Below, piece after piece: positions 1-64,000 of a stretch of 64,000 bases of DNA. Below the pieces are notes generated by a model. It was not told where the DNA came from. It saw only the letters and a list, made by a program, of their open reading frames with translations, and made no database searches. The stretch's first letter is position 1. Each line of letters starts with the position of its first letter. The DNA comes from Candidatus Eiseniibacteriota bacterium. GTDB taxonomy: Bacteria > Eisenbacteria > RBG-16-71-46. Position numbers and translations under genes: made by a program. Location: positions 23,982 through 87,981 of the forward strand of contig JBBRLX010000015.1 of the NCBI GenBank assembly GCA_038231135.1. The letters are read 5' to 3'.

Positions 1-985
1 TGAACGCCTGGAGCAGCTCGTCGCGGCTCAGGATCTCGCGGTCATCGCCCGGATGGAACCCCAGCAGCGCGAGATAGCTGAGCAGCGCCTCGGGAACGTA
101 GCCGTCGCGGCGCCAGTCGCCCACCGCGACCGCCGCCTCGCCCGAGCGCTTGCTCATCTTGGTGCGATCGCGGTTGAGGATCAGCGGCACGTGCGCGAAC
201 AGCGGCGGCTCGAGCCCGAACGCCGCGTACAGCATGAGCTGGCGCGGCGTGTTCGCGAGATGCTCCTCGGCGCGGATCACATGCGAGATGCGCATGTCGT
301 GGTCGTCCACGACGCACGCGAAGTTGTAGGTCGGCAGCCCGTTCGAGCGCATCAGCACGAAGTCGCCGACCATCCCTGGCGGGAACCGCACCTCGCCACG
401 CACCAAATCCGGTAATACCACTTCCGAGGCCGGCACCTCGAACCGGATGCTGGCGGCGAGGCCGCTGCCGATGCGCGCCTCGCGCTCGGCCCCCGTCAGC
501 CGCCGGCAGCGGCCGTCGTACTGCGGCGGCTGTCCGGCGGCGAGCGCCGCCTGGCGGCGGTCCTCGAGCTCGGCGTCGGTGCAGAAGCATGGATACGCGG
601 CCTCGCGGGCGAGCAGCCGGGTGACGCGCTCCCGATAGAGCTCGAACCGCTCGCTCTGGCGATAGGGGCCATGGGGGCCGCCGCGATCGGGGCCCTCGTC
701 CCAGTCGAGGCCGAGCCACGCGAGATCCCCCAGCACGCCTGCCTCGCTCGCGGACGTCGAGCGCGCGACGTCGGTGTCCTCGATGCGCAGCACCATCACG
801 CCGCGCGCCTGCCGGGCGAACAGCCAGTTGAAGTACGCCGTGCGGGCGCCACCCACGTGCAGCCAGCCGGTCGGGCTGGGCGCGAACCGCACCCGCACGT
901 GGCGGCCGGCCTCGTGGCCTCCGCCCGGCGCCGGCAGTGCCGCGGGTTCGCGCGGTCCCGGCCGGGCCGCCCCGGGCTCCGTCAC
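1..985 (-). CDS. gltX: Glutamate--tRNA ligase (5' part; runs off the window start)
   Basis: Manual translation of the - strand gives VRVRFAPSPTGWLHVGGARTAYFNWLF (HIGH-like motif), later DDHDMRISHVIRAEEHLANT and KMSKR. GTG start overlaps the ispF stop (GTGA). Not in the ORF track because it is open-ended. Confidence 0.93.
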   Translation of the reverse strand, partial: MTEPGAARPGPREPAALPAPGGGHEAGRHVRVRFAPSPTGWLHVGGARTAYFNWLFARQARGVMVLRIEDTDVARSTSASEAGVLGDLAWLGLDWDEGPDRGGPHGPYRQSERFELYRERVTRLLAREAAYPCFCTDAELEDRRQAALAAGQPPQYDGRCRRLTGAEREARIGSGLAASIRFEVPASEVVLPDLVRGEVRFPPGMVGDFVLMRSNGLPTYNFACVVDDHDMRISHVIRAEEHLANTPRQLMLYAAFGLEPPLFAHVPLILNRDRTKMSKRSGEAAVAVGDWRRDGYVPEALLSYLALLGFHPGDDREILSRDELLQAF

Positions 986-1461
986 GGAATCTCCACCATG
1001 GCGACCGCCATCGCGGCGAGCCCCTCGCGCCGTCCGATCGCGCCGATCGACTCGCTGGTGGTGGCCTTCACCGACACCTGGCCGTCGCCGATCTGGAGCG
1101 AGCGCGCGATGTTGATGCGCATGGTGTCGCGCACCCCCGCGATCTTCGGCTCCTCGGCGAGCAGCATCGCGTCCACGTTGACGACCGTGGCGTCGACGCC
1201 GTTGAGCAGCGAGCGGATCAGCCGCAGCAGCTCGATGCTCGACACGTCCCGCCAGCGCGGATCACCCGGCGGAAAGTGCTTGCCCAGATCGCCCAGCGCG
1301 GCAGCGCCGAGCAGCGCGTCGCCGATCGCGTGCGACAGCACATCGGCGTCGCTGTGCCCCTCGAGCCCCCAGTCGGTCTGGAACTTGACCCCGCCCAGCA
1401 CGAGCATGCGGCCCTGGGCGCGGCGATGGATGTCGTAGCCGATTCCGACGCGCAGCGGCAT
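982..1461 (-). CDS. ispF: 2-C-methyl-D-erythritol 2,4-cyclodiphosphate synthase
   Basis: RVGIGYDIH, GHSDADVLSHAIGDALLGA, VSVKATT motifs. Confidence 0.97.
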   Translation of the reverse strand: MPLRVGIGYDIHRRAQGRMLVLGGVKFQTDWGLEGHSDADVLSHAIGDALLGAAALGDLGKHFPPGDPRWRDVSSIELLRLIRSLLNGVDATVVNVDAMLLAEEPKIAGVRDTMRINIARSLQIGDGQVSVKATTSESIGAIGRREGLAAMAVAMVEIP

Positions 1462-1462
1462 G

Positions 1463-2143
1463 TCAGTGCCTCGCCTGAGTGGACGCGAGCCAGCTCTCGG
1501 CGAGCGCGAGGTCGGCGGGCATCGTGATCTTGAAGTTGAGCGGATCGCCGGACGTGATGCGCACCGGCCGGCCGAGCGCCTCGACCAGACCGGCGTCGTC
1601 GGTCGCGATACCGTGGGCCCCGGCGTGCGCCTCCTCCAGCCAGTCGCGCCGGAACACCTGCGGCGTCTGCACGCGCCACAGCCCGGCTCGCGGCACCGTG
1701 GCCTCGACCTGCATGAGCCGGACCCGCTTGATCGTGTCGTCGAGCGGCACGGCGGCGATCGCGGCGCCGTGCTCGAGCGCCTCGCCGATGCAGCGCGCGA
1801 TCAGCGCCGGCGTCACCAGCGCGCGCGCGCCGTCGTGCACCACCACCATGTCGAACTCGCGGGGCAGCGCGGCGAGCCCGCGCGCGACCGAATGCTGGCG
1901 CTCGGCACCGCCCGCGCACCAGCCGACGACGCGATCGGCCGCGAGCCCGGCGGCTGCCAGCGCGGGCTCGAGCTTCTTCGGATTGCCCACGACCACGATG
2001 CCCGCGATCGCGGGCGTGCGCTGCAGCGCCTCGAGCGCCCAGGCGAACAGCGGCCGGCCGGCAAGCGGCGCCAGCGCCTTGTCGACGCCCGCGGCCAGAC
2101 GCTCGCCACGTCCGGCGGCGAGCAGCAGCGCGCCCACACTCAT
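1463..2143 (-). CDS. ispD: 2-C-methyl-D-erythritol 4-phosphate cytidylyltransferase
   Basis: LLAAGRGERL..K, GGAERQHSV, VHDGAR, QTPQVF, TDDA, NFKIT; start trimmed to MSVGALL. Confidence 0.95.
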   Translation of the reverse strand: MSVGALLLAAGRGERLAAGVDKALAPLAGRPLFAWALEALQRTPAIAGIVVVGNPKKLEPALAAAGLAADRVVGWCAGGAERQHSVARGLAALPREFDMVVVHDGARALVTPALIARCIGEALEHGAAIAAVPLDDTIKRVRLMQVEATVPRAGLWRVQTPQVFRRDWLEEAHAGAHGIATDDAGLVEALGRPVRITSGDPLNFKITMPADLALAESWLASTQARH

Positions 2144-2216
2144 GCCACGTCCACGACGCGGCCCCGCCCGGCGCTCGCGCTCAGCGGCCGCGCCGGGTTC
2201 GATCCCGCGGCCGCCG

Positions 2217-3665
2217 TCATCGGGCCGTCCCCGCCGCGGCCGGCTCCGGGGTGCGGCGCGCGCCGAGCACGAGATCGATGCACTCGCGCACGTGCACCGC
2301 GGAGACGATCTCGACCCCGGCGACGCGCACCTCGGACGCCTGCGGCGCGGGCACCACCGCGCGCACGAACCCGAGCTGCGCGGCCTCGCGCACGCGCAGC
2401 TCGAGGCGCGGCACCCGGCGTAACTGCCCCGACAGCGACACCTCGCCCACCAGCAGCGTGCGATCGAGCACCGGCCGCGCGAGGAACGACGACGCCACCG
2501 CGAGCGCCACGCCCAGGTCGGTGCCCGGCTCGTCGAGCTTGAGCCCGCCCGTGACGGTGACGAACACGTCGTGGCGGCCGAGCTTGAGCCGTACACGCCG
2601 CTCGAGCACCGCGAGCAGCACCGCGAGCCGCTTCTGATCGAGCCCGCTCGTCACCCGCTGGGGAACGCCGTAGAACGACGTCGACACCAGCGCCTGCACC
2701 TCGACCAGCAGCGGGCGCGTGCCTTCGAGACTCGCGACCACCGCCGAGCCCGGCTCGGGGCCGCGGGTCTCGGACAGGAACGCGGCGCTGGGGTTCGCGA
2801 CGCCGGCGAGCCCCGACTCCATCATCTCGAACACGCCGAGCTCGTGCGTCGAGCCGAACCGGTTCTTCGCGGCGCGCAGCGTGCGGTAGTGCTGGTAGCG
2901 CTCGCCCTCGAGGTAGAGCACGGCGTCGACCATGTGCTCGAGCACCCGCGGGCCGGCGACCGCGCCGTCCTTCGTGACGTGGCCGACGAGGAACACGCTG
3001 GGACCGCCGCTCTTCGCCAGGTGCATCAGCGCGAGCCCGCATTCGCGCACCTGCGTGACCGAGCCCGGACCGCCGTCGAGGTCGGCGCGCGACAGCGTCT
3101 GGATCGAGTCCACGATCAGCACGTCGGGCTTCACCGCGGCCGCGGCCTCGAGGATCGCCTCCACGTCGGTCTCGCACAGGATCAGGAGCGAAGGCGGAAT
3201 CGCCCCCACGCGCTCGGCGCGCATGCGGATCTGCTCCTCGCTCTCCTCGCCCGACACCACGAGCACCGATCGCCCGGCGGCGCCGATCGCCATCGCGAGC
3301 TGGAGCAGCAGCGTGCTCTTGCCGATGCCGGGATCCCCGCCCACCAGCACCAGCGAACCCGCGACGATGCCGCCGCCGAGCACGCGATCGAACTCGGCGA
3401 CCCCGGTGGGCTCGCGCGGCGTGTCGCGGACCGTGACGTCGGCGAGCGGCCGCGGAATTTTGGGACCGCCGCCCGCGGCGGCGGCGGCGCCGGGCGCCCA
3501 GCGGGCGCGCGTCCCCGTGCCGGCGGCGCCGGCGGGCGGCGCCTCGACCGCGGTGTTCCACTCGCCGCACGCCGTGCAGCGGCCGAACCAGCGCGACGCG
3601 TCGTTGCCGCACTGCGAGCAGTAGAAATGGGGCTTTGCGGCCTTGGCCGGCTTCGTGGATTTCAT
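2217..3665 (-). CDS. radA: DNA repair protein RadA/Sms
   Basis: N-terminal C4 zinc finger, GGDPGIGKSTLLLQ, KNRFG motif, Lon-like C-terminus. Confidence 0.97.
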   Translation of the reverse strand: MKSTKPAKAAKPHFYCSQCGNDASRWFGRCTACGEWNTAVEAPPAGAAGTGTRARWAPGAAAAAGGGPKIPRPLADVTVRDTPREPTGVAEFDRVLGGGIVAGSLVLVGGDPGIGKSTLLLQLAMAIGAAGRSVLVVSGEESEEQIRMRAERVGAIPPSLLILCETDVEAILEAAAAVKPDVLIVDSIQTLSRADLDGGPGSVTQVRECGLALMHLAKSGGPSVFLVGHVTKDGAVAGPRVLEHMVDAVLYLEGERYQHYRTLRAAKNRFGSTHELGVFEMMESGLAGVANPSAAFLSETRGPEPGSAVVASLEGTRPLLVEVQALVSTSFYGVPQRVTSGLDQKRLAVLLAVLERRVRLKLGRHDVFVTVTGGLKLDEPGTDLGVALAVASSFLARPVLDRTLLVGEVSLSGQLRRVPRLELRVREAAQLGFVRAVVPAPQASEVRVAGVEIVSAVHVRECIDLVLGARRTPEPAAAGTAR

Positions 3666-3703
3666 TTAGTCCCGGGCGGGGCAGGTGCCGCGCGCGGCGG
3701 CCA

Positions 3704-4597
3704 TCAGAAGATGCTGATCTTGAGATACTTTTTCGGATTCCGCTTCACGTCCTCGATCAGCGACTGGAGCGACTTCACCGAGCTGTTGAGCTCGTTGTAC
3801 AGCTGCTCGTCGTTCACGAGCTTGCCCAGCGTGCCGTGCCCCTTGTCGACGCGCTCCGCCACCGACTGGATCACGATGCGCAGCGAATCGAGCCGGGAGG
3901 TCATGCGGTCGAGGTTCGCGGCGGCGTGGCTGAAGTGGTCCAGCGATTCCTTGAGCTGGGCCTCGCGATCCGACGTGAGGTGCTTCGTGGTCGCCGACGC
4001 GGCGGAGAAGTTCTGCAGCGTGGAACCGAGCGCCTTGCGGTTCTCGCTCACCATCTCACGCAGCTCCTCGCTGGTCTTGGAAAAATTGCGCACCGTATTC
4101 GACAACCGGTCGTCCCGGGCCAGCGAATCGGCCATCCGCTTGAACTGCTTCGAAACCGATCCCACCGCGTCGACCGTGCCGCCCATCTGGCCCATCATCT
4201 CGCCGGGACCGGGCTCGAAGACTCCCTGCACGATCTCGCCGGGCGCATACGGCCGCCCGGTCATGAGCAGGTCGATCGAGATCTGCCGCTCGCCCATCAG
4301 GCCCACGTTGCGGATCGCGACGCGCGAGTCGGTGGTGACCACCACGTCGCGGGAGATCTGCATGTCGACCTCCACGTGGTCGCCGACCAGGCGCACGTCC
4401 TTCACCGCGCCCTTGCGCAGCCCGTTCACGTCGACCGGCGCGCCCTTGGCGATTTCGCCGGCCTGCGAGAACTGCACGCGGTAGACACGCGAGTCGTGCT
4501 GAATCGACCAGTCCTTGAGCCATGCCACGCCCAGGATCATGATCAGGATCGCGCCCACGACCGTGAGGCCCACCTGGATTTCGGTCCTGCGACTCAA
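3704..4597 (-). CDS. mlaD: MlaD/MCE-family substrate-binding protein
   Basis: N-terminal TM (EIQVGLTVVG), MCE domain, helical tail ending NPKKYLKISIF; TTG start behind GGAGGAG. Confidence 0.85.
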   Translation of the reverse strand: MSRRTEIQVGLTVVGAILIMILGVAWLKDWSIQHDSRVYRVQFSQAGEIAKGAPVDVNGLRKGAVKDVRLVGDHVEVDMQISRDVVVTTDSRVAIRNVGLMGERQISIDLLMTGRPYAPGEIVQGVFEPGPGEMMGQMGGTVDAVGSVSKQFKRMADSLARDDRLSNTVRNFSKTSEELREMVSENRKALGSTLQNFSAASATTKHLTSDREAQLKESLDHFSHAAANLDRMTSRLDSLRIVIQSVAERVDKGHGTLGKLVNDEQLYNELNSSVKSLQSLIEDVKRNPKKYLKISIF

Positions 4598-4682
4598 GTG
4601 CACTCCTCCCTGGTTCCGTGCGCCCGCCCGGCGGCGGCGCGGGCACGGCAGCACGCATCCTGCGCGACCCAACGTGTTCGCA

Positions 4683-5429
4683 TCATACCGGCTGGATCGG
4701 TCCGTCGCTCGACCCGTCCATGAACTGCTTCAGGTACGGGTTGTCGGTGTGACGGGCCTCGTCGGCGGTGCCGGAAAATACCACCTTTCCCTGGTACAGC
4801 ATCGCCATGCGGTTCGCCACCTTGAACGCGCTCCCCAGGTCGTGGGTCACGACGAGCGAGGTGACGTTGAGCCGCTCCTGCAGATTTCGGATGAGCAGGT
4901 CGATGACGTCGGCGGTGATCGGATCGAGGCCGGTCGTGGGCTCGTCGTACAGCATGAACTGCGGGTCCATCACGATCGCCCGCGCGAGCCCGACCCGCTT
5001 GCGCATGCCGCCCGACAGCGACGACGGCTTCGAGTTCTCGATATTCTTGAGCCCGACCCACTCCAGCCGCTCCGCGACGCGCTGGGTGATCTGCTCCTCC
5101 GTCCAACGCTTGTGCTGGCGGAGCGCGAACGCCACGTTCTCGCCGACCGACATCGAGTCGAACAGCGCCGAGCCCTGAAACAGCATGCCGAACCGCCGCC
5201 GCACCACGTTGAGCTCGCTCTCGCGGCGGCCGACGATCTCCTCGCCGTCGACCTGGATCGAGCCGGCGTCGGCGTCCATCAGGCCCACGATGTGTTTCAG
5301 CAGCACGCTCTTGCCGGTGCCGCTCGGCCCCAGCACCACGAGCGTTTCGCCGGTCTTGATGTCGAGATCGACGCCGTCCAGCACCTGTCTCGTGCCGAGC
5401 CGCTTCTTGAGACCGCGGATCTCGATCAT
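4683..5429 (-). CDS. mlaF: MlaF-like ABC transporter ATP-binding protein
   Basis: GPSGTGKS, FQGSALFDSM, LSGGMRKRVGLARA, YDEPTTGLDP. Confidence 0.93.
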   Translation of the reverse strand: MIEIRGLKKRLGTRQVLDGVDLDIKTGETLVVLGPSGTGKSVLLKHIVGLMDADAGSIQVDGEEIVGRRESELNVVRRRFGMLFQGSALFDSMSVGENVAFALRQHKRWTEEQITQRVAERLEWVGLKNIENSKPSSLSGGMRKRVGLARAIVMDPQFMLYDEPTTGLDPITADVIDLLIRNLQERLNVTSLVVTHDLGSAFKVANRMAMLYQGKVVFSGTADEARHTDNPYLKQFMDGSSDGPIQPV

Positions 5430-5478
5430 CTCGGTCCCCGCTCAGCCGGACACGGCACGCCGGACGGGTTCGTCACGG

Positions 5479-6288
5479 TCAATCCCGGAAGATGACGCGG
5501 AACAGCACGGTCGCGAGCACGTAGTCGGTGACGAGCACCAGCACGCACGACGACACCACCGCCTTCGTGGTCGCGCCGCCCACACCCTCGGCGCCGCCCT
5601 CCGTGGCGAAGCCGAAATAGCAGCCCATGGTGGCGATGATGTTCCCGAACACGAACGCCTTGAGCAGACCCGACATGATGTCCTTCATGAAGAAGAAATC
5701 CTTGAGCCCCTGGACGTAGGTGGCGGGCGGCACGCCCACCGACAGCACGGCCACCACGAAGCCGCCGAACACCGCGATCGCGTCGGCGAACACGACGATC
5801 ACGGGCAGCATCAGCGTGGCCGCGATCACGCGCGGCACGATCAGCACGCGGATCGGGTTCACGCCCATGGCGCGCATCGCGTCGATCTGCTCGGTGACCT
5901 TCATGCTGCCGAGCTCGGCGGCAATCGAGGCGCCGACGCGGCCGCCCACGACGAGCGCCGTCAGCACCGGGCCGAGCTCGATCACCGTCGAGCGCAGGAT
6001 GACGGCGCTCAGGAACTTGAGCGGCACGACCGCCGTGAACTGATACGCGGCCTGCACCGCGGCGACGGCGCCCGTGAACAGTGCCACGACGATCACCAGG
6101 CTCAGCGAGCCCACGCCGATCGCGTTCATCTGCTCGAGGATCAGGCTGAACGGCGGGACGCGGCCGAGCGACGACCGGACCATGTCGCCATACATCATCG
6201 TGACGCGGCCGACGAGGGCGGCACCCTCGAGCGCACGGTCGACGATGAGCGAGGCTCCGCCATTGCGGGCGACCGACGTCGAGCTCAA
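5479..6288 (-). CDS. mlaE: MlaE-like ABC transporter permease
   Basis: IELGPVLTALVVGGRVGASIAAELGSMKVTEQIDAM, GGAEGVG.ATT.AVV; start uncertain (TTG overlapping the dnaB stop chosen). Confidence 0.9.
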   Translation of the reverse strand: MSSTSVARNGGASLIVDRALEGAALVGRVTMMYGDMVRSSLGRVPPFSLILEQMNAIGVGSLSLVIVVALFTGAVAAVQAAYQFTAVVPLKFLSAVILRSTVIELGPVLTALVVGGRVGASIAAELGSMKVTEQIDAMRAMGVNPIRVLIVPRVIAATLMLPVIVVFADAIAVFGGFVVAVLSVGVPPATYVQGLKDFFFMKDIMSGLLKAFVFGNIIATMGCYFGFATEGGAEGVGGATTKAVVSSCVLVLVTDYVLATVLFRVIFRD

Positions 6289-8228
6289 AAGTCGGGCTCC
6301 GTCTCGCCCGGCATCATCGGGCTGTAGGGCACGAACTTCGTGCACTCGCGCAGGAACGTGAGATCGATGTCGCCGGTGGGGCCGTTGCGCTGCTTGGCGA
6401 TCAGGATCTGCGCCTTGAGCGGCTCGGGCGTGTCGCGCTTGTAGACCACTTCGCGGTACACGAACATCACGAGATCCGCGTCCTGTTCGATGCTGTTGTG
6501 GGCGACGATCCCGTTCGCGACGAAGTTGTGGCTGCCCGGCACCGTGGCATCGAACACCTCCTCCGTACCCACCGGCTCGATCGAGGCGATCGCGTCCCAC
6601 ACCACACCAACGGGTGCGGCGAGGGGCGCACTCGCGAGCAATGTACCACCGGCCCCGGCGCCCTGGGCAGCGCCCCCGAACGACCCGGTCGCGATCGTTG
6701 CGGCCGGCGCCACGGCGTAACGGGCGGCGGAGCCCGCGGCCGCCGGCGTGATGGCGAGGTTCGTTCCCGGCGCGAGATCGCCCAGCGCCTTCCAGCCGCC
6801 GGGCGTCATGAACGGGTGATTGGCGCTGGCCGTGACGCACCGCCCGGAGGCGAGCCGCAACTCGAACACCGGCTTCTGGCCGTTCGAGAACACGTGGGTC
6901 ATCACCCGGCGCTCGAGGCCGCCGCCCGGGACCATCGACCACACCGGAATGCCGCGCTCGCGCCGCTCGAACAGCTCGCGCATCGTGACTTCGGTCCCGT
7001 CGGCGCGCAGCACGCGCGTGGCGCCGGTCAGGCAGCCGGACTCGCGCAGGTCGGACAGCTGCGGGCGGCCGGTCTTGTCGCGGGTCTCCACCGCGCGCGA
7101 CAGCTGCGACAGCGCGATGATCGGCGCGTTGAGCTCCTTCGCCAGCGCCTTGAGATTCCGCGTGATCTGCGAGATCTCCTGCACGCGGTTCTCGGACTGG
7201 CCGCTGGAGCGGATCAGCTGCAGATAGTCGATCACCACGAGCCCCAGCCGGCCCTCGGACTTGAGCCGGCGGCACTTCGCGCGGATCTCCATGACCGTCA
7301 CCATCGGCGAATCGTCGATCACGATCGGCGCCGACTGCAGCAGCCCCGCCGCGGTGGTGAGCCGCGGCCAGTCCTCGTTCGCGAGGTAGCCGTTGCGGAC
7401 CTTGTGGAGCGGCACCTCGCTCTGCGAGCACAGCAGGCGCTGCACCAGCTGCTCCTTGCTCATTTCGAGCGAGAAGATCGCCACCGGCACCGCGATGCGG
7501 TTGCGCTCCCGTGGGATCGCCGCGTTCTCGGCGATGTTGAGCGCGAAGCTGGTCTTTCCCATCGAGGGGCGGCCGGCGATGATGATGAGGTCGCTGGCCT
7601 GGAACCCGGCGGTCTTCTGGTCGAGATCGTCGTAGCCCGACGGCACGCCGGTCACCGACGCCTTGCGCTCGAACAGCTGCTGGATGTGCTCGAACGCGGG
7701 CTTCAGCAGATCGCGCAGCGGCACGAACCCCTGCCGCACGCGCTGATCGGTGATCTGGAAGATGCGCTGCTCCGCGCGATCGAGGATCTCGGTGGTCTCC
7801 TCGCCCGCGGAATAGCACTCCTGCTGGATCTCGTTCGTGCTGTTGATCAGCGAGCGCAGGATGAACTTGGAGTGCACGATCCGCACGTGCTGCTCGAGGT
7901 TCGCCGACGTGGTGCCGGACTCGAACAGCTGACCGATCGCCGCCGGCCCGCCGATCGCCTCGAGATCGCCGCGCTTGCGCAGCTCCTCGGTGAGCGTGAC
8001 CACGTCCGGGCGCTCGTTGCGATTGTAGAGCGCCACCACCGCCGCGAAGATGCGCTGGTGCGCCACGCGATAGAACGCGGTGGCGTCGATCAACTCGATC
8101 GCGCGGCCCACCGCCTCGGGGTCGAGCAGCACCGCCGCCAGCACGGCGCGCTCGGCTTCGATCGCCTGGGGCGGAACCGGTCCGCCGGAAACGGGGGGCG
8201 ATGTCGATCGCGACAGGGTCTCGGTCAC
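6285..8228 (-). CDS. dnaB: Replicative DNA helicase DnaB containing an intein
   Basis: PPQAIEAERAVL, AGRPSMGKT, VIDYLQL, LSQLSR, DLRESG|intein|SIEQDAD, KQRNGPTG. Confidence 0.97.
   Translation of the reverse strand: MTETLSRSTSPPVSGGPVPPQAIEAERAVLAAVLLDPEAVGRAIELIDATAFYRVAHQRIFAAVVALYNRNERPDVVTLTEELRKRGDLEAIGGPAAIGQLFESGTTSANLEQHVRIVHSKFILRSLINSTNEIQQECYSAGEETTEILDRAEQRIFQITDQRVRQGFVPLRDLLKPAFEHIQQLFERKASVTGVPSGYDDLDQKTAGFQASDLIIIAGRPSMGKTSFALNIAENAAIPRERNRIAVPVAIFSLEMSKEQLVQRLLCSQSEVPLHKVRNGYLANEDWPRLTTAAGLLQSAPIVIDDSPMVTVMEIRAKCRRLKSEGRLGLVVIDYLQLIRSSGQSENRVQEISQITRNLKALAKELNAPIIALSQLSRAVETRDKTGRPQLSDLRESGCLTGATRVLRADGTEVTMRELFERRERGIPVWSMVPGGGLERRVMTHVFSNGQKPVFELRLASGRCVTASANHPFMTPGGWKALGDLAPGTNLAITPAAAGSAARYAVAPAATIATGSFGGAAQGAGAGGTLLASAPLAAPVGVVWDAIASIEPVGTEEVFDATVPGSHNFVANGIVAHNSIEQDADLVMFVYREVVYKRDTPEPLKAQILIAKQRNGPTGDIDLTFLRECTKFVPYSPMMPGETEPDF
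6495..7034 (-). mobile_element. Mini-intein (180 aa) in DnaB, no homing endonuclease
   Basis: Begins CLTGATRV, block B TASANHPF, ends HNFVANGIVAHN followed by Ser; inserted at RESG/SIEQ. Confidence 0.95.
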
Positions 8229-8312
8229 GGCGGATCCTTCCGGTGCATCACACAATGTCGTTCGACGGTTCGCGGCCGCTTCACGCCGGTGGGCGGGGGC
8301 CTCGCGGGGGCG

Positions 8313-9272
8313 CTACCTTACACCCTGGGCCAGGTATTCACGAGCGAGAAGCTGCATGTCCTCCCACACCGGGCGTTTGTAATTGGGGTTCCTCAGGCAT
8401 GCCGCCGGATGGTAGGTGACGATCAGCTTGGCGCCCTGATAGCGGTACACCTTGCCGCGCAATCCCGCGATCGTGCCTTTCACGCCGACGAGCAGCTCGG
8501 CCGCGAATTTCCCCAGGCAGCAGATCACGCGCGGCTTCAGAACTTCGAGCTGGCGGCGCAGATAGGGCGAGCACATCTCGATCTCGTTCGGCAGCGGATT
8601 GCGGTTCTCGGGCGGCCGGCACTTGAGCACGTTGCAGATGTAGACCGAATCGCGGTCGAGCGGGACGCCCGGAATGAGCTGCTTGTCGTCCATCCCCTTG
8701 ATGATCTGGGTCAGCAGCTGGCCGGCGCGCCCCACGAACGGCTCGCCCCGCGCATCCTCGTCGGCGCCCGGCGCCTCGCCCACGAACACGATGCCGCTGC
8801 GCGCCGAACCCACGCCGGGCACGGCGTTCGTCCGGGTCTCGCACAGTCCGCACTTGCGGCACGCGCGCGCGGTCGCGGCGATCTCGTCGAGCACCGGCAG
8901 CGCCGCCGCGTGATACGCCATGCGCTCCGTGACGTCGATCGAGTGGAGCTCGGGATGGACGGGCGGGAGTTGGAACGTGGGCGTGGCGGCAACGGGCGCG
9001 TCTGCAACGGCCGCGGCCGCGACGGGTGCTGCGAACAACGACGAGGAATCGGTCGCGGGCGCCGGCCGGGGCGCGGTCGCAGCGATCGTCGCCACCGCCG
9101 GCGCCGCCGCCGCCCGCGCTTCGATCCGCGCCGTGAAGCGCGCATCCAGCCGGGCGACCGCCGCCGACTGATTCAGCAGTTCGCCGGTGCCGGCGCTGCG
9201 CTCGCGTTCGAGGTAGCGGCGCAGCGTGGCCGTGATGTCGGCCAGCTCCTCGTGAGGATTCCGTTCGCTCAT
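8313..9272 (-). CDS. Uracil-DNA glycosylase family 4 (4Fe-4S)
   Basis: [45 protein letters not shown]; Ala-rich N-terminal extension. Confidence 0.93.
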
Positions 9273-10558
9273 GTGCGCTGCCCTTTCGCGGCCCGTGTGC
9301 GGCCCGCGCCACCGCGCGCCGTCCGGGTGCCAGGCTTCAAGCTCCGCAGCTCGAGGATGCGCGCGAACACGAGGTCGGCGACCTCGCGTTTCGACATCTC
9401 GGGCAGCCGCTTCGCGGACCTGGCTTCGACCAGCGTGACCTTGTTGGTGTCGCCTCCCAGGGCGTCGGCGGGATCGTTCAGCACGATCACGTCCACCCCC
9501 TTGGCGCGGAGCTTCGTGCGCGCGCGGCGCACGCCGTCCGAGGTTTCGAGCGCGAATCCTACCAGCACCTGGCCCGGCCGGCGCGCCGCGCCGATCGCGG
9601 CGAGGATGTCGGGGTTGGGCTCGAGCTCGAGCGTGCGCGTTGCATCGGCGCGCTTGAGCTTCTCCCGCGCCGGCTTCGCGGCCCGGTAGTCGGCGACCGC
9701 CGCGGCCATGACGACGGCGTCCGCGCCCCGCGCCTCGGCCGCCATCGCGGCCGCCATCTCGATGGCGGTGCGCACCGCGATCACGCGCACGCCGCCCGGC
9801 GGTCCGACATCCGTGGGACCCGTGACGAGTGTGACCTCGGCGCCGCGATCGCGCGCGGCTTCGGCGAGCGCCATTCCCATGCGGCCGCTCGAGCGGTTCG
9901 TGAGCACGCGCACCGGATCGATCGGCTCCTCGGTGCGACCGGCGCCGACGAGCACGCGCACGCCGGTCATCGAGCCGCGATACGCCAGCGAGCGTTCGAC
10001 CGCGTCCGCGATGACGTCGATCTCGGCCAGCCGCCCGGGTCCGACGAGTCCCGAGGCGAGCGGCCCGTCCGCCGGGCCCACGAGGATCACTCCCCGGCGC
10101 CGCAGCACGGCGAGATTCTCGACCGTCGCCGGATGGCGCCACATCTCGACGTCCATCGCCGGGCACACGATCAGCGGCACGCGGCACGCGAGCGCGATCG
10201 CGGTGAGCGCGTCCGGCGCTTCGCCGTGCACCAGCCGCGCGATCAGGTTCGCCGTCGCCGGAGCGATCACCAGCGCGTCCACGGCCTCGGCGAGATCGAC
10301 GTGCCCGACCTTGCCCCCCATGCGCGCGCGCACGCGATCGGGCAGCTCGAATCGCGGCGCCTGGTCACCCCACAGGCTCGTGACCACCGGGTTCCCCGAC
10401 AACGTCTGGAACGTGAGCGGCGTCACGAACTCCGTCGCGGCGGGCGTCATCACCACCACGACGTGAGCCCCGCGCTGGCGCAGCCGTCGCACCAGTTCGC
10501 AAGCCTTGTAGGCGGCAATGCCGCCGGACACGCCGACCAGCACGGCGCGTTCCGACAA
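9269..10558 (-). CDS. coaBC: Phosphopantothenoylcysteine decarboxylase / phosphopantothenate--cysteine ligase
   Basis: GVSGGIAAYKA, APATAN, PAMD..MW, EPIDPVR.LTNRSSGRMG, AAVADY, VGFALET. Confidence 0.96.
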   Translation of the reverse strand: MSERAVLVGVSGGIAAYKACELVRRLRQRGAHVVVVMTPAATEFVTPLTFQTLSGNPVVTSLWGDQAPRFELPDRVRARMGGKVGHVDLAEAVDALVIAPATANLIARLVHGEAPDALTAIALACRVPLIVCPAMDVEMWRHPATVENLAVLRRRGVILVGPADGPLASGLVGPGRLAEIDVIADAVERSLAYRGSMTGVRVLVGAGRTEEPIDPVRVLTNRSSGRMGMALAEAARDRGAEVTLVTGPTDVGPPGGVRVIAVRTAIEMAAAMAAEARGADAVVMAAAVADYRAAKPAREKLKRADATRTLELEPNPDILAAIGAARRPGQVLVGFALETSDGVRRARTKLRAKGVDVIVLNDPADALGGDTNKVTLVEARSAKRLPEMSKREVADLVFARILELRSLKPGTRTARGGAGRTRAAKGQRT

Positions 10559-10589
10559 CGGCGCCGTCCGTGGCGATGGGGACCCGCCG

Positions 10590-10790
10590 TTACTCGGCGT
10601 CTTCCTCGTAGCCGTAGGGCACCTCGTGGCGGATCGTGCGTTCCAGTGCCACTGCCGTCACCTTGCCCTTGAGCGTTTCGTTCGTGCGCCGCTGCCATTC
10701 GTTGAGGCGACGCGCCTCGCGCGCGGCGACGATCGCCAGCTCGTACTTGCTGTAGCCGGGAGGCGGAATCAGGGATGCCAGTTTCGTCAT
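10590..10790 (-). CDS. rpoZ: RNA polymerase omega subunit
   Basis: SKYELAIVAAREARRL...K.TAVALE; position between gmk and coaBC. Confidence 0.85.
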   Translation of the reverse strand: MTKLASLIPPPGYSKYELAIVAAREARRLNEWQRRTNETLKGKVTAVALERTIRHEVPYGYEEDAE

Positions 10791-10793
10791 GCG

Positions 10794-11483
10794 TTACTCC
10801 TTATGGGTATGGGCAGGAGCGCCCGGCTGCACGCGCAACCGTGACACGCGCGTCCGCTCCGCGTCGACGATCGCGACCAGATGCTCGAGGGCGCGATCGA
10901 TGTGATCGTTGACTACGATGTACTGGTACTCACGATACTGCGTCAGCTCGGCCGGCGCAGCCTCGAGCCGGCGCTCGACCGCCTCCGGCGTCTCGGTGTT
11001 GCGGCCCAGCAATCGCTGCCGCAACGCGTCGATCGACGGCGGATAGATGAACACCGACACCGCGTCCGGCCGCACGCGGCGGACGCTGGCCCCACCCTGG
11101 ACGTCGACATCGAGCACCACGACGCGGCCGTCGCGGACTCCCTGATCCACCATCTCGGCCGGCGTGCCGTAGAGATGCCCGTGCACTTCGGCGGTCTCGA
11201 GGAACAGCCCGTGTTCGCGGCGGTGCAGGAACTCCTCGCGCGTCACGAATTCGTATTCCACCCCGTGAACCTCGTTTGGCCGCTTCGGCCGCGTCGTGGC
11301 CGAGATCGAGAACACGCACTCCGGCCGCGCCACGGTGAGCCGCTCGACGAGCGTGCCCTTGCCCGCTCCCGACGGGCCCGACACCACGAACAGGAACCCG
11401 CCCGGCTCGAATTGGAAACCGCGGTCGGCGGCGGAGCCGCCTGCAGGCCGCGAATCGGGCCGCGAATTGATGTCGGCGGCCAT
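10794..11483 (-). CDS. gmk: Guanylate kinase
   Basis: VSGPSGAGKGT, SISATTR.KRP.E..G.EY.F, YGTP, DVQG; start uncertain. Confidence 0.96.
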   Translation of the reverse strand: MAADINSRPDSRPAGGSAADRGFQFEPGGFLFVVSGPSGAGKGTLVERLTVARPECVFSISATTRPKRPNEVHGVEYEFVTREEFLHRREHGLFLETAEVHGHLYGTPAEMVDQGVRDGRVVVLDVDVQGGASVRRVRPDAVSVFIYPPSIDALRQRLLGRNTETPEAVERRLEAAPAELTQYREYQYIVVNDHIDRALEHLVAIVDAERTRVSRLRVQPGAPAHTHKE

Positions 11484-11491
11484 GGCGGCGA

Positions 11492-12370
11492 TCACTCGAC
11501 GTTCTGCACCTGCTCGCGCAGGCGCTCGATTTCTTCCTTGATGACGATCACCGCACGCGTGATCTGCACGTCGTTGGACTTGGAGCCGATCGTGTTCGCC
11601 TCGCGGTTCATCTCCTGCAGCAGGAAGTTGAGCTTGCGGCCCGCCAGCTCGCTGCCCTCGATCAGCGATCGGAACTGGTCGATGTGGGCGGCGAGGCGGA
11701 CGCATTCCTCGGTGCAGTCGAGCCGGTCGACCATCAGCGCCACTTCCTGCGCGATACGGATCGGGTCCATCTCCACGTCGCCGAGCAGCAACTGGACGCG
11801 GCTCGTGAGCCGCTCCTTGGCCTCGACCGGGCGATACGGCGCGCGCACGCTGACGAGGTCGAGCTGTTCGCGGATCAGCGTGAGGCGCTGCTCGAGATCC
11901 CTGGTCAGCGACTGGCCCTCGCGGGACTTCATCGCCTCCATGTTGTCGCACGCCAGGTTGACGACGTTCCTGACCAGCGACCACGTCTCCTCGTCCGACA
12001 TCGCCGTGTGCTCCCACGTGAACACGTCGGGGAGCTGGGCCAGCGTGCGCATGTCGAGCCCGCTCGCGAGCTGATAGCGCGAGCGCAACTGCTCGAGCAG
12101 CGCCACGTAGCGGTCGGCGACCGCCTCGTTGACCTTGAGCACCTCGCCCGACTCGCCGACGCCCGCCCACGTCACCGTGATGTTGAACTTGCCGCGCGAG
12201 AACCGCTCCTGGATCAGCTGCCGGACCTGGTCTTCGAACAGGCAGACGATCTTGGGCCCCCGCAGGGAAACGTCGCAGAACCGGTGGTTGACCGAGCGGA
12301 TTTCGGCGGTCATCCGCTGGCCGTCACCCTCCACGTCGGCGGACCCGTAGCCGGTCATGCTGCGAATCAT
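11492..12370 (-). CDS. yicC: YicC/YloC family endoribonuclease
   Basis: MIRSMTGYG, SVNHRF, GRKLNFLLQEMNREANTIGSK, EQVQNVE. Confidence 0.96.
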   Translation of the reverse strand: MIRSMTGYGSADVEGDGQRMTAEIRSVNHRFCDVSLRGPKIVCLFEDQVRQLIQERFSRGKFNITVTWAGVGESGEVLKVNEAVADRYVALLEQLRSRYQLASGLDMRTLAQLPDVFTWEHTAMSDEETWSLVRNVVNLACDNMEAMKSREGQSLTRDLEQRLTLIREQLDLVSVRAPYRPVEAKERLTSRVQLLLGDVEMDPIRIAQEVALMVDRLDCTEECVRLAAHIDQFRSLIEGSELAGRKLNFLLQEMNREANTIGSKSNDVQITRAVIVIKEEIERLREQVQNVE

Positions 12371-12486
12371 GCGGACTCCTGGAGTGATGGGATTGCGGGG
12401 GTTGGGCGGCCGGTCCCCGGGGTGGCCGGTGCCGGACTGCCGGACCATACAAGGTAGGCGAGGCCCGGCTGCGAGTCAACGACCGG

Positions 12487-12942
12487 TCAGGACGAGTCCG
12501 AATCGTCCGCGGGCGGTCGAAACAGCCCTTCCAGCTTGCGGCGGGCGGCCGCTTTCGGGTCCTGCTCCGGGCGTTCGGGAGGCTTCCCGCCGCCGAACAG
12601 GTTGTCGAGCTTCTCACGCGCCGTGCGGGTCGCGTCGGGGGCCGCCGCCGTGCCCCCGAACAGCGCTTCGAGCTTCGCGCGTGCGTCCGCGGGCGACTTG
12701 CCGGCCGGCCCCGCGAACGGGGCACGACTGAAGTAGAAGAATTCGCAGAAGTTCCGCCGCGCCTTGTCTTCCACGAGCTCCGCTTCCGTCTCGCGGCAGG
12801 AGTTGTTGCGGGACGTGTCGTAGTGCCGGCAATTGCGGCAGCAACGCAGGTCGCGGCCACACGACGCGCACTCCGCATCGCGCGGGATCGGCTCGTCGAT
12901 CGTGACCGGCGCGCCGCAGTTCTGACATTGGAGCGAGGGCAT
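12487..12942 (-). CDS. Cys-rich (zinc-ribbon-like) hypothetical protein
   Basis: CQNC..CASC..CCRNC..C..NFCEFF followed by three repeats of ARxKLExLF. Confidence 0.75.
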   Translation of the reverse strand: MPSLQCQNCGAPVTIDEPIPRDAECASCGRDLRCCRNCRHYDTSRNNSCRETEAELVEDKARRNFCEFFYFSRAPFAGPAGKSPADARAKLEALFGGTAAAPDATRTAREKLDNLFGGGKPPERPEQDPKAAARRKLEGLFRPPADDSDSS

Positions 12943-13009
12943 TCGGAAAGGCTAGCACAACGCCGGTGGCCGTTTGCCCGGGCCTCCGGCATTGCCTAGC
13001 GTGCGGGGC

Positions 13010-14050
13010 ATGACCTCCCCTGCCGATCCCGATTCGCGAGCCCTGGGGCCCGCATCCGACCCCGCGCGCGAACGCGCTGCCGCAATCGTGCGCGCGCTCA
13101 AGACGTATGCGAAAAAGCTGACCCGCAAGCTCGAAGCCATTCGCGGCGACCTGGCCGAGGCCCAGCGGGCCCCGGAGTTCCGCCGCGCCGGCGAGGCGCT
13201 GCTGACCTACATCAACCAGGTGCCCGCGCGCGCGGCCCGGGTGTCGCTACCCGATCCCGCGGACCCAGCGCGATCGCTCGAGATTGCGCTCGACCCCATG
13301 GTGAAGCCCCAGGTGAACGCCGCGCGGTACTTCAAGCGCGCCGCCAAGGCCGAGCGCGGCATGGAGGAGATTCCGCCGCGGCTTTCGGCGCTGGAGACAC
13401 TGATCGGGTCGCTACGCGGGTTGATCGAGAGAGTGGACGCCACGCTGGCCGCCGGTGCGGCCGCGTCCCCGCTCGATGCGGCGCTGCTGCGGGAGCTGGA
13501 GAACGCGTTCGACCGCATGCCCCCCAACGCGCGCAAGGAAGCCGGCGTGCCACCGCTACGCGGCGCGAGCGCAGTGGCCGCGGCGGCCGCGAGCGCGGCC
13601 GAGGCTGCGGCTTCGGGCACGCCCGCCAAGTCAAAACGCGACCACACGCTGCCTGCCAAGCTGCAGCCGCGGCGGCTGCGGACCGCCGAGGGCTGGGACG
13701 TGCTGATCGGCCGCAACAACGAAGGCAACGACCACCTAACGGTGCACATGGCGCGCCCCGAGGACTACTGGTTCCACGTCCACGGCACGCCCGGCTCGCA
13801 CGTCGTGCTGCGGCGCGGCAAGGGCGCCGACGAGCCCTCGAAGCAGACCCTGCTCGAAGTCGCCGCCTGGACCGCGTACTACTCCAAGTCCGCAACCGCG
13901 GGCACGGTGCCTGTGATCTACACGCTCAAGAAGTACGTGCGGAAGCCGCGGAAGGCCCCGGCAGGCACGGTGACATGCGAGCGCGAGAAGATGCTGATGG
14001 TGAAGCCGAAGGAGCCAGGGAAAGAGGCGTTGGCGGATGGGGAGGGGTGA
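13010..14050 (+). CDS. NFACT RNA-binding domain protein (RqcH/FbpA-like, N-terminally short)
   Basis: IALDP..PQVNAARYFKRAAKA coiled-coil motif; LIGRNNEGNDHLT, WFHV.GTPGSHVVL, KYVRKP. Confidence 0.88.
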   Translation: MTSPADPDSRALGPASDPARERAAAIVRALKTYAKKLTRKLEAIRGDLAEAQRAPEFRRAGEALLTYINQVPARAARVSLPDPADPARSLEIALDPMVKPQVNAARYFKRAAKAERGMEEIPPRLSALETLIGSLRGLIERVDATLAAGAAASPLDAALLRELENAFDRMPPNARKEAGVPPLRGASAVAAAAASAAEAAASGTPAKSKRDHTLPAKLQPRRLRTAEGWDVLIGRNNEGNDHLTVHMARPEDYWFHVHGTPGSHVVLRRGKGADEPSKQTLLEVAAWTAYYSKSATAGTVPVIYTLKKYVRKPRKAPAGTVTCEREKMLMVKPKEPGKEALADGEG

Positions 14051-14096
14051 TGAGGGCACGGTCGCCCTCAACAAACTCGATCTCCGAACGAAGCCG

Positions 14097-14987
14097 TCAA
14101 TGAACTTCGTCGCCCATGGATGAGGTGCCCGTTGGCTTGCCGGGCACCGCTGAAAGCACAGTCGGCGTCAACAAGCACGAGCCTCGTATTGATCCGGGCA
14201 ACACGTAGAAATGTGCGTCCTTGGTGAATGAAAAGACTCGGAACAACCGGAATTGATCAGCCTTCTCCTCTGATACACGAATCTCGTTCCGAGTAACCAG
14301 AAACGGGTACGGCTTGCCCCAGTTCGTCGTTTTCACCTCGATGAACACTTCGCGACCTCCAGGTTCGAATGACTGGATATCGTATCCGGCTCCGTCGCCG
14401 TCAATGTGCGCAGTCCAGTGAACTCGCCTGGCCAGATCATCTCTTCCTAGCCGCGAAAGCCTGTTGCGCTCGATCTCCAGGATGAATTGCTCCCCCAGGT
14501 GTCCCAACTTGCGGTTGGCAGCGTCCCGTTGAGTAAAGTCGATTTGTCTAATGCTTCGTGGCGCCACATACCCTGATGGCTTCTCTCGAACTACTGGTTC
14601 GGGAGGGGTCACCTGCCGGTCGGGTTCCGCAAGCTCTGTGGCGGCCCTGACCGCCGGCATTCGGTCAGCGACAGTCTCCATCAACGCAACCAACGCAGGG
14701 TCGTGATCGAGATAATCCACCACAGCTCTTGCCAAGAGTTGCTGAAGATTTCCGAGGGGCTTATAGCCTTCAATGAAGGGGAGGTTGAGATCGAACAGCA
14801 CTGCACTGATGTTTTCGTGCTTTAGTTCGATCGCCCCATCGCTTCGACCCTCCAGGATCTTGGCCAAGTGCCGACGATGATCCGACTTGTTGTACTGCTG
14901 ACCAACAAGCTCCTGTCTAAACATATCGAAATAATCGGCGACCGTTGCCGCAACCTCGGCGTCACTCCAAGGTTTACCTGTCGCCAA
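14097..14987 (-). CDS. DUF3883 (NOV C-terminal-like) PD-(D/E)xK nuclease domain protein
   Basis: C-terminal G..GEQFILEIER, GDGAGYDIQSF, FIEVKTT, TRNE; TTG start; visibly lower GC and different codon usage. Confidence 0.85.
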   Translation of the reverse strand: MATGKPWSDAEVAATVADYFDMFRQELVGQQYNKSDHRRHLAKILEGRSDGAIELKHENISAVLFDLNLPFIEGYKPLGNLQQLLARAVVDYLDHDPALVALMETVADRMPAVRAATELAEPDRQVTPPEPVVREKPSGYVAPRSIRQIDFTQRDAANRKLGHLGEQFILEIERNRLSRLGRDDLARRVHWTAHIDGDGAGYDIQSFEPGGREVFIEVKTTNWGKPYPFLVTRNEIRVSEEKADQFRLFRVFSFTKDAHFYVLPGSIRGSCLLTPTVLSAVPGKPTGTSSMGDEVH

Positions 14988-15053
14988 TTGATCCCCCGTC
15001 GATGCTCCGGCCGTGGAAGTGTGGCTTGGCGTCGCGTTCGCAAGTTGAGAATC

Positions 15054-17015
15054 TCACAGCCTCCCGCCTCTCCTCCGCTCGTCCCCCGCCCTCACCGTCC
15101 ACCCCACCCGATCCGCGTACTCCAGTAGCGGCACCGAATACTTCCGGCTCACGCCGCCGAGATCCTTGAACGCCGCCATGCTCAGCGAGTCCGCCGCGGC
15201 GAAGTGCGCCGCCAGTTTCGCGCGCAACGCCTCCAGCTGCCGCGTCGTGTACGTCAGGTCCTGATTCACGCGTACGAGCCGGCCGAGGAACACTCCGAGC
15301 GTCATCACCTCGCCGGCTGCGACGCCGAAGCGTTTCTGCCAGATCGCGTTGTCGGGCACCGACAGTCCGGCGGCCTCGAGCTCGGCTTCGACGTTCTCGA
15401 CATCGGCGAGCGTCTTGGGCGGTGGCTCCCACGGCACGTCGGTGGGGCGCACGCGGTCGGTACGCAGCTCCAGCACGCCGTCGGCGACCAGCGATTCGAA
15501 CACGGGGTCGAACAGCGCGGGTTCCATGCGGCCGCGCATCGCGCTCTTGAGATCGCCCTTCGCGACTCCGAAGCGGGCGGGATGCGTGCGGGCGTACGTG
15601 CGCACCTCCATCTCGACGTGACTCCGGGCCTCCTGCCAGCGGGCGCCTCCTACCCATCGACCTGCCACTGGCGTCACGACCTGCCCCGCGGCAGCCAGTC
15701 GCCCGAGCGAAGCTTCCACGTCGGCCTCGCGCTCCGACAGATTCTGCGCCAGATGCGCCATCGCGACGGGCTTCGGCTCCTCCGCCAGCCGCTGCAACAG
15801 GCGCTGCTCGAGCGATCCGGTCTCGTGCATCGCTAGCTGCTCGATGCCGGCCTCCTGCCTGCGGCGCTTGCGGCCGACGGGCTCGATTACCGTGCCGCCG
15901 CCAACGGTGCGACTCGGCGAATACGTGCGGATCACGAAGCGGTCGCCGCGCGCGGCCACGGCGGGGCGCTCGAGGCGGAGTTGCGCGAGCGCGCTCTGCC
16001 CGGGCCGCAGTACGAGCTTGCGCTGTTCGCCCTCGCCCTGCTCCTCGCCTTCCAGCAGCAGCAGCCGGCCGATGATCTCGCTCGCGCCCAGATGGAACCG
16101 CACGCGCCGCCCGGACGGCCAGGCCCTGGGCACATCAGGCAGCAACTCGAACCGCACATCGAGAATCTGTGATGCCCGCAGGCTGTCCGGCGCCACGAGC
16201 CAGTCGCCGCGCGTCACCTGCTCGCGCTCGATGCCGTGGATCGCGATCGCGGTGCGCTGGCCGGCGCTCGCAGCGTCCACGGTGTGGCCGTGCACCTGCA
16301 CGCGGCGCACGCGGGTCTCGCGGCCCGAGGGCAGCAGCGTCAGCGTGTCGCCGGTGTGGATCGTTCCGCGCCACAGCGTCCCCGTCACCACGGTGCCGAA
16401 GCCTTCCACGCTGAACACACGGTCGATTGGCAGCCGGGCGGGATCGGCGCTCGAGCGGTTCGCGGCAGCGGCAAGCTGGCGATCGAGCTCGGCGAGCAGC
16501 GCGTCCGTGCCCTCGCCGGTGACGGCGGAAAACTCCACGATCGGCGCCGTCGCGAGCGGCGAGTCCGCCAGCAGCGCCTGCACGTCGCGCTTCACCAGCT
16601 CCGTCCAATCGTGGTCCACGAGGTCGCGCTTCGTGAGCACCACGATGCCGCGCGCGATGCCGAGCAGCTTCACGATCGCGAAGTGCTCGCGCGTCTGCGG
16701 CATCACGCCTTCGTCGGCAGCGATCACGAGCAGCACCAGGTCGATGCCGCCCACGCCCGCCAGCATGTTCTTCACAAACCGCTCGTGGCCGGGCACATCG
16801 ACGATGCCGACGCGCACGCCCGCGGGCGTCACCAGTGGCGCGAACCCCAGGTCGATCGAGATGCCGCGCTGCTTCTCTTCGGGGAGCCGGTCGGTGTCGA
16901 TCCCGGTCAGGCGCCGGACAAGCGCGGTCTTGCCGTGATCGATGTGGCCGGCGGTGCCGACCACGGCGAGGCGGGTGGTGGCGGACGTAGGGGTTCGAGG
17001 GGTGACGGAGGCCAT
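15054..17015 (-). CDS. selB: Selenocysteine-specific elongation factor
   Basis: [38 protein letters not shown]-terminal [12 protein letters not shown] winged helix. Confidence 0.96.
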
Positions 17016-17614
17016 TACCGTCGACCGCGCTCGAATTCCGGCAGCGCGGTGGCTCCGGCGGCCGTCACCCAGCAGTGCATCCCGAGGTGAGCGAGGCCGG
17101 CGGCGGACATGATCGCGTCGTATTCTGCGGCGGTGCGGTGCTGCAGGTCGCTCACGTTGCCCACGATGTCGTCCTTGTCCGTGAACATCTCGAGGAACGC
17201 GACACCGTGGAGCAGCCCGGCCAGCGTATCGAGCCCTGCTCGGAGCTCCGAGGTCGGGATGTAGTAGAGCGCGCCCGCGCACACGATCAGGTCGTAGGGG
17301 CCGCGCAGCGCGAGCTTGCCCAGGTCGCCGAACCGGCCGCGCTGGATGTTGCGCTTGCGTCCGTAGCGCGCGACGGCGTATTCGCTCACGTCGACGCCCT
17401 CCCAGCGGGCGGCGGGTCGCAACCGCTTCACCACGGGCTGCCAGTGGCCCTCGCCGCAGCACACGTCGAGCACGTTGCGCACCGGGCGCTCGATCAGCAG
17501 CTCCGCGGCGTCGATCGTAAACCGCACGCGGCGCTCGATCTCGGCGCGCGTGAACACGCGCGTGCGCGGCGAGCGGTACCAGCGGTCGAAGTAGGCGCGG
17601 TCGTAGGCGGGCAC
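17015..17614 (-). CDS. Class I SAM-dependent methyltransferase
   Basis: YDRAYFDRWY, VLDVCCGEG, GVDVSEYA, YDLIVC; TAATG overlap with the selB start. Confidence 0.85.
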   Translation of the reverse strand: MPAYDRAYFDRWYRSPRTRVFTRAEIERRVRFTIDAAELLIERPVRNVLDVCCGEGHWQPVVKRLRPAARWEGVDVSEYAVARYGRKRNIQRGRFGDLGKLALRGPYDLIVCAGALYYIPTSELRAGLDTLAGLLHGVAFLEMFTDKDDIVGNVSDLQHRTAAEYDAIMSAAGLAHLGMHCWVTAAGATALPEFERGRR

Positions 17615-17721
17615 GATGGGCTCCGATAGGAAGAGCGCGCCGCAGAGATCTGCGACGCGCTCAGGATACAGGAACCGGGGTGAATCGACGGCCCGCGCGC
17701 AGGCGGCAGTTCGGGCCGGTG

Positions 17722-18975
17722 CTACTCCGAAACGCGCTCCACGCTGGCGCCGAGGCCCAAGAGCTTGGTGTCGAGCGACTCGTACCCGCGATCGAGATGA
17801 TAGATGCGCGAGATGCGCGTCTCGCCGTGGGCGACCAGCGCGGCGATCACCAGCGCCGCGCTCGCGCGGATGTCGGTGGCCATGACCGGCGCGCCCTGCA
17901 GCTGGTCCACGCCCTTGATGGTCGCGATGTTGCGATCGAGCCGGATGTCGGCGCCGAGCCGCGCCAGCTCGGGCACGTGCGTGAACCGGTCGAGGTACAC
18001 GGTGTCGGTGATCGTGCTGGTGCCGTCGGCGACCGAGCACAGCGCCATCATCTGCGCCTGCATGTCGGTCGGGAAGCCGGGATAAGGATCGGTGACGATG
18101 GTGAGCGCCCCCGGCCGCCTGGGCCCGGTGAGCGTGACCTCGCGCGTGCCGATCAGCACCTCGCAGCCGCAGGCTTCGAGCTGCTCGAGCGTGGCGCCCA
18201 GGTGTTCGGGTTCGCACTCGCCCAGCGTGATCGAGCCGCCGGTGATCGCGGCCGCGGCGAGGAACGTCGCGGCTTCGATGCGGTCGGGAATGATCGCGGT
18301 GTCGATCGGCTGCAGCTCCTTCACGCCGTGAATCGTGATCGTGCGCGAGCCCAGACCTTCGATGCGCGCGCCGCACTGGTTGAGCACTTCGCCCAGCACG
18401 GTGATGTCGGGCTCGAGCGCGACGTTGCCCAGCGTGGTCGTGCCCTCGGCGAGCGTCGCGGCCATCATCAGCTGCGCGGTGGCGCCCACCGACACCACCG
18501 GAAAGTCGTAGCGCGCGCCCTTCAGCCTTACGTTGTGGCCGACGATGTAGCCGTGATCGATCTCGAGTTCGGCATTCAGCGCCTGCAGGCCTTCGAGGTG
18601 CAGGTTCACCGGACGCGGACCCCACGCGCAGCCACCGGGCAACGACACCCGCGCCGCTCCCCAGCGCGCGAGCAGCGGCCCCAGCACGTAGATGCTGGCG
18701 CGCATGGTGCGCACCAGGTCGTACGGCGCCTCGAGGCCGTTGGCGTTCGTGGTGTCGATCGTGCACGTGTGGCCCTGGAACGTGATGCGGGCGCCGAGCA
18801 CCTCGAGCACGCGGGCCATGGTGCGGGTGTCCGACAGCAGCGGCACGTTGCGCAGCGTGTGTACGCCGGGCGCGAGCAGCGTCGCCGCCATCACCGGCAG
18901 CGCCGCGTTCTTCGCACCGCTGATGTCGACGCGGCCGTGCAACGGCCGGCCGCCGCGAATGACGAATGCATCCAT
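17722..18975 (-). CDS. murA: UDP-N-acetylglucosamine 1-carboxyvinyltransferase
   Basis: ISGAKNAALP, MRASIYVLGPLL, LPGGCAWGPRPV, PYPGFPTDMQAQ, HLDRGYE; alternative start at 19038. Confidence 0.97.
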   Translation of the reverse strand: MDAFVIRGGRPLHGRVDISGAKNAALPVMAATLLAPGVHTLRNVPLLSDTRTMARVLEVLGARITFQGHTCTIDTTNANGLEAPYDLVRTMRASIYVLGPLLARWGAARVSLPGGCAWGPRPVNLHLEGLQALNAELEIDHGYIVGHNVRLKGARYDFPVVSVGATAQLMMAATLAEGTTTLGNVALEPDITVLGEVLNQCGARIEGLGSRTITIHGVKELQPIDTAIIPDRIEAATFLAAAAITGGSITLGECEPEHLGATLEQLEACGCEVLIGTREVTLTGPRRPGALTIVTDPYPGFPTDMQAQMMALCSVADGTSTITDTVYLDRFTHVPELARLGADIRLDRNIATIKGVDQLQGAPVMATDIRASAALVIAALVAHGETRISRIYHLDRGYESLDTKLLGLGASVERVSE

Positions 18976-19445
18976 GTGCTGGTCCCGGATCGCTAAGTCG
19001 TGGGAAGGCGTGTGAGCTGCGCTGAGGGAGACATCCATGGTGCCGTCCTTCCGGATCGCCCGCGGTTCCGTCCGCTGGGTGTGGGGGAGTTCGTGCTCAG
19101 GTGGCGCCAGATCAGGAGCAGGCCGGGCAGGGTCGTCCCGCTGTCGCGATTATCGGCAGGCGATTGCAGCAAATCAACCTCCGGTTCGAAATTGGATGCC
19201 GAATCGTGGGTGAAATGCCCCGTGTCCGGTACCACATCCTGACGCCGCGAGCGTCATGACGCTCGTCATGGTGCACCGGATTTGCACCCCCTTGATGGTG
19301 CCGGCAGCGAAGCTTGGAACGAACGCTCGATTCCGGCGTATCATCATCGGGAACGCTTCCCACTGTTGAGCCCGACTGATCCGAACACTACCCCGGCGCG
19401 TGCACCGATGCCCGCCGGCCGGCGACCCCTGGAGATTCCGCGTCC

Positions 19446-20393
19446 ATGTTCCTTGCGACCCTCGCGATGCTCGCCGCCGTTTCGGCCCCGGCCGCCATCC
19501 CCACGCACACCCAGTACCCGCCCCAGGTCGCCGACCAGATGATCAAGAAGATCTATACCGACCGGGACCAGGCGGAAGCCTGGATGCGCCAGGACCCGGA
19601 GTCCTACCTGGCCGCCATGCAGCGCAAGGATTTCGCCGGCAGGACCTCGCTCACGATCGGGCGCGCCGAGGACAACGACATCCGGATCGACAACGACCTC
19701 ATCAGGCCACACCACCTGAGGGTCACGGTCGTAGGCGACTCGTTCCACGTCCAGGCGCTGGACGACAGCGCCCGGTTCCGCGTGGAGAACGAATACGAGA
19801 CGCGTGACAGCACGCTCGGGCCGTCGACGATCGGAATCGGCAAGGTTGGTTACATCTGGGGGCGCTTCCATCTGCGACTGTCGCATCAGAACTATCCGGC
19901 GCTCATTCTGTTCGACGGCTTCAGCGACCGATTCAAGCAGTATCACGGGCTCAAGCACTTCCCGGCCGATCTAGGCTATCGCTACGTGCTGCCGCTCGTG
20001 CCGAACCCGCATCCCGACACGATCCTGATCGCGTCGACGCGCGGCGGGAAACGACCGGCGGTGCGGCTCGGGTGGTTCGATTTCAAAGTCGGTGCCAAAC
20101 CCTGCCGGCTCACTGCGTTGCACGTGATCGAACCCGGGATTCCCGCAGGCAGCATGGTGGTGTTCTTCCGCGATGCGACGAGCGGCAAGGAGACCTGCGC
20201 GCTGGGACGTTATCTCGAGGCGACGAAGCTCGGCGCCAGCGGGCACTACCTGCTCGACTTCAACACCGCCACGAACCCGGCGTGCGCATTCTCGGACCTC
20301 TACAACTGCCCGATTCCACCGAAGGAGAACACGCTCAAAGCGGCAATTTTGGCGGGTGAGAAGGATATGCACTACGCGACGGCCTGGAAGTAG
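19446..20393 (+). CDS. DUF1684 family exported protein
   Basis: Signal peptide; FRDATSGKET...GRYL, LDFN.A.NPACAFS..YNCPIPP.ENTL...ILAGEK. Confidence 0.88.
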   Translation: MFLATLAMLAAVSAPAAIPTHTQYPPQVADQMIKKIYTDRDQAEAWMRQDPESYLAAMQRKDFAGRTSLTIGRAEDNDIRIDNDLIRPHHLRVTVVGDSFHVQALDDSARFRVENEYETRDSTLGPSTIGIGKVGYIWGRFHLRLSHQNYPALILFDGFSDRFKQYHGLKHFPADLGYRYVLPLVPNPHPDTILIASTRGGKRPAVRLGWFDFKVGAKPCRLTALHVIEPGIPAGSMVVFFRDATSGKETCALGRYLEATKLGASGHYLLDFNTATNPACAFSDLYNCPIPPKENTLKAAILAGEKDMHYATAWK

Positions 20394-20469
20394 CGCGCGG
20401 GTCGCGCCGGGAACCCGTTCGGCGGGTTTGAGTGGTTTGGTTCGTTGCCAACATAGCAATTTTCGCGTT

Positions 20470-21417
20470 TCAGCCTTCCTCCCGCCACTGCTGCGGCGCG
20501 ATCGCCGGACCGTGCTCCCGCCGCGCTACCAGGATCCGCGGGCGGCCGGTGAGGTCGTCGCGCAGCTCGACCTCGCTCCAGTCGTGGGCACCCTCGAGCC
20601 AACCGGCGACCTCCGCGGCGCGGCGCTCCGACAGCTCGAGCGCCAGCAGGCCATCGGTCACAAGGTGGCGCGGGGCCTGATCGATGATCTCGCGTAACGC
20701 CTCGAGGCCGGTCTCACCGGAAAATAGCGCCGCGTGCGGCTCGTGGTTGCGGACCTCGTCCGGCAGGTCGTCCCATTCCGTGGTCGCGATGTAGGGCGGG
20801 TTCGACACGATCGCCTCGAACCGCTCATCGCGGGCGATGGCATCGAACCAGTCACCCGCGGTGAACGTCATGCGATCCACGAGGCCGAGCGCCACCGCGT
20901 TGTCGCGCGCCAGCGCGAGCGCCTCGGAGCTCGCGTCGGTCGCCCATACGCGCGCCTGGGGCAGCTCGTGCGCGATGGCGAGGGCGATCGCGCCGGAACC
21001 GGTGCCGAGATCGAGCACCCGCGGCGTGGGCCACCGCGTTACCGCGCGGCGCAGGATGCCGAGTACGACCTCGACCAGCAGCTCGGTCTCGGGACGCGGC
21101 ACCAGCACGCGCGCGTCGACGGCCAGGTCGATGCCGCGGAACGCGGCGCGGCCGGTGATGTACTGCACGGGCTCGCCTGACAGGCGGCGTTCCAGCCACG
21201 CATCGAGCCGCTGGAGATCGTCTCCCGCCAGCACGAGCGCCGCTCCAAGGCGCAGGTCGTTGCGACCGACGCCGAGCAGCCGGCTCAGCAGCTCGTCGGC
21301 GTCGGTGGCGGGAATGCGGTGCTGCGCCAGCCGGAGCTTCGCCGCGCTCAGCGCGTCACCGAGGGTCGTGGGCACGGCGGCAGCATACTCCGGCCCCACG
21401 ACGACCGCCTCCGTCAC
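20470..21417 (-). CDS. prmC: Release factor glutamine methyltransferase
   Basis: GEPVQYITG, VLVPRPETE, LDLGTGSGAIA, SNPPY; start uncertain. Confidence 0.96.
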   Translation of the reverse strand: MTEAVVVGPEYAAAVPTTLGDALSAAKLRLAQHRIPATDADELLSRLLGVGRNDLRLGAALVLAGDDLQRLDAWLERRLSGEPVQYITGRAAFRGIDLAVDARVLVPRPETELLVEVVLGILRRAVTRWPTPRVLDLGTGSGAIALAIAHELPQARVWATDASSEALALARDNAVALGLVDRMTFTAGDWFDAIARDERFEAIVSNPPYIATTEWDDLPDEVRNHEPHAALFSGETGLEALREIIDQAPRHLVTDGLLALELSERRAAEVAGWLEGAHDWSEVELRDDLTGRPRILVARREHGPAIAPQQWREEG

Positions 21418-21453
21418 CGGGCGCGCGGCGGCCGCGCGCGCCGGCAACGGAAC

Positions 21454-21732
21454 TCAATTCTCGATGAAGAACGTGTCGAAGAACATGTATCCGCAGGTCG
21501 CGATCGCGCCCGCGACCGTGCCCGGGAACACCATGCCGCCCATCAGGGCGCGGCTGAACAGCCCGCATCCCACGGCGGCGTACACGCCGGCCAGCGTGTC
21601 TCCGACCGGAGGTTCGACCGGCGTCACCACTTCAGGCGCCGTGACGGAGGCGGCGTGAGCGTGGCCCGGAACCACGCTCCACGCTCCTGCCAGACCGAGC
21701 AACAGGAACAACAACGCGAGACGTCGTTTCAT
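21454..21732 (-). CDS. Secreted hydrophobic two-cysteine peptide (bacteriocin-like precursor), 92 aa
   Basis: AAAGGA RBS 9 nt before ATG; Sec signal MKRRLALLFLLLGLAGAW..AHA; acidic Pro-rich spacer; Gly/Ala-rich core with C-x23-C. Confidence 0.75.
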   Translation of the reverse strand: MKRRLALLFLLLGLAGAWSVVPGHAHAASVTAPEVVTPVEPPVGDTLAGVYAAVGCGLFSRALMGGMVFPGTVAGAIATCGYMFFDTFFIEN

Positions 21733-21762
21733 GGAGTCCATTCCTTTCGTGCGGCCGAGCGA

Positions 21763-21900
21763 TCAGCCGTCCATGGTTTGAGCGATGAGCATCGAGCATC
21801 CGATCGCGGCGAGAACCATTGCCAGCGTTCCCGCTGCGAACACGATCGAGATCGCGCATGCCGAGTAGGCCAGCACGCTCCCCCATCCGTTGACGACCAT
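21763..21900 (-). CDS. Small hydrophobic two-cysteine peptide, 45 aa
   Basis: GGGAGGG RBS; MVVNGWGSVLAYSACAISIVFAAGTLAMVLAAIGCSMLIAQTMDG, C-x19-C; hidden as the tail of a spurious longer ORF. Confidence 0.7.
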   Translation of the reverse strand: MVVNGWGSVLAYSACAISIVFAAGTLAMVLAAIGCSMLIAQTMDG

Positions 21901-21947
21901 GGGTCCCTCCCTGAGGTGAACCGTGCGGGGGACTGAGCGGCACCGCA

Positions 21948-22424
21948 TCACGGCGCCGATTCGAATCCCGGCGGCAGCGTGCGCAGGTAGCGCCCGCCGC
22001 CGTCGAACACCAGCACTTCGCCATACACCCGATGCCCCCAGCGGCGTCGCCACGTATCGCGGACGTCCCACCACATCCCGTCCACCACCACGTTCGCGAA
22101 CGCGGGCGCCGCGGGGAGCTTCGGAGTGTCGACCAGCAGGATGCCGAGCCGCGTCCCGGATCCCCGCGGCAGTGCGGCCGCGGCGCGCGCCAGGTGCTGC
22201 CGGCAGTGCGGGCACAATGGATTGACCGCGATCAGCCACAACTCACGCGCGCCGTCGATCGCGGGCGGCGGGCCCACGGCGACGAACTGGGCCGGTTCGA
22301 ACCGCGGCTCGCTCCAGGGCGCCATGCGGTCGTGCGCCCACGACAGACCCAGCGCCAGCACGAGCGTTGCGCACACCGCGACGAACAGCAGCGGCAGGGA
22401 GCGACGTCCCCGGGCGGGCGTCAT
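21948..22424 (-). CDS. Membrane-anchored thioredoxin-like CxxC protein, 158 aa
   Basis: N-terminal TM/signal, strand then NPLCPHC, then LGILLVD and VLVFDGGGR thioredoxin-like elements; ATGA overlap with the upstream gene. Confidence 0.7.
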   Translation of the reverse strand: MTPARGRRSLPLLFVAVCATLVLALGLSWAHDRMAPWSEPRFEPAQFVAVGPPPAIDGARELWLIAVNPLCPHCRQHLARAAAALPRGSGTRLGILLVDTPKLPAAPAFANVVVDGMWWDVRDTWRRRWGHRVYGEVLVFDGGGRYLRTLPPGFESAP

Positions 22425-23062
22425 GACAGCGGGCTCATGCCGCGCGCGAGATCGAGACCCCACCACAGCGCGAGGCGGGTCACGAGCCAGCCCGCGAGCG
22501 TGACCAGCAACGGGAGCCCGATGCTGCGGCCGGTCTCGCGCGCCTGCGCCCATGCCGTCAGCGCAATGCGCAGCAACGCGCACAGCCCGAACGTCGCGAA
22601 CGCCCCGCCCAGCGCCGAGGCGTGAGCACCCGGAGCGCTCGCGAGTCCCGCCCCCAGCACCGGCGCGAGCCACCGGGCGAGGCCCGGGGCGGCGTCGCGG
22701 ATCAGCATCTGCAAGGTGTCCGATCCGGCATCGATCAGCGATAGCGACGCCACGACGACGAAGAAGCGCGCGAACCGGAACCCCGCGCCGAAGCTGCGCC
22801 ACCAGGCCCAGTAGAACAGGGATTCGCAGCCAACCGACGCGAACCGTCCAAACACCGAGCTAGCCGCGAGCCACCCCAGCGACATTGCGGGCGCGCCGCT
22901 CGCGCCCATCACCGCGTCGAACCCCGCCTGGTCGATCTGCCGCCGGGTGACGGCCCACCAGACCCCACCGATGCCGAGGAGCCACAGCACCGAAACCAAC
23001 TTGTGACCCGGCCCCGTTCGGATTCGGGGCGCGGTCGCTTCGAACGTCTGCGCGTAGTGCAT
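22421..23062 (-). CDS. Multi-pass membrane protein, Yip1-like, 213 aa
   Basis: GGAGGA RBS; about 5-6 hydrophobic segments; FYWAWWRSFGAGFRFARFF resembles the Yip1 loop; family call tentative. Confidence 0.7.
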   Translation of the reverse strand: MHYAQTFEATAPRIRTGPGHKLVSVLWLLGIGGVWWAVTRRQIDQAGFDAVMGASGAPAMSLGWLAASSVFGRFASVGCESLFYWAWWRSFGAGFRFARFFVVVASLSLIDAGSDTLQMLIRDAAPGLARWLAPVLGAGLASAPGAHASALGGAFATFGLCALLRIALTAWAQARETGRSIGLPLLVTLAGWLVTRLALWWGLDLARGMSPLS

Positions 23063-23065
23063 GAC

Positions 23066-23088
23066 GTCGTTCCTCCCGGAGGAATGAC
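23066..23088 (-). promoter_or_regulatory. Hairpin sequestering the Shine-Dalgarno of the Yip1-like gene
   Basis: GTCATTCCTC-CGG-GAGGAACGAC, 9 of 10 pairs, 3 nt before ATG. Confidence 0.5.
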
Positions 23089-23191
23089 GGGGGCATGCAC
23101 CCGCAGTCAGAGCACGGCGTGTGCCGGGAATGAGGCGGCGCCTCAGCGCGGCGCGATGCGATACCGCGGGAACGACATACGCGGCAAGAGG

Positions 23192-23207
23192 TGCAAACGC
23201 CGCGCCC
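23192..23207 (-). promoter_or_regulatory. Possible sigma54 promoter for the peptide cassette
   Basis: GGGCGCG-GCGT-TTGCA, GG-N10-GC spacing; imperfect -24 box. Confidence 0.4.
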
Positions 23208-23299
23208 CGGTCACCCGACGACAGGCGTCGCCGCGTGGACACGCCCGCCCACGAAGTGGACGCCTTGAGTGCAGGCAAGTGTCACAACAACCACGTGCC

Positions 23300-23452
23300 G
23301 CGATGCCGTTCGGGGTGAGGTTCCGCAGGCGGGGACCGAGCGCAGCGCGGGAGTGCAGGGATGCACGGAGCGCTGCGCGAGTAGCGAGGACCCGCCAGGA
23401 TGGCGGGGGCGAAGCGTCCCCGCCGTAGGAATCCCACCCCGAACGGCATCGC
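23300..23452. repeat. REP/MITE-like nested palindromic element
   Basis: Perfect 18-bp terminal inverted repeat GCGATGCCGTTCGGGGTG / CACCCCGAACGGCATCGC with inner stems; extra partial arm copy at ~23481-23498. Confidence 0.75.
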
Positions 23453-23512
23453 TGCTCAAGAGCAACCGCCGGAGGAACTTCACCCCCAACGGCATCGCAG
23501 CTCGAGCGGAGC

Positions 23513-24586
23513 CTAGACTTCCGCTCCCAAAGCCGCCAACCGCTCCGCGATATCCGCCACGATCAGCGCATCGGACAGCTCGGCGAGGTCGCCTTCCATC
23601 ACCATCGGCAGGTTGTGCGACGTGAAGTTGATACGGTGATCCGTAACCCGGCTCTGCGGAAAATTGTACGTGCGGATCTTGGCGCTGCGGTCGCCTGTCG
23701 ACACCTGCGACTTGCGCTGCGCCGCGTACTTCGCCTGCGCCTCCTGCAGCTTCAAGTCGTAGAGCCGCGCCCGCAGCACCTTCATCGCCTTCGCGCGGTT
23801 CTTGATCTGGGAGCGCTCATCCTGGCACGTGACGACGAGACCCGTCGGCAGGTGGGTGATGCGCACCGCAGAATCGGTGGTGTTGACGCCCTGGCCGCCG
23901 GGGCCGCCGGCGCGATACACATCGACCCGCAGGTCCTTCTCGGCCACGTCGACGTCGACGTCCTCCACTTCGGGCAGCACCGCGACCGTCGCGGCCGACG
24001 TGTGGATGCGCCCCGACGCCTCGGTGGCGGGCACCCGCTGCACGCGATGGACGCCGCTCTCGAACTTCATCTGGCGGTACACCCCCTCGCCCGAGAGCAG
24101 GAAGATGACCTCTTTGTACCCGCCCACGCCCGAATCGCTCGCGCTGATCATCTCCTGCTTCCAGCCGCGCCGCTCGGCGAACCGGGTGTACATCCGGTAC
24201 AGCTCGGCGGCGAACAGCGACGCCTCGTCGCCGCCGGTGCCCGCGCGGACTTCGACGATCACGTTCTTGTCGTCGTCGGGATCGGGCGGCAGCAGCATCC
24301 GGCGGAGCGCGGCCTCGAGCGACTCGCGCCGGCTGTGCAGCTCGGGCAGCTCGGCCCGGGCCAGCTCCGACAGGTCGGCATCCCCGGTGGCGATCGCGGC
24401 CTCGTCGTCAGCAATCGTCCGCTCGACGCTGCGGTACTCGGCGAGCGACCGCATGGTCTGCTCGAGCCGCGAGCGCTCGCGGGACAGGTCGCGGAGCCGG
24501 CGCGGATCCCCGGTGACTTCGGGATCGCTGAGCAGCGCCGTCAGCTCGGCGTAGCGGGTTTCGACTTTCTTGAGGGCGTCCCACAT
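23513..24586 (-). CDS. prfA: Peptide chain release factor 1
   Basis: [26 protein letters not shown] (PxT), [13 protein letters not shown]. Confidence 0.98.
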
Positions 24587-24671
24587 GGTGGCGGCTTGGG
24601 CGTAGGGAGTGAGGTTCGCGGCCGCTCGGGACCCGCCGGCTCAGGAGCCGGCGGCCGCGGCGCGCGGGCCG

Positions 24672-25724
24672 TCACTGCACGAACGCCACCTCCGAGTCCG
24701 TGCCATCCGCGGCCAGCTCGAGCGCCACGACCTTCTCGTCGCCGCGCACCTGTTCGAGCGCCGCGATCGCGACCGCGCACATCTCGAGGTCCGGCTCGCG
24801 CGTGGTGAGCCGCTGGAACTGGAGCCCGGGCCAGATCAGCGCGCGGATCAGCGGCTGCTGCGAATGCCGGCCCGAGATGCGGATGAACTCGAACGCCACG
24901 CCCGCGATCAGCGGCATGCACGCGATGCGCAGCAGGTGATCACCGATCCCGCGCGGGCGGCCGATGAACGTGAACACCACGATGCTCACGATCACGATCA
25001 GGAACAGGAACGATGTGCCGCAGCGCGGATGGAACCGCGAGAACGTCTGGACGCTGGCGGGCGTCAGCGGCGCCCGGTTCTCGAGCGCGTGGATCGCCTT
25101 GTGCTCGGCGCCGTGAAACCCCAGCACGCGTCGCATCTCCTTCCACTGGCTGATGAGCAGCAGGTAGAGGATGAACGCGATCAGCCGGAACAGGCCGTCG
25201 ACCAGCCCGAATCCGATGCGGTCGCGGAACCCGAGCCAGCCGGTGAGCCGTGCCGGCAGCACCACGAACATGAACAATCCAACCGCGAACGAGACCGCGA
25301 GCGTGAGGACCTGCGCCGCGCCGCCGAGCCCGCTGCTGCCGGCTGCCGCGGACGGGCGGGACATCGGCAGCGGCACCACCGGCAGTGGCACCGCGGGCGA
25401 TGCGGGCACGCCGATCGCTTCGGGATGTTCGGGGTGGCCCGCGTGCCCCGCCGGCGCGGCCGCTGCCGAGGGTGACTCCTTCACCGCCTCATCGGCGCTG
25501 AAGTTGAGCGCGGTGATGCCCAGGTAGAGCGTCTCGAACAGCGACACCGCCCCGCGCACGATCGGCAGCCCGAGCAGTTTCACGCGTAGCGTGATCGACT
25601 CGAACCGCCGCTCGAGCATGCCGATCGAACCGTCGGCATGCCGCACGGCGACGGCCACGCGCGAGGGTGAGCGCATCATCACGCCCTCGATCACCGCCTG
25701 GCCGCCGACCGGCAGGAACGGCAT
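24672..25724 (-). CDS. DUF1385 (YqhQ-like) membrane protein
   Basis: VGGQAVIEGVMMR, FHGAEHKAI, HPRCGTSF, LQFQRLTTREPD. Confidence 0.93.
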   Translation of the reverse strand: MPFLPVGGQAVIEGVMMRSPSRVAVAVRHADGSIGMLERRFESITLRVKLLGLPIVRGAVSLFETLYLGITALNFSADEAVKESPSAAAAPAGHAGHPEHPEAIGVPASPAVPLPVVPLPMSRPSAAAGSSGLGGAAQVLTLAVSFAVGLFMFVVLPARLTGWLGFRDRIGFGLVDGLFRLIAFILYLLLISQWKEMRRVLGFHGAEHKAIHALENRAPLTPASVQTFSRFHPRCGTSFLFLIVIVSIVVFTFIGRPRGIGDHLLRIACMPLIAGVAFEFIRISGRHSQQPLIRALIWPGLQFQRLTTREPDLEMCAVAIAALEQVRGDEKVVALELAADGTDSEVAFVQ

Positions 25725-25727
25725 GTT

Positions 25728-26012
25728 CTAGGATTTCGCGGCTGCGGGCGTTGCGGCTTCGGGCGTTTCGGCTTCGGGAGTCGCCGTGGCGTCCTTCTTC
25801 TCGTAGCGCTTGCGGAACCGCTCGACGCGCCCCGCCTTGTCCACGATGCGCTGCTTGCCGGTGTAGAACGGATGGCAGTTCGAGCAGATGTCGAGATGGA
25901 CCTTGCCGTCCGAGGTGCTCGGCGTGATCGTCGTGCGCGTCTCCCACTCGAAGTTGCAGCCGTAACAGTGGAATGTGCGCAGCACGTACACGGGGTGAAT
26001 GCCTGCCTTCAT
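25728..26012 (-). CDS. rpmE: 50S ribosomal protein L31 (four-Cys type)
   Basis: MKAGIHPVY, CYGC, DICSNCHPFYTGKQRIVDKAGRVERF. Confidence 0.96.
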   Translation of the reverse strand: MKAGIHPVYVLRTFHCYGCNFEWETRTTITPSTSDGKVHLDICSNCHPFYTGKQRIVDKAGRVERFRKRYEKKDATATPEAETPEAATPAAAKS

Positions 26013-26254
26013 CGGAATTTCCTTTCGAGCGCCGTCGAATGCCACAGGGACTGTCCTATGACCCGAAACGGTGGCGTGCCCGGCCGCCGGATGGTCCGGC
26101 GTGTGGGCCGCGGGTTGAAGCGGTTGAGGAGTATGCCACAGCGGGTTGCAGGGCCGCCAGCGACCAGGCGGTCGGGTGCGTCCCGGACCCTCAGACGCGC
26201 GCGCTGCGGTTTCGATTCCCGGCTTTCCACAATTTCGCTGGACACGCGTCCGAA

Positions 26255-26281
26255 ATTGACTAAAATACGAATCTGGTCATT
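26255..26281 (+). promoter_or_regulatory. Probable TetR operator overlapping a -35-like box
   Basis: AT-rich imperfect palindrome TGACTAAAATACGAATCTGGTCA containing TTGACT, ~30 bp before the tetR start. Confidence 0.6.
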
Positions 26282-26311
26282 CGTTCAGTCCCGATTCCAG
26301 GAGATCCGGAC

Positions 26312-26965
26312 GTGCGCAGCGTGAACCCGGTGCCCGAAACCTCCGAGCGCATCCTCGACGCCGCCGACCGGCTGCTCGGCCGGTTCGGTTACCGCAAGAC
26401 CACGGTCGAGGATCTGGCGCGCGAGGCCGGGATCGGCAAGGGCACCGTCTATCTGTCGTTCGAGAGCAAGGAGAGCATCGCGCTCGCCTGCATCGATCGC
26501 ATGGTCGACCGGCTGCTCGGCCGGCTGCGCGCAATCGCCGTCACCCCGGAATCGCCCGCGCGCCGGGTGCGCGCGATGCTGATCGAGCGGGTCATGCACC
26601 GGTTCGACTATGCCGCCCAGCATTCCACGAGCGTGGAGGAGCTGGTGGCGTCGCTGCGCCCCCGCCTGCTCGAACGCCGGGCCGGCTACTTCCGTGCCGA
26701 GGCCGAGCTGCTGGCCGCGGTGATCACCGAGGGACGGCGCACGGCCAGCTTCCTCGTTTCCGACCCTCACGAGGCGGCCTACGCGCTGGTACTCGCCACC
26801 AACGCGCTGCTGCCTTACAGCCTCGCCGTTCACGAGCTCGGCCGCCGCGCGGATATCGAGCGGCGGGCCGGGCACATCGCAGAGCTGTTGCTGCACGGGC
26901 TCGAAGGCGGCGTGACGGGTACGGCACGCCGCCGCCCCCACGCCCGCGAAAGGACTTCGTCATGA
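26312..26965 (+). CDS. TetR/AcrR family transcriptional regulator
   Basis: ILDAA..L...GY.KTTVEDLAREAGIGKGTVYL.F.SKE. Confidence 0.93.
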   Translation: MRSVNPVPETSERILDAADRLLGRFGYRKTTVEDLAREAGIGKGTVYLSFESKESIALACIDRMVDRLLGRLRAIAVTPESPARRVRAMLIERVMHRFDYAAQHSTSVEELVASLRPRLLERRAGYFRAEAELLAAVITEGRRTASFLVSDPHEAAYALVLATNALLPYSLAVHELGRRADIERRAGHIAELLLHGLEGGVTGTARRRPHARERTSS

Positions 26966-28161
26966 GATCCGCTGCCGTTTCCACCGCGCGACTCGACTCC
27001 CGGTTCCGCCGGCACGTGGCGGCCGCCATGGCGTCGGCGCTGTTCGCCGCCCTCGCGGCGAGCCGCGCCCACGCCCAATTCAACTTCCCATCTCCCGACC
27101 AGGCCGACATGAAGATCGACGCGGCGACGCGCGCCGCGGTCGTCGAGAGCCTGGCGACGCAGGTCGACCGGCGCTACGTGTTCCCGGACGTCGCGAAGCG
27201 AACCGCGCTCGCGCTCCGCAGCCGGCTCAAGAAGGGCGATTTCAACGCGATCACTTCAGCGAAGGAATTCGCCGATTCCCTCACGGCCACGCTGCACGCC
27301 GTGGGCAAGGACCGGCATTTTCATACGTTCTACTACGATCGCGCGCTGCCGCCCGACGCGTTCGCCCGCGGCGAACCGTCGGCCGCCGAGCGCGCGATCG
27401 AGGAGCTGAACGCGCGGCGGTTGAACCACGGCTTCGAGCGGATCCAGCGGCTCGCCGGCAACGTCGGCTACCTGGAGCTGCGCTCGTTCGACGGCTCGCC
27501 CGAAGCGGGCGCGCTCGCCCAGGCCGCGATGACGCTGCTCGGCAATTCCGACGCGCTGATCGTGGACCTGCGCCGCAACGGCGGCGGCGACCCCAACATG
27601 ATCATGCTGCTGATGAGCTGGCTGTTCCCGGCCGACGACCGCGTGCATGTGAACGACTTCTACGAGCGCGAGGGCGGCCGCACCGAGCAGTTCTGGACGC
27701 TGACGTCGCTGCCCGGGCCACGCTACGTGGACAAGGAGGTGTACGTGCTCACGGGATCGCGGACCGCGTCGGCCGCGGAGGAATTCGCGTACGACGTGAA
27801 GAGCCTCAGGCGGGGCACGGTGGTGGGTGAAACGACGGCGGGCGGCGCGAATCCCGGGGCCATGGTCCGGCTCAACGACCACTTCGCGGCGTTCATCTCC
27901 GACGGTCGCGCGGTGAACCCGGTGACGGGCACCAACTGGGAGGGCGTGGGCGTGGCGCCCGACGTCCGCGTGCCGGCCGGGGACGCGCTCAAGACCGCAC
28001 ACCTGGCGGCGCTCACGAAGCTGCTGGACAAGGCCTCCGACCCCGAGCGCAAGGCCGCGCTCACGCGGGCGCTGGACCAGGTGACGGCGACGCCGCCGGA
28101 GCCGCTCGACATGGGCGGCCCGCCCAACGGCCAGCCACGGCGCGTGGTGATGGGCCGCTGA
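26962..28161 (+). CDS. Exported S41 family peptidase (IRBP-like)
   Basis: Signal peptide; [52 protein letters not shown] overlap with tetR. Confidence 0.92.
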
Positions 28162-28203
28162 AGCGGCCGCCGGGGCTGACTCGGATATCCCGGCCACGGC
28201 TGC

Positions 28204-28249
28204 AAACAAACGACGCGACCGCCTGCGAATTCTGCGGGCGGTCGCGTCG
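28204..28249 (-). terminator. Intrinsic terminator downstream of rho (possibly bidirectional)
   Basis: 16-bp stem CGACGCGACCGCCTGC / GCGGGCGGTCGCGTCG followed on - by TTTGTTT. Confidence 0.7.
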
Positions 28250-28282
28250 AGCGTTCGGGACCAAAGGGTCGGTGGCAATCTC

Positions 28283-29596
28283 CTACGAGTTCATGCTCTC
28301 CAGGAACTTCTTGTTCGTCTTGGTGTCCGACAGCTTGGAGATCAGGAATTCCATCGCCTCGACCGAGTTCAGCTCGTTCAGGAACTTGCGCAGGATCCAC
28401 ACGCGCTGGAGCGTCTCGGGCGTCATCAGCAGCTCTTCCTTGCGGGTGCCCGACTTGTTGATGTCGATGGCCGGGAAGATGCGCTTGTCCGAGATCTTGC
28501 GGTCGAGCACCAGCTCGGAATTGCCGGTGCCCTTGAACTCCTCGAAGATCACCTCGTCCATGCGCGAGCCGGTGTCGATCAGCGCCGTGGCGATGATCGT
28601 GAGCGAGCCGCCGCCCTCGATGTTGCGCGCCGAGCCGAAGAACCGCTTGGGCCGCTGCAGAGCGTTCGCGTCGACGCCGCCCGACAAAATCTTGCCGGAG
28701 TGCGGCACCACGGTGTTGTGGGCGCGCGCGAGCCGGGTGATCGAATCGAGCAGGATCACCACGTCACGCTTGTGCTCGACGAGCCGCTTGGCCTTCTCGA
28801 TCACCATCTCGGCCACCTGCACGTGGCGCTCGGCGGGCTCGTCGAACGTCGACGAAATCACCTCGCCCTTGACCGTGCGCTGCATGTCGGTGACTTCCTC
28901 GGGGCGCTCGTCGATCAGCAGCACGATCAGCATCACTTCCGGATGGTTCTCGCTGATCGCGTTCGCGATCTTCTGCAGCAGGATCGTCTTGCCGGCCTTG
29001 GGCGGCGACGTGATCAGCGCGCGCTGGCCCTTGCCGATCGGGCACAGCAGGTCGATGATCCGGGTCTCGATGCAGCGATCCTTGGTCTCGAGCGACACCT
29101 TGTCCTGCGGGTAGAGCGGCGTCAGGTTGTCGAACAGGATCTTGTCCTTGGCCGCCTCGGGACTCTCGAAATTGACCGCCTCGACGCGCAGCAGCGCGAA
29201 GTACCGCTCGCCTTCCTTGGGCGGGCGCACCTGCCCGGACACCGTATCGCCGGTGTGGAGATCGAACCGCTTGATCTGCGACGGCGACACGTAGATGTCG
29301 TCGGGACCGGGCAGATAGTTGTAGCTCGGCGCGCGCAGGAAGCCGTAGCCCTCGGGCAGGATTTCGAGCACGCCCTCGGCGAAGATCAGCCCGTTCTTCT
29401 CGGTCTGGGCCTCGAGGATCTTGAAGATCAGCTCCTGCTTGCGGAGCCCGCTCGTGCCCTGGATGTCGAGCTCCTGGGACAGATTGAGGAGCTCCGCCAT
29501 GGTCTTGCCCTTGAGCGTGGTCAATTCCATAGTCTGCGCGCTGGTCGTCAGGACCGAGGTGGGTATGGGAGTTGCGGGTGTGATCTGCGTTTCCAT
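28283..29596 (-). CDS. rho: Transcription termination factor Rho
   Basis: [56 protein letters not shown]; start uncertain (29596 or 29530). Confidence 0.98.
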
Positions 29597-29910
29597 CGCG
29601 TCTCGCCTCTGAGGTTGGGCGGTACTGCTCCTGCGCAGGCCTGATGGCCGTGCAGCCCTGTTGGGTGGGATGGGTCGGGCTCGGGGGTCCGGAACGACCA
29701 GGAACGTTGCTGCCTTTGGGGTGACCTGCGAGTGGTATCTGCGTACGAGGATCGGTGGATTCGCACCCGCCGAATCTTGGATTTTGGAGCCGTTGGAACT
29801 GGAGCCCTGTCGGATGGTCGTCGCGAAATCGAAGAGGACCCGGGGTGGATCAAGGGTCGCTGAGGACCAGCCGATCAGGTCGCAAGCGGCGCGAGCCACT
29901 CACGAAGCCA

Positions 29911-29939
29911 AGGTTATGCGCGGCCCTCACACTTGTCAA
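29911..29939 (-). promoter_or_regulatory. Sigma70 promoter of rho
   Basis: TTGACA-17 nt-TAACCT. Confidence 0.7.
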
Positions 29940-30100
29940 GATATTGTATCGGCGGCGGCATCCGCCCTGTCGAGGAGTTTGCCATCTGCAATACCGTTGA
30001 GATGCGAAACGATCGATCGGGATCGATCCCGGCTTCGGGGGGCGGCCCGGTTCCGCTCGAAGTCGTTGTAATTGAATGGGCTTGGCGTCCATGCCGCGAT

Positions 30101-30116
30101 TGGCATGGACGCTGCA
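30101..30116 (+). promoter_or_regulatory. Sigma54 promoter
   Basis: TGGCATG-GACG-CTGCA with GG-N10-GC; IHF-like AAGTCGTTGTAA ~35 bp upstream. Confidence 0.6.
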
Positions 30117-30126
30117 ATACATCTCG

Positions 30127-30247
30127 ATCGAGCGGGGCGCGTGAGCCCAAGTCCTACCCAGCCCAGCCTGCCATCTCCGGACCGGCTTCCACTCTGCTCG
30201 ACTTCCTGACGGCGCCTCGGCCATCCGGCCGGGGCGCTGAGTTTTTT
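30127..30247 (+). ncRNA. Candidate sigma54-dependent small RNA (~120 nt)
   Basis: Promoter, 10-bp stem 30128-30137/30192-30201 closing a C-rich loop, then a 12-bp terminator stem and T6; G-U pairs favour the + strand; no credible ORF. Confidence 0.55.
30211..30247 (+). terminator. Intrinsic terminator
   Basis: GGCGCCTCGGCC-ATCC-GGCCGGGGCGCT-GAG-TTTTTT. Confidence 0.7.
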
Positions 30248-30263
30248 GCTGACGAGGGCCCCC

Positions 30264-30935
30264 TCAGGGGATCGCGCGCTTCAGGGCGAGCAGCACCCGC
30301 ACCGACACCGGGTCCACCGAGCACCCGTGGGGCAGCGAGTCGGCGGAGGTGATCGCCTTCACCGAATCCGTCCGGCCTTCGAGTTGCACCGGCTTGAGCC
30401 TCACGCTGTCGAGCCGTGCCACCTCACGATAGGGGCCGTGCACCAGCACCCGGGCGGGATCGGTCGCGTACCGGCCGTCCCACTGCCAGCCCGGGCGCGG
30501 CGCACCCGTCACCCGGATCGCGAGTGGCAGGTTCCGCGCCAGCTTGCACTCGATGTCGAGCGCGATCACCCGCGAGCTCGCCATGCGCTGCACTTCGAGG
30601 CCCTCGTCGTGCATCAACGGCAGGTCCTCGGGCACCACGGTGCGCTCGTAGTGGCCGGGCCCCACGCCGGCGAGCGACACCTTGAGCCGCGGTTCGGTGA
30701 GCCTCAGGCGGATGAGCTGTTTCCCGGTGCCGCGCAACTCCGCGCGCACCGGCTCGGGGGGCGGCCCGCTCAGCGCCAGCGTGTCGGCGAGATCGGTGAT
30801 CTCGAGCGGAAAGCTCACCAGCATCGCGGCGGGGCGCTCGGTGTACACGTGCAGATAGAGCGCGATCGCGAGCAGCAGCGCGACCAGCTTAACGCCCAGG
30901 TTCTCGAGCAGCACGCTGCGCAGCAGGGTGAGCAT
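30264..30935 (-). CDS. YbbR/CdaR-like domain protein
   Basis: ENLGVKLVALLLAIALYL.V anchor; two YbbR-like repeats (P..VRAELRG, P.RVLVHGP, VDP.SVRV). Confidence 0.85.
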   Translation of the reverse strand: MLTLLRSVLLENLGVKLVALLLAIALYLHVYTERPAAMLVSFPLEITDLADTLALSGPPPEPVRAELRGTGKQLIRLRLTEPRLKVSLAGVGPGHYERTVVPEDLPLMHDEGLEVQRMASSRVIALDIECKLARNLPLAIRVTGAPRPGWQWDGRYATDPARVLVHGPYREVARLDSVRLKPVQLEGRTDSVKAITSADSLPHGCSVDPVSVRVLLALKRAIP

Positions 30936-30984
30936 CGTCTTAGTCCCTAAGGTCCGAGCATCTCGATCAGGGGCTCGGAGGTCA

Positions 30985-31734
30985 TCAATCCTCCCCATCC
31001 TCGAACCGTACCCGGGCGAGGATCACGGTGATGTTGTCGTGGCCGCCGCGCGATTTCGCGAGCTCGATGAGGCCGCTGGCTGCCGCGCCCAGGTCGACCT
31101 GGCGCGCGTGATCGAGCAGCTCGGCATCCTCGACGAGCCCGTGCAGCCCGTCCGAGGACAGCAGCAGCGTGTCGCCGTTCGTGAGCACCACGGTGCCGGT
31201 GTCGATCTCGACCTCGGGTCCCACGCCCAGACTGCGCGTCACCACGTTGCGACGCGGATCCACGCGCGCCTGCTCGGGCGTCAGGTGCTGGAACTCGACG
31301 AGCTGGGCGACCAGCGAATGATCGCGCGTGAACTGCCGGATCCCGCCATCGCGCACCAGATAGGCGCGGCTGTCGCCGACGTGGGCAAACACCGCCGCGC
31401 GCGGATGCACGACCACCGCGGTGCAGGTGGTCCCCATGCCGCGGCGCTCGGGATTGGCGACGCTGTCCGCGTGCACCAGGGCGTTCGCCCCCTGGACCAG
31501 GTCGCGGAGCGCATCCTCCCCGGCCGCCGCCGCGATGGCGCGGCTGCCGGCGATCACGTGGTCCACGGCCAGCAGGCTCGCCACCTCGCCGGCACGGGCG
31601 CCGCCCATGCCATCGGCGACGACGAGCATGCACGCCGGCGATTCGCCGCTGCCGGCGCACCAGACGGCGTGATGGTCCTCGTTCTGCGAGCGCTTGAGGC
31701 CGATGTCGGTCATGGCGTGGATGTCGGTGAGCAT
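30985..31734 (-). CDS. PP2C-family Ser/Thr phosphatase (Stp1/PrpC-like)
   Basis: TDIG.KR.QNED, VADGMGG..AGEVAS, GMGTT, HVGDSRAY, TRDHS, SDGL, GGHDNIT. Confidence 0.95.
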   Translation of the reverse strand: MLTDIHAMTDIGLKRSQNEDHHAVWCAGSGESPACMLVVADGMGGARAGEVASLLAVDHVIAGSRAIAAAAGEDALRDLVQGANALVHADSVANPERRGMGTTCTAVVVHPRAAVFAHVGDSRAYLVRDGGIRQFTRDHSLVAQLVEFQHLTPEQARVDPRRNVVTRSLGVGPEVEIDTGTVVLTNGDTLLLSSDGLHGLVEDAELLDHARQVDLGAAASGLIELAKSRGGHDNITVILARVRFEDGED

Positions 31735-31790
31735 GATGGTCGCATTCTGTCGGTTGCACGACTCGAATTCAAACACTGCCGGACGCGCGA

Positions 31791-31814
31791 AGGGCGGGCT
31801 CGATGGCCCGCCCT
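31791..31814 (-). terminator. Hairpin after the S8 peptidase gene
   Basis: AGGGCGGGC-N6-GCCCGCCCT; weak U tract. Confidence 0.45.
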
Positions 31815-31842
31815 CCGGTGCTGCCGTGTCCGTGAACGACGA

Positions 31843-34800
31843 TCAGCGCAGCGTGACGATCTTGCGATGGAACGTGTGGCCGTCCACGTCCATCAGGGAA
31901 TAGTAGACCCCCGGCTGGACCGTGCGCCCGTGGTCGTCGGAGCGATCCCAGCGCACCGAGTGCATGCCCGGCGCCAGCCGGTCGTCGACCAGCGTGCGCA
32001 GCTTGCGTCCGCCGATGTCGTAGATCGACAGCCGCACCGAAGCCGTGGCGGGCAGGCCGAACACGATCGTCGTCGACTGCTGCACCGGGTTCGGCGCGTT
32101 CTGCCGCAGCTCGATTTCGCGCGGCACGGCCGGCCCCACCGCGGTGAGCGCGTTGCCGTTCACGTGGATGTCGAGTGCCCGCGCGCTGCCCCAGTTGCCC
32201 GCCGCGTCGCGGCCGCGCACCCACAGCCTGGTGTTGCCGGCGTTGACGCCGCTCACCGGGATCGTGGCGGTCACGGCTTCGGACGACGTCGTGAAGCCGC
32301 CCGTCATCGCGTGACCCGCGCCCGCCGGAGCCGGAATCGCGCCGGAGCTCCATTCGGCCGCGGTCACGTTCGAGCCGCCCTGCAGCACGTCGGACAGCGT
32401 GGCCGCGATCGAGCTGGTCGCGGTGTTCACGATCGGGTTCGGATTGACCTGGATCGAGCCCGCGACCACCGCCGGTCCGGTCCCGTCGCCGCCGGCGTGA
32501 ACGATCGAGAACACCGCGTCGCTGACGTCGAACCCGCTGAGCGCCGGCGTGCCGTTGTCCTTCACCCGGATGCGGATGCGTCCCGACGCCGTGTTGCCGA
32601 CGCCCGCCACGTTCCAGTTATAGGGGCTGGGGCCCGCGCTCGGCGTCACCGTGACCCACGACACGCCGTTGTCGGGCGAATACTCGATGATGCGCGACGT
32701 GATCGTGGCGCCGTCCGCGGCTTCGGTCCAGGTGATGTTCACCGCGGGCGCGCTGATCACCTCGCCCCCGTTGGGCGACCCCACCGTCACCGTGGGCTTG
32801 TCGCGGCCCATCAGCCAGGTGAGCGTGCGGTGCAGCACGTCGCGGCGCACCGCGCTCGACGGATCCAGGTTGAAGTCGATGTTGGTCCACTCGAAGAACA
32901 TCGCCTCGAGCCGCGTTGCCTGGCCGCCCCACTTCGCGGCGCCGGCCGAGCCCACGGGTGTCGGGCTCTCCCAGCGCACGCCGGCCGTCGCGGGGGACCC
33001 GTCGCCGCTCAGCCACGATCCGAACGCGTCGCCGGCGGCGGTCACTTCATCGCCCGACGCGCCGGCGCGGGGCTCCTGATAGGGGAGTCCGGCGGTATAG
33101 GGATCGCTGATCGGATCGCCGCTGACGCCAATCACCTGCGTCCAGGCCGGCGGATCCGCCACGAACGTCGAACGCAGCGAGTTCTGCAGCCACGCCTGGC
33201 GCTGCGGGGTGTAGTACGGCGACGTCGGCTCGGCGAGCGCCCAGCCCAGATCCTGGCCTTCGATCGCGAACCGGCCGCCGCCCGCCAGGTACTGGTCGAT
33301 CGAGTCGCGCGCGGCGTCGGACACCGGCGGGTACTGATCGAGCCCCGGCTGCCACCACACCACGTCGTAGGACCGCATGCCGCTCGTGAGATTGCCGACC
33401 GCGGGATTGTCCGCGAGCGTCCCCGACCAGGTGTCGTAGAACCAGCCCAGCTCGTTGAGCGCCGCGTCGTACCGCTGCGGGCGCTCGAACGGGCTGGCGT
33501 TGTAGACCACGAGCAGGTCGCCGGGCGGCCGGACGGTGAACCGGTAGTGCTGGCCGCCGTTGTCGTCGCGCGTGACGTTGCCGTTCAGGTCCTGCGACTC
33601 GACGTCGAACAGGTAGGTGCTGCCGGGAGTGAGACCCGTGATCGTCTCGCCATGGGCGAGCGTCGCCACCGGATCGAGCGGCGTCGAGCTGCCGAGCGCC
33701 GCCGTGGTGCCGTAGTAGACGCGCGAGTTCGCGTTGGTGTTCGTGGTCCAGACCACGGTGGTGGCGCCGGTGCCCGCGCTCTGCGCCTGCACGGCCGTGA
33801 TCAACGGCGGATAGAACGACACTGCCGCGGTCTGCGTGACGTTCGCGACCGGGTTCGCGTCGTGATAGGTGGCGGTGATCACGTCGCCGTTCGACACCTG
33901 CACGAAGCCATCGCCGGCCGAGCCGACGTTGGGCGACAGCGTCACCGTGCCCGAATAGATCCCGTTCGCGCCGGACAGGTTGACGGTCTCGCCCGTCGCG
34001 TCGGTGGACGACGTCACGGTGATGGGAACGGTCGCCGCGCCGTTGGTGTCGGTGACGCGCAGTTGCACCGTGCTGCCGGACCCGTAGGAGGCGCGATCGA
34101 GCGCGACCGCGCCGGCGTTGGTGCCGACGCCGCCCGTGATCGTCAGGCCGAATGGCTGCGGACCGACGGGCACGTTGTTGCCGTCCACCTGGATCGTCCA
34201 GACCCCCGGCGCCGGTGTCTTGACGAGCACCGCCTCTTCGACGTTGCGGCTGTCGTAGGTGCCGCCGGTCACCGAGAAACCGGCCGAATACGCGTTGCCC
34301 TTGTAGGTGACGACGCCGTTCGTGACCGTCAGGTTGAGGTCGTTCACGAGCTCCACGGCCGCCGACGGGTTGCCGGGGTAGTCGGTCCAGCACAGCGTGA
34401 CCTCGAGGTTCGTCGAATCGTTGACCACGTTCACGTGGTACTGAATCGACTGCCCGTTGCCGAGGCCGGCCGTCTGGTCGACGAGCAGCAGCCGGCGCTG
34501 GTCCCGGCCGCCAATGCCACCCCCGAAGTACAGCACGCTGTCGGCGCACACGCGCCCGTAGCCGATGTTGTTGTCGGGGGCGTTGAGTCCCGCGGGCGAG
34601 GTGATGGAGTTGACGCCGGAATTCACCACCATCGACTTGAGCAGCGCGGCCGACGGCGAGAAGCCGTTCGCGGGCGTCTTGAACCCCGTCGGGTACCAGC
34701 CCTCCGTGCAGTACTGGCGGATCAGGGCGGTCATGCCGGCGGCCGCCGGCGATGCCATCGAGGTGCCGGACAGCCCGGCGTAGTTGGCCGGCCCGTTCTG

Positions 34801-36594
34801 CGCCGAGGTCACGACGGACGCCGGAGCGCAGATCGTCGGCTTGCGCCGCAGGTCCGCAGTGGGCCCGCGGCTCGTCGTCGTGTAGAGCGAGTTCTCGTTC
34901 GCGATCGAGCCGTTCTTGACGCCGCCGACGCTGACGCAGTCCTTGGCGGACGCCGGTGAGCCGACGGTGCCCGACGTGGACGAATTGCCGTTGGAAAAGA
35001 AGATCAGGTAGTCGGGGTGATTCCACATGAACTGATCGACGTTGTAGGAGTCGATCGTGTAGGCGCCCATCACCGCCGAGCCCCATGAATTCGTGGAGAT
35101 GCGCGCGGCGCCGCCGGCGTTGCCGGTGTAGGACGGCTGGAACAGGTCGTTCAGGTCGGCCGGCGGTGCCAGGCCGTTCGCCAGCGCCGTGCCCCCCATG
35201 TCCGAGTGCCAGATCTTCGCGAACTTGGCGACCCCGTCGAATCCGGAAAACGGCGGCGTCAGGTCGTTGCCGGCCAGCGTGCCGCTGGTGTGGCTGCCGT
35301 GAAACGACGCCCCCGCGTGGTCGCCGAACTCGATCGCGGGATCGTCCGAGGCGCGGTCGTACTCGATCACCTTGCGATGCGTGGGATAGGCGCCGAACGT
35401 CGTCAGCGGCACCGCGGGGTCGTTGTAGTTCTCGTGCGTCAGGTCGATGCCGCTGTCGGCGTGATGGAGCACCTGGCCTTCGCCGTGGAGACCGAGATCC
35501 CACAGCCGCCGGTTGCTGGTGGAGCCGGTCTGCACCTCCCACTGCACGGAGGTGTTGTCGACCGTCGGCTGCACGTAGGGCTCGATCCACGCCACGTCGG
35601 GATGCTGCGCGAGCTGCGCCACGGCGCTGCCCGGCAACATGATCCGGGCGATCTTGTTGATGCCGTTGTCCGAGGTCTTGAGCACCCGGCCGCCGACCGC
35701 CACGGCCGCCGCGCCGATGGCGCCGAGGTCGCCGTCGGCGAACGCCAGCACTTCCATGGTGCGCGGCGCGTCGGACTGGAGGTCGACCCGCCCGCTGATC
35801 TTGTACGCTGGCTGGAAATTGCCGACCCAGGCGCCGGCGTTGTCCAGCGTCACGCTGCCCTGCGGCTTGAGCCGCACGAGGAACGTGTGATCGGGGACGT
35901 ATGCCACGATTGTGCCGCCCGACTGCAGCACGCGCTGGCGCACCGCTTCCGGGTCGCCGGCGCCGTAATACATGAGGTAGGTACGGGTCGCGGTCACCGG
36001 CTGGTTCATCGCGCGCATGGCGGCCGGCAGCGCCGGCTCGCCGCGGGACGGATCGATCGTGTAGCCCGCCGCGAGGTGGATGCGATCCGCGGTCCGGTCC
36101 ACGACCGGCGTGAAGCTCGTGATCGGCGAGGTCTCGAGATAGGGCGTGGCCGCCAGGTGATTCTCGAACTTCGGCGTCACGCGCAGCGAACGCGTCTCGC
36201 TGAACGTCAGCGGTCCGCCGCGGGTGACCGCGGTGCCGACCGCCCAGTAGAACCGCTGCTCCGCGTCGAACGATTCCTTGAGGTCGTCGAACGACGCGAT
36301 CGGCTTCGCGAGCTCGAGCACGCGGAACCGGTCGCCGTCCGGGGTGCGGGTCCAGGCGCGCGCATCGAACGGCGCGCTCGAGACGACCAGCACGTGACGC
36401 ATGGCGCCCGACGGGGCCAGCCAGGCGAAGCGCAGGCCGCTCGCGGACGCGACCGCCCCGGCCTCGGGACCGACGAGCCGCGGTTGCAGCGGGTGCCCTG
36501 CGGGCAGGGCCGCCAGCGCGCCCCCGGCGAATGTGAGGGTCAGCGCGAGGGCGCCGAACAGCGTGAACCGCGCTCGACTGGAGCCGCCGATCAT
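31843..36594 (-). CDS. Large secreted S8 (KP-43-like) serine peptidase with FN3/Ig-like domains and a C-terminal FlgD/T9SS-type sorting domain
   Basis: Signal peptide; ADSGID, HGSHTSG, GTSMASP catalytic triad; LVNDLNL; C-terminal QNAPNP...IYDIGGRKLRTL...WD...G..VQPGVY. Confidence 0.92.
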   Translation of the reverse strand: MIGGSSRARFTLFGALALTLTFAGGALAALPAGHPLQPRLVGPEAGAVASASGLRFAWLAPSGAMRHVLVVSSAPFDARAWTRTPDGDRFRVLELAKPIASFDDLKESFDAEQRFYWAVGTAVTRGGPLTFSETRSLRVTPKFENHLAATPYLETSPITSFTPVVDRTADRIHLAAGYTIDPSRGEPALPAAMRAMNQPVTATRTYLMYYGAGDPEAVRQRVLQSGGTIVAYVPDHTFLVRLKPQGSVTLDNAGAWVGNFQPAYKISGRVDLQSDAPRTMEVLAFADGDLGAIGAAAVAVGGRVLKTSDNGINKIARIMLPGSAVAQLAQHPDVAWIEPYVQPTVDNTSVQWEVQTGSTSNRRLWDLGLHGEGQVLHHADSGIDLTHENYNDPAVPLTTFGAYPTHRKVIEYDRASDDPAIEFGDHAGASFHGSHTSGTLAGNDLTPPFSGFDGVAKFAKIWHSDMGGTALANGLAPPADLNDLFQPSYTGNAGGAARISTNSWGSAVMGAYTIDSYNVDQFMWNHPDYLIFFSNGNSSTSGTVGSPASAKDCVSVGGVKNGSIANENSLYTTTSRGPTADLRRKPTICAPASVVTSAQNGPANYAGLSGTSMASPAAAGMTALIRQYCTEGWYPTGFKTPANGFSPSAALLKSMVVNSGVNSITSPAGLNAPDNNIGYGRVCADSVLYFGGGIGGRDQRRLLLVDQTAGLGNGQSIQYHVNVVNDSTNLEVTLCWTDYPGNPSAAVELVNDLNLTVTNGVVTYKGNAYSAGFSVTGGTYDSRNVEEAVLVKTPAPGVWTIQVDGNNVPVGPQPFGLTITGGVGTNAGAVALDRASYGSGSTVQLRVTDTNGAATVPITVTSSTDATGETVNLSGANGIYSGTVTLSPNVGSAGDGFVQVSNGDVITATYHDANPVANVTQTAAVSFYPPLITAVQAQSAGTGATTVVWTTNTNANSRVYYGTTAALGSSTPLDPVATLAHGETITGLTPGSTYLFDVESQDLNGNVTRDDNGGQHYRFTVRPPGDLLVVYNASPFERPQRYDAALNELGWFYDTWSGTLADNPAVGNLTSGMRSYDVVWWQPGLDQYPPVSDAARDSIDQYLAGGGRFAIEGQDLGWALAEPTSPYYTPQRQAWLQNSLRSTFVADPPAWTQVIGVSGDPISDPYTAGLPYQEPRAGASGDEVTAAGDAFGSWLSGDGSPATAGVRWESPTPVGSAGAAKWGGQATRLEAMFFEWTNIDFNLDPSSAVRRDVLHRTLTWLMGRDKPTVTVGSPNGGEVISAPAVNITWTEAADGATITSRIIEYSPDNGVSWVTVTPSAGPSPYNWNVAGVGNTASGRIRIRVKDNGTPALSGFDVSDAVFSIVHAGGDGTGPAVVAGSIQVNPNPIVNTATSSIAATLSDVLQGGSNVTAAEWSSGAIPAPAGAGHAMTGGFTTSSEAVTATIPVSGVNAGNTRLWVRGRDAAGNWGSARALDIHVNGNALTAVGPAVPREIELRQNAPNPVQQSTTIVFGLPATASVRLSIYDIGGRKLRTLVDDRLAPGMHSVRWDRSDDHGRTVQPGVYYSLMDVDGHTFHRKIVTLR

Positions 36595-36925
36595 GGATCC
36601 TCCGGGCAGAGCCCTGGCGCCGGTCGTCGTTCTGCGGCCGCAGAACGACTTCAGGGGCAAGGCTTTGGGGGTTTCTGGGCTACGGTGGCGCCGCGCCGGG
36701 ACCGGGCAACGGGTTCACCAGCGCCGCGACTGAGCAAGGGGATTATGTCAGATGCGGAGGCGGCCCGGGAGCATGACTTTTCGGGGACCCCGCAATGAAA
36801 TAACCGGGAAATCGTCCGATGGCTGGGGATCCCGCAACGCTGGCCCCGCGAGGGCGGGCGGGCCACACGGCCGGTAACGGCCGACGCGCCTGCCGCGACG
36901 GGTGCGGGCGGGGGTGCGGCCGCCA

Positions 36926-38344
36926 TCAACGGGCGGCGCGCGCCTCCTGGCGCATCAGGTGGATCGCCAGGCCGTCGGCGTCCTCCGCGGCTTCCCCGAT
37001 CGCCTCCATGAGCGTCGGATGAGCGTGGATCGCCTGGGCCAGATCCTTCACGTTCAGGTCGGCGGCGATCGCGAGCGAGCATTCGTGGATCAGCTCGCTG
37101 GCCCGGTAGCCGATGATATGCGCGCCCAGCACCTGGTCGGTGCCGGCGTCCCCAACGATCTTCACGAACCCGGTGGTCTCGCCGTCCGCGATGTTGCGGC
37201 CATGGGCACGGAACGGGAACCGCCCGATCTTCACCTGCCGCCCCTGCTCCTTCGCCTCCCGCTCGGTGAGCCCGACGCTCGCGATCTCGGGGATCGTGAA
37301 CGTGGCCGCCGGGACCGCGCGCCAGTTCGTCTGCGCCGTGTGCCCCGCGATGATCTCGGCGGCGGCCTTGCCCTGCGCGGACGCGAAGTGGGCGAGCTGG
37401 CGGATGTCGGTGACGTCGCCGATCGCGAAGATGCCCGGCACCGAGGTCTGCAGCCTGTCGTTGACGGCAATCTTGCCGCGGTCGCCGCGGGCGACGCCGA
37501 GCGCTTCGATCCCCAGGCCGTCGGCATATGGGCGCCGGCCCGTGGCGACGAGCACGGTGTCGACTTCCACCGTCTTGCCGCCGGCGAGCGTGAGCACCAC
37601 GGAGCCGTTGGGGCCGTCCTTCATGCCGTCGACCTTGGTGCCGAGGTTCAGGTCGATCTTCTGCTTCTTCATCTCGCGCTCGAGCAACTGCGCGATCTCG
37701 TCGTCCTCGGCGGGCACCAGCCGCGGCAGCATCTCGATCAGCGTCACCTGGGTGCCCAGCGCGGCGAAGAAGCACGCGAACTCGCAACCCACCACGCCGC
37801 CGCCCAGCACCGCCAGCCGCTTGGGCTGCTTCGTCATCTCGAGCGCCTCCTTGCTGGTGATGACGCGCTCGCCGTCGAGCGCGAACCCGGGCGGCATCGT
37901 GGCGTAGGCGCCGGTGGCGATAATCACGTTGTCGGCCGTGATCTCGGTGGTCTTGCCGGCCGCCGTCACCACGATGCGGTTCGGATTCGTGAGTTTCGCG
38001 GCGCCGGCGTGGATGTCGACCTGCCGGCCGACGAGCAGCGTCTTCACGCCGCCCGTGAGCTGCTTCACCACCTTGTTCTTGCGTTCGAGCAGCACCGGCC
38101 AGTTGATCTTCGGCTCGCCGACGTCGATGCCGAACTCCCTGGCCCGCCGGATCTGCTCGAACAGATGGGCCGTCATGATCCAGGCCTTGGTGGGGATGCA
38201 GCCCCAGTTGAGACAGGTGCCGCCGAGTTCGTCCTTTTCGACGACGGCGGTATCGAGACCGAGCTGGGCGGCGCGGATCGCCCCGACATAGCCGCCGGGA
38301 CCGGTGCCGATGATGACAACCTTGTAACGTTTGGATTCGGGCAT
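36926..38344 (-). CDS. lpdA: Dihydrolipoyl dehydrogenase
   Basis: IGTGPGGYVGAIRAAQLG, GGTCLNWGCIPTK, GGGVVGCE, HAHPTLME. Confidence 0.96.
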   Translation of the reverse strand: MPESKRYKVVIIGTGPGGYVGAIRAAQLGLDTAVVEKDELGGTCLNWGCIPTKAWIMTAHLFEQIRRAREFGIDVGEPKINWPVLLERKNKVVKQLTGGVKTLLVGRQVDIHAGAAKLTNPNRIVVTAAGKTTEITADNVIIATGAYATMPPGFALDGERVITSKEALEMTKQPKRLAVLGGGVVGCEFACFFAALGTQVTLIEMLPRLVPAEDDEIAQLLEREMKKQKIDLNLGTKVDGMKDGPNGSVVLTLAGGKTVEVDTVLVATGRRPYADGLGIEALGVARGDRGKIAVNDRLQTSVPGIFAIGDVTDIRQLAHFASAQGKAAAEIIAGHTAQTNWRAVPAATFTIPEIASVGLTEREAKEQGRQVKIGRFPFRAHGRNIADGETTGFVKIVGDAGTDQVLGAHIIGYRASELIHECSLAIAADLNVKDLAQAIHAHPTLMEAIGEAAEDADGLAIHLMRQEARAAR

Positions 38345-38403
38345 GGGGCGAGTTTTCGACGGAACGCGGCCGGATGTCAAACCGCCGCGGCGGCGCTTCG
38401 CCG

Positions 38404-39207
38404 CTACTGCGTCAGCGGCGGCGCCGCCCGGCCGGTCTTCTTCTGGATGCGCTTCACGGCGTCGATCAACGGCTGCTGCATCTCGGTGGGCGGGCTGCTC
38501 TCCATCGCGCGGTGGTAGTACTTGAGCGCGGCGTCGTCCTCGCCGCGATGCTCGCTCACGATGCCGAGGTTGAACAGCGCCACCGGCTGGTGCGGGTCGC
38601 GCTCGAGCGCCAGGTGGAAATGCCGCTCGGCTTCGTCAGCGTTGCCGAGATTGTAGTAGCACACCCCCTCGTCCACGATCGACGTGGCGAGGCTGGAATC
38701 GCGGCGGATCGCCGCCCGATAGTGGACGATGGCTTCCGACCAGTTGCCGGTGTCGTACAGCACGTCGGCGAGGCCGACCTGCGCCTGCACGTTGGTGGAG
38801 TCCTTGGCCAGCTCGGCCCGCATCTGGTCGGCGCGCTTCTGCTGCCCCTCGCGCGCGCCCTCGACCGGCTGCTGCTGGCGGTCGAGGTTGACCTTGACCG
38901 CCAGCCACACGAGCGCCATGGCGGCGAACGCCGCAAACAACAGCCAGAGCGACACCACCTGAGGATCGGACCGCGGCGGACGGCGCTGGGGCCGGCGCGG
39001 CACGATCGGGATCCCCGGTTCGGACGAGGCGCTGCCGGCCTGGCCGTCCGTGGGGCCGGGAGCGCCGGATGCGCCGCCTGCGGACGATGACTCGGACGGG
39101 GGATCGCTGCCCGGTGCCCCTGTCAGGGGAAAGCCACAGTGCTCGCAGATCGCGGCGCCGGGCACATTTCGATGTCCGCAGTCGGGACAGACGTTCGGGG
39201 AATCCAT
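38404..39207 (-). CDS. Zinc-ribbon + TM + TPR protein
   Basis: CPDCG..CEHCG, one TM helix, about three TPR repeats. Confidence 0.8.
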   Translation of the reverse strand: MDSPNVCPDCGHRNVPGAAICEHCGFPLTGAPGSDPPSESSSAGGASGAPGPTDGQAGSASSEPGIPIVPRRPQRRPPRSDPQVVSLWLLFAAFAAMALVWLAVKVNLDRQQQPVEGAREGQQKRADQMRAELAKDSTNVQAQVGLADVLYDTGNWSEAIVHYRAAIRRDSSLATSIVDEGVCYYNLGNADEAERHFHLALERDPHQPVALFNLGIVSEHRGEDDAALKYYHRAMESSPPTEMQQPLIDAVKRIQKKTGRAAPPLTQ

Positions 39208-39297
39208 CGCGGCGATACTAGGTGCGGGCCCGCGGCGCCGACAAGCGCGCGGTTCGGTTGCTCCCACCGGGAGCGGGTGATAGCGTCCTAGGCTTCC

Positions 39298-42200
39298 ATG
39301 CGAATCCCACGGTGGTTCCCGCTCTGTGCCACGCTCTGTGCCACGCTCTGTGCCACGCTCTATCTCGTCCTTCCCGGCCTGGCGAACGCGGAGCAGGCGC
39401 ATGTCACGCTGCTTCATACGACGGACCTCCACGGCGCGCTGACCGGCTGGGACTATGCGCGGGATCGCGCCGCCCACGGCGGCCTCGCGCGCATCGCCAC
39501 GCTGGTGCGGGCCGCCCGTGCCGAGGGCACGCCCACACTGCTGGTCGACGCCGGCGACGCCACCGAGGGCGGCATCGAGACGCCGTACCGGATGGGTCCG
39601 CAGCGCCACGTCGATCCGATGGTCATCGCCATGAATGCGCTGGCCTACGACGCCATGACGGTCGGCAACCACGAGTTCGATCGCGGCTTCGCGGCGCTCG
39701 AGCGCACCCGCAGCGCCACCAAGTTCCCGTGGCTCGGGGCGAACGTGCTGGCGCGGGGCAGCACCCGGCCGTTGTTCGTGCCGTCGATCGTGAAGCAGGC
39801 GGGCCCGCTGCGCATCGGCATCATCGGCATCTGCACTCCCGCGGTGCCGCGGTTCCTAGACTCCACGCTCGTGGCGGGCGTCCAGTTCGGCGATCCCGTC
39901 GCTGCCGCGCGGCGCGAAGCGACCCGGCTCCGCAAGCAGGAGCGCTGCGACGCGGTGATCCTGGTGGCGCACACCGGCCTCGAGCGCGATCCGGTGACCG
40001 GCGTCGAGCGCACCGGCGACACCCCCGGCGAGAACTGGGGCTACCGGCTGGCATCGCAGGTGGCCGGAGTCGACGTGGTGGTGCTCGGGCATACCCACGT
40101 GGTGGTGCAGTCCGCCGAAGTGAACGGCGTGCTCGTGACCCAGGCGGGCCGCTGGGGCGAGGCGCTCGGCCGGGTCGATCTCGAATTCACGCGCGATGGC
40201 GCCGGGGCGCCGTGGCGCGTGTCCGGACGCCAGGCACAAGTCATGGTGGTGGCGGACTCGGTGGCAGCCGATCCCGCCGTGGCGGCGCTGGCCGCGCCCT
40301 ATCACACCGGGGCCCGCACCGTGCTCGCGCAGCAGGTGGGCACGATCGACCGCGATCTCGACGCCCCCGCCGGGCGGCTCGCGAACGGCCCGGCGTGGGA
40401 ACTGGTGCATCGTGCGCAACTCGCGGCCACCGGGGCCGACGTGTCCCTGACCGCACTGTCGGACGCCAGCGTGCGGATCCCGCGCGGCGCGATCACGCGG
40501 CGTGATCTGCTGCGGCTCGAGCCGTACGGTAATTCGCTCGGCGTGGTGGAGATGACGGGTGCGGCGCTGCGCGACGCGCTCGAACAGTCCGCGCGCGCGT
40601 TCGCCACCTACGCGTTCCAGGACGGCGCCCCGCTGCTGGATGCCGCGTATCCCGCCTACAACTTCGACACCGCCTACGGCGTGGAATATTCGATCGACAC
40701 CACGCGCCCCGCGGGGCAGCGCATCACGAACCTCACGTTCCACGGTGCGCCGGTCGCGCCCACCCGGCGCTTCAAGGTGGCCGTCAACAGCTACCGCATG
40801 AACGGTGGCGGCGGGTTCGAATCGATCCGCACCTCGCGCCGCCTGCGCATCCACGTCACGACGGTGCGGCAGGCGATCGCGGACCTGATCGCGTCGGGTG
40901 TGATATCAGGGGATACCCGCGTTTCCGGCAAGGGGACCCTGCAACTCCTCAAGATCGGCGCCGCGATCCCTCCGGCCGTCACCCACAACTGGACGCTGCT
41001 CCCCGACTACGCGGCCGCGACCGAGCGTCCGCTGATCGACCGGCTCGTGCGATGCGGTGCGATCGCGGCCGACGACGTGAGGGAATTGCGACCGTTCGAT
41101 CCCGCCACCGAGCAGGACGTGAAGCGCTGGATCGCGCGGGCGTTCGGCAGCGCAACGTCGGGCGCCGTCGACAACGGCTTCGTGGCCAGCCTCGCAGGGG
41201 CCGGCGTCACCGGCTCGATCACTCGAGGCGCCGTGGCCGACGCACTCGTGCGCGCCGCCGTCATGGCCGGCTACCAGGGATTGGGACCCGGCGGATCCGC
41301 CGCCTACGCCGACTCGGGCCCCGGAAGCAGCCAGCAGCGACCCGCCGGCGGTCCGCTGCCACCGGCCGCCGAGTTCCGCCGCGGCCTGCTCGCCGGCACC
41401 TCGCTCGCCGCCGCAGGCGACGGCACGGCGCCGACACGCGTGCAGGCGCTCGCCATGATCGCGAACGGTCGGTTCCCGGTGATTCGCGTGCTCGAGACCA
41501 CCGACTTCCACGGCGCGATCCTCGCGACCCAGAAGGAACGCCGCACGAACCGGCCGATGGGCGGCTCGGCGGCGCTGGCCGCCGCGATCGAGCGGCTGCG
41601 CGCCGAGAATCCCGACGGCACCGTGCTGATCGACGGCGGCGATTTGTTCCAGGGCACGATGATCTCGAATCTCCAGTTCGGCCGCCCGGTGGTGGAGCAG
41701 ATGAACGTGCTGGGCTACGCCGCGAGCGCGGTCGGCAACCACGAGTTCGACTGGGGACTCGACACGCTCGAGCAGCGCGTGCACGAGATGAAGTTCGTCG
41801 CGCTGGGCGGGAACATGCGGGAACGCCGGACGAACCGTATGCCGCCGTGGGTGCGCTCAGACACGTCGTTCACGCGCCGCGGCGTCAAGGTGAGCGTGCT
41901 CGGCCTGTGCTATCGCTTCACGCCCACGGTCACGCTGTCGAAGAACGTCGCGAGCCTCGAGTTCCTCGACGATTCGACGGTGGCGGCCGCGCTGGCCGCG
42001 AAGTTGCGGCCGGGATGCGACATGCTCGTGGGCGTCGGCCACATTCCGGCCGAGAGCGACAGCGTGAAGCACATGCGCGGCGGCGACCTGCCGCGGCTCG
42101 CCGGCGTGCACGGCGTGGACGCCTGGTTCGGCGGGCACAGTCACAATCTGGTGCTCGACACCATCGACGGCATCCCGTTCGCGATCGCGGGCTCGCACGG

Positions 42201-42957
42201 CACCACGATCGCGGTGTGCGACATGACCGTGGATCCCGCCAGGCACCAGGTGGTGGAGCGGCATTGCGAGCTGCGCACCGTCTACGGCGACGAGGGCGTG
42301 GACTCGGTGATGGCCGCGCGCGTCGTCCGATGGAACTCGGACGTGGCGCCGCTCGCGGGCCAGGCGCTGGGCGCCAACGAGCACAAGCTCACGCGCAACC
42401 GCGGCGGCGAATCGACGCTCGGCAACTTCGTGTGCGATGCGATCCGCGATGCCGCCGGCGTCGACATCGCCATGCAGAACAGCGGCGGCCTGCGAGCCGA
42501 TCTCGAGACCGGCTCGATCACCCGCGGGGCGATCTACGAGGTGATGCCGTTCGACAACACCGTGTTCACGATGCAGCTCACCGGCGCCGAGGTGAAACTG
42601 GCGCTGGAGCAGGCGCTGAAGTCCGGCCGCGTCACGCAGGTGAGCGGCATCCAGTATCACTACGACCCCGACGCCCCGGTGATGCACCGCGTCCAGACCG
42701 TGACGACCCCCGACGGCACCCCGCTATCGGACACGAAGCTGTATTCGGTCGCCGTCAACGACTTCATGGCTACCGGCGGCGACGACTACGCCGTGCTGTC
42801 CGGCGGGGTGAATCGCAAGCAGACGGACATGAAAGTGCGGGATGTTTTGGAGTTGCTGGTAGTGAAGCTGACGCGTGCGGGGAAATCTGTGGACTACGAG
42901 CCGTCAGGGCGGATCGCACGGCTGGGAGCGGCGGTTCCGGCTGGGGCCGAGAAGTAG
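39298..42957 (+). CDS. Tandem 2',3'-cyclic-nucleotide phosphodiesterase / 5'-nucleotidase (YfkN-like)
   Basis: Two metallophosphoesterase modules (TTDLHG/DAGD/GNHEFD/GHTH and TTDFHG/DGGD/GNHEFD/GHSH), each with a 5'-nucleotidase C-domain; signal peptide. Confidence 0.92.
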   Translation: MRIPRWFPLCATLCATLCATLYLVLPGLANAEQAHVTLLHTTDLHGALTGWDYARDRAAHGGLARIATLVRAARAEGTPTLLVDAGDATEGGIETPYRMGPQRHVDPMVIAMNALAYDAMTVGNHEFDRGFAALERTRSATKFPWLGANVLARGSTRPLFVPSIVKQAGPLRIGIIGICTPAVPRFLDSTLVAGVQFGDPVAAARREATRLRKQERCDAVILVAHTGLERDPVTGVERTGDTPGENWGYRLASQVAGVDVVVLGHTHVVVQSAEVNGVLVTQAGRWGEALGRVDLEFTRDGAGAPWRVSGRQAQVMVVADSVAADPAVAALAAPYHTGARTVLAQQVGTIDRDLDAPAGRLANGPAWELVHRAQLAATGADVSLTALSDASVRIPRGAITRRDLLRLEPYGNSLGVVEMTGAALRDALEQSARAFATYAFQDGAPLLDAAYPAYNFDTAYGVEYSIDTTRPAGQRITNLTFHGAPVAPTRRFKVAVNSYRMNGGGGFESIRTSRRLRIHVTTVRQAIADLIASGVISGDTRVSGKGTLQLLKIGAAIPPAVTHNWTLLPDYAAATERPLIDRLVRCGAIAADDVRELRPFDPATEQDVKRWIARAFGSATSGAVDNGFVASLAGAGVTGSITRGAVADALVRAAVMAGYQGLGPGGSAAYADSGPGSSQQRPAGGPLPPAAEFRRGLLAGTSLAAAGDGTAPTRVQALAMIANGRFPVIRVLETTDFHGAILATQKERRTNRPMGGSAALAAAIERLRAENPDGTVLIDGGDLFQGTMISNLQFGRPVVEQMNVLGYAASAVGNHEFDWGLDTLEQRVHEMKFVALGGNMRERRTNRMPPWVRSDTSFTRRGVKVSVLGLCYRFTPTVTLSKNVASLEFLDDSTVAAALAAKLRPGCDMLVGVGHIPAESDSVKHMRGGDLPRLAGVHGVDAWFGGHSHNLVLDTIDGIPFAIAGSHGTTIAVCDMTVDPARHQVVERHCELRTVYGDEGVDSVMAARVVRWNSDVAPLAGQALGANEHKLTRNRGGESTLGNFVCDAIRDAAGVDIAMQNSGGLRADLETGSITRGAIYEVMPFDNTVFTMQLTGAEVKLALEQALKSGRVTQVSGIQYHYDPDAPVMHRVQTVTTPDGTPLSDTKLYSVAVNDFMATGGDDYAVLSGGVNRKQTDMKVRDVLELLVVKLTRAGKSVDYEPSGRIARLGAAVPAGAEK
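39321..39360 (+). repeat. 12-bp tandem repeat (GCTCTGTGCCAC x3) in the signal peptide
   Basis: Encodes LCAT three times. Confidence 0.9.
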
Positions 42958-42986
42958 CGTCTTCTGCGTCTTCTGCGTCTTCTGCT
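42957..42986. repeat. 9-bp tandem repeat (GCGTCTTCT x3)
   Basis: Starts at the nucleotidase stop codon. Confidence 0.8.
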
Positions 42987-43025
42987 TCTTTCGTTTCTCT
43001 GCTTTTCTCCCTCAGTTGCTCGAGC

Positions 43026-43176
43026 GCGGGCGAGGGGGTGCGACGGGATGTGTATCCCTAGGCACGCTCGCTGCGCATCCTGCTCCGCTCGCTCCATGAA
43101 AGAGCGCTCCGCCATCCATGGCTACGCACTCTTTCAAGGTCCTGGGACACACATCCCGTCGCACCCCCTCGCCCGC
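43026..43176. repeat. REP/MITE-like palindromic element, copy 1
   Basis: ~33-bp terminal inverted repeats; core contains GCATCCTGC and GCCATCCATGGC. Confidence 0.85.
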
Positions 43177-43328
43177 CCCCAAGAATCGCAAGGGAAAGCG
43201 AACAACTTCCCTGATCGTGGGAATGCGTGTCTTGCTTGGGCCAAGTCTAGGCACGCCCCACCGGAACGGGCCTCTCCACGGGACGGTCCCCACTCCACGC
43301 CGCTGACCAGCGTGAGGACTTGTCACTC

Positions 43329-43492
43329 GGTGGGGAGGGCCAAGTTGTAGGCACTCATTCGCTGACTCCAGCCCGAACTGGGACGGGCACCACTTCGCTC
43401 ATTCGCAGCGACCGGTGGCCTTTGAAGTAGCGCCTGTCCCTCTGAGCATCCCGGTTGGCGACGACGTGCCTACAACTTGGCCCTCTCCCACC
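43329..43492. other. Long rod-like inverted repeat (ncRNA or miniature element)
   Basis: GGTGGGGAGGGCCAAGTTGTAGGCAC pairs with GTGCCTACAACTTGGCCCTCTCCCACC; a further 17-bp inner stem. Confidence 0.6.
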
Positions 43493-43610
43493 GGCGCAAG
43501 GCGGCCCTCGAAGAGGGCCATTATTATGGCGCCTCGAAGTGTGGAGATCATGGGGCTGCGGTCCAGGCGCGGGCGCCGATCGAAAGCTGCCGGCGCGATT
43601 GGTTTCCGCG

Positions 43611-43779
43611 GGTTGGGCGCGCGGGGGCGTGGCGGGACAGGGATACGTGTCCCAGGACCTCGAAAGAGTGCGTAGCCATGGATGGCGGAGCGCTCTTTCG
43701 TGGAGCGAGCGGAGCAGGATGTGCAGCGAGCGTGCCTAGGGATACGTGTCCCTGTCCCGCCACGCCCCCGCCCGCAACC
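43611..43779. repeat. REP/MITE-like palindromic element, copy 2 (inverted relative to copy 1)
   Basis: ~90-bp core nearly identical to the reverse complement of copy 1; different but self-complementary arms. Confidence 0.85.
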
Positions 43780-43797
43780 AGGCACGGGCGAGATGTT

Positions 43798-45159
43798 CTA
43801 CTGCCGCGTAACCGAAGCAGAAGGAGTCGAAGGCGGCACTGCCGACCCCCGAGTGCTATCCGAACTCCCCAGCATGACCCCCGCTTTCTGAAAGTAAACC
43901 CGAACACCCGCCGCCAACTGCCTCCCCAACTGCTGCTGGAATTCCGGGTCGTTCAGCATCTTCGCCTCGACCGGGTTGTTGATGAACGCGGTCTCGACGA
44001 GCGTCGACGGGAACTCCACGGACTTGAGCACGGCGAACGATGCCTGCTTCACGCCGCGCTCCTCGAGGCGGCGGTCGGCGGACAGGTGGTCGAGCAGCGT
44101 CTCCGCCAGCAGCTGGCTCGACTGGAGCGCCGAGCTGCGCTTCACGTCGTAGAGAATGTTCACGAGCGCGTCCTCGGCCTGCGGCGGCACGCCGCCCACC
44201 ATGTCGGCGGCGTTTTCGAGGTCCGCCAGATCCCGCGTGGTCTCGTCGCTCGCGCCGCGCATCGACAGGAAGTACACCTCGGTGCCGCTGCCGCTGCCGC
44301 GCCGCTTCGACGAGTTGGCGTGGATGCTGATGAACAGGTCGGCGTTCATGCGTTCGGCCTTGCGATAGCGCTCGCGCAGCGGAACGAAGTAATCGCCGTC
44401 CCGCGTGAGCACGGCGCGAATGCCGGGAATCTTGTCGAGCTCCGTGGCCAGCGCGATCGCCACAGCGAGCGTCACGCGCTTCTCCAGCACGCCGTGCGGG
44501 CCCCGGGCGCCGGTGTCGTCACCGCCGTGACCAGGGTCGACCGCCACCACGCGCACGCGGTCGCGCTTCTTCGCCTGGGCGATTCCCGCGAGGCGCCGGT
44601 CCTCGGCCGCGGCGGCCCGGGGGCCGGTGGCGGCGATCACGATGCGGAACGGCTTGCCGTCCTCGACCGGGGCCACGAACACCCGGAATTTCACGGAGTC
44701 CCGGAACGTGAACCGCACGCGCGATCCGCCGAACATCGTCTGCACTTCGACCGAGTCCACGACGCCGTCACGCACCGCGAGCAGCGACGGCACACCGTCC
44801 ATGCGCGGCAGCGGCTCGCCCGGGAACGCGAGGATCAGCTCGCGGCCGCGGCCGGAGTCGGGCGCGACCGGCGTGACGGAGTGCGAGAACGCGAGCTCGG
44901 TGCGGGTGTTCGAGGGCGCGCTCCACGCATGGAGCCCCACGAGCACGATGCCGGCCGGGAGTGAGGGCGTCGCGTCCGCGACCACGGCATCGGCAGGCCG
45001 CGCCGCAGGAGTGGCCTTCGCGGCGCTGCGGGTTGCGGCGTGCCGCCGGTGGACGACGCGGGTCGTTCGGGCTTCGGCGATCCCAGTGACGGCGAATGCC
45101 GCCACCAGCGCGATGCACGTGAGTCGGGCGAAGCCGGTACTGAGCATCCTGTGCATCAT
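43798..45159 (-). CDS. N-acetylmuramoyl-L-alanine amidase (Amidase_3) with AMIN-like domain
   Basis: VAVDPGHGGDDTGA, EK.VTL, LTRDGD, FISIHANS, LVETAFINN; signal peptide. Confidence 0.95.
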   Translation of the reverse strand: MMHRMLSTGFARLTCIALVAAFAVTGIAEARTTRVVHRRHAATRSAAKATPAARPADAVVADATPSLPAGIVLVGLHAWSAPSNTRTELAFSHSVTPVAPDSGRGRELILAFPGEPLPRMDGVPSLLAVRDGVVDSVEVQTMFGGSRVRFTFRDSVKFRVFVAPVEDGKPFRIVIAATGPRAAAAEDRRLAGIAQAKKRDRVRVVAVDPGHGGDDTGARGPHGVLEKRVTLAVAIALATELDKIPGIRAVLTRDGDYFVPLRERYRKAERMNADLFISIHANSSKRRGSGSGTEVYFLSMRGASDETTRDLADLENAADMVGGVPPQAEDALVNILYDVKRSSALQSSQLLAETLLDHLSADRRLEERGVKQASFAVLKSVEFPSTLVETAFINNPVEAKMLNDPEFQQQLGRQLAAGVRVYFQKAGVMLGSSDSTRGSAVPPSTPSASVTRQ

Positions 45160-45283
45160 CCGCCACCTTCCATGGTACGAAGACCGCCCGTCGTCCCGCG
45201 CCGCCGCGAGCGTTGCTCCGCGGTGACCGGAACCGGCCGGGAGGACGGCGTCTTGCCGTCCTCCGGCCGCACGGTGAACTCTA

Positions 45284-46795
45284 CTATTGGAGTCGCAGGG
45301 CGACGAAGCGGGGGGCTTCGTTCGGGCTGCTGACGAGTAATACCGCATGTTTCCTCTCAACCTTCGCGTCGCGGAGCATCTTCCCGAAATCGAGCACGGA
45401 CTTCACGTCCTTGCCGCCGACCTCCTGGATGACGTCTCCCGCCTGGATGCCGGCGTCCTCCGCCGCGCTGCCGGAATCGACATCGCTGACGATCACGCCG
45501 GTGGTGAGTTTGATCGCGGCCCGTTCGTCGTCCGTCATCGCGCGCACCTTGATCCCGGCGACCTGCTCGACGTCGGAGGACCCGGATGGCTTCGCCGGCT
45601 CGCCGGCCGCGACCTGGTCGTCCTTCCGTTCGCCCAGCGTGACCGACAGGTTCACGCGCTTGCCGTCCCGCATGACCACGACCGGGACCTTCTGCCCCAC
45701 CGGGGTATCGGCAACGCGGATCCGGAACTTTTGAAGCTCGTTGACCGGCTGGCCGTCGAATTCGACCACCACGTCGTTGCGCTTGAGGCCCGCGCGGGCC
45801 GCCGGCGAGTCGTCCTGCACGTCGCGGATGATCACGCCCTGCTCGTTGCGGTCGAGCCCGAAGCCTTCGGCAATCTCGGGCGTCAGCTCGGCGAGAAATA
45901 CGCCGAGCTGGGCGCGCTTCACGGAGCCGTTCGCCATGAGCTGGTCGGCGACGTGCTTCGCGAGGTTGATCGGGATCGCGAATCCGATGCCCTGTCCACT
46001 CGGATTGATCGCGGTGTTGATGCCGATCGCCTCACCATGAATGTTGCACAGCGGCCCGCCCGAGTTGCCGAAGTTGATCGATGCGTCGGTCTGGATGAAG
46101 TCCTGGTACTGCGGGGTGCCGCCATAGATGTTGAGATCCGACCGCCCCTGGGCGCTGATGATGCCGACCGTCACGGACCCGCGCAGCATGCCCAGCGGAT
46201 TGCCGATCGCGATCGCCCAGTCGCCGATCTTCACCTCGTCCGAATTGCCGAGCCGCAATACCGGCAGGCGGTCGCCGTCGATCTTGATGACCGCCACGTC
46301 GGTCTCGGGATCGGTGCCGACGACCTTGGCCTTGAACGTGCGGCGATCGTTGAGCGTCACTGTGATGTCGCTCGCGTCACGCACCACGTGATTGTTGGTG
46401 AGCACGTGGCCCTCGGTATCGATGATGAAGCCCGAACCGGAGCTGGGCTGCACCTGGGGGTGCTGCTGGCGCGGCACGTCCTGACCGAAGAACCGGCGAA
46501 ACAACTCGTCCTGCGGATCGGATCCGTCGGCGCCGCCGACCTTCTTCTTCACGTCGATGAACACGACGGCGGGCAGGGTCTGCTCGACGACCGGAACGAA
46601 CGGGCTCGAGGGGCCGGCTGCGGTCGCCGAGATCGAGGACGTCGGCGTCGTGCTGCGACGCTGGGCGTTCGAGTTGCGCTGCAGGTCGAGCCCGGCGCTG
46701 AGTCCGAGGCCGAGCACGAGGCCCACGGCCACGAGCAGGGTCGCCCCGATGAAATAACCGCGGGGCCGGTGCGACGTGAACGGGTGCTGATTCAT
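45284..46795 (-). CDS. htrA: Do/HtrA family serine endopeptidase with two PDZ domains
   Basis: GSGFII, LTNNHVV, DVAVIK, IQTDASINFGNSGGPL. Confidence 0.95.
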   Translation of the reverse strand: MNQHPFTSHRPRGYFIGATLLVAVGLVLGLGLSAGLDLQRNSNAQRRSTTPTSSISATAAGPSSPFVPVVEQTLPAVVFIDVKKKVGGADGSDPQDELFRRFFGQDVPRQQHPQVQPSSGSGFIIDTEGHVLTNNHVVRDASDITVTLNDRRTFKAKVVGTDPETDVAVIKIDGDRLPVLRLGNSDEVKIGDWAIAIGNPLGMLRGSVTVGIISAQGRSDLNIYGGTPQYQDFIQTDASINFGNSGGPLCNIHGEAIGINTAINPSGQGIGFAIPINLAKHVADQLMANGSVKRAQLGVFLAELTPEIAEGFGLDRNEQGVIIRDVQDDSPAARAGLKRNDVVVEFDGQPVNELQKFRIRVADTPVGQKVPVVVMRDGKRVNLSVTLGERKDDQVAAGEPAKPSGSSDVEQVAGIKVRAMTDDERAAIKLTTGVIVSDVDSGSAAEDAGIQAGDVIQEVGGKDVKSVLDFGKMLRDAKVERKHAVLLVSSPNEAPRFVALRLQ

Positions 46796-47054
46796 TGGGT
46801 CACTCCTCCCAGTTGGGTACGGCGTGGGTGCGCCGCACGATATGGCGCGATCCAATCACAGTCATCAAGGTTATCGGCCGGTGCGGCCGGCCTGTCACCG
46901 ACCCGCAAATTTGCTGCCGAAAAGCGGGCGGAGCCACTGGACTCCATGATGATGCGGGTTCCTGCACTGCGATCCAGGGTGCCCGGCCCGTCGCGGAAAC
47001 GTCCCTCACGGGCGCGGCCGGGGTTCGGTCAACGTCATGTGATAAAGTGCCGGG

Positions 47055-47786
47055 ATGCTCCCGGACACTGCGTTCTTCCTTTCCGACGCCCACCTCGGCG
47101 CGGAATCGAAGGAGCGGGAAGCCACCCGCGAGTCGCTGCTGCACGCATTCCTCGACTCCCTGCCCGGCCGCGCCGGTGCGCTCTACGTGGTCGGCGACCT
47201 GTTCGACTTCTGGTTCGAATACCGTTCGAGCATACCCCGCCGTCACTTCCGCACGCTGTGCGCTTTGCAACGCGTGCGGCAGGCCGGCATTCCCATCACC
47301 TATCTCGGCGGCAACCACGACTTCTGGCTGGGCTCGTTCCTGGCCGACGAGCTGGGCATCCGGCTGCACGACGGGGCGCTCACGCTCGAAACCCAGGGAC
47401 GCAAACTGTGGATCCATCATGGGGATGGATTGATCGGCGGCGACATCGGCTACAAGGTATTGAAAAGTATCCTGCGCAGCCCCGCCTCGATCGCCCTGTA
47501 CCGGCTGCTGCATCCCGATCTCGGCATCCCGCTGGCGGGCTGGGTGTCGCGCCAGTCGCGCCACTCCCGCGACCTGCGAACCCTGGACGGCGACCGGCTG
47601 CTGCGGGAGATCGCGGCGCCGCGGTTCGCCGAAGGTTACGACGGCGTCCTGGTGGGGCACTTCCATCATGCGTTCGAGCACCACGACCACGGCCGCGATT
47701 TCTTCGTGCTCGGCGACTGGATCGAGCGGTTCACGTACGTCGTGCTCGATCACGGCACGCTCAAGCTCGAGCGCTGGAGCGGCTGA
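47055..47786 (+). CDS. lpxH: UDP-2,3-diacylglucosamine diphosphatase
   Basis: SDAHLG, GDLFDFWFEY, GNHDFW, HHGDG, GHFH, LGDW. Confidence 0.9.
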   Translation: MLPDTAFFLSDAHLGAESKEREATRESLLHAFLDSLPGRAGALYVVGDLFDFWFEYRSSIPRRHFRTLCALQRVRQAGIPITYLGGNHDFWLGSFLADELGIRLHDGALTLETQGRKLWIHHGDGLIGGDIGYKVLKSILRSPASIALYRLLHPDLGIPLAGWVSRQSRHSRDLRTLDGDRLLREIAAPRFAEGYDGVLVGHFHHAFEHHDHGRDFFVLGDWIERFTYVVLDHGTLKLERWSG

Positions 47787-47789
47787 CGC

Positions 47790-48764
47790 TCAGAATCGTG
47801 CCGTGAACGACACCCGATGCGTGTCGCCCAAGTCGAGCTTGAACGGCACGAACGCATAGTCGAGACGCAGGCCGCCGGTCGTGAAGCCGGCGCCGAGGCT
47901 GAAGTTCGACGCGTCGTCGTTGACCCTGAGCCCGCCGCGCAGCACGGCGCCCGACGCGTCCGTCAGCTCCGCGCCGACGATGCCGATGCCGCTGCGGCCG
48001 CGGGTCACGCGGGTCTCGACCGCGCCGCGCAGGTTCATGCGGGCGCCGAGATTCATGGCGTAGGACGCGCCGCCCTGCAGCGCCTGCGGCAGCCCAACCG
48101 CCAGGCCGCGCGAGCCGTCGATCGTGTAATGCGCGGGGGGCCCGAGATTCTGCGCCGTGAGGCCGAGCCGCAGGCCCTGCCAGCGCGCCGGCTCCCAGCT
48201 GCCGCCGAGACCGAACCCGTAGGTGGCGGCCGACTCGTTCGCGATGCGCTCGCGGACCGCCTGCATGGTGGCGCCGAGCCGGAGTGCGTTGCCCATCCGC
48301 GCCGCATAGCCGAGCGCGAATTCGAGGTCGTGGGCGCCGAACGTGCCGATCAGGTTGCCGACGTCGTCGCGCTCTTCGATCGGTTCCGAATACAGCGCCC
48401 GGATCGACGCGCCGAGCCCGCCGCCCCACGCGTGACCCGCGACCGAGAAATAGTCGTGGCGGAGGCTCTGCACGAGTTCGCTGTGCCCCGCCGCGACCTC
48501 CATGCCCTTCGCCGGCTCGATCGTCGCGGGGTTCGCGTACATGGCCTCCGCGCCCGATGCCACCGACGACAGCGCACCCCCCATGGCCGCGCTGCGCGCG
48601 CCGGTGGGGATTTCGAGGAACGCGAACCCCGGCGGCGCGGCCGCGGCGGGCAGCGTGACCGCGGGTGCCGTGAGCGCGACGGCGAGCAGCATCGCGGCGA
48701 GACGCATCGCGGCGAGACGCGGGGACGAACGGGCGATCCTCGGGAGCATCACTGGAACGGGCAT
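47790..48764 (-). CDS. PorV/PorQ-family outer-membrane beta-barrel
   Basis: FLEIPTGARSAAMGGA, YANPA, C-terminal LDYAF.P...LGDTHRVSF...F. Confidence 0.85.
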   Translation of the reverse strand: MPVPVMLPRIARSSPRLAAMRLAAMLLAVALTAPAVTLPAAAAPPGFAFLEIPTGARSAAMGGALSSVASGAEAMYANPATIEPAKGMEVAAGHSELVQSLRHDYFSVAGHAWGGGLGASIRALYSEPIEERDDVGNLIGTFGAHDLEFALGYAARMGNALRLGATMQAVRERIANESAATYGFGLGGSWEPARWQGLRLGLTAQNLGPPAHYTIDGSRGLAVGLPQALQGGASYAMNLGARMNLRGAVETRVTRGRSGIGIVGAELTDASGAVLRGGLRVNDDASNFSLGAGFTTGGLRLDYAFVPFKLDLGDTHRVSFTARF

Positions 48765-48879
48765 CGGGGAGACTCCGGTAGCATGCGGCCGCCGTGCGAA
48801 GAACTCCGCACGGCGGCAGGAACGTTCTGGAACGCGAGCGGCAGGATTGTCGCCGATCGTGCCCTATGTGGCCACCCGG

Positions 48880-50328
48880 TCAGCGGTGCTGGCGACCTCC
48901 GCCGCCAGCGTCATCGGAGTTCTGCGCCGGCCGGTCGGACATGCGCGGCGGATCCGGCCGCGGCGGACGATCGCCACGATCCACGGGCGGCGGCGGTGGT
49001 GGTGGCGGCGGCGCCTGGCGTTCGGGCTCGCGCGCCGGCCTGCGGTCGGGCGGCGGCGAGCCGGCATCCGGATTCCGCGCCGGACCATAGCGGCCGCGGT
49101 CGATGCCCTGCCGGCCCTGGCCGGGATCGGGCGTCGGACGGACGCCGCGGTCCCGCCGTCCCTCGTAGCCCGGCCGCGGATTCATCGGACGCTCGATGCC
49201 GCGCCGCGGTGCGCTGTCGTCGCGAGAACCCGGGCGCGACACGGGATCGCGTCCCTGGATGCGCTCGCGCCGGATCTGCCCGCCCAGCCCGCTCGTGCCC
49301 CGCCCGTCACCGATCGGGCGCCCCAGCGGCACGCCGCGACGCTCGATGCGGTCACGCGGCGTCGTGCCGAGGAAGCCGGGCGGCAGTTCTCGAGACATCG
49401 GCAGGCGGAAGTTGCGGTCGTATTTGCCGGGAGGCTGGTAGCCCGGAGGCGGCGGCGACTTGAAGCGCCGCAGGCTGCCCCCCCACATCGACTGCCAGCG
49501 CGACCAGCCGTCCCACGACGACCAGTTGCGGCGGCCGGCGCCGCGATAGCGCGACGGCGCATCGTCGCGGCACACGTACACGAAATACGGCACGTTGCCG
49601 AACCAGCTCGTGGGTCCCCAGTACCAGCGGTAGTTCACGCGGAAATCGAACACGCTGCAGTGCGTGTAATAGGGGTCGAAGCCGTCCCACCACTGCCACT
49701 GGCCCGGGCGATGGCAGTCGTTGCACAGATAGCGCGGGTACCGGACCTCGTGGCCCACGTAGTAATCGGCGTACGAGCTGCCGAACGAACGGCCGTCCTC
49801 GGGGTCGCTCAGCACCCGGCGGCGAATGCGCTCCATCGCGACGAACGGGTCGCCGACGATGCGGCCTTCCGAGGTCACGCCGTCCTCGTCGTTCGCCGGC
49901 TGGTTGTCGTATCCCAGCTCCTCAGCCTGCGGATCGGCGGCGCGCAGGTACCACGGGAGCGCTTCGAACGGGTCGAGCGATGACAGTGCCACGATATAGC
50001 CCTGTCCGACCGGCCCTTCGACGGTGAGCGCCGCATCCTCGCGGTCGCGCCCGATGTCGTAGGTCTTGCGGGCCTCGAGGGCGCCGTCCGACCGATCGTA
50101 GGGAAACAGCACGTGAACGTAGCCATCCGCGTCGATCTCGTAGACGAGCACATAGGCATCGTCCGAGGGACGCACCTTCACCTGAATCTCTTCGCCGACC
50201 TGGTACACGCCCCCGGCGCCGCGGTTGGTCCAGACATCGACGGACAGCCCGCGCACCGCGGCCCTCACCGGCAGCGGACTGAGGGCGGCGAGCGCGCACG
50301 CACAGCAGAATAGTATCGATCGCTTCAT
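48880..50328 (-). CDS. Exported DUF4384-domain protein with CxxCH motif and Arg/Pro-rich tail
   Basis: Signal peptide; VWTNRG..VYQVGEEI..DAYVLVYEIDADG.VHVLFP; YLCNDCH; low-complexity C-terminus. Confidence 0.85.
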   Translation of the reverse strand: MKRSILFCCACALAALSPLPVRAAVRGLSVDVWTNRGAGGVYQVGEEIQVKVRPSDDAYVLVYEIDADGYVHVLFPYDRSDGALEARKTYDIGRDREDAALTVEGPVGQGYIVALSSLDPFEALPWYLRAADPQAEELGYDNQPANDEDGVTSEGRIVGDPFVAMERIRRRVLSDPEDGRSFGSSYADYYVGHEVRYPRYLCNDCHRPGQWQWWDGFDPYYTHCSVFDFRVNYRWYWGPTSWFGNVPYFVYVCRDDAPSRYRGAGRRNWSSWDGWSRWQSMWGGSLRRFKSPPPPGYQPPGKYDRNFRLPMSRELPPGFLGTTPRDRIERRGVPLGRPIGDGRGTSGLGGQIRRERIQGRDPVSRPGSRDDSAPRRGIERPMNPRPGYEGRRDRGVRPTPDPGQGRQGIDRGRYGPARNPDAGSPPPDRRPAREPERQAPPPPPPPPPVDRGDRPPRPDPPRMSDRPAQNSDDAGGGGRQHR

Positions 50329-50825
50329 GATGATCCGTTCCTTCGCGGCCGGTGGTCGCGTGTCGGGTCCGGGCGTGGATCCGCTTCGCGACGCTCCCGT
50401 TCTGTTTTACCCCTGTCCAGCAGCTTTTGCTCCGGATCCGGGGGCGGCAGGCGCCCCGGGGAGCGTGAATCCAGCCAGACCTGATAGTCCCGGGGCTCGC
50501 GATACCGTCGCGTCACCCGGTAGTCAGTGGCATACCGCCAGCGTCCGAGTCTGCGGTCCCGCCTCTTGAGCGCGACGTAGCGCTCACGATAGACGCGGGT
50601 CAGCTCCGGCGACCGGTCCCAGTGGATCACGAACCCGTAATTGGGGCACCAGTCGTAATACGGGTCGAAATAGCGATATCCGTGGCAATCATAGCAGTAG
50701 TAGCCCGCAACCGGCCGTCCGCCGGCCCACAGCCGCGGCTCCGGCCTCACCGACTGCGAGGCGTAGACGCACCCGCTCGCGAGCAGGAGCGTGGCCAACC
50801 AGCCGATTCGGTGCGCGCCGGCCAT
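50325..50825 (-). CDS. Putative lipoprotein with CxxCH motif
   Basis: Lipobox LASGC; YYCYDCH..YFDPYYDWC; ATGA overlap with the next gene. Confidence 0.75.
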   Translation of the reverse strand: MAGAHRIGWLATLLLASGCVYASQSVRPEPRLWAGGRPVAGYYCYDCHGYRYFDPYYDWCPNYGFVIHWDRSPELTRVYRERYVALKRRDRRLGRWRYATDYRVTRRYREPRDYQVWLDSRSPGRLPPPDPEQKLLDRGKTERERREADPRPDPTRDHRPRRNGSS

Positions 50826-50831
50826 GGGTCG

Positions 50832-51656
50832 TCAGCGTGCCGCGAACGCCACGGCCCGCCTCGCTCTCGCCGCCCCGGTTCCGACGGGGTGGGACCGCAA
50901 CTCGCGGTTGCCGGGATCGACCTGGTAGGCCCAGTCCATGACGACCCGGCCCGAACCGATCGCGGATACCCGGAACTTGGCGTAGTGAACGTCGTGGGTC
51001 TCGACGACGTAGCAATGACCCACCACCAGTTCGACGGCGCCGCTCGGCGCCCAGCCCGTCGTGGGCGCGAAGTCGATGGCATCGAGCGTGGCGGCCTGGC
51101 CGGCATCCTGGATCTCGGTGTCGACGAACGGCGCCACCATGTGGTCGACCCCGCTGGCGCGGACGTAGTAGACGTCCACCGCCGCATTGTCGAACGCCAG
51201 CACGGAATGGCTCGCGAAGTTCCAGCCGCCGGTGGCGGGGGTCACCGCCGCGTCCGTCAGTGTCTGATCGAAGCCCTCGGGACGCGGCGTGTCGAACACC
51301 GTCTCGCTCGACAGCGCGCTCTCGTTGCCGTGCTGGTCCACCGCCGCCACGGCGAAGTACCGGGTCTGTCCGTTCGCGAGGCCTTCGACCGTAAAACTCG
51401 TACCGGTCGTGGAGGCGATCCGGTCGTACGGGCAGGACTGGCCACCGGCGCACGGCGCCTCGTAGATCCGGTAGGCGGCGAAGTCCGATTCCGTATTGGC
51501 GAGCCAGTGCAGATAGACCCGCGTGTCGCCGGTGACGGTGAAGAAACCCCGCGGAGCGGCGGGGGGTACGAGATCCTTCGGAGCCGAAGTGTCCCTGCAA
51601 CCCGCAATCGCCGTGGCCATCACGAGCACGCCGATGAATCTCCCGAACCCGTTCAT
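50832..51656 (-). CDS. Lipoprotein with fibronectin type III domain
   Basis: Lipobox IAGC; PPAAPRG..W..N.ESD...YRIY, GLANGQT.YFAVAAVD..GNESALS. Confidence 0.85.
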   Translation of the reverse strand: MNGFGRFIGVLVMATAIAGCRDTSAPKDLVPPAAPRGFFTVTGDTRVYLHWLANTESDFAAYRIYEAPCAGGQSCPYDRIASTTGTSFTVEGLANGQTRYFAVAAVDQHGNESALSSETVFDTPRPEGFDQTLTDAAVTPATGGWNFASHSVLAFDNAAVDVYYVRASGVDHMVAPFVDTEIQDAGQAATLDAIDFAPTTGWAPSGAVELVVGHCYVVETHDVHYAKFRVSAIGSGRVVMDWAYQVDPGNRELRSHPVGTGAARARRAVAFAAR

Positions 51657-51715
51657 GCGCGATCTCCCCTGGACCTGTCGCGCGCGGAAGTGCGCGCCGT
51701 TGCGCCGGGCCTAGC

Positions 51716-51730
51716 GCAACGCCCGTGCCA
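51716..51730 (-). promoter_or_regulatory. Sigma54 promoter of the lipoprotein operon
   Basis: TGGCACG-GGCG-TTGC, full consensus, ~60 bp before ATG. Confidence 0.85.
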
Positions 51731-51878
51731 CGGAATCCACGTTACCGCCATTCGGGGAAACCACGTAACGCGTTACGTCCCAACAGGGCGACACGAGGGC
51801 ACGGGTCTTTGGGACGGATCCTGCGTGCGGCGCGGTCTCAGGTGTGCATGGCGCGCAACACTGGGCACCTGGACGCAC

Positions 51879-51916
51879 AAACGAAAGCCCCGATCGGAAG
51901 CGAGTCCGATCGGGGC
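51879..51916 (-). terminator. Intrinsic terminator of the candidate ncRNA
   Basis: GCCCCGATCGGA-CTCGCT-TCCGATCGGGGC-TTTCGTTT. Confidence 0.85.
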
Positions 51917-52261
51917 GGTATTGCGAGGACACCAGCCTGAACAGCGGGCACCACCAGCCGAGACATCCCCCAATGCTGGCCAATGATGCTTTGGACCGGT
52001 GTCCTTTCTAAGACCGGAGCACTCTGCGCCACGTTCCGGCGGAATCGGGAGTCCATTGTTACCGTGCAGACCCACCGGCGGTCGTCCGGAGTGCTCCGGG
52101 GTGTTATCCAAGACGTTGGTGTTACTCCAAGCTAGCCGGCCGCCGAGGTCGGTACACTGTCCAGAAGACGGGGCTCGTAACCCTCGACCGATGCCCTGGC
52201 GAACCAGCTAGCTCAGAACCTGCATTTGTTTCTGCTTCTCTGGAGGTCCCCCCCCTCCGCC
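51879..52261 (-). ncRNA. Candidate sigma54-dependent structured ncRNA (~380 nt, three domains)
   Basis: Bounded by a sigma54 promoter and a terminator; three consecutive domains closed by 11-12+ bp stems; many G-U pairs that work only on the - strand; no ORF with genome-like codon usage. Confidence 0.7.
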
Positions 52262-52270
52262 AGACCTACA

Positions 52271-52288
52271 TAGCACCCCTCGTGCCGA
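52271..52288 (-). promoter_or_regulatory. Sigma54 promoter of the candidate ncRNA
   Basis: TCGGCACG-AGGG-GTGCTA, GG-N10-GC. Confidence 0.7.
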
Positions 52289-52398
52289 ATGCATGGCCAT
52301 TTCGTAACAATGTCATAGTCTCTTATCCCATAACGACATGCGGCATTGGTTGACGCCGGTTTCGGAGTCTCGCCGCGCCACCGGAATCGGTCCTTCCA

Positions 52399-52492
52399 GC
52401 AAGAGATCTTCGTGGTTTGGATACCCTCCGGCTAAGTGCAAGTCCCGAGGCCACTTGATCATTAAGTTTCTTGCTACCTCACCCGCAAGAAA
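52399..52492. promoter_or_regulatory. Candidate enhancer (UAS) palindromes
   Basis: AAGAGATCTT, CAAGT-N9-ACTTG and TTTCTTGC-N10-GCAAGAAA, ~110-200 bp upstream of the -24 box. Confidence 0.5.
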
Positions 52493-52536
52493 ATGATATG
52501 CGACCCGCGCCGGTCGTCCGATCCGCCGCAGTGAGC

Positions 52537-52564
52537 AAAAAAAATCCCGCGCACGTGCGCGGGA
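52537..52564 (-). terminator. Intrinsic terminator of the TPR-bEBP gene
   Basis: TCCCGCGCACGTGCGCGGGA followed by T8. Confidence 0.9.
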
Positions 52565-52580
52565 CGGGTGCGGCAGCGTC

Positions 52581-55679
<3,099 letters not shown>

Positions 55680-55753
55680 GTTGGATCAAACACAGCCCAC
55701 CCGGCCGGTTCGTTCCGGGTCGACGTAAGCGAGATGTAGGAGCAGTCTGACCG

Positions 55754-56044
55754 CTACCAGCCCGCTCCCAGCAATGGCAGTCGAGAAACCCTCAGATACA
55801 GCAGGTAGCCGTTCGGCAGTCGCACGATGATGCCGCCGCCACCGTCGTTCCGAATCAGGTTTCCACTTCTCCCGGCGTCACCGCTGTCCGGCTCTCCGCT
55901 GTTGGGACCGACGATGGGTCTCACCAGCCGCGCGGACGTGACGTCGCGCAAACCACGCGCTTCCGCCCGCCCGTGCACGGTGGCGATCATCGCCACAGCG
56001 AACAGGACGACTGTGATCAGGAGCCTGTTGCGAACTTTGAGCAT
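55754..56044 (-). CDS. Small secreted protein / candidate signalling-peptide precursor, 96 aa
   Basis: GAGGGGAG RBS; Sec signal ending RAEA; polar core PNSGEPDSGDAG; aromatic/hydrophobic tail. Confidence 0.7.
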   Translation of the reverse strand: MLKVRNRLLITVVLFAVAMIATVHGRAEARGLRDVTSARLVRPIVGPNSGEPDSGDAGRSGNLIRNDGGGGIIVRLPNGYLLYLRVSRLPLLGAGW

Positions 56045-56192
56045 TGCGATGCCGCTCCCCTCTTAACTACGGCGAACTGGAAAGAGATTTTCCTTCCGCT
56101 CCGGCGGAGGGCGCCGAAATGGACTGTGGACCTGGAGGGACCTCAAACTCTTTGATTCGCCACGGCCAGTATCCGCCTGCATTTGCGGACGG

Positions 56193-57164
56193 TCAACTGG
56201 AAGTTGGCGGGCTGCCGCGGTCGATTTCGGCGGCATCCTCGGCGGCGGCCAGCCGGGCCAGGCCGTACCGCAGACCCTGGGTGGAGCAGACCAGGTCTTC
56301 GGACGGAAACCGCTCGATCAACGACCGGACCACCAGCGCCCCGGCGATCACGATGTCGGCGCGGCCCTCACCCATCGAGGGCCAGCGGCGCCGCTCGTCC
56401 TCGGAACTCTTGGCCAGTCGATCGACGAGTTGCAGCAGCCGATCGGCCGGGATCCGCCAGCCCTCGAGCATGGTCGGCTCGTAAGAGGACAGGCGGCGAT
56501 CCGTCATGGCCATCACGGTGACCGTCCCGCCGACCCCCGCGAGCAGCGGTGTCGCGCTCGGCATAGATGCACAATGCTGCATGAGTTCGTCATGCACAAG
56601 CGTGCATAATTCAGCGATCTCCGCTTCCGTCGGGGGATTCGTGCGCAGAAACCGCTCGGTGAGGCTCACCGCTCCGAACTTGAGGCTGACCCACCGGCCG
56701 GGCTGTTCTCCCAGGCCACTCACGACCTCGGTGCTGCCGCCGCCGATGTCGAACACGACACATGGACTGCGGTGAGTCGAAGCGCCGAGCCCCTGGATCA
56801 CTGCCCGGTACACGGTACGCGCCTCTTCGTCGCCGGTCAGGATGCGCACCGGAATCTGGGCCTGTGCGGCGATCTGTTCCGCCACCTGCTCCCCGTTCCT
56901 GGCGTTGCGCAACGCCGCCGTCGCGGCTGCCAGAACACGGACCGCACCCAGGGTTCGGGCCCGGCGGGCGAACTCGGCGGTCAGGTTGGCAGCCCGATCC
57001 GCCATCGCCGGATCGATGAGTCCGGTACTGCCGAGGTTCCTCCCCAGACGGCAGGACTCTCCGGCCCGGGCGATCGTGGACAATGGATGACCGGGACCGG
57101 CAGCCACATCGGCCACCAGCAGGCGGATCGAATTCGACCCGATGTCGATTGCACCGACACGCAT
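56193..57164 (-). CDS. ppx: Ppx/GppA family phosphatase (short form)
   Basis: AIDIGSNSIRL, ATAALRNA.N, GDEEA, DIGGGSTE, GVGGT, GRADIV, GLRYG. Confidence 0.93.
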   Translation of the reverse strand: MRVGAIDIGSNSIRLLVADVAAGPGHPLSTIARAGESCRLGRNLGSTGLIDPAMADRAANLTAEFARRARTLGAVRVLAAATAALRNARNGEQVAEQIAAQAQIPVRILTGDEEARTVYRAVIQGLGASTHRSPCVVFDIGGGSTEVVSGLGEQPGRWVSLKFGAVSLTERFLRTNPPTEAEIAELCTLVHDELMQHCASMPSATPLLAGVGGTVTVMAMTDRRLSSYEPTMLEGWRIPADRLLQLVDRLAKSSEDERRRWPSMGEGRADIVIAGALVVRSLIERFPSEDLVCSTQGLRYGLARLAAAEDAAEIDRGSPPTSS

Positions 57165-57169
57165 GCGAT

Positions 57170-57652
57170 CTATAGGAGGAAGTCCTCCATGTCCGAACCT
57201 CGTGAGGGGGGAGTTGGCAGCGCCGTCGACGGGACCTGCTCTGCCGCCTCCGGTTCCGCGCTCGGCGCGCGGGACCGAACCGGCCTCGCGACGGAGGCCG
57301 TGGTCGTGGACCGGGCGCGCATCGGCACGCTGTCGGGTCCGACGGTGGCATCGGGGTTTCTGCTCGTCGCCTCCCCGGCGGGGTCCGGCAGCGCCCAGGC
57401 CAGCAGTTGAGCCACGCGCGGGTCCTCAGATGGCCGGAAGATCACCCGTTTTCCGACTCGCCGGCTGAACGCGAGCCCCTCCCGCTCGAGCACCTGGAGG
57501 TGGCGGGTGGTGCACGACTGGGACAACCGGATCAAACGGGCCAGTTCGGTCACGCTGCGCGCCCCACGCACCAGCTCCGACATCACCTGGAATCGGGATG
57601 CGTCGCCAAGGCACGCGAGCATGCGGCGGCTGGAATGGCTCGAGAGTTCCAT
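57170..57652 (-). CDS. ArsR/SmtB-type winged-helix regulator with disordered tail
   Basis: LGDASRFQVM..L...RSVTELA....SQSCTTRHLQVL...GL...RRVGKR; start uncertain. Confidence 0.75.
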   Translation of the reverse strand: MELSSHSSRRMLACLGDASRFQVMSELVRGARSVTELARLIRLSQSCTTRHLQVLEREGLAFSRRVGKRVIFRPSEDPRVAQLLAWALPDPAGEATSRNPDATVGPDSVPMRARSTTTASVARPVRSRAPSAEPEAAEQVPSTALPTPPSRGSDMEDFLL

Positions 57653-57780
57653 TGCACCGACATGCATACCACCTGAAGCGATTGACTGCAATCGAGCCGC
57701 TTGTTAGCGTCCTTGAACCCGAGGCTCGAATGAATCGGGCCAACGACTTACTCGGCATCCACCGGCCGCCCCTGGAACCC

Positions 57781-58836
57781 ATGATCGAACTCCAGCGATC
57801 CACCGAGAGCCTGTTCGGTCTCTCCCATGACTCGCTCGCACGCCATCTGGCGGCGGCGGGGGAACCGGCGTATCGCGCCGACCAGATGTTCGCGTGGGTC
57901 TATCGCCGGCATGAACGCGATCCGTCACGAATGACCAATCTGCCCGCGGCGCTGCGGGCGCGACTGCCGGAGCTCGTGAGCTTCGATCTCGCCCACGATC
58001 TGACCGTGTGCTCCACGCGCGACGGGCTGACGCAGAAGTTCGTGCTCGAGCTGCAGGACGGCGCGCGCGTCGAATGCGTTTCGATGCGCACCGAACGCCG
58101 GCTGACGTTCTGCCTGTCGAGCCAGGTCGGATGTGCCCTCAAATGTTCGTTCTGTGCGACCGGCCTGATGGGTCTCAAGCGCAACCTGACCCCGGCCGAG
58201 ATCGTGACCCAGGTGGTCGCGATGGGCGAATACCATCACTGGCGGGACGATCGCTTCAATCTGGTGTTCATGGGCATGGGCGAGCCGCTCGCGAACTACG
58301 ACTCGGTGCTGCGGGCGATCCGCATCCTGCACGAGCCGCGCGGGCTCAACCTGGGCGCGCGCCGTATCACGGTTTCGACCAGCGGCCTCGTGCCGCAGAT
58401 CGAACGGCTCGGCGAGGAGGATCTGGCGCTCGGCCTCGCCGTCTCCCTGCACGCCACCACCGACGAACTGCGCGATCAACTCGTGCCCGTCAACCGGCGC
58501 TGGCCGATCCGCCAGTTGCTCGATGCGGCGGCGCACTACGGCCGGCAGGTCGGCCGCCGCGTCACGCTAGAATACACGCTGCTCGGCGGTGTCAACGACT
58601 CCCGCGCCGACGCCGACCGGCTGAGCGCGTTCGCGCGCGCGCTCCCGAGCAAGATCAACATCATTCCGTACAACCCGGTGCCGGGGCTCCCATGGCAGCG
58701 ACCGAGCCCGGAATCGGTGCAGCAGTTCGCGGAATGGCTCTATCCGCGGTCTCCCGCGGTGACGGTGCGCCATACGCTGGGCGGCGAGATCTGGGCGGCG
58801 TGCGGCCAGCTCGGCGGACTGAGCCCCGCGGCCTGA
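57781..58836 (+). CDS. rlmN: 23S rRNA/tRNA m2A methyltransferase RlmN
   Basis: SSQVGCALKCSFCATG, VFMGMGEP, TVSTSG, SLHA, AACGQL; start uncertain. Confidence 0.95.
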   Translation: MIELQRSTESLFGLSHDSLARHLAAAGEPAYRADQMFAWVYRRHERDPSRMTNLPAALRARLPELVSFDLAHDLTVCSTRDGLTQKFVLELQDGARVECVSMRTERRLTFCLSSQVGCALKCSFCATGLMGLKRNLTPAEIVTQVVAMGEYHHWRDDRFNLVFMGMGEPLANYDSVLRAIRILHEPRGLNLGARRITVSTSGLVPQIERLGEEDLALGLAVSLHATTDELRDQLVPVNRRWPIRQLLDAAAHYGRQVGRRVTLEYTLLGGVNDSRADADRLSAFARALPSKINIIPYNPVPGLPWQRPSPESVQQFAEWLYPRSPAVTVRHTLGGEIWAACGQLGGLSPAA

Positions 58837-58924
58837 TCCATCCCATGCCGCCCGAGCGTCCGCGGCGCGTGGTGCCTTCCGGCGGCCGCCCGCGCCACGC
58901 CCGCGGGCCGGGTTCGTTCGCGGC

Positions 58925-60484
58925 GTGACGCTCCGCAACCGGCTGCTGCTCGCGCTGCTGGCGCTCGCGCTGCTCCCCACCGTGGTGTTCACCGTGTTCA
59001 CGCTCGACCAGCTCGATCGCTCGATCGACCGCTGGTACCGGCCGGGCGTGGCCCGCGCGCTCGAGGCCGGGCTCGACATCGGCAAGAGCTCGCTCGCCCG
59101 CATCGAGGGCATCCTGTCGGCGCAGGGCGACGAGTGGTCGGGCCGCTGGACGGGCGCGCTCACCCAGGCCCAGCGGGACCAGTGGTCCACGGAATTGCGC
59201 AACAACGGGATCGATTTCGTGCAGGTGTATCACCGCGCCCCGGATCGCACCTGGCGGCGGGTCGAACAGGTGGTGCCGAAGGGGCTGCTGGCGGTGACGC
59301 CGCTCGATCTGTCGGCCGGCATCGACTCGTCGCTCGCGAACAACCAGCCCCTCCGATCCCCATTGGGCGCGCTCGCGGATGTCGACACGGCCGCGAACGG
59401 CGACGCGGTCCTCGCCGGCATCATCGTCCACCCCGAGTTCTTCGGGGAGATCGAGAGCCTGGGCCAGGGCGCCGTGCACTACGAGCAGCTCGGCGTGTAC
59501 GTGGACCTGCAGCGGCGGGTCTACGGGCTGCTGGTGGCGCTCGTCGTGATCGCGCTCGTGACCGTGGCGTGGTTCCTGTCGCAGGCGATCGCCCGCCAGA
59601 CCGCGCGCCCGATCTCGGCGCTGTCGGAGGCACTCGAGCAGCTCGCGTCCGGCGACCTCACGACGCGCGTCGCGCCCGCCGGGGCGGCGGAGCTGCGCTC
59701 GCTGGGCAGCTCGTTCAACGCGATGGCGGAACGGCTCGCCGATGCCCGCGACGCCGAGCAGCGCGCCGAACGCGAGGCGGCGTGGCGCGACGTCGCGCGC
59801 AAGCTGGCGCACGAGTTCAAGAACATCCTCACCCCGATGCAGCTGTCGCTGCAGCTGATCGAGGCCCAGATCGAGACGGTGCCGGAGACGGGGCGCGATG
59901 CGTTCCGGCGCGGGCTCGCGAGCGCGCTGCGTGAAGTCGATCACCTGAACCGGCTGGCGGGGCAGTTTTCGCAGTACGCGCGGCTGCCGGAGCCGCGCTT
60001 CGAGCCCGTCGAGCTCGGCGAGCTCGTGCGCGCCGTCGTCGAGGATCTCGGGATGGCCGGCGTGCACGTGCACGCGGAGCGGCCGGTGGGCGTGCAGGGC
60101 GACCGGCTGCTGCTCACGCGCGCGATCCACAACCTGCTGCTCAACGCCCGCGAAGCCAGCCCGCCGGGCACGCCGGTCGACATCGCGGTCACGGAACGCG
60201 AGAATCGCGGCGTCATCGAAGTGCTCGACCGCGGCACCGGGCTGCCGGCCGACTTGCAGCCGAGGCTGTTCGAGCCTTATGTGAGCACCAAGCGGCGCGG
60301 CAGCGGTCTCGGCCTGTCGCTGGTGCGCGACATCGTCCAGCAGCACGACGGGGCGGTGGCGCTCGAGAACCGCGACGGCGGCGGCGCCCGCGCGATCGTG
60401 ATCCTGCCGCGTGCGCCGGTGCGGCTCCCGGATCGCGACCCGGTCGCCGCGCCGGACGAACGGGAAGAAAGGACTTCGGGATGA
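58925..60484 (+). CDS. NtrY-like sensor histidine kinase (2 TM, HAMP)
   Basis: AAWRDVARKLAHEFKNILTPMQL, NLLLNA, DRGTG, FEPYVSTK..GSGLGL. Confidence 0.93.
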   Translation: MTLRNRLLLALLALALLPTVVFTVFTLDQLDRSIDRWYRPGVARALEAGLDIGKSSLARIEGILSAQGDEWSGRWTGALTQAQRDQWSTELRNNGIDFVQVYHRAPDRTWRRVEQVVPKGLLAVTPLDLSAGIDSSLANNQPLRSPLGALADVDTAANGDAVLAGIIVHPEFFGEIESLGQGAVHYEQLGVYVDLQRRVYGLLVALVVIALVTVAWFLSQAIARQTARPISALSEALEQLASGDLTTRVAPAGAAELRSLGSSFNAMAERLADARDAEQRAEREAAWRDVARKLAHEFKNILTPMQLSLQLIEAQIETVPETGRDAFRRGLASALREVDHLNRLAGQFSQYARLPEPRFEPVELGELVRAVVEDLGMAGVHVHAERPVGVQGDRLLLTRAIHNLLLNAREASPPGTPVDIAVTERENRGVIEVLDRGTGLPADLQPRLFEPYVSTKRRGSGLGLSLVRDIVQQHDGAVALENRDGGGARAIVILPRAPVRLPDRDPVAAPDEREERTSG

Positions 60485-61830
60485 CGGCAAAACGGCTGGA
60501 CGTGCTGGTGGTCGACGACGATCCCGCGATTCGCGACGCGCTGCGCCAGGTACTCGAGCACGCCGGGCACGACGTGGTGGAGGCGGACACCGGCGAGCGC
60601 GCGCTCGAGTTGCTCGAGGCGCGGCCCATGGACGTCGTGCTGCTCGACCTCGCGATGCCGGGCATGCACGGACTCGACGCGCTGGAGCGGCTGCGGGAGC
60701 TGGCGCCCGACTTGGGTGTGATCATCGTGTCGGGTGAAGCGACGATCGCGAACGCCATCAAGGCCGGCCAGCGCGGCGCCTACGATTTCATCGAGAAGCC
60801 GCCGGACCGCGAGCGACTGCTCGAGGTGGTCGCCGAGGCCGCGCAGATCACCCGGCTGCGCCGCAGCGCGCCCGACGTGCCGCGGGCGCCCGACAGCGAT
60901 CTCGGCATCGTGGGTGGCAGCCCGGCGATCCAGGCGCTGATCGACACCGTGCGCCGCATCGCGCCGTCCCAGGGCCGCGTGCTGATCACCGGCGAGAACG
61001 GCTCGGGCAAGGAACTCGTCGCGCTCGCGCTCCACCGGCTGTCGCGCCGCGCCGCAGGCCCGTTCGTGAAAATCAACTGCGCCGCGATCCCGCGCGATCT
61101 GGTCGAGAGCGAGCTGTTCGGCTACGAGCGCGGGGCGTTCACGGGCGCGGTGCAGCCCAAGAAGGGCCGGCTCGAGCTGGCGAACGAGGGCACGCTGTTC
61201 CTCGACGAGATCGGCGACCTGGCGCTCGATGCGCAGGCCAAGCTGCTGCGCGCGATCGAGACCGGCGAGATCGAGCGCGTCGGCGGCACCCGCACGACGG
61301 CGTTCGACGTGCGCATCGTCGCCGCCACGAACAAGGACCTGACGGCCGCGGTCGAGGACGGCAGCTTTCGCGAGGACCTGTTCTACCGGCTGAACGTGCT
61401 GCCGATCCACGTGCCGCCGCTGCGCGAGCGGCCGTCCGACGTGACGCCGCTGGCGGAGTACTTCCTCGCGCGGTTCTGCGACGCCGAGGGCCGGCCACCC
61501 AAGCACCTGACCGCCGAGGCGGGCACGGTGCTGGCGGAGTACCACTGGCCCGGCAACGTCCGCGAGCTGCGCAATCTCATGGAACGCGCGGCGATCCTGG
61601 TGGACGGCACCGCGGTGCGCGCGGAGGACCTGGCCCCGTGGCTCGACAGCGCGTCGGCGCGCGAGGACGGCGTCGGCCTGCGCGGCGAGATCGAGCGCCG
61701 CGAGGCGGAGGCGATACGCAAGGCGCTGGAAACCGCGAACTGGAACGTGACGCAGGCCGCGGCCGGGCTCGGCATCGATCGCACGAACCTGCATCGCAAG
61801 ATGCGCAAGTACGGGATCGCCCGGCGCTGA
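60481..61830 (+). CDS. NtrX/NtrC-like sigma54 response regulator
   Basis: REC domain (VVDDD, LDLAMP), [22 protein letters not shown], Fis HTH. Confidence 0.95.
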
Positions 61831-61889
61831 CGCATTCCGCCTCAGACGCGGCGAACGGGTAGAGTCGGGACCGACCCGGAGGCAACCCC

Positions 61890-63197
61890 GTGACCCGAAC
61901 ACCGCTCTGCCTGTCCGCCGCGATCCGCATACTCGCATTCACGCTCCTGCTGCCGGCGGCGCCGGGCGTCCAGGCACGCCCGGCGGCCGCGGCTCCCGGG
62001 GATTCGCTCCGATTCGCCCCCGCCGAGGACGAGACCACCGGCGTGGCACCCGCCGGCCGCTCCCGACCGGTGTCCGGTGACGAGTTGCCGCGCGCGCCGT
62101 TCGGCGAGCACCTGGTCACCGATCCCGAGACGTGGCGCCGTCACGGTGAGTCCAACGACCGCACCTATCTGCTCGTGGACTACAACCGTGTCGACCGCCT
62201 GCGGATCGGTGGCGGCTACGAGCTGCAACGGCCGGAGACGCTGCTGCCGCGCGCCGGCGCCCGCCTCGAGTACGCGATCCAGCGCGACCGGGTGCTCTAC
62301 GGATTCCAGGTCGAACAACCGCTGTTCGATGCGCGGCGGTTCGCGATCGGCGCGTCGGTGGTGCGCCGCACCGATCACAACGAGCTGGAGCAGCTCTCGG
62401 ACGTCGAGAACAGCCTGGCGCTGGTGTTCGGACGCCAGGACTACCGCGACTATTTCGAGCGCGAGGGCTTCGGCGGCTACGTCGCCGCCCGGCTGCCGGA
62501 CATCACGACGTTCAGCGTGAACGCGCGCAACGACACCTACCGCTCGCTCGCGCTCGACCGCGGCGTCTGGTCCATGTTCGACCGCAACCGGGCGCTGCGG
62601 CCCAATCCGCCGATCGACCCGGGCGAGTCGCACACGCTGTCGTACCGGCTCGAACACCGCGCGCGCCGCGTGCGGCTCAAGGCCGGGTTCTACCACTGGA
62701 TCGATCTCGAGCGGGCCGGGCACGGGCTGGGCGGCGCGTTCGAGTACACCCGGCTGCTCGCCGACCTGCGCAGCGTGGTGCGGCTGACGCCGGTATCGGC
62801 GATCGCCGTGCGCGCCGTGGCGGGGCACACGCTGGACGGCGCGCTGCCGGTCCAGCGCACGTTCTCGGCCGGCGGCGTCGACGGGCTGCGGGCGCATGCA
62901 TTCGGCGCCTATCGCGGCAACGAGCTGCTGCTCACCCAGACCGAGTACACGCTCGGGCTGCCGCGGCTGACCACCAAGTTCTTCGAGAGCGGGGTGCACC
63001 TGATCGCGTTCCTGGACGCCGGCCGCGCGTGGCACAGCGACGCCCACCGGTGGGACATCGGGCGCCAGCACGTCGCGGCCGACGGCGGTCTCGGCATCGG
63101 CACGTCCGAGGACAACCTGCGGGTGTACTTCGCGAAGGATTTACACGAGTCGAAGTCCGACATCCTCGTGAGCGTGCGCCTGCGGCGTCCGTTCTGA
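61890..63197 (+). CDS. BamA/TamA-like outer-membrane beta-barrel protein
   Basis: YNRVD motif, GG..GLRAH, FLDAGRAW, alternating strands, terminal Phe. Confidence 0.75.
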   Translation: MTRTPLCLSAAIRILAFTLLLPAAPGVQARPAAAAPGDSLRFAPAEDETTGVAPAGRSRPVSGDELPRAPFGEHLVTDPETWRRHGESNDRTYLLVDYNRVDRLRIGGGYELQRPETLLPRAGARLEYAIQRDRVLYGFQVEQPLFDARRFAIGASVVRRTDHNELEQLSDVENSLALVFGRQDYRDYFEREGFGGYVAARLPDITTFSVNARNDTYRSLALDRGVWSMFDRNRALRPNPPIDPGESHTLSYRLEHRARRVRLKAGFYHWIDLERAGHGLGGAFEYTRLLADLRSVVRLTPVSAIAVRAVAGHTLDGALPVQRTFSAGGVDGLRAHAFGAYRGNELLLTQTEYTLGLPRLTTKFFESGVHLIAFLDAGRAWHSDAHRWDIGRQHVAADGGLGIGTSEDNLRVYFAKDLHESKSDILVSVRLRRPF

Positions 63198-63210
63198 GGC
63201 GGAGCCTCCC

Positions 63211-63867
63211 GTGCACCGTTTGCGCGCCCCGCTGCTGAGCATGCTCGTGCTGTCGCTGATCGCGGCAGGGCGGGCGCTCGCGCTCGACGTGACGCTCGAA
63301 CGGCCGCGCGAGAACGGCGGATACGTGTGGGCGGACCTGAGGCTCGACGACCTGTTCCCGCCGCGCGTCGAACAGAGCCTGGCGCGCGGCATGCCGGCCA
63401 CGCTGCTGCTTCACGCCGAGCTGTGGCGCCGGCGCAGCGCCTGGTTCGACCGCCTCGAGAACACCTACGAATCACCGCTCAAGATCCGCTACGACGTGTG
63501 GACCGAGCAATACCTGATGGAGCGCGCGGGGGCGCCGACGATCGCCCTGGCGTCGCTCGACTCCGTGCGCGCCGTGCTGTCGCGGCCGCTGGCGCTGCCG
63601 GTGGGGCGCGTGGGACAGCTCGACACGAACGCGCGCTACTACCTCGCGGTATCGGTGACACTGAAGCCGCTCACGGTGGAGGATCTCGAGGAGGGCGAGG
63701 GCTGGCTGTCGGGTGAGGTCGCGACCAAGCGGCACTCGGGATTCGGCATCATCACGGGGGTGCCGGGGGCGGTGTTCGACGCGGTGCGGAACTTTGCGGG
63801 GTTCGGGGATCAGCGGGCGCGGGCGCAGTCGCCGGACTTTGATCTCGCGACCTTGTTCCATCACTAG
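63211..63867 (+). CDS. DUF4390-like exported protein
   Basis: Signal peptide; SLARGMPATL...ELWRRR..WFD, IRYDVWTEQY; family usually found near ntrY/ntrX. Confidence 0.75.
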   Translation: MHRLRAPLLSMLVLSLIAAGRALALDVTLERPRENGGYVWADLRLDDLFPPRVEQSLARGMPATLLLHAELWRRRSAWFDRLENTYESPLKIRYDVWTEQYLMERAGAPTIALASLDSVRAVLSRPLALPVGRVGQLDTNARYYLAVSVTLKPLTVEDLEEGEGWLSGEVATKRHSGFGIITGVPGAVFDAVRNFAGFGDQRARAQSPDFDLATLFHH

Positions 63868-64000
63868 CAGGCTGCTGAAAAAGGGGTGAACTTGAGCCGC
63901 TGGAGCGAGTAGGTTGGAACGTATCCAGGAAGGAGACCTCTCCCATGATGGGCACGACCAACACTCAGGCTTCGATGTTCCAGTATACGTCGCTCGAACA
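63868..64000 (+). mobile_element. Left end of an IS5/IS1182-like insertion sequence
   Basis: CTAG target directly followed by TIR-like CAGGCTGCTGAAAAA; transposase start downstream. Confidence 0.75.
63945..64000 (+). CDS. Transposase N-terminus (partial)
   Basis: AAGGAG RBS; MMGTTNTQASMFQYTSLE resembles the M.G...Q..MF.Y.SLE start of DUF772-type transposases. Confidence 0.7.
   Translation, partial: MMGTTNTQASMFQYTSLE

Follow-up and report, generated by a model that had tools for sequence, protein, structure and literature searches.

A conserved, folded RNA family of the uncultured phylum Candidatus Eisenbacteria, encoded behind a sigma-54 activator gene and predicted to pair with the activator operon mRNA

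The window analysed here is a stretch of 64,000 nucleotides from a Candidatus Eiseniibacteriota genome. A non-coding RNA gene of ~380 nt was located on its minus strand (51879–52261) on the basis of fold, family models and promoter conservation; its 5′ end was inferred from the sigma-54 spacing and its 3′ end from a U tract. The order on the minus strand was a sigma-70-type promoter, a leader, a small ORF, an activator gene, a candidate enhancer, the sigma-54 promoter P1, the RNA, a terminator, a second sigma-54 promoter (P2) and a lipoprotein gene. The RNA was a single copy in the source genome, and among 52 close orthologue loci it lay behind the activator in 50; the other two were truncated. 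The sigma-54 activator (52581–55664, minus strand) showed a TPR-GAF-AAA+-HTH arrangement of Pfam domains, and its start was revised to the GTG at 55664, where an SD plus GTG was conserved. The first gene of the activator operon was the small ORF (55754–56044, minus strand), which had a signal-peptide-like start and a G(E/D)PD motif. This motif, the signal-peptide-like N-terminus and a hydrophobic C-terminus were found in at least seven families; the small ORF had no match in Pfam or NCBIfam, and a protein atlas gave unnamed clusters only, below 0.9. Together with the TPR activator, the small ORF is reminiscent of RRNPP peptide signalling, in which case its product might bind the activator. The putative promoter driving the operon (56168–56196, minus strand; TTGAC-N17-GATACT) was of the sigma-70 type and was found in 17 of 17 family loci.

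The minus strand of the 383-nt RNA region folded at −177.2 kcal/mol (z −4.16) and none of 100 shuffles was equally stable, while the plus strand gave a z of −2.48 in the same comparison. All 12 sampled RNA copies, the window copy included and each cut at the end of D3, had z values of −1.7 to −6.1. The predicted minus-strand fold comprised three domains (D1, D2, and D3), a 5′ hairpin and a terminator-like hairpin. The first-pass annotation had proposed a structured, multi-domain non-coding RNA on this strand, and its eight stem arms and both copies of its UAACACC linker repeat were recovered at their minus-strand places. That proposal was borne out by the fold stability, by compensatory changes in D1 and D3 and by the lack of a conserved reading frame among the orthologues.

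The 5′ hairpin (52242–52258, minus strand), with a 5-bp stem and a G-run loop, was the most conserved element and is likely the pairing seed; one of its stem pairs changed from G-C to A-U in family f12. D1 (52125–52217, minus strand) had a 15-bp basal helix, a variable helix and an apical three-way junction. D2 (52014–52099, minus strand) was a sequence-variable rod with, by eye, a D1-like junction. D3 (51926–52005, minus strand) was a long hairpin with a conserved basal helix and a G-run apical loop at 51975–51963, and both D1 and D3 contained sequence-invariant helices. The RNA would end in an intrinsic terminator-like hairpin (51916–51887) with a U tract (whole feature 51879–51916, minus strand).

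Sixty distinct orthologues were parsed out of 82 loci, and 56 of them were used for the domain and motif counts; 120 metagenome loci stood outside the family analyses. In the D1 alignment (A1, 60 sequences), 91.4% of cells were paired, and 70 two-sided changes were counted vs. 23.5 in shuffles. The D1 covariation score was 0.160 vs. 0.089, and 0 of 500 shuffles reached the D1 values; the number of covarying pairs (seven) was not above shuffles. In the D3 alignment (A2, 41 distinct rows, unfitted), 57 two-sided changes were counted vs. 25.6, again with 0 of 500 shuffles reaching the value, and alignment A3 gave a similar result but had been fitted to the model; relatedness among the sequences inflates the shuffle controls for both domains. 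The RNA strand was fixed because G-U, A-U and G-C pairs exchange at single D1 pairs. An uninterrupted D2 helix of at least 8 bp was found in 39 of the 56 orthologues. A junction motif common to D1 and D2, CCCGGWC, occurred in 28 of the 56 vs. 2.7 in shuffles and was not in the window's D2 copy.

Across the family the RNA was modular and ranged from ~265 to 490 nt. The interval between D1 and D3 varied from 38 to 258 nt among the 56 orthologues, and in other families one to about four rod-like domains followed the same hairpin by eye. Because the middle interval and the domain number vary, the equal domain sizes to which the first-pass annotation drew attention are incidental; its linker repeat occurred in 1 of the 56 orthologues and is not a feature of the family. 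Most of the aligned orthologues showed no terminator hairpin, and a U-rich tail lay immediately 3′ of D3 in 30 of 56. In one locus (L143, G028:C162:6272-6999), D1 and D3 were separated by an insertion of ~730 nt that contained an apparent ORF. In family f15 (L148–L153), an unpaired C4–C6 run was present in the RNA's own 3′ domain in five of six loci and could pair in cis with the RNA's own 5′ G loop. In families f10 and f18 (L165–L174), the hairpin and one rod were directly followed by a conserved ORF, so that in these families it might double as a 5′ leader.

Several other identities were considered and rejected. A protein-coding gene was rejected since the reading frame was not conserved among the 56 orthologues: the D1-to-D3 distance modulo 3 was distributed as 18/22/16 and the D1 length modulo 3 as 26/20/10. 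Neither the window nor any of 12 homologous loci had an Rfam 15 match at the gathering score, and at E-values up to 10 the element itself contained a single 19-nt chance match. A diverged housekeeping RNA (6S RNA, RNase P RNA, or tmRNA) was dismissed, as ordinary copies exist elsewhere in the genome, and tRNA and tmRNA scans of the element found nothing. Far from the element, ARAGORN called a tRNA-Ala(ggc) of 94 nt with odd geometry at 3484–3577 on the plus strand of the window; this call is probably false because a normal 76-nt tRNA-Ala(ggc) exists elsewhere. D1 presumably resembles a T-loop and GNCGA. Its reading as a Y RNA or tRNA mimic was not retained, as Ro60/TROVE was not found in the source genome nor in any of 24 family genomes and the loop varies outside the family. 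Some D2 copies bear what we take to be a likeness to the SAM-I kink-turn, which was neither conserved nor backed by Rfam. A pseudoknot between the D3 loop and D1, noticed by eye, was dropped because the D1 stem covaries locally in family f2. The locus is almost certainly a real RNA gene. Judged from sequence, it represents a conserved, folded and uncatalogued RNA family of the uncultured phylum Candidatus Eisenbacteria. No description of the RNA was found in the best-matching literature; supplements of RNA-motif surveys were outside that scope and could contain one.

Of the 36 family genomes, 34 had the element by BLAST, and the covariance models of D1 and D3 matched in all 36, once each, the extra D3-model matches being the opposite strand of the same hairpin. 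In the sister family, the D1 and D3 models matched in six and eight of ten genomes, respectively. The RNA was not found in viral contigs or in phage or plasmid collections. The P1 promoter (52273–52287, minus strand; CGGCAC-N6-TGC) was one mismatch off the sigma-54 −24/−12 consensus, and such a motif at a single locus is not significant, with 12 matches in the window vs. 10.2 expected. The support for P1, and with it for the sigma-54 promoter of the first-pass annotation, is therefore conservation at a fixed distance: a sigma-54 promoter and the 5′ hairpin occurred with unchanged spacing in 163 of 206 phylum genomes, while the reversed-pattern control gave 0. All positive genomes but one had a single match. 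The window's own genome misses this pattern through its first base, and in the pattern-negative families (f7, f8, f9, f12, f13, f14, and f17) variant promoters or hairpins were seen in the loci inspected. The phylum tallies include one unpublished genome (G038), on which no claim rests. By these models and patterns, most of this bacterial phylum, for which metagenomes are the sole source, has retained the RNA family.

An inverted repeat of the TATMAA-N5-TTKATA type (52460–52476) is a candidate enhancer and putative activator-binding site. In 48 of 60 orthologues, its best match lay 216–222 nt upstream of the hairpin; because the matrix was trained on the same sequences, the position of the match is what counts as evidence. 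The matrix had 14 matches in the genome, including one other promoter-linked site. A second enhancer-like site was found after another sigma-54 activator gene (G000:C1:225998-226450), where a sigma-54 promoter precedes a tiny lysine-rich ORF of 21 codons. An identical repeat-bearing sequence was present at two contig ends (G000:C29:58230 and C32:51242) and is likely a mobile-element terminus. Downstream of the RNA, P2 (51716–51730, minus strand) preceded a fibronectin-III lipoprotein gene (50832–51656) and had its own candidate enhancer (51861–51837), which differed from that of P1. The position of P2 before the lipoprotein gene argues for a stand-alone RNA rather than a leader in the window's family. 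Two RNA libraries, each from a different study, contained contigs that matched the RNA at 96–99% identity (51875–52054, 52031–52190, and 51915–52086), together covered 51875–52190 and also covered neighbouring genes in part, with a gap at 52265–52717 to which no weight is given. This match is a weak hint of transcription because contigs reveal neither strand nor ends nor level and might derive from DNA.

Two C-rich sites in the activator operon were complementary to the RNA. Site A (56134–56144, minus strand) lies in the leader and is complementary to the loop and 3′ arm of the 5′ hairpin. Its GGUCCC core was present in 16 of 17 leaders, and GGUCCC(C)UC was located 10–29 nt past the assumed operon start in 14 of the 15 leaders scored. 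A pattern of the promoter plus the site A core matched in 74 of 89 family genomes (control 1), where not every match was checked for position. Site B (55641–55653, minus strand), with the sequence GAUC-C6-GAUC at activator codons 5–7, is complementary to both G loops. It was found in 17 of 17 family loci, one run ending in U, and in 66 of 89 family genomes (control 0), and a C-loop hairpin was predicted for it in 13 of 17 folds. Its two Pro codons were CCC in 17 of 17 and 16 of 17 loci, although CCG is the commoner codon (307 vs. 189). A third-base identity of 94% was reached by only 7 of 167 conserved four-fold columns, and two of these were the site B Pro codons. By this measure, site B is conserved at synonymous positions. 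The first-pass annotation had included neither the 5′ hairpin, which is nearly invariant, nor the enhancer-like site upstream, nor the two complementary operon sites.

Complementarity was then scored as the longest perfect complement to each genome's own hairpin from −650 to +60 of the activator start, in 56 of 61 operon loci (five lacked an anchor, hairpin or flank). A complement of at least 8 nt was present in 37 of the 56 activator loci from 18 families. The control counts were 10 of 224 for coding windows, 8 of 56 for antisense strands and 6 of 56 for windows further upstream; 17 of the 18 families were above control (Wilcoxon p 5e-4), for a window and a statistic that were chosen post hoc, after data inspection, and with related genomes that are not independent. 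Among 1287 gene starts of the source genome, 5–6% reached 8 nt and at most 0.08% reached 11 nt, and an 11-nt complement occurred in 4 of the 56 loci. Variant hairpins partly matched their own sites: the complement was 11 nt with the own hairpin vs. 7 with the standard one in f12, 11 vs. 5 in f7 (L392) and 11 vs. 9 in f17 (L390). In f8 the values were 7 and 7, and L380 reached only 7, so the covariation of hairpin and site was not clean. Moreover, the f8/f17 variant fitted L354 and L398 (12 nt) and L374 (11 nt) better than their native hairpins did, and the f7 variant fitted L384 (12 nt) better than that locus's own hairpin. Complementarity was near background in f11, f14, and f4, and family f13 keeps the RNA without a complementary site (5 nt vs. 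6.6 in the control).

On this evidence the RNA probably pairs with the mRNA of its own operon, and if it does, the regulation is very probably negative. We somewhat favour the fuller reading that the G-rich loops pair with the two C-rich sites of the activator operon and damp the activator by negative feedback. The activator would bind the inverted repeat at 52460–52476 and open P1. The 5′ or D3 loop would then kiss the C6 loop at codons 5–7, and kissing at site B might hinder initiation or trigger decay. Site B begins at codon 5 and runs to codon 7 and would thus fall only partly inside the five-codon window described in the available text of a published study (PMC9486967). The 5′ hairpin might also open to engage site A, which lies close to the 5′ end of that mRNA. 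The net pairing energy after opening costs was roughly predicted at about −7 to −10 kcal/mol, and such G-C-rich loop pairing would not depend on Hfq, which was detected in none of 101 phylum genomes. D1 and D2 may be scaffold or protein-binding modules; D1 and the base of D3, which make up most of the conserved RNA, are not accounted for by the pairing model. Sequence comparison establishes the RNA gene with its promoter, its fold and its fixed place behind the activator, as well as the existence and conservation of the two complementary sites.

The same pairing sites might instead let the RNA activate or stabilize the operon, by freeing the ribosome site of the small ORF or by shielding the 5′ end. 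Site A can pair with the small ORF SD in several minimum-energy folds, and the 5′ end of the RNA is itself SD-like. However, when site A was forced open, the SD became cheaper to open in only 5 of 15 leaders (mean cost from 12.1 to 11.8 kcal/mol, p 0.72), and release of an anti-SD at site A was rejected; because access to the small ORF ribosome site was left unchanged by blocking site A, the effect of this site is unexplained. Site B would lie under the initiating ribosome, where repression fits better than activation, and the activating role is distinctly unlikely. It is unlikely too, to a slightly lesser degree, that the RNA is mainly a scaffold or decoy for a protein (perhaps the activator or a nuclease adaptor) or self-assembles via its junctions, with the mRNA sites secondary or bound otherwise. 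Such a role would suit the invariant helices of D1 and D3, which are beyond the reach of mRNA pairing, the repeated junction motif (28 of 56 vs. 2.7), which mRNA pairing does not explain, and family f13, which retains a D1-like domain without any site. Against it, the number and sequence of the domains vary widely among families while the 5′ hairpin is constant, and another cause would be required for the variant-matched complementarity.

Cleavage of a precursor into three separate small RNAs, an alternative suggested by the first-pass annotation, appears very unlikely. Each domain has a long closing helix, the linkers are predicted to be single-stranded, and the Pxr RNA of Myxococcus has a processed form according to the accessible part of its report (PMC5568312). 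RNA-library contigs nevertheless spanned both linkers, which speaks against cutting into three and leaves room for partial processing; the linker repeat is confined to 1 of 56 orthologues, and some families have a single domain. A CsrA sponge acting through GGA in both loops of the RNA seems slightly less probable still. CsrA was present in 179 of 206 phylum genomes, FliW was not found in the source genome, and f13, which has no CsrA (0 of 5), has lost GGA from both loops. But A(N)GGA motifs averaged 2.3 per RNA vs. 3.5 in shuffles, and all eight f10 genomes retain the invariant hairpin while none of the eight has CsrA. At one locus (L038, G000:C1:164849-165007), a CsrA highly conserved in the phylum was followed by a 71-aa ORF that we take to resemble FlgM. 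The loops of the RNA also lack the ANGGAX hexaloop described in the portion of the literature available (PMC4005645), and few Eisenbacteria CsrAs were predicted to be active on the test target of another study, as far as its accessible text reports (PMC13443453).

The preferred reading, feedback by loop pairing, was compared with known systems. Sigma-54-dependent RNAs linked to an activator locus include CrcZ with CbrB in Pseudomonas and GlmY with QseF/GlrR in enterobacteria, and both are protein decoys, for Hfq and RapZ, respectively. The Eisenbacteria RNA is likewise sigma-54-linked at an activator locus, but the Hfq decoy role of CrcZ is not matched in a phylum where Hfq was not found in 101 genomes. 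In Vibrio, the qrr genes are sigma-54-dependent, and qrr1 adjoins luxO. Qrr RNAs repress LuxO by base pairing with its mRNA, so that the RNA feeds back on its activator, as stated in the text available from PMC3262071. The Eisenbacteria locus resembles Qrr1-5/LuxO in its sigma-54 promoter and linked enhancer-binding protein, and the feedback here is predicted only. In contrast to Qrr, the Eisenbacteria RNA has no Rfam match and so neither the sequence nor the fold of Qrr; it is ~265–490 nt long and modular, carries G-run loop seeds and comes from genomes without detected Hfq, and its activator has TPR-GAF in place of the receiver domain of LuxO. In the part of the Pxr report at hand (PMC5568312), the Pxr gene lies directly downstream of the sigma-54 activator gene nla19 and has its own sigma-54 promoter and several stem-loops. 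All of this also holds for the Eisenbacteria RNA, whereas Pxr is 108 nt long and there is no sequence or model match between the two. The 6C RNA of Actinobacteria pairs by homopolymer G-C loops without a chaperone in a high-GC organism, as given in the available sections of PMC6486639. Chaperone-independent homopolymer-loop pairing is predicted here as well, but with opposite polarity (G loops on the RNA and C sites on the mRNA) and with a different fold and promoter. On these comparisons, the Eisenbacteria RNA is placed like Pxr and, somewhat more likely than not, works like Qrr-LuxO, but is a member of neither.

In a wider and doubtful picture, nearly phylum-wide, a G(E/D)PD peptide would be secreted and sensed by the TPR activator, which would drive a large modular RNA. 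This RNA would complete the loop through chaperone-free kissing of G and C loops at two sites ~500 nt from each other in the operon mRNA, and its repeated three-way-junction modules would recruit a protein or RNA partner. It is unusual for an orphan RNA to have a specific predicted target backed by synonymous-site conservation and partly matching variants, and this specific target makes the RNA directly testable with synthetic RNAs and reporters. If the feedback reading is true, the Eisenbacteria RNA would represent an independent origin of the Qrr-LuxO feedback logic, free of Hfq and with the seeds reversed, G on the RNA and C on the mRNA.
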